A stretch of DNA of 64,000 nucleotides, taken from sequence record PV662128.1; one strand, 5' to 3'. The notes below the pieces were generated by a model. The model was given only the letters and a program-made list of their open reading frames with translations. It made no database searches and had not been told where the DNA came from. Position 1 is the first letter of the stretch, and each line of letters starts with the position of its first letter. This document shows, piece after piece, positions 1 through 64,000 of this stretch. The position numbers were made by a program, and so were the translations under genes.

Positions 1-369
1 AGCCAATTTATTGTCGAGATCCGGATGCGGATAAAGGTTACCTGAACGATAATCCAATAACCCCCTGACATAAGCAGGAAGGCTATCGGTTTGTGCTTTA
101 TAGAAAGGGGCCAATCGAGGAGACTTTACAACGTTATCGTCTTCGAGATTTAAAACAGGTCGTGTAACGAAAAATAATCCTATGACGTTGTCTGCAATAG
201 GCGTCATCTGCACGCCTGGTCCCAGAATACGGATTCCCTTTAAAGTATTTGCAAGGGGTGATGTATAGGAGGAACCTCCATTTGCTGTAAACACATCATC
301 AAAGATGCTCAACCTGTCCGTTAGGGCTTCTCCAGTGAAGTTCTCGGAACTATTGAATTTGATATCCAT
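1..369 (-). CDS. Virion structural protein, probably baseplate/tail-associated; 3' end lies outside the window
   Basis: Missing from the ORF track. Hand translation from the ATG at 369 gives 123 open codons to the window edge (MDIKFNSSENFTGEALTDRLSIFDDVF...GLFFVTRPVLNLEDD...). The F-x-T-R-P-x-L-N-L motif recalls phiKZ-like structural proteins. Divergent from the head-protein operon. Confidence 0.7.
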   Translation of the reverse strand, partial: MDIKFNSSENFTGEALTDRLSIFDDVFTANGGSSYTSPLANTLKGIRILGPGVQMTPIADNVIGLFFVTRPVLNLEDDNVVKSPRLAPFYKAQTDSLPAYVRGLLDYRSGNLYPHPDLDNKLA

Positions 370-397
370 TATTTATTTCCAAAAAAGAGGAACGACT

Positions 398-1513
398 ATG
401 ATCACCGCTGTGCTGTCCTGGGGATCCGCTATTCTTAGCCTGGCTAAGATGCTTAATCCTGACAACAAAAACTACGATGAGAGCAAAAAGGTCATTGATA
501 AATTGGGTAGTGTGGCCGGAATCGTCAGCACGAGTTCCGCAGCTAAGTCAGCACAACGCGCCATTATCAACCCGATGGTTGTGGTGGAGCGACCGCTCCT
601 CCACCAAGAATATATGAATGAACTTTTAACGATCATACAATTACGCGACATCATGAACGTCCTGACTCACCTGAGTTTGCAGGGTGAAATTGGTGGCGTT
701 AAGATCGCTAAACTGGTCGAAGGTATCAACCCATCTCGCTCCGGTTTCCTTTCGCTGATGGGTGCTGAGTCTTTTGGTGGGACCCATATTCTTCCACCCG
801 TGGCTGGTACTGAAGCCGATCTGGTTACCGTTAAAGATAAAGACGGTGTGATGATCGACACTAAACTTCAAAATACTCTCAACGAATATTCCCCGCTCGC
901 TCTGGGTAAAGTCGTTGCCGCTGAAGTTAGCATCGATGGTAAACGCAGTACGTTCCCTCTGGTATTCCGTCAGATCCCGGTTCCTGCGGATACCAAGCAG
1001 CTCGAGAACGTATTCCAGGTAGCCAAACCAGAAGACGGTTTCCGCATGCGTATCATGATGCTCAAAACAGGCGAAATCACACCTGCTGAGTTCCTTACCG
1101 GCAGCGATCTGGTTAAGAAAGAATTTACCGTTCGTAAGAACGATTTGACCGGGTACTACGAAGAAGCCCAAAAACGAGCCACTCGTAACCGTGCTGAAGC
1201 TATCCGTACTGGTGAAGCTTCCATGAACACCATGGCTAACGTTTTCGTCATGTCTTCCGATACCGCTCGTCAGATCGAGCTCGAAATCGGTTTACGTTTC
1301 TCCAACGCCTCTTCTCGTGATCGCATTTTCAGCAAAACCGTTGCTAACACCATTGTGGTGGTCAACGAAGGTCGCGGTGTATTTACGTTCTACACTCATG
1401 GCCAGGATATGCCGGAAGTGTACACGCGTTCAGAAATCAAAGTGAAGGCTGCTAAAGATACCTCTTCTAACAGTCTGCAAGATTTGCTTAAACTCTTTAA
1501 CGGTGGTGTATAA
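398..1513 (+). CDS. Inner-head/virion structural protein (phiKZ gp89-like by size and position)
   Basis: The ORF track starts at 305, but the ATG at 398 follows AAGAGG and avoids overlapping the divergent gene. Contains MGAE/SF and AGTE/AD putative cleavage motifs and has high-expression codon usage. Confidence 0.65.
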   Translation: MITAVLSWGSAILSLAKMLNPDNKNYDESKKVIDKLGSVAGIVSTSSAAKSAQRAIINPMVVVERPLLHQEYMNELLTIIQLRDIMNVLTHLSLQGEIGGVKIAKLVEGINPSRSGFLSLMGAESFGGTHILPPVAGTEADLVTVKDKDGVMIDTKLQNTLNEYSPLALGKVVAAEVSIDGKRSTFPLVFRQIPVPADTKQLENVFQVAKPEDGFRMRIMMLKTGEITPAEFLTGSDLVKKEFTVRKNDLTGYYEEAQKRATRNRAEAIRTGEASMNTMANVFVMSSDTARQIELEIGLRFSNASSRDRIFSKTVANTIVVVNEGRGVFTFYTHGQDMPEVYTRSEIKVKAAKDTSSNSLQDLLKLFNGGV

Positions 1514-2388
1514 TGGATCTGGTGAAATACGCTAAAAGCGTAAAGTCGCTTAAAAAGAAAGATGTCTACGATACTATCGCGTTACAGAAAGGCATGGTGA
1601 ACACGATCAAAAACATGCTCGCCCTCAACGCCAGTAACGACGTCGGATACGACCAGTACGCTCAGCGCTGGGCACTGACCAAAGGTATCCTCAAAGATGT
1701 TGGTCGCCGGGTAACTAATCCGAGCATGACTGACGTTTTCGTCGATTCCATTAAAGGGATCGAGTTCATCCTGTCTCGTCTGGAACAACAGGCCAAAGGT
1801 ATCGACGACACCATTGACGGAACAACCCTGACCATTAAAGAAACCAACATCCTGATCATCCTGGATAACATTGGTTTTTGGACAGGTTACACTCTGGACC
1901 TGGTGGAAGTCCTTTCTTCTTTTGCTCTGGAAGGCAAAGAAGATGAGCGCGGGATTAATAAAGCCGACCTGACTTTCCTTAATAAGACCTGGTCTTATTA
2001 TTCGGATCTCTCGGTTCAGTTCATGGCTGAACCTGACCAGATCGTTCGTCGTTTAGAGAAACTCTCTGACGTACCTGCGGATCAGGATAGTGTGGATATT
2101 GTTCAGAACGCCAAAGGTCGCGACTCTGTTAACGCAATGAGAGGCTTCGGCATTCATACCGTCCTCCCAGCATACTGGATTCTGGATATCAAGAAAAATG
2201 TCGATCTTGCCCGAATCCGCGCTAACCAGAAGCGCATCGAAATTCACTCGATGAAACTTGAGCAGCTGATGAACAAACGTAACGGTAGTAACGATCCTCA
2301 CTTGGATCGCCAGATCGAAATCTACCAAAACGACATCATCAAGGCTAAGGCTAAAATCGAAGATATCGTTGAAAGTTATCAGGTGTAA
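1513..2388 (+). CDS. Virion head protein (phiKZ gp90-like)
   Basis: 291 aa, TAATG-coupled to the upstream gene, with a C-terminal coiled coil; synteny with the phiKZ-type head gene block. Confidence 0.6.
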   Translation: MDLVKYAKSVKSLKKKDVYDTIALQKGMVNTIKNMLALNASNDVGYDQYAQRWALTKGILKDVGRRVTNPSMTDVFVDSIKGIEFILSRLEQQAKGIDDTIDGTTLTIKETNILIILDNIGFWTGYTLDLVEVLSSFALEGKEDERGINKADLTFLNKTWSYYSDLSVQFMAEPDQIVRRLEKLSDVPADQDSVDIVQNAKGRDSVNAMRGFGIHTVLPAYWILDIKKNVDLARIRANQKRIEIHSMKLEQLMNKRNGSNDPHLDRQIEIYQNDIIKAKAKIEDIVESYQV

Positions 2389-2399
2389 GGGAGTTCATT

Positions 2400-2915
2400 A
2401 TGCCGAATTACCGTTCGAGCAAATACGGTATGGTGAGTGCAGATCTTTTGGATCCCTCGCTTACCGCTGTTAACGATCTATTAAAACTCTATCTCAGAAA
2501 TGCGGGCCAAGATTTCGAATTCGGCATTGCGCCTAAGAACATTCAGGAAGTGTTCCGGAACGTCAACACTCTGATGGCTAACGATTTCCGTGCTTGGTTG
2601 GCGGCCAATTACAACGAGGGCGTCGGGTTACGATCAGATATGGTTCGTCGGGTGCTGGGTTTTCTTTCTGGTGAACTGACCGGCCAGCTGGTTGTAGAAG
2701 GCATCCGGATAGACCAGATCAAAGTCAGACATCTGAAACGCATCGGTGGAGAGGCTAAACCTTATCTTCCCACCCCTACCAAAAGAAATGAAAAATGGCA
2801 CGATGCCCTGAACAATGTCTTGCCTAACGATTTCTACAGTTTGGTAGAAGGTATCGGCTTGCAGGCATTAGTTTGTTTAATGCTGACGTTAAGTGGGGAA
2901 ACAGGCGATGTCTGA
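2400..2915 (+). CDS. Hypothetical protein in the head gene block
   Basis: 171 aa ORF with a GGGAG RBS, in operon context. Confidence 0.6.
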   Translation: MPNYRSSKYGMVSADLLDPSLTAVNDLLKLYLRNAGQDFEFGIAPKNIQEVFRNVNTLMANDFRAWLAANYNEGVGLRSDMVRRVLGFLSGELTGQLVVEGIRIDQIKVRHLKRIGGEAKPYLPTPTKRNEKWHDALNNVLPNDFYSLVEGIGLQALVCLMLTLSGETGDV

Positions 2916-4203
2916 TGTCGATAAGATTTCAAAAGAACTTTCGGAGATTTCTATTACTCACTCTTCTGAGTTAATCGAAGCCGCCGAGGAATCCAACCAG
3001 ATGGCCGAATTTGCCGATCGACTTTCTGAGTCTGCCGACAGGGCTTTGGTTATAAAAGAAATGCTTCAGAACGTTAACCCTACTGCGGTAACAGTTTCTT
3101 TTGGCTCAGCCATTGATAAACAGTTAAACCGCATTGGGGTAATGGACGTCATTAATAAGACGTCAGCTGACGTTTTAGGTGCGGAAGCATTAGGAAGAAC
3201 CCTGATGCCTTCGGTCTATCTCCAAAGCCGTATAGCCGGCTGTGAGTCTTTTATTGGCGATGCCTTATCGAAGGCTAAGAAAATGCTGATAGCAGCGTCT
3301 GAGGGCATTAGAGACCGTTATATTCTAATTAAGGAATCTAACCGCTCTTTGGCGAGAAGAATTCTCTTAGTGGAAGAGAAACTAAGCAAAGCTCCGGGTC
3401 CTTTAGTCCACGGTCAGTTTAAAATTAAACTTGATCGTAATCCCCGGCTTTTCCTGGTTGATGGTGTGGTTAAAGAGCAGTGGGGAACCCAACTTGAGCG
3501 AGTGGATAAATCCATCTCTGCGCTTATGTCGAACTACTACAAAAATAACCGCAGTTCTATCAACGAACTTCTTTCTTATTTCGGTGGGTTCTCTCATCTC
3601 GAAGAAGACCGCGCTATCGAACGTCTTTTGTCTATGCCGAGTATGATCAGCCATTACACCTTCAAGGAATGTCTATATCCCAACCGGGAGCTTTCTAAGG
3701 ATGGTGTAAAGGTAATGCAGTCGGTTGAACTTATGGGCGGGCGTCGTTTCCTTAACGCGGTGTATGAGAAGAAACCAAAGCAGCTTGAGTCTCTGGAAGA
3801 GCTCTCCCGGTACTTCACCCAGATCCTTGAAAACGAATACGTTAAGTTCGTTGCCACCGAAAAAGTTGAATTGAATAAAGACATTGAGATCTCCAGTCTC
3901 TCTACTTTAGAAATCAAGGTTATCCTTAAGCTCTGTTCAGGCATCCTTGATAAAACAGAAACCCTGTTCAGTGAAGGTGATCAGTATTCGGTGGAAGGAA
4001 AGGATTATTTGGAAATGATTAACGTCATTTCTGATAACAACTGGGATGACAAACTCAAGTCTACCGTCGTCAGGTATTTCGAACAGCTCGCTTTGAAATA
4101 TAATAAAGAGATGCTGAACAACCGTGTGGCGGTGGTGGAATACCTGACCCTGCTTATCAATGGGTTGTTAAACATCGCTGAACGTAGTATAGACGGCGAA
4201 TAG
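2908..4203 (+). CDS. Inner-head protein (phiKZ gp92-like)
   Basis: The ATG at 2908 overlaps the upstream stop (ATGTCTGA). Acidic N-terminal propeptide followed by LGAE/AL and AGCE/SF motifs. Confidence 0.6.
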   Translation: MSDVDKISKELSEISITHSSELIEAAEESNQMAEFADRLSESADRALVIKEMLQNVNPTAVTVSFGSAIDKQLNRIGVMDVINKTSADVLGAEALGRTLMPSVYLQSRIAGCESFIGDALSKAKKMLIAASEGIRDRYILIKESNRSLARRILLVEEKLSKAPGPLVHGQFKIKLDRNPRLFLVDGVVKEQWGTQLERVDKSISALMSNYYKNNRSSINELLSYFGGFSHLEEDRAIERLLSMPSMISHYTFKECLYPNRELSKDGVKVMQSVELMGGRRFLNAVYEKKPKQLESLEELSRYFTQILENEYVKFVATEKVELNKDIEISSLSTLEIKVILKLCSGILDKTETLFSEGDQYSVEGKDYLEMINVISDNNWDDKLKSTVVRYFEQLALKYNKEMLNNRVAVVEYLTLLINGLLNIAERSIDGE

Positions 4204-4211
4204 GGGGTATC

Positions 4212-5186
4212 ATGTCGCTAGAGCGCATTATGCTTTCTAAAAAGGCACGGGGTCAGCATCAGGACTTGATGGAGACGTTGAACCAGTTTAACGTCGTTAT
4301 GGGAAACGAGACCCTATTTGACGACGTTAAGCTTATCGGCGCGAACGTATTATCCCGATCTGCGGTGTTGGCTGGAAAAGGTATAACTGAGTTGAACAAT
4401 CTCTTTACCGTTGGTACCCGTAAGGCCATGGTGAAGTTTGGGACTAATCGTCAGGCCATCTCTGTTTTGTCCAGGGATGTCCCTAAACGAGAACTCAAAG
4501 AAGAGGTTGTTCTTCCAGCATCTTTTGTCAACAACGTGACCTCAGAGGGTGACCTGAGTACAGTTATCGACGATACCCGAGCCCTCGGCCAAACGTTGGA
4601 TTTGTTGGTTCGTCATCTCAATGATATCGACGGATACCTGAAACAGCAACTGGGTTACGTAAAGGATATTGGAAACGTTCGTACTAACGATCAAGGTGTG
4701 GCTTTGATTCAGAAATACGATAAGTTATCCTATCCTCCCTTACAGCTACCTATTCATGCTAATTTTATAGCCTCTTCACACCCCTTGCCGGGAGGGAAGA
4801 TTTTAACCTACGATGATAAACGTCATGTTTATTCTATGTCTGGTAAAAAGCCCCACGGCGAAGCGCAACCCTATCCTGCACAATTAGATACGGTTGGATG
4901 GTTACGAGCGGTTAACGGCGTCAACGATCATTTACAGCGCTTAATCAAGTATATGTACGAGTACAATACTTTTGTTAAGAACTGGGCTAGTGCGGTGAAA
5001 TCAGCGTACCCTCATCTTGAAAGAGAAGATAACCTGAGTGAGTCCGTTTCTAAGCAGCTCGAAAGAATGCTTGATGGTAACGTCAACATTATGCAATTGT
5101 ATAGCGGATTACTCCCTCGTCTTATTGGATACACGGATAAGTATATCCAGGATGTGTTAGGGTCCGTCAACAAACTTCTTAATTAA
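4212..5186 (+). CDS. Inner-head protein (phiKZ gp93-gp97-type paralog family)
   Basis: 324 aa with an MGNE/TL motif near the N terminus; the LPGGK motif is shared with 6568..7641. Confidence 0.6.
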   Translation: MSLERIMLSKKARGQHQDLMETLNQFNVVMGNETLFDDVKLIGANVLSRSAVLAGKGITELNNLFTVGTRKAMVKFGTNRQAISVLSRDVPKRELKEEVVLPASFVNNVTSEGDLSTVIDDTRALGQTLDLLVRHLNDIDGYLKQQLGYVKDIGNVRTNDQGVALIQKYDKLSYPPLQLPIHANFIASSHPLPGGKILTYDDKRHVYSMSGKKPHGEAQPYPAQLDTVGWLRAVNGVNDHLQRLIKYMYEYNTFVKNWASAVKSAYPHLEREDNLSESVSKQLERMLDGNVNIMQLYSGLLPRLIGYTDKYIQDVLGSVNKLLN

Positions 5187-5223
5187 TAAGTTTTACATCA
5201 AATCTCTCTAGAGGATTTAAATA

Positions 5224-6489
5224 ATGAGTAAATTGTTTCTGGATCTGCTGGCTCGTCAGGGCAACGAAAACCTGGAAATCGAACTGGGTAATGGCGATAC
5301 CGCTGTAATCGTTCCTGAGTCCGCCGAAGAAATCGCTGAAATGGCTGCTGAAAACGTCCTCGCTGAAACTTCCGAAGAACTGGAAGAACACGCCGATGAC
5401 GTTGAAGACCTGTGCGACAAAGTTGAAGAACTGGAAGAGCAGGTTGAAGAACTGCAAGAAGTCGTTGAAGGCGCCGAAGCCCTCCTGCAACCGGGTACCC
5501 AGTGGAACCCTGCTGCGTTCGCCCTGCTGTATGCCCGTGGTGAAAAACTGAACGCCAAAATGAGCGATACCGCCGTTCCGGTTATGGGCGCGGAATCTTT
5601 GGCTGATGCGACTACCGCAGAACTGACCGCTCGCGAAGGCCTGGAAGCGATGAACGCTACCGTGAAAAAATGGGGCACCCAGGCGATCGCGTTCATCAAG
5701 AAAATCTGGGACAGCCTGATCTCCTTCATCAAAGGCCTGTTCTCCAAAGCTACCGCGGTTAAGAACAAAGCGAAAGCTGTTGCTGCGCGTCTGGAAAAAA
5801 CCGAAAAACTGAAAGAAACCATCAAGCTGGGCAAATGGAACGCATTTGCAGGCGTTGGCGAATCTCAGGGTAAATCTGCAACCGGCCTGTCCACTCTGAT
5901 CGGCGCTGCCGGTAAAGTTGTCGCTGGTTCTGAAGCTCTGCTGTCTTCTCCGGGTAATGCTGCCGCGCTGGCTGGTCCGGTTAAAGAACTGAGCTCTGCT
6001 GCAGCTGGCCTGGATTCTGTTTTCGGCCCGGCTAAGAAAGCTGGCGGTGATAAAGCTGTTGCTGCTCACCAGTGGCGTGGTCTGACCATCGCGGTCGGTT
6101 ATTACGCGGGTAAAGTCGAAACCTTCGAAGACGTTGCTAAAGCTGCTAAAGCTATCCGCATCTCCTGGAAAGTTTCCGGCGGTAAAACTTCTGGCGACCA
6201 CAAAGTCACCGACGGTAAAGACGCACTGAAAAAATACATCAGCGACGCCAATGCCCTGGTTGACTCTATCGCTTCTTCCAAAGTTGAAGCGCAGTATGGC
6301 GCGGCTAAACGCGATCGCATCATCGGCCTGCTGAAAGCAGCTGATACCAAAGATGGCGAAGACGTAGGTAAAGCGGTTAACGCAGTGAAAGCTGCTCAGG
6401 CTGCTCTGTCCTCCGTAACGACTTCTGCGACCCGTCTGGGCCTGGCTATCGCTAACGGCGAACTCGACTACGTACGTGCTTGCCTGTAA
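5224..6489 (+). CDS. Abundant inner-head protein with an acidic propeptide (phiKZ gp93/gp95, SPN3US gp53/gp54-type)
   Basis: Very strong high-expression codon bias. Glu-rich N terminus with GNE, GAE, GAE and GLE motifs, then the amphipathic FIKKIWDSLISFIKGLF helix and an Ala/Lys-rich mature part. Confidence 0.75.
   Translation: MSKLFLDLLARQGNENLEIELGNGDTAVIVPESAEEIAEMAAENVLAETSEELEEHADDVEDLCDKVEELEEQVEELQEVVEGAEALLQPGTQWNPAAFALLYARGEKLNAKMSDTAVPVMGAESLADATTAELTAREGLEAMNATVKKWGTQAIAFIKKIWDSLISFIKGLFSKATAVKNKAKAVAARLEKTEKLKETIKLGKWNAFAGVGESQGKSATGLSTLIGAAGKVVAGSEALLSSPGNAAALAGPVKELSSAAAGLDSVFGPAKKAGGDKAVAAHQWRGLTIAVGYYAGKVETFEDVAKAAKAIRISWKVSGGKTSGDHKVTDGKDALKKYISDANALVDSIASSKVEAQYGAAKRDRIIGLLKAADTKDGEDVGKAVNAVKAAQAALSSVTTSATRLGLAIANGELDYVRACL
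5401..5484 (+). repeat. Imperfect 21-bp tandem repeat (4 units) encoding an acidic heptad
   Basis: gttgaagacctgtgcgacaaa / gttgaagaactggaagagcag / gttgaagaactgcaagaagtc / gttgaaggcgccgaagccctc. Confidence 0.8.
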
Positions 6490-6517
6490 TCCCTCGGGAT
6501 GGTTGTTTAAATCAAGA

Positions 6518-6551
6518 GAGGGGAGTCCTTAGGGGCTCCCCTCCCTATTTT
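6518..6551 (+). terminator. Intrinsic terminator after the abundant head protein gene
   Basis: GAGGGGAGTCC-TTAG-GGGCTCCCCTC stem-loop followed by a T-run. Confidence 0.7.
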
Positions 6552-6567
6552 GCATTTGAGAGGATTT

Positions 6568-7641
6568 ATGTCTACCCCTTACACTCAAAAAGGCATGTCC
6601 ATGTCTCTCGCAGAAGAATACGAGGGAGATAAAAAGAAATTAGATCGTTACATTGAAGGTACTCCCGATAACGTAGAGCGGTATAAAAAGGTGGGAGCGG
6701 TTATCGGTAAAGAACCCGGTCATCTTACTGACGATAAAGACACAAAAGATAATACCGCCGGCACAGAAGAATTTGATATCGACGAAGCTGTTCTTAATTT
6801 CCCAGAAGATGAGAATGTTGCTGGGATGGAAGACTTCGTAGAGTTTGCCAAGAAGGCAATAGTTCGATTAATGCGGATGATCAAGAATGCCGCCATCTTT
6901 ATCTACGAACTCGTCTTTAACAAAATTAGCCGTATCAAACACATTGCCCGTAAAGCAGAATATCAATTAAGAACACAGAGCCTGATACCTACTCTCGTAC
7001 CTTACCCCAAAGGGACACGTAAGATATTCATAGGCCCGACTTTACAACCCAACGCTAACTGGACCCTTAAGAGTATTCAGCAGGTTCAACTGTTTTACAC
7101 CAGGTTGATGAAAGCGCACGGTAATTTATTGGATGCGGCTAAATCGGGTAATTGGAGAAACAACCCTAATTTCATTTTTGAAACAGCGGCTACGTTCGCC
7201 AATGAAATTTGCCAGAATCATCACAGTGATTATTCTGAAACCCAAGTTCTCCCAGGCGGGAAAATCTACAGGGTGAATTATTCCAAAGGCAGTGGAAAAA
7301 ATCGTCCTGGTGTTTCCCTTAGCCAGAAACTCTCCGTTCAACTTAAGGATAAATCCTTTAAGCCAGATAGAGTGATTGCTGACGATCTCATGACGGCTCT
7401 GCAGGGATTCGCTGATAAGATCGGTAACGATCATCGCAGTCAAACCAGCACTTCCAGAAAAATGGAAGCGGCAATAAGAGACTTGGAACGTTATTATATC
7501 GATCCTGAGGCAAAACGCCATGCGGCGGCTTACTTCACTTGGTTGATTGATTTCCAACGTACGGTTCTGAGCACCGGTCTTCAGTATGTTTTCGGAGCCC
7601 TGTTCGGTTATGCTGAATTCATTTCGGCTAATGTTAAGTAG
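6568..7641 (+). CDS. Inner-head protein paralog
   Basis: ATG 6568 follows GAGAGGA (the track start at 6550 is upstream). AGTE/EF and AGME/DF motifs, an amphipathic helix after the propeptide, and an LPGGK motif. Confidence 0.65.
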   Translation: MSTPYTQKGMSMSLAEEYEGDKKKLDRYIEGTPDNVERYKKVGAVIGKEPGHLTDDKDTKDNTAGTEEFDIDEAVLNFPEDENVAGMEDFVEFAKKAIVRLMRMIKNAAIFIYELVFNKISRIKHIARKAEYQLRTQSLIPTLVPYPKGTRKIFIGPTLQPNANWTLKSIQQVQLFYTRLMKAHGNLLDAAKSGNWRNNPNFIFETAATFANEICQNHHSDYSETQVLPGGKIYRVNYSKGSGKNRPGVSLSQKLSVQLKDKSFKPDRVIADDLMTALQGFADKIGNDHRSQTSTSRKMEAAIRDLERYYIDPEAKRHAAAYFTWLIDFQRTVLSTGLQYVFGALFGYAEFISANVK

Positions 7642-7649
7642 AGGTAGTT

Positions 7650-8060
7650 ATGTCAGCTGGTGTTATTAGTAAGAACATGTGGGTGAGTCTACTCTCTAAA
7701 GCCCTCAACGCCGATGCAAGTGTATTAGAATCTCAGACGTTTGTTTTTTCACCGAGCAGCTCTGACGACTTAGTTAGAATTAGCGATGTTCGAAGCCCGG
7801 ACTCTCCGGTCGTAATGAAGAAGTTTGATTTCGACGAACTCACCTACGGAAGAAAGTTCGATGTTCGGCATATTCTTCAGGATTCTCAAAACAAAACAGC
7901 CGATGAGATTTTTGATTATTGGAAGAAATTGGCACGGCTTGATGATCTTGACCGTGGTGAGGTTGATTTGGTCAAAGACAAGTCGATCCTTTATATCAAT
8001 TTCAAATCTTCATCTATCTGCTTCAAAGGAAGCGTTGAGGTGACGTATGCGGATCGGTAA
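7650..8060 (+). CDS. Small putative virion protein (S-x-x-F-x-G-S family)
   Basis: 136 aa with a GAGG RBS; the C-terminal SICFKGSVEV resembles motifs in 9394..10182 and 34127..34543. Confidence 0.55.
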   Translation: MSAGVISKNMWVSLLSKALNADASVLESQTFVFSPSSSDDLVRISDVRSPDSPVVMKKFDFDELTYGRKFDVRHILQDSQNKTADEIFDYWKKLARLDDLDRGEVDLVKDKSILYINFKSSSICFKGSVEVTYADR

Positions 8061-9387
8061 TCTTCTATTTCAAAACATACGTACCGCTTTGACCCTACTG
8101 GGCATTGTGTTTCAGATTCAAACGAGGAATCCCACTCAAGAAGAGTCGGACATCCTTGTCAATGGATTCAGGGAACTTGATGTTTCCCCTGCCGCTTATC
8201 AGGAAAATGCGTTACTGGCTTTACAACTGGTGATTAAACGTTATATAGAGGATCTGGAAGCGTCTTTCTATGAACTGAGTCAATTACACGGATTAGTGCC
8301 AAAATCGCTTCATAGCGTGTTAGGCGAGCTTATAGAGGGAATTAAGAAAACAAACAGCGACGACCTCGTTGAATATTTCGATGAAGGGTTGTTAAAAGAA
8401 CACTCCATTCGCAGTTTGTTTACCCCTACCCCTGAAGACGAACTCGTCATTTCCGAGCATTACGAGACACTCAAAAGTCTTTATAACGAAACAGTTACTC
8501 ATCTCCTCAACGAATTGGAAGACACCATTGACCCTTCCATTCTTCCGATAATAGAAGATGGGGTGCGCGATCTTAATTTGATCGAATTTATTTTACAGTA
8601 TTTCGAATTGTCTAATTACGACAATGTCTCGGAGGAAGAGATGAAATATAGTCAGGTTAAAGCCAAACTTGATGAAATTGAAACTGCGGTCATTAGTGGT
8701 GCGGAAGAATTCAAAACCCTTATTAACGATTCTCCAGTATCGGGAATGGAAGCCGGGTTTATTGATACCGTTAAAGCCGGGATTGCCAAAGTCGTTGACA
8801 CTATCAAGACTGCGCTGAAGACCCTTCTCGATTTCTTTGCTGGACGTAAGAAAGATGCCGCAGCTCAGATCGCGGATATCAAAGAGAAGTTCAATAAGCA
8901 AATCGAAGATCTAAAGGCGGCTGGTAACGACAAGCTTGAGATCGATCAAGAGAAAATCAAGAAAACCATCGATATGCTGGAGAAGGCCGATCTTAGCGAA
9001 GTTGCGAATCATTTCAAAGGAGTGAACGATCCAGCTGGCGCTATCTCGGCATACACGGCCGCGTTGTCAGATCTGGAAAAACTCTGCAAGCCTGACGATG
9101 CGGATAAACAATTGGGTGATACTCAAACTAAGCTCAATGAACTTTCCGGCACCCAGGTCAACGTGAATAACGATGCGCCAGCAGAAGAGAAGTCAACCCT
9201 GAAAGAGGTCGTTGGCGAGCGCACCAAAGCTCTACAAGAGAAGTTCACAGAAGCCAAAGAGAGCGTGAAGAATTTTATCAGACCTCTGTCCGCCATGGAA
9301 CGTCTCAATAGCACTCTGGGTAAAGTCATCAAAAAGAAATCAGAGAAGCAAGAAAAAGTCTCTGGTAACGAAGCCTGGATGGAGTAA
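8047..9387 (+). CDS. Head-protein-like ORF with a probable internal in-frame start at 8641
   Basis: 446 aa. The C-terminal 248 aa carries SGAE, SGME and SGNE motifs and the family amphipathic helix. GGAGG at 8631-8635 precedes ATG 8641. Confidence 0.6.
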   Translation: MRIGNLLFQNIRTALTLLGIVFQIQTRNPTQEESDILVNGFRELDVSPAAYQENALLALQLVIKRYIEDLEASFYELSQLHGLVPKSLHSVLGELIEGIKKTNSDDLVEYFDEGLLKEHSIRSLFTPTPEDELVISEHYETLKSLYNETVTHLLNELEDTIDPSILPIIEDGVRDLNLIEFILQYFELSNYDNVSEEEMKYSQVKAKLDEIETAVISGAEEFKTLINDSPVSGMEAGFIDTVKAGIAKVVDTIKTALKTLLDFFAGRKKDAAAQIADIKEKFNKQIEDLKAAGNDKLEIDQEKIKKTIDMLEKADLSEVANHFKGVNDPAGAISAYTAALSDLEKLCKPDDADKQLGDTQTKLNELSGTQVNVNNDAPAEEKSTLKEVVGERTKALQEKFTEAKESVKNFIRPLSAMERLNSTLGKVIKKKSEKQEKVSGNEAWME

Positions 9388-9393
9388 AGAGAA

Positions 9394-10182
9394 ATGATTA
9401 ATTCTGCTTTCACTCCCGGATTTTTAGCGGTGTTGGGTGCGCAATACGCCCTTACCGACATCCAATCTGTTGACGACACTACGAGTGAGCTCAAAGCCAC
9501 TTTAGGGGAAACGCCAAAGACCTTCAGATTCCCAAAAATGGATATTGGGGATATGTTCGTTGGCGCTCCTCTTATCAGCTTCGGTACCTCCGGTGAACTT
9601 ATTAACGACGTGATCGCCAGAGCCATGAACTATCATGAAGCTGGATTGGTTAGCGGCGTGGATTTCGATTTAGGCGAAGAGCAATTAGATTTCCAGGAAG
9701 GTACAAGTGTTTACCTTAATGTTAAGATACTCTCTTCATCTTTAATGTATAAAGGGAGCTTTGGCCTGACGATTTATCGTGCTGACCTGTCACCGCTCAC
9801 CCAACCCATTGAACGTGATCTGACATCAACGATCCCTGATTATTATTCACTGGACTGGATGACCTATCTCAGTACTCGAATTTTTAACGTCGAGTATGAT
9901 ATTGAAGTCGGTGACAGTATTCCGGAATCCTGGAAAACCCCACTGTGGCCTTTGCTTTACGCCATGGATCAGGCTTTCAATATTGATGACGTGTTGAAAG
10001 CGATTACGGGTTCCGAAGTACTGGAAAAATACACGGATGAAATTTCCAATCTGTTGGTGATCAAGTTAGAGAGCGGTGAACTCACCCTTCGTTACACCTT
10101 TGACAAGACACAGACCGTGACCTACATTACTGATTTTGAACTCCCTGGCGACCCAGCTATCACTGACGCGTTACTCCCTTAA
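9394..10182 (+). CDS. Putative virion protein (S-x-x-Y-x-G-S family)
   Basis: 262 aa with an SLMYKGSFGL motif. Confidence 0.55.
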   Translation: MINSAFTPGFLAVLGAQYALTDIQSVDDTTSELKATLGETPKTFRFPKMDIGDMFVGAPLISFGTSGELINDVIARAMNYHEAGLVSGVDFDLGEEQLDFQEGTSVYLNVKILSSSLMYKGSFGLTIYRADLSPLTQPIERDLTSTIPDYYSLDWMTYLSTRIFNVEYDIEVGDSIPESWKTPLWPLLYAMDQAFNIDDVLKAITGSEVLEKYTDEISNLLVIKLESGELTLRYTFDKTQTVTYITDFELPGDPAITDALLP

Positions 10183-10187
10183 CAACG

Positions 10188-10216
10188 AGAATCTGGCCCC
10201 AGAAAGGCCAGATTCT
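10188..10216 (+). terminator. Stem-loop (probable terminator) abutting a TATG late-promoter-like site
   Basis: AGAATCTGGCC-CCAGAAA-GGCCAGATTCT, with TATG at 10216-10219. Confidence 0.55.
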
Positions 10217-10251
10217 ATGACCTTATATTTTTAATAGAAGAGGACGTTATT

Positions 10252-11766
10252 GTGCTCAGAACGTTTGTAAAAGCAGGGGAAACGTACCGTAACGCTCTTT
10301 ATCCTGCGATCATCGAATCCCTTCGTCGGGTTTTAGAATTCTACTCGCTGACGGGTATTGACAAAGTGTATTTCAACGGGGACGCGGAAGTATCCAAGCA
10401 ACTTTTTTCTGACCTCGAGAGTGGGATGCGGGCGGATAGACAAACCGACTTCAAATTAATTAATAAGCTCTATATCGTTACTGAAGAACAACCTTCTGTC
10501 TTTAACAACGGTTATGGGAACGCCCAGAGAACGATAACCAACAGACCGGTATGGAAAACCGACGACGATAAAGTTATGATCATTCCCACCTACGACGGAA
10601 GGGAGATCACGGTTGATGTTAACGCCCACTTCAGAACAAGACAAGAAGCCCGTAATTTCCGCAACAGTTTAGAACAAGCTAGAAATCGTCAAGCTAACGA
10701 TCTTAATTTCAACGCTCACGTCCATTACCCGCTGAACCTGGAAATTATCTACTTCCTTACCACCATTCACAAACGGTTAGTGAACGCAGGCCAGGTTACC
10801 GATGAGTTTGCCCCATGGTTCTTTAAGAACGCCTGCATGCCCTTCACCACGATAACGAACCCGGCGGGTAATAACACTCAGGTTGTCTTACAACAAAGAC
10901 GTGATGAGATTGGGATATTCTTTGAAGAACCCACTATTGCGTTGACTCGTAAATCCAACGAATATCTGGGTCGATATGAAGTTTCTTTCCGTTATAAGTT
11001 CTACTGGAACGAGCAGACCGATTGGGACTTGCGTTACCCTCTAATGATCTGCCAACAGCCGTTAGATCAAATGTACATGCCTAAGCCCCAGTTGGGTTAT
11101 CGCAATGGGTTTAACCCTCATGCGTTCGTAGAGTTAGGTATGATCAACTTATTGCTGAAAAGCAGGACAAAACACTCGCCTTACTATCAGCGAATTCCGG
11201 AATACGACATGTGGGTCCCTCCAGGACAACGTTGGTTGGATACTCAGTTGACGATCGCGATTACGGTTAAAGACGAGGCGAACGTCCCTCTTATTAATAT
11301 CGTTAATGATATTCCTAATTGGACCTGGGATGACGACTTCTTGGAACACATGTTAAAGTATCGCGAAAACCTTTTCACCCGCCATGAAGATATTTTCCAT
11401 ATTCAGGTTTATTCTGATGATATTTTAGTGCTTCCAGAACAACTCAGTATGGATGAGGAAGGGAACATACTTCTTAATCGTAAACCGACGATGGGTAACG
11501 TATATCGGGTCGTTATTTTTGTTGACTGTAATTTAAAAGAATTCAGCGATCAAAATAACCAAAACATATTGGACGATGAAAATTATCTCTACGTTGTCAT
11601 TCCTAAATTATTCCCTTGGTACAAGTGGGATAAGTTCCCGGTGAATACGCCTAACGATCTCGCTAGATTGATAGACGATTCGGGCTTAGGGGACATGGGT
11701 GCGTTAAGAGAGCCAGTACCAATGTATATGATGAATAACAGCCTAGCGGCCTATAGGGAGAATTAA
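10252..11766 (+). CDS. Virion structural protein (phiKZ gp98-like by order)
   Basis: 504 aa with a GTG start after GAGGA; first gene of a conserved-looking four-gene structural block. Confidence 0.55.
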   Translation: MLRTFVKAGETYRNALYPAIIESLRRVLEFYSLTGIDKVYFNGDAEVSKQLFSDLESGMRADRQTDFKLINKLYIVTEEQPSVFNNGYGNAQRTITNRPVWKTDDDKVMIIPTYDGREITVDVNAHFRTRQEARNFRNSLEQARNRQANDLNFNAHVHYPLNLEIIYFLTTIHKRLVNAGQVTDEFAPWFFKNACMPFTTITNPAGNNTQVVLQQRRDEIGIFFEEPTIALTRKSNEYLGRYEVSFRYKFYWNEQTDWDLRYPLMICQQPLDQMYMPKPQLGYRNGFNPHAFVELGMINLLLKSRTKHSPYYQRIPEYDMWVPPGQRWLDTQLTIAITVKDEANVPLINIVNDIPNWTWDDDFLEHMLKYRENLFTRHEDIFHIQVYSDDILVLPEQLSMDEEGNILLNRKPTMGNVYRVVIFVDCNLKEFSDQNNQNILDDENYLYVVIPKLFPWYKWDKFPVNTPNDLARLIDDSGLGDMGALREPVPMYMMNNSLAAYREN

Positions 11767-11769
11767 GAA

Positions 11770-13065
11770 ATGGGTGTGTTCACTCCAGGTACCGGTGATA
11801 ATCCCACCGTAACGACCGCTGAAGGACCTAAGATTTATGCTGATGACTATAAGTCCAGTATCGTCGATTCCGTCTATGTACACGGGACGAGCTTACTGAC
11901 TTTTGTTACAGGTACTCCAGTAAGGACACAATACTACCGCCAATATCTTGGCGCTGATGAAGTTCCTGTCGGACCACAGTTAGATGATATAAATACCTAC
12001 CAGTCCTACACTCGAATCAACGACCTCATCATGAAATTCGAGGGTAAGCCGGCGTATTCATTTGACACCGATACCGCCGAATCAACAGAGACGGGTGGAG
12101 CTTACGTCATTTTTGATCTGAACCCAATTCAGGGTGATGTTTTTATCCGGGATATTGGTGACGGTCGTGCGGGCATTTACGTCGTAGAAGGCCAGCCTGA
12201 ACTTCGTAGTTACGCAGCGGATAAAGTCTATTTTATCCAGTTCAAACTCATCGGTTTGATGACCCAAGCTATAGAAGACAATTTTAATAGTAAAGTCGTC
12301 AGGGAATATTACTATTCCAAAGATTCCGCTCTAAACGGCGGGAACGCACTGCTATCTAAAGACCGTTTAGATGGTGTCAAAGAACTGATGCGGATGTCTT
12401 TTGCTATTACACAGCAGCTGCTTCGCAAAAACTATTTTAACCCTGAAGAAACTATCACGTTTAAGAACGAAGAAAACAGTTTTGTTTATTACGATCCTTA
12501 CTTGACGAGATTCCTTACGTATGTTTTACCTTACCGAGAATTCCTCGGGGTCAAACCTATTAATCTCATCAATACTCAGGTGGGTGTTAAACACAACTAT
12601 AACGACCAGCTTACGGTTTACGACGCGCTTCTCCAAATGAATAAGGATCTGCTCGCCGTTGTACCTCGTAAGATGTACGTTTATTCCCGTCGTCAGTTCT
12701 TCGGAACCCGGACATACGGCTCTCCGTTGATGACGAAAATAGACCGTTTCTATCAGGTGGAGAAACTCGAGTTCGATGGCATTCAGCGACTTAATTTACC
12801 TGTTAACGGTTATATCCTTTATCCTGACCCGGAACCGGGTAGTGAAGAGGATTTCTATTTCAGCAATGGTTTCTTTGACGGCGTTCCGGCTAATGAATTT
12901 GAACGTTTAACGCTGGACTTTTTCTTTAACAAAGTCAGAGATCGGGATGCGTTGCTGGCGTACGCTAAAACGGTATTAACGTTGCCCGATAAAGATCTGG
13001 CTTATCAAGGCGGGGTTGTGGTGGCTATGATAGAACTATCCCGCAAAGTTTTAACTGGAGAATAA
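11770..13065 (+). CDS. Virion structural protein (phiKZ gp99-like by order)
   Basis: 431 aa, tightly coupled. The NPIQGDVFIRDIGDGRAGIY segment resembles neck/head-completion proteins of jumbo phages (inference). Confidence 0.55.
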   Translation: MGVFTPGTGDNPTVTTAEGPKIYADDYKSSIVDSVYVHGTSLLTFVTGTPVRTQYYRQYLGADEVPVGPQLDDINTYQSYTRINDLIMKFEGKPAYSFDTDTAESTETGGAYVIFDLNPIQGDVFIRDIGDGRAGIYVVEGQPELRSYAADKVYFIQFKLIGLMTQAIEDNFNSKVVREYYYSKDSALNGGNALLSKDRLDGVKELMRMSFAITQQLLRKNYFNPEETITFKNEENSFVYYDPYLTRFLTYVLPYREFLGVKPINLINTQVGVKHNYNDQLTVYDALLQMNKDLLAVVPRKMYVYSRRQFFGTRTYGSPLMTKIDRFYQVEKLEFDGIQRLNLPVNGYILYPDPEPGSEEDFYFSNGFFDGVPANEFERLTLDFFFNKVRDRDALLAYAKTVLTLPDKDLAYQGGVVVAMIELSRKVLTGE

Positions 13066-13067
13066 TC

Positions 13068-13730
13068 ATGATCGAGCTCTTTCGTTATAAAGAGATTAGG
13101 AAGTCACTTATTGCCCAACACGACATTATTGTTAATCGCAATTATCGTGTGTCTTTTCCTCGGCAATACTTAATGTCCTTGGATCAATTGGAGAACCGAG
13201 AAATTGTTCGTATGACGAGCGTGATTGATCCGGATTCACACACTCGGCCTTCTCCTATGACTGTGACGTTAGAGCGGGTTATCGATATTCTCAAACGACT
13301 TCCTGATAGCAGGATACTCGCATTTAAACACAGCAGGGACGCTCTGGAGATTTACGAAACTATTCAGGGGTATCTCAACAATTGGATAGAGATCATTTTA
13401 GAGGCCCCTGAATTCTCCTACCCGACGATCCAAGAACTTTATGATTTGGAAAGTGTCGCCAAGTGGGCATTCCCGGTTTATCAACATGAAAAACGCATGA
13501 CGTCGTTCAGGGAAAATAGGGATTTTAATAAGCAACAGTTCGCCCATCCTTTGCTAAGCCTGATTGGTGTGTTGAAGTCCGATGACGATGTTCCGTCATT
13601 TATCTCATTTTTGGATAACCGTCTTCCGGAACACCTTAAAGCCTACCGTAACGAAGAACTCTTCACAGAAGACTTAAAAGAAGTTCTTTCTTTTGATAAC
13701 TCTTTATTTGGAATTAAGGGTGGGTTATGA
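13068..13730 (+). CDS. Hypothetical protein in the structural block
   Basis: 220 aa with a GGAG RBS; its stop overlaps the next gene (ATGA). Confidence 0.6.
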   Translation: MIELFRYKEIRKSLIAQHDIIVNRNYRVSFPRQYLMSLDQLENREIVRMTSVIDPDSHTRPSPMTVTLERVIDILKRLPDSRILAFKHSRDALEIYETIQGYLNNWIEIILEAPEFSYPTIQELYDLESVAKWAFPVYQHEKRMTSFRENRDFNKQQFAHPLLSLIGVLKSDDDVPSFISFLDNRLPEHLKAYRNEELFTEDLKEVLSFDNSLFGIKGGL

Positions 13731-15073
13731 TACCCGTTAATATTAGTAACGTTTTAGAACAGGCGAAGCAGGTTGCTGCAACCAAACGGCCGACCGTCTC
13801 CACACTCGAGTTAACCCTCATAACCCCGGAATTACATTACCCCGTTCCTAACGTTCAGAGACTCTCTAAGAGTTCTAATTTCTTGGAGGACGGTACGGAT
13901 GTTTGGGCTATTAACTTCTTGATGCAGCCTGGGGTTTTCTTAAAACAGATTCTTCCGTACAAAGACAACTTGCTCGTTGACTTAGTTGAGAGCACGGGAC
14001 TCAATAGAACACTTCGTCGTCTCCGGGCGGCAGTTCCAATGGATGTTAACCCCCAAACCAATTCGGATAACAGCGTTTATATCGATCCCGGTGTGCTGGA
14101 CCAAAACATGGTAGTTCCCATCACACTTATCTTGATCGATACGGTATACGAGCAGTTACGTAACCAACCACTGCTCGACAACTATTTGATGGCCACGACC
14201 AAAGACGTTTTGCATAATGTTTGGAGTCAGCAAGGTCACGCCATCCAATCCAACGGGGTTAATAAGTTTAAAGGGGTCGACATTGAAGAACCCACAGATA
14301 ACCCCAGAGTCTATCGGCAGATCATGGTCAAGCATGGTACACGTTTGACTCGCTTTGCTGACTATCTTCAGAACGAAGAAGGTTTAGGTATTTATACTCG
14401 TGGATGCGGGTCGTTCTATCGAGAAGGGATTTGGTATGTATTCCCTATTTGTAAACCGGAAAGATACGGTACGGTGAAGAAATCCTTAGACATTTATAAG
14501 TTCCCAGAGGATATTCTGCCAGTAACAGAACAAACGTATGGAACGACGGCGAACTCCACGTTAATACTTTCTACCGGGCCGTCTAAATTGCTAGACGGTA
14601 CCGATAACCTGAGGCAGAATTTTGGCGCCGGTCAGCAGATCATTTCTTCGGATGCAATCGCGGGAGAAGCCGGTTCGCACTATAACAACGGGGCAAGCGT
14701 CACACTACGGGCAGAGAAAGTTACGGAGTACAGAACCACCCAACGTGCCTCAGGGCAGGAGCTTATTGACGTCAACGCCACTCCAACCAATAACGTTTTT
14801 AAAGAGATAACCAAAAACGCCATGAGGGACTGCAAGGTACTGGAATTGAATTGGACTAACTCCAATCCTTTTCTCGTTACCCCAGGCGCCCCGGTTAAGT
14901 ACTATTTCCTTAACGAACAAGGAACACTCACTATTCAGGAAGGAACCGTAATATCGGAGCAAACTACGTATTACTCCGATTCAACCAGACCCCTTACCCC
15001 GTTTAGAAAGAACTCTACCTTAACCATACTCCTGCTCCCTATTCAAAATACCGCGATAACCCCGAACAATTAA
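13727..15073 (+). CDS. Putative baseplate hub protein (phiKZ gp101-like)
   Basis: 448 aa. The GLGIYTRGCGSFYREGIWYVFP and C-terminal W-x-N-S-N-P-x-L-x-x-P-G motifs are consistent with hub/gpD-like proteins. Confidence 0.5.
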   Translation: MIPVNISNVLEQAKQVAATKRPTVSTLELTLITPELHYPVPNVQRLSKSSNFLEDGTDVWAINFLMQPGVFLKQILPYKDNLLVDLVESTGLNRTLRRLRAAVPMDVNPQTNSDNSVYIDPGVLDQNMVVPITLILIDTVYEQLRNQPLLDNYLMATTKDVLHNVWSQQGHAIQSNGVNKFKGVDIEEPTDNPRVYRQIMVKHGTRLTRFADYLQNEEGLGIYTRGCGSFYREGIWYVFPICKPERYGTVKKSLDIYKFPEDILPVTEQTYGTTANSTLILSTGPSKLLDGTDNLRQNFGAGQQIISSDAIAGEAGSHYNNGASVTLRAEKVTEYRTTQRASGQELIDVNATPTNNVFKEITKNAMRDCKVLELNWTNSNPFLVTPGAPVKYYFLNEQGTLTIQEGTVISEQTTYYSDSTRPLTPFRKNSTLTILLLPIQNTAITPNN

Positions 15074-15161
15074 AATTCAACATGGAGTTTTTTATGGCGC
15101 TATATAACCGCAGTGTATGAAAAACAAAATGTTATTTTTTAATTAAATAGAGGAAATCATC

Positions 15162-15620
15162 ATGAAACGTTTTATCTCTGCGGCTATTCTTTCCGTTATT
15201 GCTATGAGCGCTACCGCAACTGAAAATACCAACATCTGGGGTTGTGTTACCAACGCTGGTAAAGTCGCCAGGGTTGATCTGGTAGAAGGAACTGGCGGCG
15301 TACAAGCAATCTACACGTTCGGTAAGGCTGGGAGCGATCCTGAGCTCTCCGTTGCCAAGAAGCTCTCTGACGTTAAGTATACCGAGAAAGAGGCTTACGC
15401 CAACGGTATCCTGCAAACCACGTATTATCAGCTGACTTTCAATAATGGTCAGTACAGCTATATCACCGAACAGTTTAACAAGATCGCACGTCTTTACGTA
15501 CTCAAGAACGATAAAGTGATTTCGACTATTGAGTGCGAAGACATCATCGACGCGGGTGTTCTTGACAGCGAAAACATGATCAAAATCTTTCCTTACCATG
15601 AAAAGGTAAAGGATGAATAA
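15162..15620 (+). CDS. Secreted/periplasmic protein with a Sec signal peptide
   Basis: MKRFISAAILSVIAMSATA signal peptide ending in A-x-A, two Cys flanking a beta-rich mature domain, a GAGGA RBS and its own terminator. Confidence 0.75.
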   Translation: MKRFISAAILSVIAMSATATENTNIWGCVTNAGKVARVDLVEGTGGVQAIYTFGKAGSDPELSVAKKLSDVKYTEKEAYANGILQTTYYQLTFNNGQYSYITEQFNKIARLYVLKNDKVISTIECEDIIDAGVLDSENMIKIFPYHEKVKDE

Positions 15621-15624
15621 ACCT

Positions 15625-15654
15625 CCTACCTCCACCCTTATGGGTGGAGGTAGG
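15625..15654. terminator. Terminator hairpin between convergent genes
   Basis: CCTACCTCCACCC-TTAT-GGGTGGAGGTAGG followed by a long T-run. Confidence 0.8.
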
Positions 15655-15676
15655 GCAACCTAATTTATTTTTTTTT

Positions 15677-17218
15677 TTACCCCATGAAGTCAAAGTCAGG
15701 TTGAGATTCACCGTTTTCGTCTAACATGTGTTTGAATGATTTTTTCCCAGCACATTTGGTGTTAATGTCGTGCACCAAACCGAGCGTTGGGTCGAGAGGG
15801 TATACCCAGAAGCGTTCAGACGGCGGAGCGCCTTCCCCTCTCATTTTTCCTAAGAAACAGGTCCAGTAAGCTTTATCGTCAATAGTACGAGCCACGTGGA
15901 TAGTAATAACACCATCGCATTCGTTCGTCAATTTGGTCGAACCCTCGGTCATTGATTTCCCGCCGGCCTCTTTAGCGAAGTTCAACTCAGCGTCGTCATC
16001 TGATTCACGTAAGAAACGTTTTGCTTCTGGCGATAACTGGTGAGGGGTACAGAAACAAATACCGTGATTGACAATAAACCCACGAACACGTTTATATAAA
16101 TCTTGTAAGCGATCAGAACGAGATTCCCCAGAAGTTCCTTTGAGGTTAGCCATCCCTAAGTAATCGTAAGCCCAGAAGATGATTTCGTGACCTTTCATCT
16201 GTAGTTTACGAATACGGTCCGTCATCTCATAATAGTTATCGTTGACCGGGTCGACACGGTTCATGATTAGGAACCAGCCGTTCTTCTTAAATCCGTCTGC
16301 GATAACTTGAGCGATCGTTTCAGGTTGCTCGTTCTTGAAATCTCCCTGATGACCGAACTGGTTAACCATGATGAGTTTATACATACGCTCGATGATAATG
16401 TCTAACGCATCCTCAGCGGAATCCAGTACGATGGTAGGTATCTTAGACTTATCACGCAGTAGGGGTTTGTTATAGAGACCTATCGACGCTACGATATGCC
16501 CCATGGTCAAACTCTTACCCCTGTTCGTTAACGCCTCCCACATATAGAACTTGGAGCGACGTAAACCATTATCAGGATACAGCGCTCTGTTAAGACCCTG
16601 GAGACCGGTCTTTAACACCCCTTCTTCTGATGATTCGATTTTAGCACGTTCAATGATATTGACGATGCCACTCAAATCATCCGTGTTTATTTCTTCTACC
16701 AAAGCGACGTTCTTATCAGCCAATACAGCTTCCGTCAATTTGGTTTCAATCATGTCGGCTATCTTAGCCCACGTTGTTTTATCTGTTTTGCTCGGATCAC
16801 CAAAATAAAGTTCTTTAATTTCGTTTTTAAAATCTTTATTAAACTTATCGTCCCCTGCTGCTTTCTTGACTTCTTGAATATGACGATAAATAATTTGTCG
16901 TGTTCTTTCTTCACTCGGGTAGTCTTCTAATCCTGCTTCAATGGCTTTAGTTAGCTCCGGTGCATCTTTCATAAAGTCCATTACTCGTTGGGTTAGCAAT
17001 GATTTTATGATCGGCTCATCTTCGGGTTGAGCTAAAATCCAGTCGATGGTATCACGAATAGCGGTTTCTATTTTTTTATCCTGCGTGAACAGATCACCTT
17101 TAGAAATCGGTATCCCATTCAAAAGATCTTTCGCTTCCCCTAACAGAGTGACGTCTTTTATTTTTTTAATTTGGTACATCGCACTGAGAATCTTAACCAG
17201 GATCAGTAACGTGCTCAT
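15677..17218 (-). CDS. dnaB: DnaB-like replicative helicase (phiKZ gp118-like)
   Basis: Walker A-like EALTNRGKS, SAED (catalytic Glu), YDYLGM (Walker B) and TPHQLS motifs typical of SF4 helicases; lies just upstream of the capsid gene as in phiKZ-like phages. Confidence 0.85.
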   Translation of the reverse strand: MSTLLILVKILSAMYQIKKIKDVTLLGEAKDLLNGIPISKGDLFTQDKKIETAIRDTIDWILAQPEDEPIIKSLLTQRVMDFMKDAPELTKAIEAGLEDYPSEERTRQIIYRHIQEVKKAAGDDKFNKDFKNEIKELYFGDPSKTDKTTWAKIADMIETKLTEAVLADKNVALVEEINTDDLSGIVNIIERAKIESSEEGVLKTGLQGLNRALYPDNGLRRSKFYMWEALTNRGKSLTMGHIVASIGLYNKPLLRDKSKIPTIVLDSAEDALDIIIERMYKLIMVNQFGHQGDFKNEQPETIAQVIADGFKKNGWFLIMNRVDPVNDNYYEMTDRIRKLQMKGHEIIFWAYDYLGMANLKGTSGESRSDRLQDLYKRVRGFIVNHGICFCTPHQLSPEAKRFLRESDDDAELNFAKEAGGKSMTEGSTKLTNECDGVITIHVARTIDDKAYWTCFLGKMRGEGAPPSERFWVYPLDPTLGLVHDINTKCAGKKSFKHMLDENGESQPDFDFMG

Positions 17219-17232
17219 TTAAAAACTCCAAG

Positions 17233-17790
17233 GTGATGATAATGAATTTAATTTTTCAAGAGTCTCCTGACCGCCACCAGGTATGGTTATTAACTAATGA
17301 TATGGTGAAAGCGGTTGAGAGATCTCGTATAAGATTCGATCAGTTAAATCGAATCCCAGAATATCGAGATCGTTTTGCGGAATCCGATATTATTGCTATT
17401 GCTGTTTTACAATACAGTATGAGCCTTAAATTGGGTCGTCCGCTCCAGGACGTGTTTGATCCAGACGCTTATGTGGGTGACGAGGGTCTTGTCCTCAAGA
17501 GTAAGATTAGCAATGTATTAGCAGAACTCCCTCGTCTGACCGTAATAGCGGCGCTGAGTAATCCTGCTCGTTATTACATTAAGAAAGTGGGTAATGACAT
17601 TATTTTATGTCAAGGTGAGCTGGTTAAACCAGACACTAGCTGGACTGAGCTAAACGAATCTCTATTCACTCACGCATTATTAAAAGGGATTTATAGCCAA
17701 TACGGCTACCATCAATTGCATTTCCGAGAATTGAACCGACCGCAACGAGATAGCTTTACGTTAGCCGACGTTCTCCGCGTATTGTCTTGA
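17233..17790 (+). CDS. Hypothetical protein between the helicase and capsid genes
   Basis: 185 aa ORF starting 14 nt from the divergent helicase start. Confidence 0.6.
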   Translation: MMIMNLIFQESPDRHQVWLLTNDMVKAVERSRIRFDQLNRIPEYRDRFAESDIIAIAVLQYSMSLKLGRPLQDVFDPDAYVGDEGLVLKSKISNVLAELPRLTVIAALSNPARYYIKKVGNDIILCQGELVKPDTSWTELNESLFTHALLKGIYSQYGYHQLHFRELNRPQRDSFTLADVLRVLS

Positions 17791-17820
17791 TCCCTGATGC
17801 ATAAGGGGTTGAGTACATTT

Positions 17821-17824
17821 TATG
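17821..17824 (+). promoter_or_regulatory. TATG late-promoter-like element upstream of the capsid gene
   Basis: acatttTATGtac lies 55 nt before the MCP start. phiKZ nvRNAP late promoters carry TATG at the start site. The motif is short, so this is only suggestive. Confidence 0.45.
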
Positions 17825-17878
17825 TACTAGTGCCGTAAACAAATATTTGTTTAAAGCTTTGAATAAAGGAAATTATCG

Positions 17879-27430: not shown

Positions 27431-27451
27431 ATTTTTATAAGTCGATATTAT
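27431..27451 (+). promoter_or_regulatory. Putative early/middle promoter of the glycine-zipper cassette
   Basis: atttttataagtcgATATTAT, similar to the element upstream of tnpB. Confidence 0.45.
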
Positions 27452-27503
27452 TCAGGTGTATAAACAACGAGTATTTAATTCTTATTCACTAAAGAGGTTC
27501 AAA

Positions 27504-28076
27504 ATGGAAATTCGTAAAGACATGATCAATGAAATCGCCGCTCGTATCATCTCTGGTTGCAACGACGTGGAAGCCAGTGTCCGCGAAAAGCTGCTGCGTA
27601 ATTTGGTTAATGGTGAGATCTGGCAGTTCGAGCTCAATGAAACTGAGCAAGCGGAACTGATCGCGATCGTAAGCAAAGAGTTCGGTATTTCCGATCTGGC
27701 CTACGTCGAACCTCAGAAAAACATTTCTGAAGAAGACGTCGCCAAAGTCGCTGCCAGTGTTAACGGACATGTCGAACACAAATATCTGAATCTACGAAAT
27801 GCGATGGCAGTCGGCGCAGTACTCGGTGCCGGCGCAGCCATCTTAAAAGAAGGTGCGAACGTGATTAATGCCGGCGCTGGTGTGGTCGGCGCTGCTGTTT
27901 CTTACGGCGTGGGATATCTGGCTGACAAGAAACAAATCGGCATGGGTAATCAGTACGCTGATGTCGCGGCAGGTATTGTGGCCGGCGGTGTTATCGGCGG
28001 CGGTGCTGTATTTGGCGCGGGCTTTGTCGCCAAACGCTTCTTCAGCGATGAAGAAGTTGAAGTTGTTGCAGAGTAG
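27504..28076 (+). CDS. Glycine-zipper membrane protein 1
   Basis: ATG 27504 follows GAGG (track start 27456). Soluble N-terminal domain, three hydrophobic GxxxG-rich helices and an acidic tail. Confidence 0.75.
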   Translation: MEIRKDMINEIAARIISGCNDVEASVREKLLRNLVNGEIWQFELNETEQAELIAIVSKEFGISDLAYVEPQKNISEEDVAKVAASVNGHVEHKYLNLRNAMAVGAVLGAGAAILKEGANVINAGAGVVGAAVSYGVGYLADKKQIGMGNQYADVAAGIVAGGVIGGGAVFGAGFVAKRFFSDEEVEVVAE

Positions 28077-28139
28077 TAAACGTATCTGAAATTTCAGGTA
28101 CATCTTAAATTAAACTATCAATAGTAAGGAAATACGATC

Positions 28140-28532
28140 ATGAAAAAAGAAAACATTGAACTGACTGGCGCTGAACTCGACGAAGCTAAAGCAATGCTGG
28201 CTGTTGATGCAGAAACTTCTCTGTTCGACGACATCTGTGAAAGACTCGGTGGTTACGTAGCTACCGACAAACAGAAAAGTCACGTGAAAGCCGCAGTAAT
28301 CGGTGGTGTTATCGGCACTGCCCTGAGTATGGCGACCAAACCATCTGTCGGCACGCTGATCGGTGGCGTGGTTGGTACCGCGGGCGGCGCTTATGTAGGT
28401 AGTCGTCTCGCTGATGATCTGAGCAATCAGTTCATTGACAAACTACTCACCGCCGATATCGGCTTCGTATGCAGCGCTATCGGCGCATCCATCGGTGGCG
28501 CGTTAACCCCGAGCAAAGTCGAAGCGGACTAA
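28140..28532 (+). CDS. Glycine-zipper membrane protein 2
   Basis: AAGGA RBS; VIGGVIGTAL / LIGGVVGTAGGAYVGSRLAD / ADIGFVCSAIGASIGG helices. Confidence 0.75.
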   Translation: MKKENIELTGAELDEAKAMLAVDAETSLFDDICERLGGYVATDKQKSHVKAAVIGGVIGTALSMATKPSVGTLIGGVVGTAGGAYVGSRLADDLSNQFIDKLLTADIGFVCSAIGASIGGALTPSKVEAD

Positions 28533-28600
28533 ATCATCCAGTTCGTTTCACCATCGTTAAATTTTAGGCAACTCAACATCAAAACGTAAGAGGTAATATC

Positions 28601-28996
28601 ATGGATATGGCAAACAAACCTGCAGTTAACAAAGCTCCCTTGTCAGAAGAAGAAATTCTGAAAATGCTGGCTGGTCACAAATCCACCGATGCCAACTATC
28701 GAGTTGGTCGAATCGCTGGTGTGCTGGGCGCAGTCGTCGGCGGTGCGCATCGCACTGTCACTCAAGGCATCAAACCATCAACTGTCGTCGGCGCAGTCGT
28801 CGGCGGATTAGTTGGATACAAAACCGGCAAGCTTGCGGATGGCTTCAGTGGCCTGACGGGAACGCATTCCCCGATCGCAGATGTCGGCGCATTCACAGCA
28901 GGTTACGGCGTGACTCTGGGCATGAGCGCCCTGGCAGCCACCTTCGATCAGTACATCACACCGCTGTACGAATCAGAAGAAGAAACCGAAGAATAA
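28601..28996 (+). CDS. Glycine-zipper membrane protein 3
   Basis: GAGGT RBS; IAGVLGAVVGG / VVGAVVGGLVGYKTGKLAD / ADVGAFTAGYG helices; acidic tail. Confidence 0.75.
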   Translation: MDMANKPAVNKAPLSEEEILKMLAGHKSTDANYRVGRIAGVLGAVVGGAHRTVTQGIKPSTVVGAVVGGLVGYKTGKLADGFSGLTGTHSPIADVGAFTAGYGVTLGMSALAATFDQYITPLYESEEETEE

Positions 28997-29002
28997 GAAA
29001 GT

Positions 29003-29034
29003 TAACTCCTCTACCCGTAAGGGTAGAGGAGTTA
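29003..29034. terminator. Bidirectional terminator between convergent genes
   Basis: TAACTCCTCTACCC-GTAA-GGGTAGAGGAGTTA (GNRA loop) followed by a T-run. Confidence 0.8.
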
Positions 29035-29053
29035 CTTAATTACTTATTTTTTT

Positions 29054-32017
29054 TTATTCTGGAAGGGTATCGTCAACTTGGAAGTCGTCTTTCTTATTGG
29101 CGTCTTCTTCTGTCGTTGTTTCTTCCTCGGTCTGGTTTTCTTCTTCGGAAGTGTCTGTTTCTGTCTGTTCTTCCTCAGTTGTTTCCTCTTCCCCAGGCAA
29201 ATCTTCCTCTATCGAGAAATCGTCGTCTGTCTGAGTTTCCTCTCCAGAGGTATCCTCTTCAAGAGGTGGCGTACCGAACTCATCCGCCGGAGGTTCTTCC
29301 GCAGGCATGATCTTCTCTAAACGTTTAGCCAGTCGATCTGTCTCTTTATTCCAGACCTTCATGAATTGTTCTAAGAACATCCCACTGTTGTCTACATACT
29401 GAGATATGTTGTGGATTAACGAATAGATCCCTCCCTCTTTGCCCTTGTTACCGATAAGATCGAACGGCATAGGGAGGTTGAATCGGTCATAGAGTTCGAT
29501 CAGATAAGTACTTTTGATAATGGATTTGGATTTTTCAATATCCAGCCCACCGTTAGCATCAACCTTGTTCATGATCATTTCAATCAGGCCTGACGTACCT
29601 GACATTTCAACCCACGCGTTTACAAACTGATTGACCGTATCGATTTTATCTTTCAGTTTAGTTACCGATTCCTGAGTAGCCGGCGTCGGTAAGGTCACGG
29701 TGAGGTTATTGATAAAGTCAGCCAAGATAACTTCAACGATGTGCTCGTTCGTTCCCTCTATTTCCTCCCCAGCATCGGGTTTCCATAGCGACTTGTTCTC
29801 GTTAATGGTATCGACCAAACGATTCAACATAACCTGGTTAACCAACATATCCTTACGTTCGATCTCAGCAACAAAGTCGCCTAATACCTTCTGCCAAATC
29901 AACGTTTGGTTGCGGAGCATTTCCTGCTCAGCCAATGCTTCGACCTGGAAGTTGGTTCCTTCCTCTTTATCGTCCAACCAAGTACGCTGGAGTTTAAAGG
30001 TGGAGGCGATGTTGTTGAGGAGGTTCTGTCTGGAGGTTTCGTCGATAGCTTTAAAGTTACCACGCTCGACCGGCTCCAGAGTTATCTTAGGCCCGACCAT
30101 CCACGGGTTACCGTTACTATTAACCTCAACGATCAAGGATTGCGTCTTCATGGCCTCAACGATATCTGGGACTGAAACAGTACCAGAGTTTACCACGTTG
30201 TGAAGTGTTGGGTTTACCCTGAAGAACTGAGCCCTGGCCATAGCAATGGTGCCGTCCGGATCAACATCGTCTTCTTCCAGATCAACCACTAAACGCTGAC
30301 GAGTTTGAGCCTGATCCAAGTTAGCCAGAATGTCAGCAGTATCCAATGCCGCCAACCGACCGATATGGAGTTTAGCTTGATTAGTTAAAGAAGAACCAAT
30401 ACCAAAGCTATTGTAGTCAAACGCAACGTAGGTGAAATACTCAGCCGGAATGTAAAGCACCCGAACACCCTGTTGCTTGAAAGAACGAGCCAGAAAGATC
30501 TTCAGGTTAGCTTCAACCAATTCGACAGAAATATTTTTCCCACTCACCCCGGAAGCAATTGCTTGGATAAGGGATTTCTCTAACTGATCTTTGGCTAACA
30601 GGGCGAATTCGGACATATCGAAATCACAGTCCGTGCCCTGCTGAACTTTCTTCAGGTTAGCGATAAGTGCGTTGGTTCCGCCCGTTTTATTGGGTGTATC
30701 GATCTTATCTTTCTGACCCTTAGAAGACTGATAGAAGTTAAAGTCCCTTGTGCTTTTTAAGAACTCCCCATTGGACGGATCAAGCAAAGCGAACCCACCA
30801 ATCAGCTTAGTCCGATCACCTTCCATATGAACGGGAATAAAGGCTTCACTCGGAATATGATACCGTAACGGAATTCCATAAACCGAGGTGTCGTAAACCC
30901 CTGGGCTGCGAACACTGATGGTTTGACGATGCGGGTAACTACGGTGCGGATAAAACTCATTCTGAAGAACCTCCAGTTGGCTTTCCGGCAAGAGCTGAGT
31001 TTTAGTATCAGCGTTAGGCGTCCCGTTCTTACGTTTAGCCTTAGTGTCGTCAGGCTCTTTATTCGACTTCTTAGGATCTTCTTTCTTATCCTTGGTCGAC
31101 GGACCCTCTTCTTCCTCTCCCTCGCCTTTTTTCTCCAGGCGAGATTTAATAAGGGAAGCGAGATCTTCCGTCCCGCCAATGTCGTTAACGATCTTCTTCG
31201 TTAAAGCCTGATTTACGGAACGAAGGGCTAACACCGCTGGGTTATCGGTCAGTGTGATACCAAAACCTTCTCCTTCGTCATTCTCGATTAATTCGAATTC
31301 AGTAGAGGTATCTGGCGTGGTGTGGCTAAACAAAGCCTCTAACCCATGAACGACGTTATTGAGCTGTTTAGGACCCCTCACTAATCCTTTATTGATGGCG
31401 AGAAACTTACCGTTAGCATTTTTAAATTGCTTCTCGATCTCTGGTCTTATCTGAGTGTTAATGTAACTTTCGTTACCTGTCACTCCGTCTTCTCCAAACT
31501 GCTGACCGTTGATAAGGTGATCCAACGCAGGTCTAGAGATGTTCAAAAGCACGTAGGACCCTGTGCCGAACAACCCATCTTTGATGAACTCCGGTAACAG
31601 CCTCTCGATTTTATAGTCGCTGGTATAGTAGGTTTCCGTCTTACGGAGCAACTCTTCATGCAGCTTAGTATTTTTAAATTGAGACCGCAAAGTATCGTGA
31701 GTAAGGATCCTTTCCTGTAAACCGTTCGGGTAGAGGAGAAGCGTCTTCCAGATTAATTCCGCCCGCGAAACATAAGGTGTGATTTCCCTTAAGTCAGTTG
31801 CCGCATTGATATTGCTGGCAATGATATCGCTGATCTTTTTTAATTTGGAAGGTTGGACTTTACGTTCTTTCTCATCCGTATTTCTGGTATGATCTCTCTC
31901 GTCCCGAACGAGGTTCCGAACGACGCTTTTTAACGAGGGGCTGATATTATTTAAATTACCCCTGAGTTTGGTTTGATCGAGGTAATCATATCCTCGGGTT
32001 GAACGCGTTCTATTCAT
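29054..32017 (-). CDS. Probable portal protein (phiKZ gp129 / SPN3US gp81-like)
   Basis: 987 aa, divergent from the baseplate gene as in phiKZ-like genomes. Contains YIPAEYFTYVAFDYNSFGIG, G-x-E motifs (TGNE, HGLE, GGTE) and an acidic C-terminal tail. Confidence 0.65.
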   Translation of the reverse strand: MNRTRSTRGYDYLDQTKLRGNLNNISPSLKSVVRNLVRDERDHTRNTDEKERKVQPSKLKKISDIIASNINAATDLREITPYVSRAELIWKTLLLYPNGLQERILTHDTLRSQFKNTKLHEELLRKTETYYTSDYKIERLLPEFIKDGLFGTGSYVLLNISRPALDHLINGQQFGEDGVTGNESYINTQIRPEIEKQFKNANGKFLAINKGLVRGPKQLNNVVHGLEALFSHTTPDTSTEFELIENDEGEGFGITLTDNPAVLALRSVNQALTKKIVNDIGGTEDLASLIKSRLEKKGEGEEEEGPSTKDKKEDPKKSNKEPDDTKAKRKNGTPNADTKTQLLPESQLEVLQNEFYPHRSYPHRQTISVRSPGVYDTSVYGIPLRYHIPSEAFIPVHMEGDRTKLIGGFALLDPSNGEFLKSTRDFNFYQSSKGQKDKIDTPNKTGGTNALIANLKKVQQGTDCDFDMSEFALLAKDQLEKSLIQAIASGVSGKNISVELVEANLKIFLARSFKQQGVRVLYIPAEYFTYVAFDYNSFGIGSSLTNQAKLHIGRLAALDTADILANLDQAQTRQRLVVDLEEDDVDPDGTIAMARAQFFRVNPTLHNVVNSGTVSVPDIVEAMKTQSLIVEVNSNGNPWMVGPKITLEPVERGNFKAIDETSRQNLLNNIASTFKLQRTWLDDKEEGTNFQVEALAEQEMLRNQTLIWQKVLGDFVAEIERKDMLVNQVMLNRLVDTINENKSLWKPDAGEEIEGTNEHIVEVILADFINNLTVTLPTPATQESVTKLKDKIDTVNQFVNAWVEMSGTSGLIEMIMNKVDANGGLDIEKSKSIIKSTYLIELYDRFNLPMPFDLIGNKGKEGGIYSLIHNISQYVDNSGMFLEQFMKVWNKETDRLAKRLEKIMPAEEPPADEFGTPPLEEDTSGEETQTDDDFSIEEDLPGEEETTEEEQTETDTSEEENQTEEETTTEEDANKKDDFQVDDTLPE

Positions 32018-32042
32018 AAATGTAGACTCTTAGAGAAGACTC

Positions 32043-34130
32043 ATGGAAAATATTGATTTTAATGCGTATGTGGCGGATACGATAAGTTTGGTCAGAACCA
32101 TGGTCGTCAAATGTGAAGCCATAGCGACTATAGATAACTCGTTGCTGACCTCCGCCGGTTACACCGTCAGTGACGATAAGCGCACTTGGCGATACTACCT
32201 TAACTTAAACGGCCAATATCACGCTGCTGATGTAAAGATGTACGTGTCCTCATTGGATACGGGTGAAGAGATTCTTTTTAGTAAAGAATCCTTAGAGGAA
32301 CACCTTATTACTAAAAAGGCGTATCTTTCTTCTGGTTATTGGTATAACCGATTGGTGACTGATTATCCCGCTCAACGAGAGCTAATAAATGGGATATTGG
32401 ATCCTATCGCGTTAGATGACGCCATTGGAGCCAAGAACTATAAAATCCTTCGGTATAACGAAGACTTGGTATTGTGGAATGAAGATCAGGTTATTCCGAG
32501 ACTCCAGGATTGGATTGACGCGTTCTGTCATCAGCATTTCGGGACGGAATACTTCTACACAGATAACTTAATGCTTCCAGTAGTATTGGCTACGCTGTAC
32601 GGATTAATGCCAGGGGCGTTAATGACAATCCGTGAAGAGGCCATAGGGACGAGATACGTCCACGACTTCCATATCTGGGGCCGGTTAAATTCCTACGGTG
32701 ATTTCACTCAGTATAAAAATGTATTAAACGGGATCCAAACTCTTTGGCTTTATCGCAACATTGAATGGTTGGCGGATAATGCCGGGAAAAACTACACTCT
32801 TGGTTTGCTTATTCAAAATCTGCTGACCATAAGAGGGATACCCATTGCTGAGTTCGAGGTAACTTACAATACTGAAAATCAAATTGAAGATCTATCTCCA
32901 ACAGTCGCCTTCATTAAAAACAACTTAAACTTACTCGATCGATATACCGATAAACACAAGATTTATACTGCGGAAGAAATCATCGATAAAGAATCTCTTT
33001 TGGCTAAGGATAACCCGGCCCAACAAGAAATATATCTGGACGATATCAAAGCCAAAGGTAAGTTTGCGTTATTCTCCAGCATCCCGTCTAAGTTACTGGA
33101 ATCGGAAATGGAGGACTACACCACTCGTCACGCTATTACGCTGATGAACTCCGCATACCACCATTGGGTTTATCTTGTTAAGAACAGTCACTATAACGCG
33201 GTTATTGACGTTCCTAACCCTAAAGAGGCGACCACCTTCAGATTGACAGTTAAAGAAGGCCTGATACTCTGGACGTATCTGACCGGAAGGATACGCGGCG
33301 AGGATCTTTCTTTAATGGAAGGTGTTTTTTATCAGAACGTATTAAAGATCACCCCACCCACTTATTCCGAGTTAAGGGAAAGGGGGTCTGATTTCTTTTT
33401 ATACGATTACCAGATAAAAGACGCTATCAAACTTCACGTCCCGTACGAAAAGATAATTTCTACCGACGCTTTTTATCAAAAAGCAAAAGAGAATTATTTG
33501 CTGGCTTGGAAATACCAAAAGTTCTACGCTCAGTACCACGATCAGTTCCGTCAAGCGGTAGTTAAAAACGTAACGGACTCTTTCTTTGAGCGGGGCAAAT
33601 GGGACATCAAAAGCGAAGTAATATCTTTTGATACCTGGCTGGCTAATAAGGAATTGGATTTCTCAAATTATACTGACGATGAGTTATTAGGGTTAGCTTG
33701 GGATACGTTCTCGTTAGCAACTGGGTGGGATAGTTCAAACGTAACGTTACGCACGCTGCAATCTAGTCTTATTAAACTGATGCTGGAGCTTTCTAGCTAC
33801 ACCATTCACGTTTACACGACTATTGACGACGGTAATAATACTATTGAAGCAGGTTCCCGTATAGATTTGGGTATCCGTAAAGATTCCTTCACTTCTACTA
33901 TGGACAGTAGAGCGGTTCTGCTTCCGGCCATGTTGCACGTCGTCCCTAATATCGATATGAAAGGGAAAACAACATCTATCGTTGATTTTAATACTTACGG
34001 TGGTGTTGACACAGGGTCTGTTGGCGAAGCCACGTTACCTCTCGATCCCGAGTTAGTAGAGAATACAACAAGGAAATCCTCTTCCTACGGATTACTCCCC
34101 ATGTTCTTTACACTCACTAACTCGGAATGA
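32043..34130 (+). CDS. Baseplate wedge-like virion protein (phiKZ gp128-like)
   Basis: 695 aa. The WRYYLNLNGQYH and WLYRNIEWL...AGKN motifs are typical of this conserved jumbo-phage protein. Confidence 0.65.
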   Translation: MENIDFNAYVADTISLVRTMVVKCEAIATIDNSLLTSAGYTVSDDKRTWRYYLNLNGQYHAADVKMYVSSLDTGEEILFSKESLEEHLITKKAYLSSGYWYNRLVTDYPAQRELINGILDPIALDDAIGAKNYKILRYNEDLVLWNEDQVIPRLQDWIDAFCHQHFGTEYFYTDNLMLPVVLATLYGLMPGALMTIREEAIGTRYVHDFHIWGRLNSYGDFTQYKNVLNGIQTLWLYRNIEWLADNAGKNYTLGLLIQNLLTIRGIPIAEFEVTYNTENQIEDLSPTVAFIKNNLNLLDRYTDKHKIYTAEEIIDKESLLAKDNPAQQEIYLDDIKAKGKFALFSSIPSKLLESEMEDYTTRHAITLMNSAYHHWVYLVKNSHYNAVIDVPNPKEATTFRLTVKEGLILWTYLTGRIRGEDLSLMEGVFYQNVLKITPPTYSELRERGSDFFLYDYQIKDAIKLHVPYEKIISTDAFYQKAKENYLLAWKYQKFYAQYHDQFRQAVVKNVTDSFFERGKWDIKSEVISFDTWLANKELDFSNYTDDELLGLAWDTFSLATGWDSSNVTLRTLQSSLIKLMLELSSYTIHVYTTIDDGNNTIEAGSRIDLGIRKDSFTSTMDSRAVLLPAMLHVVPNIDMKGKTTSIVDFNTYGGVDTGSVGEATLPLDPELVENTTRKSSSYGLLPMFFTLTNSE

Positions 34131-34543
34131 TAAAAATGACTAATACACAGCAATGGCCTATCAATCTCGTTAAAAACGAATACTTCAAAGACAACGGAAT
34201 ACGTGGAGAAAGGTTACAGCAACTCATCTCCTTTATTCCGTTAGGCAGGACCGAAGAAGGTAATTATCTTTATGAAGTCACTAAATCAGGAAGCCGCCCG
34301 AATACTGAACAGTGGGAATTAGAACGATACGATCTTTCTTTTATCTCAAGAAAAGATCTGATAAGTGACAGCGAAACCGTAAATCATTTGAACGCACTAA
34401 TCCCTTTTATTAGTAAGGCGACGGGTTATCACTTATTACCGGGCGACATCGGCGCCGTGACCTTTCATAAAACATACTGGATTATCGACGTAGCGAGAGA
34501 CTCGTTGAGATTCACCGGCTCTTTCTCAATCATGAAGAAATAA
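34127..34543 (+). CDS. Small putative virion protein (S-x-x-F-x-G-S family)
   Basis: 138 aa with a C-terminal SLRFTGSFSI motif. Confidence 0.55.
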   Translation: MIKMTNTQQWPINLVKNEYFKDNGIRGERLQQLISFIPLGRTEEGNYLYEVTKSGSRPNTEQWELERYDLSFISRKDLISDSETVNHLNALIPFISKATGYHLLPGDIGAVTFHKTYWIIDVARDSLRFTGSFSIMKK

Positions 34544-34554
34544 GGATTTATTCA

Positions 34555-35460
34555 ATGGCAACTGACACTCAACAATCTTCCAACTCCAGACTGCCCAGTC
34601 AGATTGTTACCGCAACAGCATTTGGTGTGAAGATCGCGATCGCCGCTATTACCAAACAAAACGTTGAAGTCGAACAATACACCACGCTCAACGAAATACA
34701 TTCCGTCCTGGCCGATGAAAGTTTGGGTGTAAAAGCCGGTTCTGACTTTACCCTGAAGTATTATGGGTTGGGTGTTAAGGGCTCTCAATTCATTGGTAAC
34801 GACGCCAACGGCATCGCCCGTATGTTGGTTAACCAACATCAGCCGATCGACTGTAACGCGTTCTATCCCATCCCACTGGTCGTAAGAGAGCTCTCTGATG
34901 ACCTCACCGCGGATCAACGTGCTAACTACCGTATGCGTGTTGTTTTTACTAAAGATAGTGTGACTTACGTCGCTTACTATCTGCGGGTTATCAGTTTTGC
35001 GGCGTTCAGTCCGTCGATTGTAAAAATCACGAAGGATCCTACAACGGGTAACGAAGATCCCGATATTTACGTTCCGACTTCCGATTATCAGCACCCGACT
35101 CCAATCAAGCCTAACAGCGACGGCACTGTTCCGCTTTCCAATCAGTATGTTTCGGCAACTGGTAAACTGGATCTCAGTATCGACGCATCAGGGCTGGCTG
35201 AACTTCGCAATGCCTGCTCGATCATGTTTGGTGATGAGTCTTACGCCGCAGCAAACGAGTATTACGTTTGCACCGGTATCGACACTCCGAGCTCTGGTCA
35301 GACGTCTGGTTCCATTAACGTTTCGTATATCGAAGCGGTCAGCGCGATCATCGCTTACTTCATTACGGAAACTCATCCTCGCGATGCTAATGCGAACGGC
35401 GCAATTGAAATGTTCTTCGATATCGGAGCAAGCGCCCCGTTGTTGCTGGCTTCTAGCTAA
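34555..35460 (+). CDS. Virion structural protein (baseplate-associated, phiKZ gp139-like)
   Basis: 301 aa with YTTLNE, HQPIDCNAFYPIPLVVR and AYYLRVI motifs, and high-expression codons. Confidence 0.55.
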   Translation: MATDTQQSSNSRLPSQIVTATAFGVKIAIAAITKQNVEVEQYTTLNEIHSVLADESLGVKAGSDFTLKYYGLGVKGSQFIGNDANGIARMLVNQHQPIDCNAFYPIPLVVRELSDDLTADQRANYRMRVVFTKDSVTYVAYYLRVISFAAFSPSIVKITKDPTTGNEDPDIYVPTSDYQHPTPIKPNSDGTVPLSNQYVSATGKLDLSIDASGLAELRNACSIMFGDESYAAANEYYVCTGIDTPSSGQTSGSINVSYIEAVSAIIAYFITETHPRDANANGAIEMFFDIGASAPLLLASS

Positions 35461-35471
35461 GGAGAAACATC

Positions 35472-36119
35472 ATGCTCTTTAAAGAGTTATCTCCTACCGG
35501 GGGAGTCCTTCAACTCCCTAAGCTATCTGTCGGTAAATTATCCACTGACTACTTTGAGACCATTACCGATTTTTATGAAGTCGTTCTGGATCAAAGTGTT
35601 TATAAAGTTTCCCAGGTTTATCTCGGTAGTGACGGCAAACCTAAACTCGAACTCGTTCCCAATGAAATTAATGTGTTTAACGACATACTTTATTTCACCG
35701 GTAAAGGGGTGACGGGATTAACCTCTCAAGATGTCGTTACAACTATCGCTAACCCCATGCAGACCGTTGCTGATGCGTTCTTGGATCAGTCCCCTGTTTG
35801 GGTGCCGGCTATAGAAGAGATGCATTTCTTTTCTAATCTCGAACTCAATACGCCACGTGACATTTTTACCGTGACCGATCAATATCCTCGTAAACTTGCT
35901 AATTTGTTGAGTGGGGGAAGGAATCACGTGAAGTGGGGTGTGGGGTCTTTGAACGAGTATTCCACTGCGGGATTCTCTTTACTGTATTACGGTGATGTGA
36001 GTAACGCGCCATCGTCTTACGCTTATCCGCCTGCCGCTAAGACAATCGCTATTGTTTCGCTTAATTCAGGTAATAACAAAGGAATGGTAATGCTGTGCTC
36101 GGACAAAAAGATCGAATAA
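35472..36119 (+). CDS. Hypothetical protein
   Basis: 215 aa with a GGAG RBS. Confidence 0.6.
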   Translation: MLFKELSPTGGVLQLPKLSVGKLSTDYFETITDFYEVVLDQSVYKVSQVYLGSDGKPKLELVPNEINVFNDILYFTGKGVTGLTSQDVVTTIANPMQTVADAFLDQSPVWVPAIEEMHFFSNLELNTPRDIFTVTDQYPRKLANLLSGGRNHVKWGVGSLNEYSTAGFSLLYYGDVSNAPSSYAYPPAAKTIAIVSLNSGNNKGMVMLCSDKKIE

Positions 36120-36694
36120 GAGAAAAAACGATTATTCGGATTATCGGGACCGACCCCAGTACAACGCACATGGGTAATGCCGTCATTGACGTCAACATTA
36201 CGGAAACACAAAAATTCCAATTACGTTACGTCAATACGGTTATCGGCGACAAGGTCGATTTTTACGAGAAGCTGAACTACACTGAGAGACCCGTTACCAA
36301 ACGCACATTGGGGATGTCAAGATCGTATAAGGATCTCTTAGAGATTTTTGAGCCTGACATCGCCATTTGCGAGGATAACTTCTTAGGGGCTTCTGCGGAT
36401 ACGTATAAACGATTAGTCGAAACCGTTTCTATGTTGCGCGATACTGTTAAAGAGCACAGTAAATCGCTGTTCTTTATGAGCGTTCTCCCTAATCTTGCTA
36501 AGGCTATCGTTGGTGCCAATTTTAAAGGTACCCAAAAAGAAGACGTGCTGAAGGGTTTAAAAAACTATCCACACTTAGATCTTAATGGGATTGACCTCGA
36601 TACCCTCGATGACCATAGCGTAGACAGTATCGTTATCGCGTTATATCTTTGTGAAATGGTCGCAAAAGACTATAAGGTATTTCCTCATGACTGA
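36095..36694 (+). CDS. ruvC: RuvC-like Holliday junction resolvase
   Basis: IIGTDPSTTHMG (catalytic Asp), AICED (Glu) and DDHSVDSIVIA (C-terminal Asp pair). Confidence 0.8.
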   Translation: MLGQKDRIREKTIIRIIGTDPSTTHMGNAVIDVNITETQKFQLRYVNTVIGDKVDFYEKLNYTERPVTKRTLGMSRSYKDLLEIFEPDIAICEDNFLGASADTYKRLVETVSMLRDTVKEHSKSLFFMSVLPNLAKAIVGANFKGTQKEDVLKGLKNYPHLDLNGIDLDTLDDHSVDSIVIALYLCEMVAKDYKVFPHD

Positions 36695-37085
36695 AACTAA
36701 AGCGCCGGGGGATGAAACTACTGAAGAGGACCCGATACTCGAGGTCCAACATCCCCAGGGATTGGAGGGAAAGGTATTTGGTAAATGGACTGTGAGGCTG
36801 CGCAACATCTGTGGTGTGGTTGCGTGCCTTTCGGTTTGTTATAACGCCATCAATTATACCGATACCATAAAGAAAGCGGTTCTAGCAGGATATGGTTATC
36901 CTGACAGAACGAGTTTAGGTATCGTCTTCATCGGTCCGATCATCATCGCCCTTGTTTTCATGAATGCCAGCAAAATCCTGCAGGTTATCATGAAGATTCC
37001 TGGTATAGCGGAAAGGCTACGTAAAGGAACTATCGGGGCGCTGACTCGACCTGGAGATAATCCTCCGCCTCCACCACAAAACTAA
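36687..37085 (+). CDS. Two-TMD membrane protein, holin candidate
   Basis: ATG 36687 overlaps the ruvC stop. Two hydrophobic helices and a basic/Pro-rich tail; adjacent to the spanin candidates. Confidence 0.45.
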   Translation: MTETKAPGDETTEEDPILEVQHPQGLEGKVFGKWTVRLRNICGVVACLSVCYNAINYTDTIKKAVLAGYGYPDRTSLGIVFIGPIIIALVFMNASKILQVIMKIPGIAERLRKGTIGALTRPGDNPPPPPQN

Positions 37086-37090
37086 AAAGC

Positions 37091-37124
37091 TATACTCCTC
37101 CTACCCTAGGGTAGGAGGAGTATA
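37091..37124. terminator. Perfect 34-bp palindrome / bidirectional terminator
   Basis: TATACTCCTCCTACCCTAGGGTAGGAGGAGTATA is its own reverse complement and lies between convergent genes. Confidence 0.8.
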
Positions 37125-37136
37125 TTTATTTTATTA

Positions 37137-37670
37137 TTATTTTTGCTCGGTAGTCGTCGAAGAAGTGACTTTTGTTACAACAGATTTAGTCGCTGCTTTG
37201 GCCTTGGTCATTAGGAATTGAGGATCAAAGACATTGACCGTCCCTGAAGCTTGATCGACAATTTGATCGATGTTGCTGAGCAGTCCCTTAATGGCGACTT
37301 GCGAACCATAAACCAAATCATTAGCGTTATCTAAATCCCTCGTAGTCGTAATAAGTTTTAAACGAGTGAGTTTGTAGCATCTGGTGTAATCGGTGTTCTG
37401 ATCCAGGCAGTCGTTTTCTTTAAGCCATTCATCGAGTACGATGAGTTGACTAATGGGTTCTACCGGGTTATCAGAGATTAGCTCCTTAGGAACAGAATGG
37501 GCGGCTTCTTTCAATTCCTGAAGGTTGATTCCCATGCTACTGACTTGAGCGGCTTGAGCTTCCACCTGAAGTTTGGTGTTGGCTTCGCTGACTGTTGTTT
37601 TGTGGCTGCACCCCGTCATTAAGATCATCAGCCCCATAACGACTAAGCATTTCATTGTATGTTTTTTCAC
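37137..37670 (-). CDS. Lipoprotein, o-spanin (Rz1-like) candidate
   Basis: Basic N terminus, hydrophobic stretch and a lipobox-like LMTG-C; overlaps the upstream TM gene by 134 nt in another frame. Confidence 0.65.
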   Translation of the reverse strand: MKKHTMKCLVVMGLMILMTGCSHKTTVSEANTKLQVEAQAAQVSSMGINLQELKEAAHSVPKELISDNPVEPISQLIVLDEWLKENDCLDQNTDYTRCYKLTRLKLITTTRDLDNANDLVYGSQVAIKGLLSNIDQIVDQASGTVNVFDPQFLMTKAKAATKSVVTKVTSSTTTEQK

Positions 37671-37929
37671 GATCTTGACCTCGGCGATCTAACATAAGAG
37701 CAAGTTGAGCGTTGAGCTTAGTTTGGTTAGCCGTCGCAATATCAATGGCCTCCCGTAAGCTCTTCATTTGATCGGTGACTTTCGCCATCTGAGCAACGGT
37801 TTCTTGGTCAACACTATCCTTAGGGAAGAAACGATTGATCCCAACGATAATCATAATGATCAATAATAATAAAATAACGATCCCATCTTTAACTACACTT
37901 CCGACATTATCTTTAGTAATAACCGACAT
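37537..37929 (-). CDS. i-spanin (Rz-like) candidate
   Basis: Single N-terminal TMD (GIVILLLLIIMIIVGI) followed by a periplasmic coiled coil, overlapping a lipoprotein gene. Confidence 0.65.
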   Translation of the reverse strand: MSVITKDNVGSVVKDGIVILLLLIIMIIVGINRFFPKDSVDQETVAQMAKVTDQMKSLREAIDIATANQTKLNAQLALMLDRRGQDREKTYNEMLSRYGADDLNDGVQPQNNSQRSQHQTSGGSSSRSSQ

Positions 37930-37940
37930 GACGAATACCT

Positions 37941-39203
37941 CTAAACTAGAGCGTGGATTTTGAACACAAAGCCAGTCACAAGGTCATCGCTAAAGTAACG
38001 GTTACGGAAAGCATGATAGAGATCCCCCCCGTTATCGACGCCCGTGAGGCCATTAACGTAATCCGGGGTTAACCGGATATCAGTACTCCACAGCATTTGG
38101 TTACCGCCTCTTTTAGAAATATAAGAGGGGAACAGGCCGTTGCTCAGCATAAGAGGATGAGCGTAGGTGTCGTTAACCAAGAAAACTGTAGGGTAGCGAT
38201 AGGTGATCAGTGGGGTTATCGTAATTCCAAAATCTGGATTATCAAACACCACAAAGAAACTGTTTTGATTTAAAAGAAGCGCCTTAAACGTTTCAGCAGT
38301 ATAAAGCTTATCTTTAGCAATGACTTTACGTTCCTTAGGATAAAGGTTGCTTAAGTCAATGTAATTAAGAGATTCGAAAATTCGCTCGGGCCATTTATAA
38401 TGACGGTAGTCGATACGTAATCTTTTCTCACCCGTTCTTGTGACCAGAGGAGAACCAGTGACTAATCTTCCAGCGATAATTAACCAAACCTTCTTATCTT
38501 TGATAGGAACGTCTAGTTCAACTTCTAAACCAGTGAATCCATCTTCGTCAATGAACTTTATCATGTCTTCGGTAAATGGACGTGTCTCTAAAGCAGATAC
38601 TTTGGAGAAGTCATAGATGTCAACGTGACTACTGTCATTAATGCGGTAATTCTTCCCACCGTTTAAAAGATAGATCCCGTCGTTTCTACTTATTCCTCTA
38701 ATGAAATGGCCGTTGAGATTAAAAAGACACTTCGTAATAAGGTCATCGTATTTGCGCGTTGTTACGATAGTAGTCAATAACAGATCCGGAGCTTCACTAA
38801 CGCTAACCAGCGCTTGACGATCCACGGACAACAGATGATTAGCCGGAGCGATACGATAACCGCTTAATTGAGCGTCACCACGTTGAACATAAACCAACTT
38901 CTCTCCCGGGAGTTCCGAAGAGAGAGTAAGCGGATCGTTCTCTTTTGTCAGCAGCCAGGCTTCAATGGTCCCATCGAAAGTTTGAAATTCATACTGATAG
39001 TCAAAGGCGTTCAGACAAAGCTGTTTACCCACTAGTTCGTCGAGAATAACTATTCGTAATTTACTGTAGGTTTTGAAGTACTGATTGGTCTTTAAAGTAC
39101 TTAAATCTACAACGGCTTCTCCAGCGTGCCCTGTGAGAGCAACGCCTACGGCTCGTACATACTGATAAGACATAGCGCCCTCTTCCGGAATTCTATGGTT
39201 CAT
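37941..39203 (-). CDS. Conserved virion structural protein
   Basis: 420 aa containing KCLFNLNGHF..G; divergent from the tailspike gene. Confidence 0.55.
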   Translation of the reverse strand: MNHRIPEEGAMSYQYVRAVGVALTGHAGEAVVDLSTLKTNQYFKTYSKLRIVILDELVGKQLCLNAFDYQYEFQTFDGTIEAWLLTKENDPLTLSSELPGEKLVYVQRGDAQLSGYRIAPANHLLSVDRQALVSVSEAPDLLLTTIVTTRKYDDLITKCLFNLNGHFIRGISRNDGIYLLNGGKNYRINDSSHVDIYDFSKVSALETRPFTEDMIKFIDEDGFTGLEVELDVPIKDKKVWLIIAGRLVTGSPLVTRTGEKRLRIDYRHYKWPERIFESLNYIDLSNLYPKERKVIAKDKLYTAETFKALLLNQNSFFVVFDNPDFGITITPLITYRYPTVFLVNDTYAHPLMLSNGLFPSYISKRGGNQMLWSTDIRLTPDYVNGLTGVDNGGDLYHAFRNRYFSDDLVTGFVFKIHALV

Positions 39204-39274
39204 TATTTAAATTCATTCATAGGATCGGGCCGCTTAGCGTGGCGAGGTCTTCTAACCGCCAAACAGGATTCGAT

Positions 39275-42046
39275 ATGTCAGAATATTTATATCCTTGGAA
39301 TCCCTTCCAAGATGATGATGACGCCCGTATCACTGGAGAGCTCGCGAGTGTACCCGGGGGAACCCGTGTGCTGGTCGTTCCTAGAGCCGCTCCTTTCTTT
39401 TCCGAAAACTTAACCATTGTCAATTCGGATACTAATGCCCCGCTGGTATTAGGCGAAGACTACGTCTTCAGTTATCCGTTCATGGATTTTATCAAGAATT
39501 ATTCCAAAAACGTTTATGGTGGGATAATTCTTCTCAAAGCAACCACGGCTTTGAACATTTCAATAAGTTATGACACCATTGGCGGGCCGTTCGTTTTAGA
39601 CGACGTTGCATACGCTGAAGCCGTGGCTAACATCATTGCGTCTGGGAGATTGGCAGATTGGAGTCAGGTTATCAACCTGCCTTCTGGTTTCCCAGCCGAT
39701 CCCCACGACCATCCTGAAAGCCAGACTTATAACTATAACGCGTTCATGGCTAACCTCACTCTGTTGATTGAGGCGATGAACAATGAAACGAATAACCCAA
39801 CTGTCCAGACTCTGCTGACACAGCACAGCGCCGATAACTTAAGAATCGCGCATCCCAACGGTGAGCCAGAGGATGTGGGATTAAGCAATCTTCATGATTA
39901 TCCCGTGGCTCAAGAAAGTGATTTTGATGGTAATTCCAACCAGTTATATATGGTTCTGGGTATTACGAAGAAACTCATCGATAAAATGCTGGCTGAGTTC
40001 TTGAACGGATCACTACCTGCTGATTTCGAAGAAACGGTTCAAGAAATCTACGATCAAATGAACTCTTACTTGCAGCAAACGGCTACGCTTGCTGGGCAAG
40101 TTGATAACAAGCTGTCGAACACCATCAACGGTTTGGAAACGTTCGATAATGGCGCGACACTGAAGTCAACCAAGGATATGTTATTCCATACCCCAACTAA
40201 CAGTTGGTACTATTGGGGCGGGACTTATCCTACTGGCGGTTACGTTGTCAGCGGCGGGGCTTCCCCTTACGATGCTTCAGGTAATCTGATAGCCGGTTGG
40301 AAAGTGGCGGGGGCAGTTGAGCTTGAAACCAGACTCTCTTCACAAACTATCGGCCTGGGTGGGGACATCGTAGGTTACACGGCAGTGGCTGGAGCAATAG
40401 CCCGTACGGTGAACGACCGACTCCGGGATGCGATTAGCGTAAGAGACTATTATCAAAGTACTGATAACGGTAACTGGGCTTTGGCTTATAATCGGGCTAA
40501 AGCGGTTAACCCTAAGGTGTTTTTCCCTCGGCAAGCCGGGGTTTACATCGTTAGCACCACTCTTGTGGTCGACTCTGGCGGCGCGATACTTTCAGATGGT
40601 GCGATCATAGGGTCTCCTGTTTCGGCCAACGCCGAAGCCACGGCGATTATTACGGTAATTTCGGCGACGTCTGTGACCGACATAGAACTGGCCGGGTTCA
40701 CTGTTAACGGTGGTGTTAACGACACCCAAACTACGGCTAACGTAAAATCAGCGATCTCCTTAAACTCTTGCGTTGGTGTAAGAATCGGTAACGTTAAGGT
40801 GGTCAATTGTTCTGGCCGAGGGATTCATCTCGATACCTGCGCCGACGTAACAGTAAGCGATTATCGTTTCCGTAAATTTAATTACACCACCGCATCGCTC
40901 AACACTACTCTGGCGGCCAATAGAAACGGGATTAAATTTGTCGACTGTTCCGACGTTTATGTAAATGGGGTGGACATTGATTCCGACGACATGTGCGTGA
41001 GAATCAGCGCTAAATCTGTTGCAATTAATAACGTGAATGTAAATGGGGTTAAAGGAACCTCCACTACGAGTTCTTTGGTTGGGTTCGCAGAAGAGCTTAA
41101 TTCAGGATCTACTTATTATTCACAAAACGTAACTGGGATTAGAATAAAGGACGTTCGTTTATTATACGGTAAATCGGCTAACGGTCTGGTTAGTGTTACT
41201 AAATTGGGAGCGTCCTCCGTCCTAAAAGATTTTTCAATCATTGGCGTGTCCGGCAAACCAACCTCTGGAAACGGTTTGACTGTTAACGGCGTGACGGGGG
41301 TTGAATTTGACGACATCAACGTGGAGTCCGTAAACGGCCACGGGGTTCATATTGCTTCCTCGACGCTTGTTAAAGGCACCGTTAAGGGAAGAACAGATGC
41401 GTCTGCAAGTTATGGGGTCAATCTCAACGCCGTAAGTTTTTCTGAACTGATCGTTAATTCGGCCAATAGTTCAGGGTACGGTATTAATTTAGACGGAGTA
41501 ACTTATTCTGTTATCAAACCATCTGCCTATAACTGCGGCGCCGGATTGTTCTCTACCTCGGCAGGTGGCGGGTGTAGGATGGTGAACTGTACTAATGTAA
41601 ACTTACCGGAAGGTAATCTCTACGGTACAACCACAGTATCCTATTATGGTTTGAACTACTCCACTGGCAACACCGGATGTACGTTTGGTCTGGATCTGAT
41701 GTTCTACGGTCTGGTTCCATCTACCCGTCTCCCTACGGCGTATTACCTTAAAACCCCGGCGGTCAGTCTTAAGTTTAAGGAAGATTCTGCGGGAACATTG
41801 TCGGTTTATTCCAACATCGGATGTACGTTAACCAGAAACGCGGCGGGTAACTACACGGTTGCTTTTTCAAGTAACATGAACTCAACGGGGTTCCAGTGGG
41901 CGCTAGAGGCTTATCACAACGGCGCGCGCAGGACGATCCAATTGTCTTCAGCGGTTACCGTCGGTGGATTTAGCTTCTTAACTCAGGACGCGGCGGGAAC
42001 AACGACTTACGCCGATCACGTCAGTCTGGTCGCCTGGAACACCTAA
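39275..42046 (+). CDS. Tailspike / polysaccharide depolymerase with a right-handed beta-helix
   Basis: N-terminal virion anchor (VVPRAAPFF...W..P..HDH), tailspike-N motif TFDNGATL...YYWGG, pectate-lyase-like entry ARTVNDRLRDAISVRDY, and N/G/V/S-rich coils. ATG 39275 follows AGGA (track start 39239). Confidence 0.8.
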   Translation: MSEYLYPWNPFQDDDDARITGELASVPGGTRVLVVPRAAPFFSENLTIVNSDTNAPLVLGEDYVFSYPFMDFIKNYSKNVYGGIILLKATTALNISISYDTIGGPFVLDDVAYAEAVANIIASGRLADWSQVINLPSGFPADPHDHPESQTYNYNAFMANLTLLIEAMNNETNNPTVQTLLTQHSADNLRIAHPNGEPEDVGLSNLHDYPVAQESDFDGNSNQLYMVLGITKKLIDKMLAEFLNGSLPADFEETVQEIYDQMNSYLQQTATLAGQVDNKLSNTINGLETFDNGATLKSTKDMLFHTPTNSWYYWGGTYPTGGYVVSGGASPYDASGNLIAGWKVAGAVELETRLSSQTIGLGGDIVGYTAVAGAIARTVNDRLRDAISVRDYYQSTDNGNWALAYNRAKAVNPKVFFPRQAGVYIVSTTLVVDSGGAILSDGAIIGSPVSANAEATAIITVISATSVTDIELAGFTVNGGVNDTQTTANVKSAISLNSCVGVRIGNVKVVNCSGRGIHLDTCADVTVSDYRFRKFNYTTASLNTTLAANRNGIKFVDCSDVYVNGVDIDSDDMCVRISAKSVAINNVNVNGVKGTSTTSSLVGFAEELNSGSTYYSQNVTGIRIKDVRLLYGKSANGLVSVTKLGASSVLKDFSIIGVSGKPTSGNGLTVNGVTGVEFDDINVESVNGHGVHIASSTLVKGTVKGRTDASASYGVNLNAVSFSELIVNSANSSGYGINLDGVTYSVIKPSAYNCGAGLFSTSAGGGCRMVNCTNVNLPEGNLYGTTTVSYYGLNYSTGNTGCTFGLDLMFYGLVPSTRLPTAYYLKTPAVSLKFKEDSAGTLSVYSNIGCTLTRNAAGNYTVAFSSNMNSTGFQWALEAYHNGARRTIQLSSAVTVGGFSFLTQDAAGTTTYADHVSLVAWNT

Positions 42047-42055
42047 GGAAAATAC

Positions 42056-42310
42056 ATGCCTGTTACAGCCGTACTTGCCGCCACTGTTAATCTCACTACT
42101 CTGAAAGATAAGAGCTTGGAAAATGAGGTTCTCCAAACCATTAAAGAAAGAATGGCTTACGAGAAACCAGACATTGAACTGACCTTATCTAAGGATGACA
42201 GTGTTGTTAACAGTTACACCTTTGTTAGTGGCGACGCCCTAACCGTTTCCGATGATTTCAGTTTTGTTTTTAACGGGATCGTCGCGGACGTAATCAGTAA
42301 CGTTAACTGA
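42056..42310 (+). CDS. Small protein downstream of the tailspike (possible chaperone or adaptor)
   Basis: 84 aa with an AAGGA RBS, co-transcribed with the tailspike up to a terminator. Confidence 0.55.
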   Translation: MPVTAVLAATVNLTTLKDKSLENEVLQTIKERMAYEKPDIELTLSKDDSVVNSYTFVSGDALTVSDDFSFVFNGIVADVISNVN

Positions 42311-42321
42311 GTAACCTAATA

Positions 42322-42353
42322 AGGTAGGGGAGGGCTGACGCCCTCCCCTACCT
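42322..42353 (+). terminator. Terminator-like hairpin
   Basis: AGGTAGGGGAGGGC-TGAC-GCCCTCCCCTACCT, with TATG at 42363-42366 downstream. Confidence 0.7.
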
Positions 42354-42421
42354 AGTCGATTTTATGATTCAGGCTTAATATTCGTGGAGTGTGATACTCA
42401 CTCCATCACGAGGTGAGATCA

Positions 42422-45400
42422 ATGAACTATCCTAATATTCCCGAATACCGTTTGGATATCACGGGGAAGAACCCAGAAAACTTGATTCCTTTCGAGCATC
42501 TTCAAAGGGAAGATAATGATCGAAAAATGATCGTCGTCCCACGTCACGCTCCCTTCTTTATCGACAGCGTGATTTTGAGCTTCCCTGACGGCACCCCAAT
42601 GGTTTACGGAACCCATTATGAATTCTTCAACATCATGGGTGAGCTTTCCAGAAGAACCGGTAAGGCGGTCGGTTGTTTTATCCGCATTTTGGATAAAACC
42701 ATAACTCGGTTTAACGTCCGCTATCAAACAGTAGGTTCGGTATCTCTCTTTGATAAGAGTTTCCTGGATCTCTATAACACCGTTATCGACGATGAGCGAG
42801 CCGTCTGGTTCGACGATATCGCTAACAAACCTATATTGTTTGATCCAGAACAGCATGGCCATGACGTCAGGTACGGTGTATATGCATTTAAAGACCTTGC
42901 AGATGCTTTCGAGCAGATGGTGGCAAACACCGTAGGTGGGGAGGGTTACCACGCCCCGTACGAAGAATTCTTCGTTCAGCGTATTAACAACGCCATCAGT
43001 TACCTTTCACAAGTACAGAGTCGTTGCATCGCACTCATTAACGAACATGCCAGTAACAAGATCAACGTGCATGGGATCGACAATGCTAAAGTGGGATTGG
43101 GTAACGTTGATAACATCGGGACTTATACTTCTGATAATTGGGGGGATGTTATCGACGATAAACATCGCATAACCCCAGGGTATCTGAAAAAGTTAGCTGA
43201 AAATACCACAGTGGATCTCAGTAACTTGGTCCAGCCTGGTGTCCTCCCAATTGCTCGTTATGGTGAGAACTTTTATATCCCCCCGGTTATAGGTGGGTCG
43301 TTTAAAGGAATAGGGACTAGACAACCTTGGCGAGTGGCCTGTTTAGAGCGTAACGGCTATCTAGTAGCAATAGGTAACTATAAAGACATTAACACCGATC
43401 TGTTAATGTACATGTACAACAAAACTCCCTATAATACCACCCCTTCACCCGACGATTGGATTCACAGTCGTTACGAATACGCACCCTCTGTAGCGAAAGA
43501 AGCCGGTATCTCACTGACTTCGGTTATCAAAGGTGGGGATTATCGCTGGATGATTGTGGGGAACGACAAGACCAATAACTGGTATGTCGTTAAGTGCAAC
43601 GGGACTTACAATTCAGCAAACCACACTCTCGTTCCCATAGCGACGCAAACCTTCTTAACGGGGATTGATCATGTTAGAATGTGTGTTTGTGGGAACTACA
43701 TTTATCTATTTAAAGTAAGCGAGTTGCAGTCCACCGGCCAGCGGTCAGTAGCGATAAAGAGAATCGACGTTACCAATCTCGATATTAACACGACCTCTGT
43801 TTCAATAACGGACGTCTCTCTTATTTATACCGACTCGTCAAACGCCAGCAAAACATCTACTACCGGTCAGTTCGATCCACTCGCTGTTACTCTGAATGCC
43901 AGCAATAAGGTTACCCGAATGCTGGGAGGGTTTTCCACCCCATTAGACAGTGTGGTTATGGAGCGAGACATCCAAATCGAGATGATCCCTGACCCATCCA
44001 ACCCGACGGTCTCTTATATGCGTTGGTGGTTCCCAGTATTCCACAAATTGGGAGTTAAGCAGGTCGCGCTAACGTATTCCCCGGCTTGGAAATTACAGGA
44101 AAGTGGTGGGGTGGTCACAGCCACTTGGATGCGAGGAAATAGTGCGCGGAGTTTTGATATCAAAACCTGGGACACCAATTACGCCCCTTGGTTAGGGAAT
44201 CAAAATGCTACGAATACTGCTTTCGTTAACGATGTTGTTTCTTGGCATTTACAGTGGGCAATGGCAGCTGGATTCAAGAGTGGGTGTTCTGTCCTTTCTA
44301 ACAATGGGCGATTTGCTTGTGGATCGACGCACTGGACTTTCTTCCCGTTATCAGTAGGGATGGGGATGCCCGATTTCTTTACGTTATCGGACCCGACTCT
44401 GTTCTGTACTAGTCACCCCGCGGTAACAAGCTATGACGTTCCTCGAGCGGCTCAATATAACCTGAGCACCTTGGGGAACTCCATTGCCGATACAACAGTC
44501 TATGGATCAGCGCCAGAATCAAGCTGTCATAGTACAGTCTCCTACCTAGAAGCTGGAGGAACCACGACCCATTATGAACTTATTAAATCCACAGTTTACG
44601 ATGAGGTCTTTATCCATACGGCTAAGTTGAGGACTGGGGATAGGACGTCAGCCACCGTATACGACGATAACACCTATTACCATATGCCTTACACGAGCGA
44701 TATTTTTAATACCAATATTCCGCCCCGCGGAGTAAGAATATCTTTCGTCGATGAAGGGGTTACCACAAATAAAGGAGAGACGTTCTTTTCTGTTGCTGGC
44801 GGAACAATCTATACACTGGGAACTGGTCTTCAAGATAATTTGTTGACACACAGTTACAATACGGTTAGGAATACCGGCGCGAGAACTCTGAATTTCAACC
44901 CTAGTCTTTACGTGAAGATATCTGACGCACTAGTGAAAAGTTTAATCACAACAAACTTTCCTTCTATTGCGGCGGATTACTATCAGCACGCTTGGACGCT
45001 ATTGTGGTTCCCTGGTAAAGAATCGATCATTGCACCTATGTTTATCATAGAGTGGATGGGGTCGGGATCCGATACCAACGCATACATTGGCGTGGTTACG
45101 CTTAACGTGGTAAAAAACCCCACGTTAACATCTAACCAAACAACCACTGTTAATGGTGTTAAGACTTGCGTGATGAACGTAGGAGATCTGACCACCGCTA
45201 ACAAATATACAGTGACTAACGGCCAATACACCGGAGACCGTTCCTGGTTTGATACTACCGGCAACCATTACGTTAACACCGGGTACTGTACGGTTTATCG
45301 TAATAGTGCGGGCGAGGTATCTCTTTACTGGGGATCGGCCAATAGTAAAAATGCTGATAACCCAACGAGTTATGGGGTGGCCAAAACAGCATACCTGTCT

Positions 45401-46039
45401 TTACGCCTAACGGCACCTAAAGTAATTGGCGCCATTAATAATTATCCCGGTGACCGTGGTATAGACGCGCCTGTAGTTCATGCATTGAAGGGCGTGGGAT
45501 TGTTACTCATCCCACCTGGTGAGTCGCTGGATACGTTCTTAGGCGGCGGAATAACCCCGGGTCGTTTGGCTGGGACAACGTATCAGTCTGTTCTTAACGG
45601 GTACGCTAACCCCAACCTCTTGGGATCGTTGTATATCGTCGCTGATATTATCCCCGTTAACCAATGGACGTTATTCTTCTCGGCATCTAAAATTCTCCTG
45701 AAAGGCACTTATTTTGAACTTCCGGTAGGGACGTTAACACTCACCGATTATTTCACGAGCGTTCAGAATAAGACATTCTATCTGTTCCTGAAACTGACAG
45801 AGGGTAACCCTACCTATGAGTTATCGTCGTCCATGTTATCAGAAACATCAACATGTATGTTAATTGCGACAGTCACTACGGACGCGCTAAGTATCGTTTC
45901 TGTAGACACGCAGAAGGTCTTTTCAATGACCGGTTATCGGGTATCGTCTCAAGCTATCGGTTCGATCATACCTGGGTCAACCGGGGGGATTAACGAATTG
46001 GGCGAGACGCCATGGCTGTCGTCGACTTTGGTTGATTAA
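42422..46039 (+). CDS. Large tail-fibre-like virion protein A
   Basis: About 1205 aa. Anchor VVPRHAPFF, VGLGNVDN motif and a C-terminal module shared with the next two genes. ATG 42422 follows GAGGTG. Confidence 0.75.
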   Translation: MNYPNIPEYRLDITGKNPENLIPFEHLQREDNDRKMIVVPRHAPFFIDSVILSFPDGTPMVYGTHYEFFNIMGELSRRTGKAVGCFIRILDKTITRFNVRYQTVGSVSLFDKSFLDLYNTVIDDERAVWFDDIANKPILFDPEQHGHDVRYGVYAFKDLADAFEQMVANTVGGEGYHAPYEEFFVQRINNAISYLSQVQSRCIALINEHASNKINVHGIDNAKVGLGNVDNIGTYTSDNWGDVIDDKHRITPGYLKKLAENTTVDLSNLVQPGVLPIARYGENFYIPPVIGGSFKGIGTRQPWRVACLERNGYLVAIGNYKDINTDLLMYMYNKTPYNTTPSPDDWIHSRYEYAPSVAKEAGISLTSVIKGGDYRWMIVGNDKTNNWYVVKCNGTYNSANHTLVPIATQTFLTGIDHVRMCVCGNYIYLFKVSELQSTGQRSVAIKRIDVTNLDINTTSVSITDVSLIYTDSSNASKTSTTGQFDPLAVTLNASNKVTRMLGGFSTPLDSVVMERDIQIEMIPDPSNPTVSYMRWWFPVFHKLGVKQVALTYSPAWKLQESGGVVTATWMRGNSARSFDIKTWDTNYAPWLGNQNATNTAFVNDVVSWHLQWAMAAGFKSGCSVLSNNGRFACGSTHWTFFPLSVGMGMPDFFTLSDPTLFCTSHPAVTSYDVPRAAQYNLSTLGNSIADTTVYGSAPESSCHSTVSYLEAGGTTTHYELIKSTVYDEVFIHTAKLRTGDRTSATVYDDNTYYHMPYTSDIFNTNIPPRGVRISFVDEGVTTNKGETFFSVAGGTIYTLGTGLQDNLLTHSYNTVRNTGARTLNFNPSLYVKISDALVKSLITTNFPSIAADYYQHAWTLLWFPGKESIIAPMFIIEWMGSGSDTNAYIGVVTLNVVKNPTLTSNQTTTVNGVKTCVMNVGDLTTANKYTVTNGQYTGDRSWFDTTGNHYVNTGYCTVYRNSAGEVSLYWGSANSKNADNPTSYGVAKTAYLSLRLTAPKVIGAINNYPGDRGIDAPVVHALKGVGLLLIPPGESLDTFLGGGITPGRLAGTTYQSVLNGYANPNLLGSLYIVADIIPVNQWTLFFSASKILLKGTYFELPVGTLTLTDYFTSVQNKTFYLFLKLTEGNPTYELSSSMLSETSTCMLIATVTTDALSIVSVDTQKVFSMTGYRVSSQAIGSIIPGSTGGINELGETPWLSSTLVD

Positions 46040-46045
46040 TCCCTT

Positions 46046-46071
46046 TAAAAGGAGGGCGCGCCCTCCTTTTA
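46046..46071 (+). terminator. Perfect 26-bp palindrome / terminator
   Basis: TAAAAGGAGGGCGCGCCCTCCTTTTA followed by a T-run. Confidence 0.75.
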
Positions 46072-46087
46072 TTTTTATAGGTGCAAT

Positions 46088-49000
46088 ATGTCTGACTTTA
46101 AAACCCTATCCTTTGATCCCAGAGGGGATAACACTGAAAATCTGTTAACCGAATTAGTGGTGTTAGACGATGCCACTCTCGATTACATTAAACCGGATTA
46201 TACCCCTTTTTATTCCAGCACTGTAGTTATCACTGACAAAGACGGTCAAGTAAGAAATGAGGGCACCGACTATGTTCTTGAAGGTTTGGTCGTTCCCCTC
46301 GTAAAGACTTCTGGGAAGGATGTAAAGGCCTACATCAGAATTATCAACACAGAACTCTACGCTAAGTCGCCTCTGAGCATTCGGTATCACTCCTGTGGGA
46401 TTAACCATTTCCCTAAAAGCATGGTTAATAACACCTCTACTGGTTCAGAAGGCAACAGCCTCCCCATCGATTGGAATACACAAGTTTTAGGTAAGCCGGA
46501 TTCTTACCCTTTTAAGCCGCATATTCATAACGTCGAAACTGAAATAGCGGCATGGACTGATTTAGCCGATGAAATAGAAGAGATTTATCAATACAGAAAA
46601 AATCACATCCTTGCCAAATATCAGGAATTAAAAGGGTTAAGCGATGCGGTTTGGGTGGCGACTGATCTCACGGCCAAACAGCTCCGTGATAAGGTGATGA
46701 ATCACGATCGTGATCTTGCTAACCCTCATGATGTTGATGCAGCTGACGTTTTACTTGGTAACGTAGACAACTTCGCTACGGCTACTGCTAATGACGAATT
46801 ATTGGGATTAGCCGACAAGTTCTCAACCCCACTGGGGGCGCAGTCCATACTTAATAGTTCGTTGCAAACCACAGACAGCTATCACCACATTGGCCGGCTC
46901 CCTCTTTCTTATTACGGAACTGATTTTTATATTCCTCCTCCGATAGAAGGGGACTTCAAAGGGATGTGGACGAACTGTGAATCGGCCGGATTCTGTTTGG
47001 AAGATAACGGGACGTTGATGATGCTCGCCAATGCATCCGACGGAAAGCACAACGGCTTGTTTTACACCACTATTGAAAATTGGGACAGTCCTAATCCAAA
47101 ACTCAGATATACCGGTTATCCTTACCAATGGGGAAATTTGGATTACCGTAAACTCAACACCATTGTTGAGGGTTCCGGTAAAGACGTGATGATCGTAGGG
47201 AACCGGGCATCTCAGGATTGGTATATTACCCTGACCAAAGGGACCTTCGATCCAGCGAAACACAATCTGCACAAAATCTCTTTTGACACCACCCCTCCTG
47301 GGATGTGGGATAATTACGCCGTTAACGAAACATTCCCCTGGTTTGATATCAGCAAGGTTTTTGTCGCAGGAAACTATGTCTGGTTGATGTATCTTAATCA
47401 TCAGAATTTTAGCGGTGAGTTAAGAATAGCGAAAGATCTTTATTTCTACCGCATCCCTTTATCAGCCTTTGATACCGACGGCCCACTGGTATTCCAAGCC
47501 GTTACCTTGACGAGCGCGCAGAACGTTTTCGGTACGACGTTTACTAATGTTAAACCACTTCGTATCACCGATCCCGTTAAGAAAAGTTCAGGGTGGTATA
47601 ACAACAGTTGGTGTCGAACTTCCCTGGATCTCGTCGCGTCTTATCAGTGGATAAAATCAGTAATTATCCCTGCCGATTACGATTCGGCATCTAACAAGAA
47701 GCTGATCTATTTAGAAACCAGGATGCATAACTATTATTATAATGGTTCGGTTTATAGTTTCTACGCTCCGGCTCTTCAATTTATTTACATCTTTGACCCG
47801 GATAACAATACTTTCTTACTACATCCAGATAGTGGGAGGAACTACCTCATTGACCTGGTAACAACCTCCAATAACCCGCAGAGGGTAGAAGGAAGGATGG
47901 GAAACGGCGACTATTGGGTCAACGTCGGTAGGAACAACAGACCGAGCATAATGCATCTCAACGGCCACATTCTAAAATCGGAAATAAATCAGACTTACAC
48001 CACGTTCAAACTTAACGTCGATTTACTCAGCTGGTTCAAGGATCCTTATTCCGGAACAACGGGTAGGTCAAACGCTCTGACGTGTGTTAAAAAGTCTTAT
48101 CCGATGGTAGAACCTCCTGGAGCGGTTCAATCAAGCTATTTCGATGGGGGCGAAATATATGGGGTTTATGGCCCTAACCCATCCAGCCCTACCAACGCAG
48201 CGACCAAAATGGGGTTATATCTCAGAACCGGATTGGGTGACTACGCCAATCACCCTGAAATGAGATGGGACAATACTAATCTCATGATACGCCTTCCTAG
48301 TAACCAGGATTTCAAAATTGCGGGTGGTGGGAACTACGCGAGATGTAGTGTAACCGGTGACGCGGCCGCTTTAACTGCTGCCGGCACCACAATAGGGTGG
48401 ACTGGATTTAGCGTTTATGAGGACAGGGGTGTTTTCGATAAATTCACCAACTGGCCCGCTCAGCCCAGTAATCAGGTTGCTTTACCCGGGAATATCACCT
48501 GGGATACCAGCGTTCCTGGGGTCGCGACAGCCCAGGTGAATTCTACAGTAAATTACCCAACCACCGTTATCAACCAGATTAAAGCGGTGTTGACGAATGG
48601 CATCGGAGCGACGAAATATTCGTCATTCACACTCTACGACTTTACCTATTCCCCATTTGCGGACGTCTATTCGGTCGCCACACTGTTCTATACAAAGCCG
48701 GGGTCCGCTGGCTTGTGGACAAGGTTTATTTTGTTTAAACCTACAGTGACAACATCCGGTACCGTAAAAACTGTGACGGGTTATTCGGTTCTGTACAATT
48801 CCGGTGAGTCCGTCAACGACGGACAGAGATTCTTCGCGAACATAGACATGAGTTATTTTAGGGGGAAAGACACTTATCCCATAGTAGAAGTCTATGTCAA
48901 TCGAACCACCGGGACCCATTATTACAACATTTATCCGGGTGTTTGTTTTAATCCGTTAGGAAGCACGACGGCGTATGCGGCTTCTTATATCGTACAGCCT

Positions 49001-49600
49001 CGTATACAGTTGCAGCGAGCGACATCCAATAACGCGATTACTGTTACCGAAAACACAACAAGACCTACTTGGTATGCCGATGATTGTTACCTCACCGTTG
49101 TTCCTAAAGTGGGGAGAGTGACTGTTTACGGCATCGATGTGTTAACTGAGATGGCGAACACTGGATCGATCACAACAGTAAACGGGACGCGATATGTGAC
49201 CGCTCACACTTATCCAGCGGATAACTGGTATGTGTACTTTACCAACGCGATTAACGTAACGATAGAAGGTGGCAGTTATCTCATGCCGACCGGCAGTATA
49301 TCGCTTTACGACATTGTAAGTAATCCCGTTGATAAGACGTTCTACGTTTATATCAGGTTGAACGGAACCAAAGCGGAATATTTCGTTACGACTAAAAAGC
49401 TTTACGTTTCTAGCAAAATGTTGTTTGTTGCAACGATAACGACTAACGATAAAGGGATCAGTAACATCGATCTTCTCCAGCCGATGATGGTGGGGGATTT
49501 GGTGCTCTCTAACGTTCGTCGCGGTCAAGCAATCCCTGTTGTGGATGGCTCACTGGGTCAAGAGGCAACTGTGGTATGGAAACGCAGCCAAGATAATTAA
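46088..49600 (+). CDS. Large tail-fibre-like virion protein B (paralog of A)
   Basis: 1170 aa with LLGNVDN, LPLSYYG..FYIPPPIEGDFKG (compare LPIARYG..FYIPPVIGGSFKG in A) and the shared C-terminal module. Confidence 0.75.
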   Translation: MSDFKTLSFDPRGDNTENLLTELVVLDDATLDYIKPDYTPFYSSTVVITDKDGQVRNEGTDYVLEGLVVPLVKTSGKDVKAYIRIINTELYAKSPLSIRYHSCGINHFPKSMVNNTSTGSEGNSLPIDWNTQVLGKPDSYPFKPHIHNVETEIAAWTDLADEIEEIYQYRKNHILAKYQELKGLSDAVWVATDLTAKQLRDKVMNHDRDLANPHDVDAADVLLGNVDNFATATANDELLGLADKFSTPLGAQSILNSSLQTTDSYHHIGRLPLSYYGTDFYIPPPIEGDFKGMWTNCESAGFCLEDNGTLMMLANASDGKHNGLFYTTIENWDSPNPKLRYTGYPYQWGNLDYRKLNTIVEGSGKDVMIVGNRASQDWYITLTKGTFDPAKHNLHKISFDTTPPGMWDNYAVNETFPWFDISKVFVAGNYVWLMYLNHQNFSGELRIAKDLYFYRIPLSAFDTDGPLVFQAVTLTSAQNVFGTTFTNVKPLRITDPVKKSSGWYNNSWCRTSLDLVASYQWIKSVIIPADYDSASNKKLIYLETRMHNYYYNGSVYSFYAPALQFIYIFDPDNNTFLLHPDSGRNYLIDLVTTSNNPQRVEGRMGNGDYWVNVGRNNRPSIMHLNGHILKSEINQTYTTFKLNVDLLSWFKDPYSGTTGRSNALTCVKKSYPMVEPPGAVQSSYFDGGEIYGVYGPNPSSPTNAATKMGLYLRTGLGDYANHPEMRWDNTNLMIRLPSNQDFKIAGGGNYARCSVTGDAAALTAAGTTIGWTGFSVYEDRGVFDKFTNWPAQPSNQVALPGNITWDTSVPGVATAQVNSTVNYPTTVINQIKAVLTNGIGATKYSSFTLYDFTYSPFADVYSVATLFYTKPGSAGLWTRFILFKPTVTTSGTVKTVTGYSVLYNSGESVNDGQRFFANIDMSYFRGKDTYPIVEVYVNRTTGTHYYNIYPGVCFNPLGSTTAYAASYIVQPRIQLQRATSNNAITVTENTTRPTWYADDCYLTVVPKVGRVTVYGIDVLTEMANTGSITTVNGTRYVTAHTYPADNWYVYFTNAINVTIEGGSYLMPTGSISLYDIVSNPVDKTFYVYIRLNGTKAEYFVTTKKLYVSSKMLFVATITTNDKGISNIDLLQPMMVGDLVLSNVRRGQAIPVVDGSLGQEATVVWKRSQDN

Positions 49601-49612
49601 TCGTTTTCACAC

Positions 49613-49631
49613 GGGGGAGTAACCCTCCCCC
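49613..49631 (+). terminator. Short hairpin, possible terminator or processing site
   Basis: GGGGGAG-TAACC-CTCCCCC. Confidence 0.4.
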
Positions 49632-49645
49632 TAAGAGGTCAGATA

Positions 49646-52600
49646 ATGATCATTTTAGATGAAACCATTCCTCCTAATGGTCAAGAGGATGAGCGCTTCG
49701 GTCTTTTACTTTACGCGTTAACCGACTACGGGATTAAAAGGGAGTTACAACACGTCGCCAGTGTGGCGGTGTTGACCGATAAAGTTGCCGAAGCGAATGC
49801 TAAGATGACATCGGTCAGCTCAGCGGTAAACGATGCTCTTGACGCCCATATTGCGACGAAAGGACCTATCCATGGAGAGACCAAGGAAACGATAGGTCTG
49901 GGTCTTGTTGACAATTTACGGACAGCTAGGTTAGAAGAACATGTTGACGGTAGCGACGACCTGTTCTGTACTCCAGCTGGGGTAAAATACGCGGCTCAGT
50001 TTTTGGTTGAACCTGATTACACCGGGTTTATTCCCCAGACCGTACTCCCTATTGCTTATTTCAAAAGACTGACTGGGGATCTGAGTATTAATTCGATCTC
50101 TTTCAGTCCATGGACTCAGAGTAACAAGAAAGGTAACCTGTACGTCACTGACGGCGCTTATTACGTCAGCTTGTTAAGTAAGAACGGCGGTGGGGTTAAT
50201 TACCTGAGTGATCTTTTAACATCAAGGGATTTGATGTATTTCACACCTAGTGGCGGGACGACGGTACCTAAACTGGCGTACGGCTGGAACGCTAAGACGG
50301 GATACCAAACCCTGAGTGACGGCTCGAAACAACTTACCTTTTTCGATTACACTCATAACGGCACTGGTGGGGAGTTCGCTCTTAATTTTTCGGGATCTGT
50401 AACCGGTAATTATCTATCGACCCTATTCGATCCTTTACTGGACACGTCTTCTTTAATAGGCGGGCTACGTTTAACCCAAGCCGGATTAAACGTTACTTTG
50501 ACAACCATCACCCAGCCAGATGAGTCGGTCGCAACTCTACTGGTGGATAACACCACTGGTTTCAGTTTTAACGCCACAGGGCCAAAGGGAACCGTTAGAA
50601 CGGGGACTATTAATAATCTCATTCCTTTGGCTGACTTCATCACGGTAACGGACGCTACGGCGGTTACAATTGACCCGACCTACACGGCCATTGACCAAAC
50701 CCACGGTTATGGGAACATGGAATGGGAGGTTAAAGGGAAATCTGCGATTCTTTACACCGACGCCGTCCTGAGGACAGCATTCCAGGGGGACATCAAGAAG
50801 ATCGTTGCCAGAATAGCGTTAAGACTGACGATAAGCGGATCCACCTACACCATCACTCCTTTATCCCAGGTGAGTATGGCGACGATAACCGCCGGCGCTA
50901 TTGCCGTATCTGGAAACATCCTTTTCGAAGAAGAAATTGATAACGCGTTACACCCCGTTTACGGAAAAGGTCCGTTCTTAAGCGAGGGCGGGCACGCCAC
51001 ATCAATGGCTTCTAACCAAAGCTTCTTCTTAAGGGCGTTTACGCACAATCTGACCAACCTCGTGGACTTTGCTAAAAACTACCACGAACCCCTTTCTCTC
51101 TCTGGAGAGTATACAAAGGAATACCCGGGTAGTTTTGCCGCGCCGATAGGGGTGAACATTAAGCGCTTCATACCCTTTAATAGCACTGCTTCGGGATTGA
51201 AGGTTTTAACCTATCCGATGGCCAATACCTCAGAAGATTACTACGGGGTGTTAAGCTGGGATAGTCCTCAGATTCTCCAATCATCTAAAAACAAACCGCT
51301 TTATTATCGGTTCAAGCAGGCGACTTCTTTAACCAACTTTACGTTAAGCTCTACTATACCGACCAGATTGATTGTTAACTCTGGTGCTGACGGCAGTGTT
51401 ACCGTGAGGGGGCTGAGTTTCTTACGTGACAATTATACAGCCGGTACGAGCAAACTAGTCATTACAGAAAATGAGGTTAAGCCGTCGGAAACCTGGGCGT
51501 TGGACGCGGATTCCATTACCACGATGGAATCTATTTTGTCAGCATTCTCCACCAGAAGTCACACGGCGTATGCTTCTGCCGGTGTGGCGTACGACACAAC
51601 CAAACAGTCAATGAGTTGGTCCGTTGGCATTTTGACGACCTCTGACGACATTACTGCGGTAACAAGATGCGTTGTGTTATTATCAGATGGTTGCGGTTAT
51701 GTGGGGTGTCAAATCGTTCCTACGACGCCTAATAGCGTAACAAGAACGTTCACCATCAACAGAGCGTCATTGGGTACACTGACGTCCATGACTTTTGGAA
51801 TGGCGGGTGTTCCTGATTTTAGTGCAGCTGAATATCTGACGCCTCCGGCGTACAACGACATAATGGTGTTAACTCGTTCCGATAACTCGTTAGAGATCGC
51901 TTTTAATAATGCATTTAAAACGAAATACGGAATGGTGTCGTTCTTATATTCCGGAACAACGTTGACCCTGGATAAAATAGAAAATCCAAGAGTCAATGTA
52001 GGGAATTTCCCTATCGTCGGGAAACGCGGCTGTTGTCCTATCAGCATTCCTTACTACGGTATTTTCAGGATGACGGATAACGAAGAGGAGTTTTTCAACG
52101 CCAACCTCAATCGTTATCTTAACCAGTATGGTGATTTAACGGATGACGTGGTCACTATGGGGAGCTCGGATTATCATTTAATCAGAATCCCTGCCGGAAC
52201 CAAGGTGTTCTTGGATGGCCGAGAATTCCAATTGATTTCCGGTTTAGTCGTCTACGCTCAAGTGGGAGTGACTTCGTATATTTATCTCACGGCAGCTGCC
52301 GATAACGTGATGGCCGAGGCCAGAACCGTAAAATCAGAACCTGCTGTTGATGAAATCATTTACGCAGTAATGGATGAGGCGGGGAATCTCGTTATCAACG
52401 ACACGTACACCGTCATTGATGGGTTCGCGGTATCCTACACTCGTCAGGGTAGCTCTATTCCGTATACTACGGGTTACCCTATGGATCTTGGCGAAACACT
52501 CTTCTTTAAAACAACCTTTGGGGATCCTGATCTTGATGTAATCATGAACACCACCATGCCAGAGTTTGGCGGGATGGAGTACATGCCTGATCTTGATGAG

Positions 52601-52861
52601 GAGATCAACGATATCATTCCTTCTTGGGATAATCTCGAAGATCAAGCCATGGACCTCATGATGAACCAGATTATCCCAGAGGATATTGGTACATTGGAGG
52701 AAAATATCGATGAGTGCATTAACCAAATTCAACCTGAGTACGTCGAAGACTACAGAGATTCCAACGACATCATTGTTAACCAATTGATGCCGGAAATCGG
52801 TATGTCTCGATTTGTATTGACGGATTATATCGTTAACCAGATCTTACCTGATTCGGAATAA
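49646..52861 (+). CDS. Large tail-fibre-like virion protein C with an acidic C-terminal repeat tail
   Basis: 1071 aa with IGLGLVDN, LPIAYF, the shared C-terminal module and then about six 19-aa repeats. Confidence 0.7.
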   Translation: MIILDETIPPNGQEDERFGLLLYALTDYGIKRELQHVASVAVLTDKVAEANAKMTSVSSAVNDALDAHIATKGPIHGETKETIGLGLVDNLRTARLEEHVDGSDDLFCTPAGVKYAAQFLVEPDYTGFIPQTVLPIAYFKRLTGDLSINSISFSPWTQSNKKGNLYVTDGAYYVSLLSKNGGGVNYLSDLLTSRDLMYFTPSGGTTVPKLAYGWNAKTGYQTLSDGSKQLTFFDYTHNGTGGEFALNFSGSVTGNYLSTLFDPLLDTSSLIGGLRLTQAGLNVTLTTITQPDESVATLLVDNTTGFSFNATGPKGTVRTGTINNLIPLADFITVTDATAVTIDPTYTAIDQTHGYGNMEWEVKGKSAILYTDAVLRTAFQGDIKKIVARIALRLTISGSTYTITPLSQVSMATITAGAIAVSGNILFEEEIDNALHPVYGKGPFLSEGGHATSMASNQSFFLRAFTHNLTNLVDFAKNYHEPLSLSGEYTKEYPGSFAAPIGVNIKRFIPFNSTASGLKVLTYPMANTSEDYYGVLSWDSPQILQSSKNKPLYYRFKQATSLTNFTLSSTIPTRLIVNSGADGSVTVRGLSFLRDNYTAGTSKLVITENEVKPSETWALDADSITTMESILSAFSTRSHTAYASAGVAYDTTKQSMSWSVGILTTSDDITAVTRCVVLLSDGCGYVGCQIVPTTPNSVTRTFTINRASLGTLTSMTFGMAGVPDFSAAEYLTPPAYNDIMVLTRSDNSLEIAFNNAFKTKYGMVSFLYSGTTLTLDKIENPRVNVGNFPIVGKRGCCPISIPYYGIFRMTDNEEEFFNANLNRYLNQYGDLTDDVVTMGSSDYHLIRIPAGTKVFLDGREFQLISGLVVYAQVGVTSYIYLTAAADNVMAEARTVKSEPAVDEIIYAVMDEAGNLVINDTYTVIDGFAVSYTRQGSSIPYTTGYPMDLGETLFFKTTFGDPDLDVIMNTTMPEFGGMEYMPDLDEEINDIIPSWDNLEDQAMDLMMNQIIPEDIGTLEENIDECINQIQPEYVEDYRDSNDIIVNQLMPEIGMSRFVLTDYIVNQILPDSE

Positions 52862-52866
52862 CGTTT

Positions 52867-52900
52867 ATAGTGGAGAGGGGCGTCCGCCCCTCTCCACTAT
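52867..52900. terminator. Bidirectional terminator between convergent genes
   Basis: ATAGTGGAGAGGGGC-GTCC-GCCCCTCTCCACTAT. Confidence 0.8.
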
Positions 52901-52908
52901 ATTTATTG

Positions 52909-53895
52909 TCAGCCACCACCAACTGGTGTACCGCCCGTACCACTACCGCCTGAATTGTTATGACGATGTTTCAATAGGGATACCGCTCCATTTCCTGCGG
53001 TCACGTCACCTACTGCATTTATAGATTGTTCTGCGTTAATACTGCCTGAACATTGCATGGTTCCATCCCCACCTCCACCAGCAATCGTGGTAATGTTCCC
53101 GGCTACACCTAAGTTACCGATAACCGATGTGTTAGCTTTTATATTCACGCCTTCTGGAGCGACGACGTTGACGTCATCTGCACTAACCAGCATTTGTTTG
53201 CAGATTATACTTAATAGTTTATCAGCACTAATTCCGAATGTGTCCGCGCACTTAATTAAGATGTTCATCTTAGCCAGTGTAATTTCTGACCCATCCTGAT
53301 TTCGTACACTTGTGGTGTGTGACATCGAATCAGTAGCGATAATGTTACCTTCGCCATCCCCTAGGAGAACAGTACCTGCTTGAGCATCTACCTGGAACTG
53401 ATATTTGGTCTTCTCGCCATTAGCTTGGGATGTCATAAACCCAACTTTACCCGTATGAGTGGAGATCTCAAACGCGTAATAGTTATCCAGAGAGAATTCA
53501 GCATTCTCATCTAAATTAGGGTTAGCAGAAAATCCCCAAACTACGGTCTCCAATCGCTTAGTCTTCGTATCGACCCCATGGAGTGTCCAGAGTAATTGAT
53601 CCGAATCCCCATACCGATAAATGGCAACCGGCGTCCCTTCTCTGACATCAGGAGACGTCATGCGGTTACCGCCGTCACCCATCCACTTAGCCGTCACTGA
53701 GTTAGATCCCAAAACTTGAGAAGTTTTGTTAGTCCCGTCGGCTGTTTGCGAAGTTTGAACAGAGGTTTGGGCTGTGGCGACTTCCCTACCATCAGCCATC
53801 ATGTTATACGATGGAAGGGAAACGGTAATTTCTTTTGAGTCAGTTTGTTTAGTCGAAGTTACCGTTCCGACGCCTAAACAATTCAGTAAATTCAT
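52909..53895 (-). CDS. Baseplate central spike (gpV/gp5/VgrG-like; phiKZ gp164-like)
   Basis: OB-fold-like N terminus (AKWMG..NRMTSPDVREG), beta-helical repeats and a C-terminal H-x-H tip (LLKHRHN). Confidence 0.75.
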   Translation of the reverse strand: MNLLNCLGVGTVTSTKQTDSKEITVSLPSYNMMADGREVATAQTSVQTSQTADGTNKTSQVLGSNSVTAKWMGDGGNRMTSPDVREGTPVAIYRYGDSDQLLWTLHGVDTKTKRLETVVWGFSANPNLDENAEFSLDNYYAFEISTHTGKVGFMTSQANGEKTKYQFQVDAQAGTVLLGDGEGNIIATDSMSHTTSVRNQDGSEITLAKMNILIKCADTFGISADKLLSIICKQMLVSADDVNVVAPEGVNIKANTSVIGNLGVAGNITTIAGGGGDGTMQCSGSINAEQSINAVGDVTAGNGAVSLLKHRHNNSGGSGTGGTPVGGG

Positions 53896-53945
53896 ACCCC
53901 GTCCCTTTATTTATAAGACTTTTATCATTAAAAAATGGTTACTAT

Positions 53946-56420
53946 ATGATCGTTAAGCTGATATTAAAAGGTTACATTCCTTTGAACACCAAAGGAGTAG
54001 AATATTTTGAAACGGATCAATTGGGCTTAATGAATATCCTGATTGGACGTAACGGGCATGGGAAGAGTTCTATACTCAACGAGGCTTCACCGATGCCTCC
54101 TGAAAACGCCGACTATGTAGAAGACGGCTATAAATACGTCGAAATAATTAATAAGGGAAAACGGTATTATTTGGAATCTTTCACGGGATCAAAAAGCAAA
54201 CACTCGTTTAAAGATTCAGAAGGTAACGAACTTAACTCAGGCGGGACCCAAGCGGTACAAAAAGAACTGGTTAAACAGTATTTTGACCTCACCCCGTTGT
54301 ACTTTAAAGTTCTTACCGCAATCAATGAAAACTATCGTTTCACAGCATTAGGGGTAGCAGAAAGAAAGTTCCTCTTAATGGACCTCTACCCTAACGATAC
54401 CAAATACGCACTGATTGTCTATAACAAAATCAAATCAGCGTACAGTGATACCGTAGGGGCGTTGAAGAACCAAAGTCAGAGATTGATTGAGGAACAGCAA
54501 CGCGTAAGTGCCTTAGGAGGAAAAACCAAAGAAGAACTCCTCCACGTTATCTCTCAGCTCGATAAACGCATTAACGAAATTGTTTACCTGCAAGGCGAAC
54601 TCAACGGAACCGCTAACGTTAGCGGGGATCTTCGTTTAGAAATTGAGGATTTCAATAGTAAAGTAAAATCCTTGCTCGTGATGGGGATGACCACGGGGAC
54701 ACTGTCACGTCAACAGTTAATAGCGAGCATTGAGAGTTTAAAAGCATCGTTGGTTTATCACGAAACCCAGCAGAAGATGTATCAGACGCAACTGAACGAT
54801 ATTTCATCTGCGATGAGTGGACTGGAGCTGAAGAACCACGATCCTAAACAATTTGAAACGCAACTGTTGGATCTCGAGTATCGCCATGCCGTACTCGAAA
54901 CGGTATTGAGCGACTCGGAAGAACTCATCAAACGAGAACCGTTTATATCTGAACACCGGGAACGACTGATTAACCTTGCTCCTGGTTTTAGAACCTTGAT
55001 AGATCGGATAAACTTAATCCCGCTTTGTTCCAATCCAGAATTAACCACAAGCCAATACCAAAACTGGTTAGATAAAGCCGAGCAGATTTTTAACGAAGGT
55101 AAACAATCCAGAGTTGAGTTGGAACACGTCCAACACCAACTCAAACATTATCGCGATGCTTCGGAAGTCCAGTGTCCTGAATGCTCTTCTCAGTTTAAAC
55201 CTGGGTTCGATAAGACCTACGAATCTAAATTGATTAAACAGGAAGATGGATTAAAATCGACCATCGCTCATCTAACGAGCAAATATAAACAATACAAACA
55301 AACCCTTGCTTTGGATCAAGAATGGTTCAGTCAAATGAGGGCTTTGGAACAGTATGTGGAGACCAGTCATGAAGCGAAATTCTTACTTCATCTGTTAAGC
55401 GAATATAAGGTCGGTTACGAGTCAGCTGATAGGCTCGTAAACGTCATTAAAACGCTCGCTACGACGCTGGATTATAAGAAACAACAGGATGCCTTGACCG
55501 AAGAAATAAACGTTTTAAAAACCCGTATAAACGTGTTTAAAACGAATAATATGGAAGAGGCTCTGGCCGCGTACTCACTCAGCGAAGAAAGGCTGGGTGA
55601 TAGTAATCGTGCAATTCGTCGCTGTATGACGTTGATGAGGGAGCATCAGAAGACCTTAAAGGATTATGACGCTTACGAAATAACGATTGACGCGATCAGA
55701 GAAGGGCAAGCAAGAATCCTCGATTTATTACGGGATGAGGGTAAGGTAAGTTTACACAGAAGACTCAACGAAGTAATGTCAAGTCTTCTCCCTCAGAAAG
55801 ATGAAGTCATGTCTCTGATGATCAGACAGGAGTCGTTAAAGACTCTGGTCGAGTCTATCGAAGATAACATCGCGGGCCTTAAGAAAAGACAATCTGATCT
55901 TAAGATCTTGATGGACGGACTCTGTCCTAAGAAAGGATACATCGGGGAATTGATGAAGGACTTTATTACCGCAATTTGTGCGAACATGAATGCGGTAATA
56001 CGGGACATATGGAGTACACCTCTCTTTGTTAAACCGTGTGTTAATAAGAAAGGTGAAATGGATTATAACTTCCCAGTTATTAATGGCGACTCTAGCAGAA
56101 CGGCTTCTGACGTGGCTAAATGTAGCGGGGGAGAAAAGGAGATTATTAACTTCGCATTTCGGTTAGTTGTCTCACGGTATGTGAAATACGACAGTCCTCT
56201 TTTCTTGGACGAGGTTGGCGTTAACATGGACGAATACCACCGTGGTCGATTCTTTGATTATGTCAAACGACTGATGGCAACGGGTAAGATCGATCAATGT
56301 TTTATGATCAGTCATTACTCTTCACAATACGGACTCATGGATAACGCTAACATTATTGCTTTAAATACAGAAGGTTTAACGGTTCCCCCTAACGTCAATC
56401 TCAGTACAACGATAAGGTAA
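53946..56420 (+). CDS. sbcC: SbcC/Rad50-like SMC ATPase (phiKZ gp165-like)
   Basis: Walker A GRNGHGKS, long coiled coils with a CPEC zinc hook, signature CSGGE and Walker B LFLDEVG. Confidence 0.9.
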   Translation: MIVKLILKGYIPLNTKGVEYFETDQLGLMNILIGRNGHGKSSILNEASPMPPENADYVEDGYKYVEIINKGKRYYLESFTGSKSKHSFKDSEGNELNSGGTQAVQKELVKQYFDLTPLYFKVLTAINENYRFTALGVAERKFLLMDLYPNDTKYALIVYNKIKSAYSDTVGALKNQSQRLIEEQQRVSALGGKTKEELLHVISQLDKRINEIVYLQGELNGTANVSGDLRLEIEDFNSKVKSLLVMGMTTGTLSRQQLIASIESLKASLVYHETQQKMYQTQLNDISSAMSGLELKNHDPKQFETQLLDLEYRHAVLETVLSDSEELIKREPFISEHRERLINLAPGFRTLIDRINLIPLCSNPELTTSQYQNWLDKAEQIFNEGKQSRVELEHVQHQLKHYRDASEVQCPECSSQFKPGFDKTYESKLIKQEDGLKSTIAHLTSKYKQYKQTLALDQEWFSQMRALEQYVETSHEAKFLLHLLSEYKVGYESADRLVNVIKTLATTLDYKKQQDALTEEINVLKTRINVFKTNNMEEALAAYSLSEERLGDSNRAIRRCMTLMREHQKTLKDYDAYEITIDAIREGQARILDLLRDEGKVSLHRRLNEVMSSLLPQKDEVMSLMIRQESLKTLVESIEDNIAGLKKRQSDLKILMDGLCPKKGYIGELMKDFITAICANMNAVIRDIWSTPLFVKPCVNKKGEMDYNFPVINGDSSRTASDVAKCSGGEKEIINFAFRLVVSRYVKYDSPLFLDEVGVNMDEYHRGRFFDYVKRLMATGKIDQCFMISHYSSQYGLMDNANIIALNTEGLTVPPNVNLSTTIR

Positions 56421-56424
56421 TACC

Positions 56425-56709
56425 ATGTTGACCTTTACCGCCACAGTGCGTAATAAAGCTGACAAGCTCGCAGCGGAACTCGATAAGGTTATCAGTAACT
56501 CGTCGATAAACACCCGGAAAGCGACTTGGCTACTGCGTTACGCTAACGTCATCAACTACGCCAATATCAATGGATTAACATTAGTTGAATTCAATACCCG
56601 AGCCGAAACGATCCGTAAATGGATAGCGACAGGCTATGTTTTCTTTGAGGGTAACAAAGCCATCTCTCTTGAAGAAATAGGTATGAAGTTCAATACCGGC
56701 CACCGGTAA
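56425..56709 (+). CDS. Hypothetical protein
   Basis: 94 aa with an AAGGT RBS, directly after sbcC. Confidence 0.6.
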   Translation: MLTFTATVRNKADKLAAELDKVISNSSINTRKATWLLRYANVINYANINGLTLVEFNTRAETIRKWIATGYVFFEGNKAISLEEIGMKFNTGHR

Positions 56710-56800
56710 AATAAGATAGACCTACATTATCATTACAGAACCGTGAAGGGTGTCTCATTTTCTCTCACACCCTTCACTTTTTACTACGAGGAAATGCAAA

Positions 56801-57469
56801 ATGAAGACCGTTTTTGGTTTAATGTTCGTTCTTATCATGGGGATAAGTAATGCACTCGCATCCGTGAGTTCGTCTCAATCAGACTATCACTACTTTAATA
56901 AACAGAAAGGTTATATTTTTGAAGCGTCTAAACTAACAGGCGTCTCTCCTGAATTAGTCACAGCCATAGGGTCCATCGAAAGTGGATTAGGTCGTAATAA
57001 GGTCAACAAATATTCTAAAGTCAAGGGTGTGATGCAAACCACCAAGCGGACTTATAACTCTAACCTCAAGAAACACCACGAAAGACTAGGGTTATCTCCT
57101 AACGCTTCTATCAAAAATGATAGAGCAAATATCTTAGTTGCTACCGCAGCTTTAGCAGATAACAAACGTTACTTAGAGAAAGTCACGAATAAAGAAATCA
57201 CAGATGGAGATGTCTTTATCTCCCATCTGGTTGGTTTAGGTGGCGCAGCTAAAATAATCAAAGGCAAGCCCAACGCCCCTATAAGTCGTTATATCACTCT
57301 TCATAAAGGGAACATGCGACTCTATACTGACAAAGGACGGGTATTGACCGTGGCACAGTTTAGGAGGAGTATGGATCGGCTGGTAAAGAGAGAAAGCGCG
57401 AAGTATGCCGTGGTTATCAATCAGAACAAGTTGGATCGTTTGATAACAGCTGTCGCGTATAATCAATAA
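56801..57469 (+). CDS. Lytic transglycosylase (phiKZ gp144-like catalytic domain) with an N-terminal signal peptide
   Basis: Catalytic IESG, GVMQ, ANIL and SHLVGLGGA motifs. Begins MKTVFGLMFVLIMGISNALA-S from ATG 56801 after GAGGA (track start 56750). Confidence 0.8.
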   Translation: MKTVFGLMFVLIMGISNALASVSSSQSDYHYFNKQKGYIFEASKLTGVSPELVTAIGSIESGLGRNKVNKYSKVKGVMQTTKRTYNSNLKKHHERLGLSPNASIKNDRANILVATAALADNKRYLEKVTNKEITDGDVFISHLVGLGGAAKIIKGKPNAPISRYITLHKGNMRLYTDKGRVLTVAQFRRSMDRLVKRESAKYAVVINQNKLDRLITAVAYNQ

Positions 57470-57559
57470 ATTTCCACCGATCGAATCCTTTATATAGGAG
57501 GACGTTTACTGTGGGTTGAGCGTGGTAACTTAACCCACTCTTTTTAAAGAGGCAGTATT

Positions 57560-57817
57560 GTGAACAAGACAATGCAATTTTCCCTTAATGATAAAGGGGT
57601 ATTGGTACGAGACGACAACGGCAACGTTCCCGTTCAAATTATTGAAAATCAAACTGAGGACGGGCGTAAAACAGCCGCTATCGTATTCGGTGGAGAAACC
57701 CAAGGTTTCGCTTGTTTCGATTCTAATCAGAATAAACCGATAAGCGTAATCCCCTCCAAACCGTTTCAAGATCCAAATCTCGATGAATCGCTGTACAATA
57801 TTTGTAAAGCCATCTGA
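57560..57817 (+). CDS. Hypothetical protein
   Basis: 85 aa with a GAGG RBS and a terminator downstream. Confidence 0.55.
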   Translation: MNKTMQFSLNDKGVLVRDDNGNVPVQIIENQTEDGRKTAAIVFGGETQGFACFDSNQNKPISVIPSKPFQDPNLDESLYNICKAI

Positions 57818-57821
57818 TTTA

Positions 57822-57846
57822 ATAGGGGAGGTTCTTCCTCCCCTAT
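57822..57846 (+). terminator. Terminator-like hairpin
   Basis: ATAGGGGAGG-TTCTT-CCTCCCCTAT. Confidence 0.6.
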
Positions 57847-57876
57847 CCCTTATACCGCATTTTCGGAATTCTAAGA

Positions 57877-58287
57877 ATGAATAAAAATGAAATTATTGAC
57901 CTCCGTTTTGGTCGCAGCGAATTCAAAGTCAATGGGTATTTCGTAGCCTTTACCGCCGGTATGACTAAGCAATTCGGCAGGGTTGTTAAAATCGAATTTA
58001 AAATTAAAAACACCGCCTCTCGTTTTAGGCTGATTGCTCATGCATTGACAGTTATTGAAGAAACTGATCTCATTCTTTTGCATGGCGGAGATTCAAATAT
58101 TATGGAATTTGTGCTCGACGCTTGTGAGCAAAGCAAGAGTCTTGTTGAATACGGCGGTGAACAGTTCGAAGCCTTTAATGTTTTGGAACGTGCTATCAAA
58201 GAAGACCCCGTTAATTGGGAACGGATGTTAAGTAAAGTACAGTCGTCCTTGTTAACTAATAGTCCTTTGAAACAACATTATCACTGA
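57877..58287 (+). CDS. Hypothetical protein
   Basis: 136 aa ORF on the coding strand. Confidence 0.55.
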   Translation: MNKNEIIDLRFGRSEFKVNGYFVAFTAGMTKQFGRVVKIEFKIKNTASRFRLIAHALTVIEETDLILLHGGDSNIMEFVLDACEQSKSLVEYGGEQFEAFNVLERAIKEDPVNWERMLSKVQSSLLTNSPLKQHYH

Positions 58288-58306
58288 CTTTAGATGGGAG
58301 TGCGCT

Positions 58307-58777
58307 ATGGAAACGACGGTTGCTTCAGAGATACCATTAGATCAGACCCCTCAGTACGCAGACGATGTAGAGTGCGTGGATGCGTATATTTTTGAAACCG
58401 ACGAAGACGGTATAGGGTTAGAGATCGCATTATTCTCTCCCCTGCCTGATAGCTTTACTCCCGTATTAAGGATAGCCCTGGTTAAACTCGACACAGCCAT
58501 GCCAATTGCCGGTATAGAAGGATTATTCCGGGATCTCGATCAAGGATTCGTCAACGATTACATGACCGGGTATTTGGAAGATGACTTCGAACGTTTCTTC
58601 ATTCACCTAGCGGAACATCTAGAACAATGCGGGGAAATAACACACCCTGCAATCGTTAGGTCAATTGAGGAAATAGCCTGCATGACTGAAATCTACGACC
58701 TAAAGGATTTCAGAGAGTTCATTTACGGCGTAACCGTTATGGTTAAACTCTTTAATCCAGAACCCACCATCCACTAA
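58307..58777 (+). CDS. Small, highly acidic hypothetical protein
   Basis: 156 aa with a GGGAG RBS; about 32 D/E versus 8 K/R by hand count. Confidence 0.65.
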   Translation: METTVASEIPLDQTPQYADDVECVDAYIFETDEDGIGLEIALFSPLPDSFTPVLRIALVKLDTAMPIAGIEGLFRDLDQGFVNDYMTGYLEDDFERFFIHLAEHLEQCGEITHPAIVRSIEEIACMTEIYDLKDFREFIYGVTVMVKLFNPEPTIH

Positions 58778-58785
58778 AGGTTTTT

Positions 58786-59412
58786 ATGGACACCAAATCC
58801 CCGGATTTTTATTTTGATTTAGACGACACCCTGACCGGCACCAACCCTTATTTATATCGCCGCGCTAAAACGTTTACTAAGCTGAATGGAGAACATGACG
58901 TTCACGACGTTCTCGTTCAATCAGAAAAGAATGGATTAACGACCCTACAACTACCTAAACCAATAGGCGATTACATTTTTACCCATTTCCTGGAAGACGG
59001 TAACTTTATGTTATCGGTTAACCGGTCTCCGTTATTAGAAGGGAATCTGGACGCTTTTATTTGCTTGCTCAAAACAATAAAAGCTAAAGGTGGAAAGGTA
59101 GGTGTTTGTACCCATCGCGGGTTTCATCCCAAAGCTAAATCTTACTCCGAATATTGGCTAGATACTAATATCGGAATGAAGCATTTTGACGAAGTCCACG
59201 TCCTCGACCCCAAGGTTCATCCTGATAAGTTGAAGTACCTCGAGACCCAGTCAGAATCCTTTAAGTTGGTTGACGATAATCCGTTCCATGATTTGAACAA
59301 AGTTCATCCCAGGGATAATCGAATCTTGCATTATAACGGGATTTCCGATTACTCAGGTTACCGCTTTCAACGCAAAGTCAAATCCGTTTCTGATATCATG
59401 CAATTGCTTTAA
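58786..59412 (+). CDS. HAD-superfamily phosphatase (5'(3')-deoxyribonucleotidase-like)
   Basis: Motif I FDLDDTL, motif II CTHRG, motif III Lys (PDKL) and motif IV LVDDN. Confidence 0.8.
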   Translation: MDTKSPDFYFDLDDTLTGTNPYLYRRAKTFTKLNGEHDVHDVLVQSEKNGLTTLQLPKPIGDYIFTHFLEDGNFMLSVNRSPLLEGNLDAFICLLKTIKAKGGKVGVCTHRGFHPKAKSYSEYWLDTNIGMKHFDEVHVLDPKVHPDKLKYLETQSESFKLVDDNPFHDLNKVHPRDNRILHYNGISDYSGYRFQRKVKSVSDIMQLL

Positions 59413-59426
59413 ATTTAAACGATGCC

Positions 59427-59456
59427 TACTATCTCTTGGGAAACCAAGAGATAGTA
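59427..59456 (+). terminator. Terminator-like hairpin
   Basis: TACTATCTCTTGG-GAAA-CCAAGAGATAGTA (GNRA loop). Confidence 0.7.
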
Positions 59457-59490
59457 AAACCACTATTTTTGCATTTAGGAAATTTTTACC

Positions 59491-61395
59491 ATGAGAGAGC
59501 AACTAGCTGAACAAATCAAGTATCATAATAAACGTTATTTTTTAGATAACGATCCGGAAATATCCGACGATCAATACGACGAATTAAAACGGCAATACGA
59601 CGCGTTGGGTGGTAATAAAAGTTCCTCCCCCATCTTGTTAGACATGGAGGGGAGTGCTCTGCACAAGGTAGGGTTAGATATCCCCATGTTATCTTTATCT
59701 AAGAAATTGAACTTATCGGAATACGAAGCCTGGGAATCCGATTACGAAGATAAGGATAAATATCATTCTTACAAACTGGACGGTCTGGCGATTGAAGCCT
59801 GTTATGAGTTTGGTTTGTTAACTAAACTCCGTACACGAGGAGATGGGCTAACTGGCGAAGATATCTTAGACAATGTCGGGGTCTTCTCACCAGATCACCT
59901 CCCTTTAGAAAATCCGGCTTTAAAGGACTTCCACCGGGTTTGGTTACGAGGGGAAGGGTACGTCAGACTGGACGATCTGGTTGTTATCAATGAGATCAAC
60001 GCCAAGACTTATCCCAATTGTCGTAGTGCGGCATCGGGTCTTATTCGCAGGAATCCAAAAGACAACGCGGATCTGGCAGGTAAGATCTCCTACAACGTTT
60101 ATTGGTGTAGTGAGCGTTTCGGTTTAGAGACTTACTCCGCCGTTATGGATAAACTCCGTGACTTCGGTTTCAGTACTGCGCCGGAATGTCAGTATGAAGA
60201 CATCGTCAATAATAACCGCCCGCCCCTTCTTCCTACTGATGGGATCGTTTCTGTTATAGATAGTTTTTCTGATCAAGACGAATTGGGTTCGACTAATGAA
60301 TACCCTCGCTGGGGTGTTGCTTATAAGTTCCCTCCAGAGCAAGCGGAAACCATAGCTGAAAATGTTTCGTGGGAAACGGGTAGAACAGGTCGGGTCACCC
60401 CTGTTCTCACCTATAAGGCGGTCACATTAGGTGGCAACACAAATACGGAATGTTCTTTGTTTAATTATCGTCACTTTATCAAAACGGGTGTACGTAAAGG
60501 AAGCCGGATTATCATTGCACGTAACGGTGACGTCATTCCTTATTTCGTTAAGGTTGTGGAAGCCGGATTAGGCGATGAGTTTAAAACCCCTAAAGTCTGT
60601 CCGTCGTGTTCGTCCATCCTGATGTATGAAGGGAAAGACGAGAAGAACATCTTCTTAACCTGTAAAAATACCGCGGATTGTCCAGCGCAGCATATCCAGC
60701 GATTCATTAATTTTGTCAGTCGTAAGGGATTGGATATCAAAGGTTACGGCGATAAGATGATGGAGAAGCACGTCGGGGAAGGGAAAGTCAGTATGCTTTC
60801 TGACATTCTTAACTTAGGAGAAATCCTTTCAGGGGAGGGTTTGGATAGGAATACGGAGAAAGTTATTGAGAAACTTAATAACTTAGGAAGTTACCCGGCG
60901 TATAAAGTGCTGGGGGCTTTAGGGATTCCCGGTGTCGCCGAAGGAACAGCTAAACTCATCACTGCTCGAGTCAGTAGTGTAGAAGATCTGATCACTCTAC
61001 TCAAGGACGTTAATCGTTTACTGGAGATTGAGGGCGTTGGGGTGAGTACCGTAAATGAGATCCAATCGTTTTTAAGTAACCCGGTCGTCCTTACGGATGT
61101 CGAAAACGTACTGAATAAACTCACGTTAACATTTGAAAAAGGGCAAGAACACGATATCAAAGTTTGCGTTACCGGAGGGTTATCCATTCCGCGAAAAGCA
61201 GCAGAAGAGTTGTTCAATCTTTCTGGGATTGAGTTACTGGACGGTGTAACTAAAAAGATGGATGTTCTCGTCTTCGCACCTGGAGGGAGTCAGGGTAAGA
61301 AGGATAAAGCTATCGCCATGAATAAAGTGGTTATAGAAGCAACCGACGTTCACACTGTAGAACAAATTATCGATCAAATATTAACAGCCATTTAG
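59491..61395 (+). CDS. ligA: NAD+-dependent DNA ligase
   Basis: Domain Ia (HNKRYFLDNDPEISDDQYD), PMLSL, KLDG adenylation motif, RGDG, DGIV, YKFP, GRTGRVTP, GDVIP, a C4 zinc finger, HhH motifs and a C-terminal BRCT. Confidence 0.95.
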   Translation: MREQLAEQIKYHNKRYFLDNDPEISDDQYDELKRQYDALGGNKSSSPILLDMEGSALHKVGLDIPMLSLSKKLNLSEYEAWESDYEDKDKYHSYKLDGLAIEACYEFGLLTKLRTRGDGLTGEDILDNVGVFSPDHLPLENPALKDFHRVWLRGEGYVRLDDLVVINEINAKTYPNCRSAASGLIRRNPKDNADLAGKISYNVYWCSERFGLETYSAVMDKLRDFGFSTAPECQYEDIVNNNRPPLLPTDGIVSVIDSFSDQDELGSTNEYPRWGVAYKFPPEQAETIAENVSWETGRTGRVTPVLTYKAVTLGGNTNTECSLFNYRHFIKTGVRKGSRIIIARNGDVIPYFVKVVEAGLGDEFKTPKVCPSCSSILMYEGKDEKNIFLTCKNTADCPAQHIQRFINFVSRKGLDIKGYGDKMMEKHVGEGKVSMLSDILNLGEILSGEGLDRNTEKVIEKLNNLGSYPAYKVLGALGIPGVAEGTAKLITARVSSVEDLITLLKDVNRLLEIEGVGVSTVNEIQSFLSNPVVLTDVENVLNKLTLTFEKGQEHDIKVCVTGGLSIPRKAAEELFNLSGIELLDGVTKKMDVLVFAPGGSQGKKDKAIAMNKVVIEATDVHTVEQIIDQILTAI

Positions 61396-61405
61396 GAGAA
61401 AAGCA

Positions 61406-61732
61406 ATGCGAATTATTAAAATTGTAACTGTTTTTGTAGATGCGACTATGGAGGAGATCAAAGCGATCGTAAAACAACACGTCGATCGTAATTTATACGA
61501 AGATCATATCCTCGAATACAAAGAAGGTTCGGCTGTTTTCTTGGTTGCCGAAAACCAAGCTGGATTGGTTGCGACCTCTTTGCAAGGCGCTTTCGATAAT
61601 TCGGAATACATGCCTCGCTCTACGTTAACGGATACTGACAAGGGATTGATCGTATTGCGTTACACCAAACTCACTGGGGACCTGCGCGCTTCTAACGGTA
61701 CTCGTAATCAAGCCAAAGCCATGTTTAACTAA
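61406..61732 (+). CDS. Hypothetical protein
   Basis: 108 aa with an AGGAG RBS. Confidence 0.65.
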   Translation: MRIIKIVTVFVDATMEEIKAIVKQHVDRNLYEDHILEYKEGSAVFLVAENQAGLVATSLQGAFDNSEYMPRSTLTDTDKGLIVLRYTKLTGDLRASNGTRNQAKAMFN

Positions 61733-63025
61733 TTGGATATCGACAAAATGACCAAAGAAACTAAAGTAGAGAACAAATCCGACGTTACCCTTTCCGCAGA
61801 TAAACAAAAAGAGGTGAATGGATTTAAGATTCGAGAGAAACAAACGCGGGTCGGTGGCTCTAAGAGCGACTATCGTTTGGTAGTCGACGGAGAGGATAGA
61901 ACTTCGGAATTGGTTGACGTTGAAGAACCCAAACTCACCGAAATCAAACTCATCCTTGGGGTTGGTGGTGGACGTTATAAAAATGAAGGTAGCTTAAAAA
62001 ATCTTTTTGAAAAAGAAGGCGTTGAATTAAAAGAATTTACCTTTAAACATAACGGTAAAGATCTCAGTGTCATTTTAAGTAAGGGATCGCGCGTAACGTT
62101 GAATCTTAATTCTAAAAATCGGATGTACTTCCTCGATGAAGAATACGATAACCGCGAAACGTTCGTCAGAGACTATCGATTGCAAGGACTCTTCCATCCG
62201 TCTTTTGCTTGGGGTGAACGCAAAGATTTTGACAGTATGTTAGTGGTTCTTAATTCCGTCGTCGAATTGAAATACGTCAGAGGCGTCAATCTTGTTATCA
62301 ACCAAGATATCTCTGAGGGGTCGCTGACTTCTTCTTACATCTATAACAATTGCCAGCGTGAATACATCAAGCTCAAAAACCCCACCGTCTACTATTCCGA
62401 AATAGAAGAAGGAAATCTGGGCGATCATTCATACATCGGAAGAAGTGTGCTGCGCGATAGTTCTGTGATGGGTAAACATATCTCGATCACTAACTCAGCT
62501 TTGGTGGAGACAAGGATTGACTCTGAAGCCGGATTGAATGCTTCTCAAATACGTCTGAACCGTTCTAATATCAACTGTTTGAAAGGAAAGGTTAACTTTG
62601 ACGGAGGTTCTTTTAAAGAATACTCCGACCTGAATATTGGGACGGTAAATGACATTTTTATCAAACGCAAAGTTGACGTGCTGGAATACTCCATTGGTAA
62701 TATCACCCTGGTGGGGGTTCGTAAAGGTACCGTTTACCCCCGTTCTATCGATGACGAGAATGGTGTTGAAATGATCATTTCGATGCCTTATCGCTACGTC
62801 GATAATGCTTCAGAAATCATTGTTAGAGATAAAGATACTCGCAGCGAAATCTCAGCTAAGGTCGCTAAGCTCATTTTCAATAGAGACGTCGATAAGATCA
62901 TTTATCAGGGTCCGTTCCAGAGTAACACCGTGGAGTCGACCATCGTAGAATCTTTCTCCGACGCCATTATGTCCCGTCTTCGTCTGCTGACGATGATTGA
63001 TGCGGCTTTACACGTAGGAATTTAA
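61733..63025 (+). CDS. Hypothetical protein with a possible central beta-solenoid (start uncertain)
   Basis: 430 aa with S-x-I/L periodicity in the middle third. Confidence 0.6.
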   Translation: MDIDKMTKETKVENKSDVTLSADKQKEVNGFKIREKQTRVGGSKSDYRLVVDGEDRTSELVDVEEPKLTEIKLILGVGGGRYKNEGSLKNLFEKEGVELKEFTFKHNGKDLSVILSKGSRVTLNLNSKNRMYFLDEEYDNRETFVRDYRLQGLFHPSFAWGERKDFDSMLVVLNSVVELKYVRGVNLVINQDISEGSLTSSYIYNNCQREYIKLKNPTVYYSEIEEGNLGDHSYIGRSVLRDSSVMGKHISITNSALVETRIDSEAGLNASQIRLNRSNINCLKGKVNFDGGSFKEYSDLNIGTVNDIFIKRKVDVLEYSIGNITLVGVRKGTVYPRSIDDENGVEMIISMPYRYVDNASEIIVRDKDTRSEISAKVAKLIFNRDVDKIIYQGPFQSNTVESTIVESFSDAIMSRLRLLTMIDAALHVGI

Positions 63026-63028
63026 ATC

Positions 63029-63634
63029 ATGTTAAAAATTCGTTTCGAAGAATTAAAAACGTTTAACAAACTCATTGTTAACGACTTTACCATTAAGGTC
63101 GATAAAGGCCACGAGAACCTCCCAGCCGAGCTTTACGAAGGTAAGATGCTCATCGCTACCATACCGACAACAAAATCGTCCTCAGGCGTTCCTATTAAGC
63201 CTATGGGGTTATTCCCGTTCGTTACTTTAATGGCCATGGGTGGGGCTATTATCAGTCAACAGAAAGAAGGGGTCTTTGATAAACTCCAGGGTTTATCCGA
63301 AGAGATCTTTTCTCAGGTAATTCATCGTCAAACGATGGGGGAACAGTTCTGCGACGATCCTAAGAATCACAAGTACCTTCGTGTGTGCTTGGATAATGGG
63401 GCGTGGTCAACTGAGAAGGAAATCCAACCCGGTATTTTTGTGAATAACGAGTTTTACGTGTCGTCCAACGTTAATTCGAAAAATCAACGTTTTATGAAGG
63501 TTATTTCTATAACCGACGTCGCCTCCCCTAATCGTAAAAATATCGTTAGGCAGGAACTCCGTCAGGTTTACGTCTTCACTGTACCGTTTGGGGAATTCGG
63601 ATTTAAACACGAATTGGTCCAGTCGATTAAGTAA
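63029..63634 (+). CDS. Hypothetical protein
   Basis: 201 aa with an AGGA RBS. Confidence 0.6.
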   Translation: MLKIRFEELKTFNKLIVNDFTIKVDKGHENLPAELYEGKMLIATIPTTKSSSGVPIKPMGLFPFVTLMAMGGAIISQQKEGVFDKLQGLSEEIFSQVIHRQTMGEQFCDDPKNHKYLRVCLDNGAWSTEKEIQPGIFVNNEFYVSSNVNSKNQRFMKVISITDVASPNRKNIVRQELRQVYVFTVPFGEFGFKHELVQSIK

Positions 63635-63641
63635 CGTTGAG

Positions 63642-63663
63642 AGGGGAGATTAAGTTCTCCCCT
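63642..63663 (+). terminator. Short hairpin, possible terminator
   Basis: AGGGGAGA-TTAAGT-TCTCCCCT. Confidence 0.45.
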
Positions 63664-63686
63664 ATTTAACCAACGAGGATAAGATC

Positions 63687-64000
63687 TTGGATCAAATTAT
63701 TATCTACACCGATGGCAGCTGTCTTGAGAATAGCGCTGCCGGAGGGCCAGGTGGGTGGGCGTACATTATCGTCGGTAAGGATGAAAAATATACAATAGAA
63801 CAAAACAAAGGTTATTTTAAAACCACAAATAACCGAATGGAAATGATGGCGTGTTTAGAAGCGCTATTGGAGTTCGATTACCCGAAAAGAATTATCGTTC
63901 ATACCGACAGTCAATATCTCATCGATGGGATGACTAAATGGATCTACGGTTGGAGAAAAAGGAATTGGGTGACGGGTTACGGGGAAGCAGTTAAAAATAA
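63687..64000 (+). CDS. rnhA: Ribonuclease HI, truncated by the window end
   Basis: Missing from the ORF track. A TTG start after GAGGA translates as MDQIIIYTDGSC...GPGGWA...TTNNRMEMMA...HTDSQY...W...W, carrying the canonical D, E and D catalytic motifs. Confidence 0.95.
   Translation, partial: MDQIIIYTDGSCLENSAAGGPGGWAYIIVGKDEKYTIEQNKGYFKTTNNRMEMMACLEALLEFDYPKRIIVHTDSQYLIDGMTKWIYGWRKRNWVTGYGEAVKN

Follow-up and report, generated by a model that had tools for sequence, protein, structure and literature searches.

What do three small, consecutive, glycine-rich genes beside a phage portal-type gene encode, and where would their products act? We addressed this question in a 64,000-nt stretch of DNA (hereafter, the window) from record PV662128.1, the genome of Raoultella phage VB_ZK_P1, a Miami-like chimallivirus; window coordinates equal record coordinates minus 62000. 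A first-pass annotation had described these genes, here P1, P2 and P3, as an insulated cassette of paralogous glycine-zipper membrane proteins. We find that they belong to a real, uncharacterized and clade-restricted family of small glycine-zipper proteins. The function that we favor, tentatively, is that of an early, abundant, hetero-oligomeric membrane complex that would alter the host envelope.

Genomic context of the trio

The VB_ZK_P1 genome encodes chimallin, the nuclear shell protein (phrog_4795, E 6e-100), and the phage is therefore a nucleus-forming jumbo phage. Over the region it shares 93–95% identity with Klebsiella phages Miami, KPN8, YC1 and phiKp_32 and with Stenotrophomonas phage BUCTxx100. 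The trio consists of tandem same-strand open reading frames of 190, 130 and 131 residues, as first described and as annotated in GenBank, where VB_ZK_P1 and Miami carry the same three gene calls (Table 1). All three genes are labeled hypothetical in every record. Each is preceded by a strong ribosome-binding site, which for P1 is AAAGAGG at 27491–27497. A longer, GTG-started version of P1 would begin inside the promoter element described below; it is used by no annotation and supported by no ortholog.

Table 1. Coordinates of the trio and its flanking elements in the window
Feature	Coordinates	Strand	Description
Intrinsic terminator that ends the upstream operon and bounds the unit on the left	27366–27421	+	Hairpin and T-rich tail; −25.6 kcal/mol, z −4.3 (RNA fold)
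51-nt promoter element of P1	27416–27466	+	Sub-blocks AACATG, TTATAA, CGATAT and GTGTATAA; ends 38 nt 5′ of the P1 start codon
P1 (ortholog group A3)	27504–28076	+	190 aa; helical N-terminal domain (approximately residues 1–95), three G/A/V-rich helices, acidic tail
P2 (ortholog group A4)	28140–28532	+	130 aa; three glycine-zipper helices between an acidic N-terminus and an acidic tail, both short
P3 (ortholog group A5)	28601–28996	+	131 aa; architecture as P2, tail ESEEETEE
Bidirectional terminator shared with the convergent portal-type gene	29003–29055	.	14-bp stem followed by a T run on +; −27.5 kcal/mol (z −7.0) on +, −26.1 kcal/mol (z −7.4) on −
Second strong promoter copy in the window	15073–15123	+	39 nt before gene 15162–15620 (152 aa, N-terminal Sec-type signal peptide)

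The neighbors of the trio encode an RNA-polymerase subunit, proteins of 797 and 211 aa and, convergently, a portal-type protein of 987 aa that is a homolog of phiKZ gp129, EL gp103 and 201phi2-1 gp214. RisingSun, Kc263, Yubaba, AH04, ZPAH34, D9, Goslar and RAY share the order of RNA-polymerase subunit, ~800-aa protein, one or more small genes and convergent portal-type gene, which is disrupted in pTD1, 201phi2-1 and HHBS47_1, an EL-like phage. The position ahead of the portal is taken up by small genes in every chimallivirus that we examined; most of these genes are unrelated, and they differ from phage to phage. The earlier claim that the cassette interrupts the core gene order before the portal is only partly right: the slot is variable, and relatives of the family occupy it in RisingSun and pTD1. 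Rather than having recently entered a fixed core order, the cassette lies in this slot, where Risingsunvirus and Tidunavirus have single- and double-copy relatives.

Paralogy and selection

Between single proteins, BLASTP similarity is weak (E values of 0.002, 0.003 and 3.8, the last for P1 against P2), and the non-significant P1–P2 comparison is in keeping with a reading of the trio as chance low-complexity open reading frames, or as three unrelated genes alike only in composition. Against this reading stand comparisons of the ortholog-group profiles A3, A4 and A5, which hhalign aligned with one another at probabilities of 97–98% and E values of 1e-10 to 2e-13 over 90–102 collinear columns. 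The real profiles scored 62–70, reversed profiles 17–34 and column-shuffled profiles 11 ± 2 (maximum, 19), and composition alone therefore does not explain the match. The cross-matches are also specific within the genome: searched against 1,523 open-reading-frame segments of the whole genome, each group HMM matched only its two fellow paralogs. Gene 151, which looks similar by eye and which we considered as a fourth paralog, was matched by no family HMM.

Relative to Miami, pN/pS is 0.044 for P1, 0.096 for P2 and 0.139 for P3, and all three genes are under purifying selection. Together with the strong ribosome-binding sites and the orthologs in divergent lineages described below, these values count further against chance open reading frames; the profile, genome, selection and ortholog tests have already refuted that reading, to which we give practically no credence. 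Judged by their profiles, P1, P2 and P3 should be regarded as true paralogs, as had been proposed, and the non-homology in profile alignments that the first-pass annotation had named as fatal to its view was not the outcome.

Architecture of the three proteins

The common plan ascribed to the three proteins, three zipper helices rich in glycine, alanine and valine followed by an acidic tail, is borne out in each of them. Glycine, alanine and valine make up 35–40% of each protein, and each carries small-xxx-small motifs in three stretches. Across 14 family members, columns of small residues recur with an i + 4 periodicity (autocorrelation of 0.42 at lag 4), and columns in which at least 11 of the 14 members have glycine, alanine or serine fall at P3 positions 40/44/47, 60/64/68/72/76 and 96/103/107. 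The three helices are nearly free of charge in these 14 sequences, with charged residues confined to loops and termini. The proposed glycine zipper is well founded by these two measures, and the family shows the GxxxG periodicity, on helices with a short turn between them, that characterizes the Pfam glycine-zipper families.

A G-K/R-L-A-D loop follows helix 2 in 12 of the 14 members. Of the two sequence landmarks reported earlier, both are present in the trio (GYLAD, SRLAD and GKLAD; ADVA, ADIG and ADVG), but the pattern G-[YSK]-LAD fits P2 only if one extra residue is allowed. An AlphaFold2 (AF2) model of P3 built from 14 family sequences (pLDDT of 73.5) places helices at residues 35–55, 59–86 and 91–127; the model of P1, built from three sequences only, reached a pLDDT of 48.

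Distribution of the family

Single-sequence tblastn against 50,697 phage records matched only seven Miami-like genomes. A word-indexed protein search gave one match for P3 and, for the N-terminal domain of P1, found no relatives beyond close kin. Searching 1.84 billion representative proteins with a three-protein profile yielded only ten matches, and their contigs carry P1-, P2- and P3-like genes of further phages. The full long–short–short trio is present, with its place unchanged, in four metagenomic lineages (L015/L016, L017, L018/L019 and L020), of which L015 and L017 share 76% and 56% portal identity, respectively; the 211-aa gene adjoining the trio is not conserved in these metagenomic relatives. 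Family HMMs and profile comparisons further identified gp87 of the Erwinia phage RisingSun as P3-like (probability of 90%, E 2e-6) and BAW98266 of the Vibrio phage pTD1 as P2-like (probability of 90%, E 1.5e-6), with a weaker family signal in a second candidate copy of pTD1, BAW98267. The copy number is one in RisingSun, two in pTD1 and three in the Miami-like phages and the four metagenomic lineages.

By this distribution, the family is old within one clade and the triplication is ancient, because the trio recurs in four metagenomic lineages and two copies occur in pTD1 and one in RisingSun; all three copies are retained wherever the trio exists. If the proteins were non-redundant subunits of a hetero-oligomer, one would expect just this, three paralogs kept in an unchanged order in four further lineages.

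Outside this clade, the portal-adjacent genes rich in glycine and alanine in Kc263, Yubaba, AH04, ZPAH34 and D9 have a similar layout, but they scored no better than reversed controls; homology was not detected, and we treat them as positional analogues only. At the syntenic locus of Goslar, RAY, 201phi2-1 and HHBS47_1 we found unrelated genes and no family member, and the family is not part of the Chimalliviridae core genome. A scan of IMG/VR returned no relatives of the family. A fold search of the BFVD database returned an EL protein of 118 aa, Q2Z0Z9, at E 8e-3.

Transcription unit, promoter class and expression

Strong hairpins do flank the trio on both sides, and they are kept in relatives. 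L015, L017 and L020 have a hairpin at the upstream position, formed by a different stem sequence, and the downstream hairpin is kept in L015 and L017; the annotation of Miami has a terminator at the downstream hairpin and none at the upstream one. Both belong to a family of similar terminator stems found throughout the genome, in which the most frequent 10-mer core is present 17 times, and phiKZ likewise has a conserved terminator motif (bioRxiv 10.1101/2023.10.13.562163). The term 'insulated' is not warranted, as the hairpins are ordinary terminators of this family rather than special insulators. From its layout, the trio can be described as an autonomous transcription unit comprising a terminator, a putative phage promoter, three genes and a bidirectional terminator. 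Having its own promoter and terminator and being separable from the flanking operons, it resembles a moron-like module. It differs from a typical moron in being conserved across genera and in lacking a deviant low GC content (0.51–0.54, compared with 0.446 for the window).

The promoter-like element credited to the unit is likewise supported. Its 51 nt contain blocks that are nearly invariant in five lineages in which the cassette proteins are only 25–45% identical. We weighed a sigma-70 promoter (TTAACA-18-GATATT) but favor one used by a phage polymerase, on two grounds: conservation extends to the spacer and the downstream blocks, and phages of the phiKZ type do not rely on the host polymerase (PMC7598289). 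A position-weight-matrix scan of the genome, carried out piecewise, found six strong copies (that of P1 and five more) and approximately six others that are weaker or comprise half of the element. Every copy lies on the coding strand, and the strong ones end 25–45 nt before a start codon. In addition to the signal-peptide gene listed in Table 1, the strong copies precede genes for two small TM proteins (41 aa with one TM segment and 71 aa with two), for a 138-aa protein whose helices are rich in glycine and alanine, and for a helix-turn-helix (HTH) protein; the 41-aa gene is followed by one whose product has a hydrophobic N-terminus. The weaker or half copies lie upstream of chimallin (a half copy) and of another signal-peptide protein, among others. 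Envelope-type proteins stand at three or four of the five other strong sites; as the hydrophobicity threshold applied is reached by ~13% of all genes in the window, this is a modest enrichment, in very small numbers.

In phiKZ, the start site of late promoters is marked by TATG, and early promoters have an AT-rich block near −10 (PMC7598289). In VB_ZK_P1, TATG precedes several structural genes as well as the capsid gene. The P1 element reads TTATAA in all five lineages, at the place where the copy before gene 15162–15620 has TATG. The P1 promoter would belong to a non-late, probably early, class, a reading based on its likeness to the region upstream of chimallin and on the absence of TATG. 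When we looked for a general early-promoter motif with exact k-mers, only terminator stems emerged. That the promoter class also occurs upstream of chimallin and of small envelope-directed proteins would favor the early-acting functions proposed in the first-pass annotation over late ones.

Codon usage points to high expression of the trio. With relative adaptiveness computed from the capsid gene and the internal head protein gene (5224–6489, phiKZ_IP), P2, P1 and P3 rank third, fourth and seventh, respectively, in codon adaptation index among 39 genes. CTG makes up 58% of their leucine codons compared with 18% in the remaining genes, and GGT and GGC together make up 92% of their glycine codons compared with 56%. 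The high-expression codons noted earlier are therefore no artefact of amino-acid composition.

This codon bias, like that of the capsid and internal head proteins, and the position of the unit within the structural gene region, adjoining the portal-type gene, would also suit abundant small virion components packaged in the head or ejection apparatus, for example proteins that enter the host membrane at DNA delivery. We consider this role quite improbable, as the unit is transcriptionally separate from its structural neighbors, its promoter class also lies upstream of non-structural, early-type genes and the family is absent at the locus in Goslar, RAY, 201phi2-1 and the EL-like phage. A weak further argument is that RisingSun gp87 is not among 31 proteins detected by mass spectrometry of a lysate, in which the portal was also undetected (PMC6034870).

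Comparison with known families

The best Pfam scores of the family lie below the gathering cut-offs: 24.3 bits against 28.9 for Gly-zipper_YMGG (PF13441, with P2), 22.2 against 25 for Gly-zipper_Omp (PF13488) and 17.5 against 24.2 for PF05433 (glycine zipper 2TM/Rick_17kDa_Anti). Each of these models is touched by three to five of the 14 family members, and they are the only families for which members show repeated weak affinity. NCBIfam gave no significant match, with YiaD_Gzip_OmpA aligning to its zipper segment only (20 bits against a cut-off of 175). PHROGs, PADLOC, the PDB sequence profile and Rfam likewise held no significant match for the trio, and Foldseek of the P3 model against the PDB found nothing significant (best E 2.3). 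Among these sequence and fold comparisons, no match at significance points to a particular activity. The earlier statement that no described system matches the trio stands after these searches, and a match to a well-characterized family, which had been named as an outcome that would defeat the proposal, did not emerge at significance from the profile and Foldseek comparisons.

The closest likeness is to the glycine-zipper domains of envelope proteins such as YiaD and the SlyB/PCP lipoproteins, which share with the trio two short helices, a tight turn and glycine, alanine or serine at every fourth position. Unlike these proteins, the trio has no signal peptide or lipobox, its N-termini are hydrophilic and acidic, and it adds a third zipper helix, the G-K/R-L-A-D loop and the acidic tail. 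It is also phage-encoded, in three paralogous copies, and carries neither an OmpA nor a beta-sandwich domain.

Phage holins of class I (three-TMD) oligomerize in the inner membrane; they are small, contain three hydrophobic helices and end in a charged C-terminus. The trio resembles holins and antiholins of this class in size, helix number and charged C-terminal tail, and could accordingly be pictured as a holin with antiholin-like paralogs that accumulates in the inner membrane and then opens it for the endolysin. A weak fold resemblance points the same way: apart from relatives, the BFVD search gave only matches below significance, several of them to holins (LydA-type and others; E 0.3–1, probability 0.6–0.96), and one of the 14 members touches Phage_holin_5_1 at E 0.025. 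None of these matches is significant, however, and PHROGs held no holin family for the trio. The tails are acidic rather than basic, the hydrophilic N-termini span 35–95 residues, and neither an endolysin nor a spanin gene lies in the neighborhood. The promoter is like that of chimallin and does not have the late TATG motif, and other small membrane-anchored candidates for the lysis role are encoded at 36687–37085 and 37537–37929. On balance, a role in lysis timing is unlikely.

Two further comparisons concern function more than descent. T4 Imm and Sp are small, early and abundant exclusion proteins that act at the host envelope. The trio recalls them in having a promoter class in common with signal-peptide and small TM proteins, and its own timing and envelope location would be comparable if read correctly from sequence; no homology to Imm/Sp-type exclusion proteins appeared among the PHROG, Pfam and NCBIfam matches. 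Glycine-zipper pore toxins, namely the T6SS effector Tse4 cited in the first-pass annotation and the class II bacteriocins, have GxxxG-rich helices in common with the trio, and P2 touches Bacteriocin_IIc at E 0.03. The trio differs in lacking a secretion leader and would act inside the infected cell; Tse4 was returned by no PDB, Pfam or fold search, and the searches do not support a relationship.

Membrane association and proposed function

Whether the helices enter a membrane is a borderline matter by hydrophobicity. The Kyte–Doolittle maxima over 19 residues are 1.88 for P1, 1.51 for P2 and 1.29 for P3 (a range of about 1.2–1.9), the summed biological-scale free energies are positive for all three proteins (+2.5 to +9 kcal/mol), and helices 1 and 2 contain only 12–16 uncharged residues. 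These scales do not predict autonomous membrane insertion and so lend weight to a different assembly, a soluble homo- or hetero-oligomer located in the cytoplasm or on the phage nucleus. The compact three-helix unit of the AF2 model and the promoter shared with chimallin would suit such an assembly as well. Set against it, almost no charged or strongly polar residue lies on any helix face in 14 sequences, which is unusual for a soluble surface, and the affinities of the family are only to membrane-associated glycine-zipper domains. The family is also absent from most chimalliviruses and is therefore not a general part of the nuclear shell. We regard a non-membrane assembly as rather improbable.

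Burial in a membrane is favored because the helices are charge-free, the charges lie in loops and termini, and the affinities are to membrane-associated zipper domains. G/A-rich helices of this type need partners or insertases for membrane insertion, and the low hydrophobicity is compatible with insertion for that reason. Membrane insertion of P1–P3 is thus plausible, and we lean toward it by a modest degree of confidence, given the borderline hydrophobicity.

The early membrane complex that we tentatively prefer would operate as follows. Expression of the unit would be strong and would fall early in infection, or at any rate not late. The acidic N-terminus of each protein would remain in the cytoplasm, and the three uncharged helices would be buried in the host inner membrane. 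There, the i + 4 faces of small residues could pack helices of three different subunits against one another to form a hetero-oligomer. The complex would then alter the envelope early in infection, most likely as a small pore or block that changes permeability or as a means of excluding a second phage. A more specific and more ambitious version, which we put forward as a long shot, is that the paralogs form a hetero-oligomeric channel or seal in the inner membrane or in the early infection vesicle and belong to an immediate-early 'envelope regulon' defined by the long common promoter element, through which this clade of nucleus-forming phages would control permeability or exclude competitors.

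We found no phage-encoded membrane protein in the chimallivirus literature that we searched, and we know of no phage-encoded membrane components of the lipid-bound early stage of chimallivirus infection. The family, narrow as it is and with a function proposed from its sequence, is of moderate immediate importance. It is conserved, probably abundant and probably early, and it occurs in fixed sets of one, two or three paralogs; on these grounds it is a specific candidate for functions directed at the envelope in the Miami/RisingSun/pTD1 clade. The 51-nt promoter element, in turn, offers a sequence handle on what may be one temporal gene class in Miami-like phages.

Promoter and terminator elements of the cassette

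The cassette of three paralogous glycine-zipper genes has a 51-nt promoter element that defines a small promoter class, with strong and weaker copies across the genome (table). Several genes downstream of these copies encode signal-peptide or small transmembrane proteins, and the gene for chimallin, the nuclear shell protein, is preceded by a half copy. The genes under this element may constitute an early 'envelope' regulon. Terminator stems across the whole genome form a sequence family, in which the 10-mer core GGGAGTAGGA is the commonest (17 occurrences genome-wide), and stems related to this family border the cassette. A similar conserved terminator motif is present in phiKZ.

Coordinates of the features discussed
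Feature	Position	Strand	Remark
Strong 51-nt element copy	window 15073-15123		ahead of gene 15162-15620
Further strong copies	PV662128.1 28103, 132012, 153291, 197184
Weaker copies	PV662128.1 2842, 7599, 22230, 161985, 181341, 202368
Terminator stems (examples)	window 27366-27401, 29003-29034
211-aa gene	window 26726-27361		immediately upstream of cassette
Portal-adjacent gene, L006	locus 8938-9552	-
Portal-adjacent gene, L007	locus 7941-8639	-
Portal-adjacent gene, L008	locus 7881-8408	-
Portal-adjacent gene, L009	locus 7901-8446	-
Portal-adjacent gene, L010	locus 8263-9114	-
Small protein gene	window 36687-37085	+	adjoins RuvC-like resolvase gene
Small protein gene	window 37537-37929	-	adjoins RuvC-like resolvase gene
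Internal head protein gene	window 5224-6489		phiKZ_IP, E 4e-48
Transposase gene, 379 aa	window 20177-21316		phrog_506, E 1e-112

Genes at or next to the cassette position

The 211-aa gene evolves fast (pN/pS of 0.22 against Klebsiella phage Miami), and unrelated genes take its place in two of the three metagenomic relatives, whereas the adjoining trio is conserved. In Kc263, Yubaba, AH04, ZPAH34 and D9 (loci L006, L007, L009, L008 and L010), the product of the portal-adjoining gene has an acidic N-terminus, three apolar stretches rich in G/A/V/S and an acidic tail. No homology between these proteins and the trio is detectable: either the sequences have diverged extremely, or proteins of similar layout were recruited to this slot convergently.

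Other genes in the window

Both small proteins encoded beside the resolvase gene contain one strongly hydrophobic segment. In the minus-strand product, a long polar helical region comes after an N-terminal anchor. Their PHROG families carry no known function; the two may act in lysis or otherwise at the envelope. The transposase gene directly follows the major capsid gene and is unusually low in GC (0.35 versus 0.45 for the window). It appears to have inserted recently into VB_ZK_P1, because Miami has no gene at the matching position. Of all genes in the window, the internal head protein gene has the most strongly biased codon usage, ahead of the major capsid gene.
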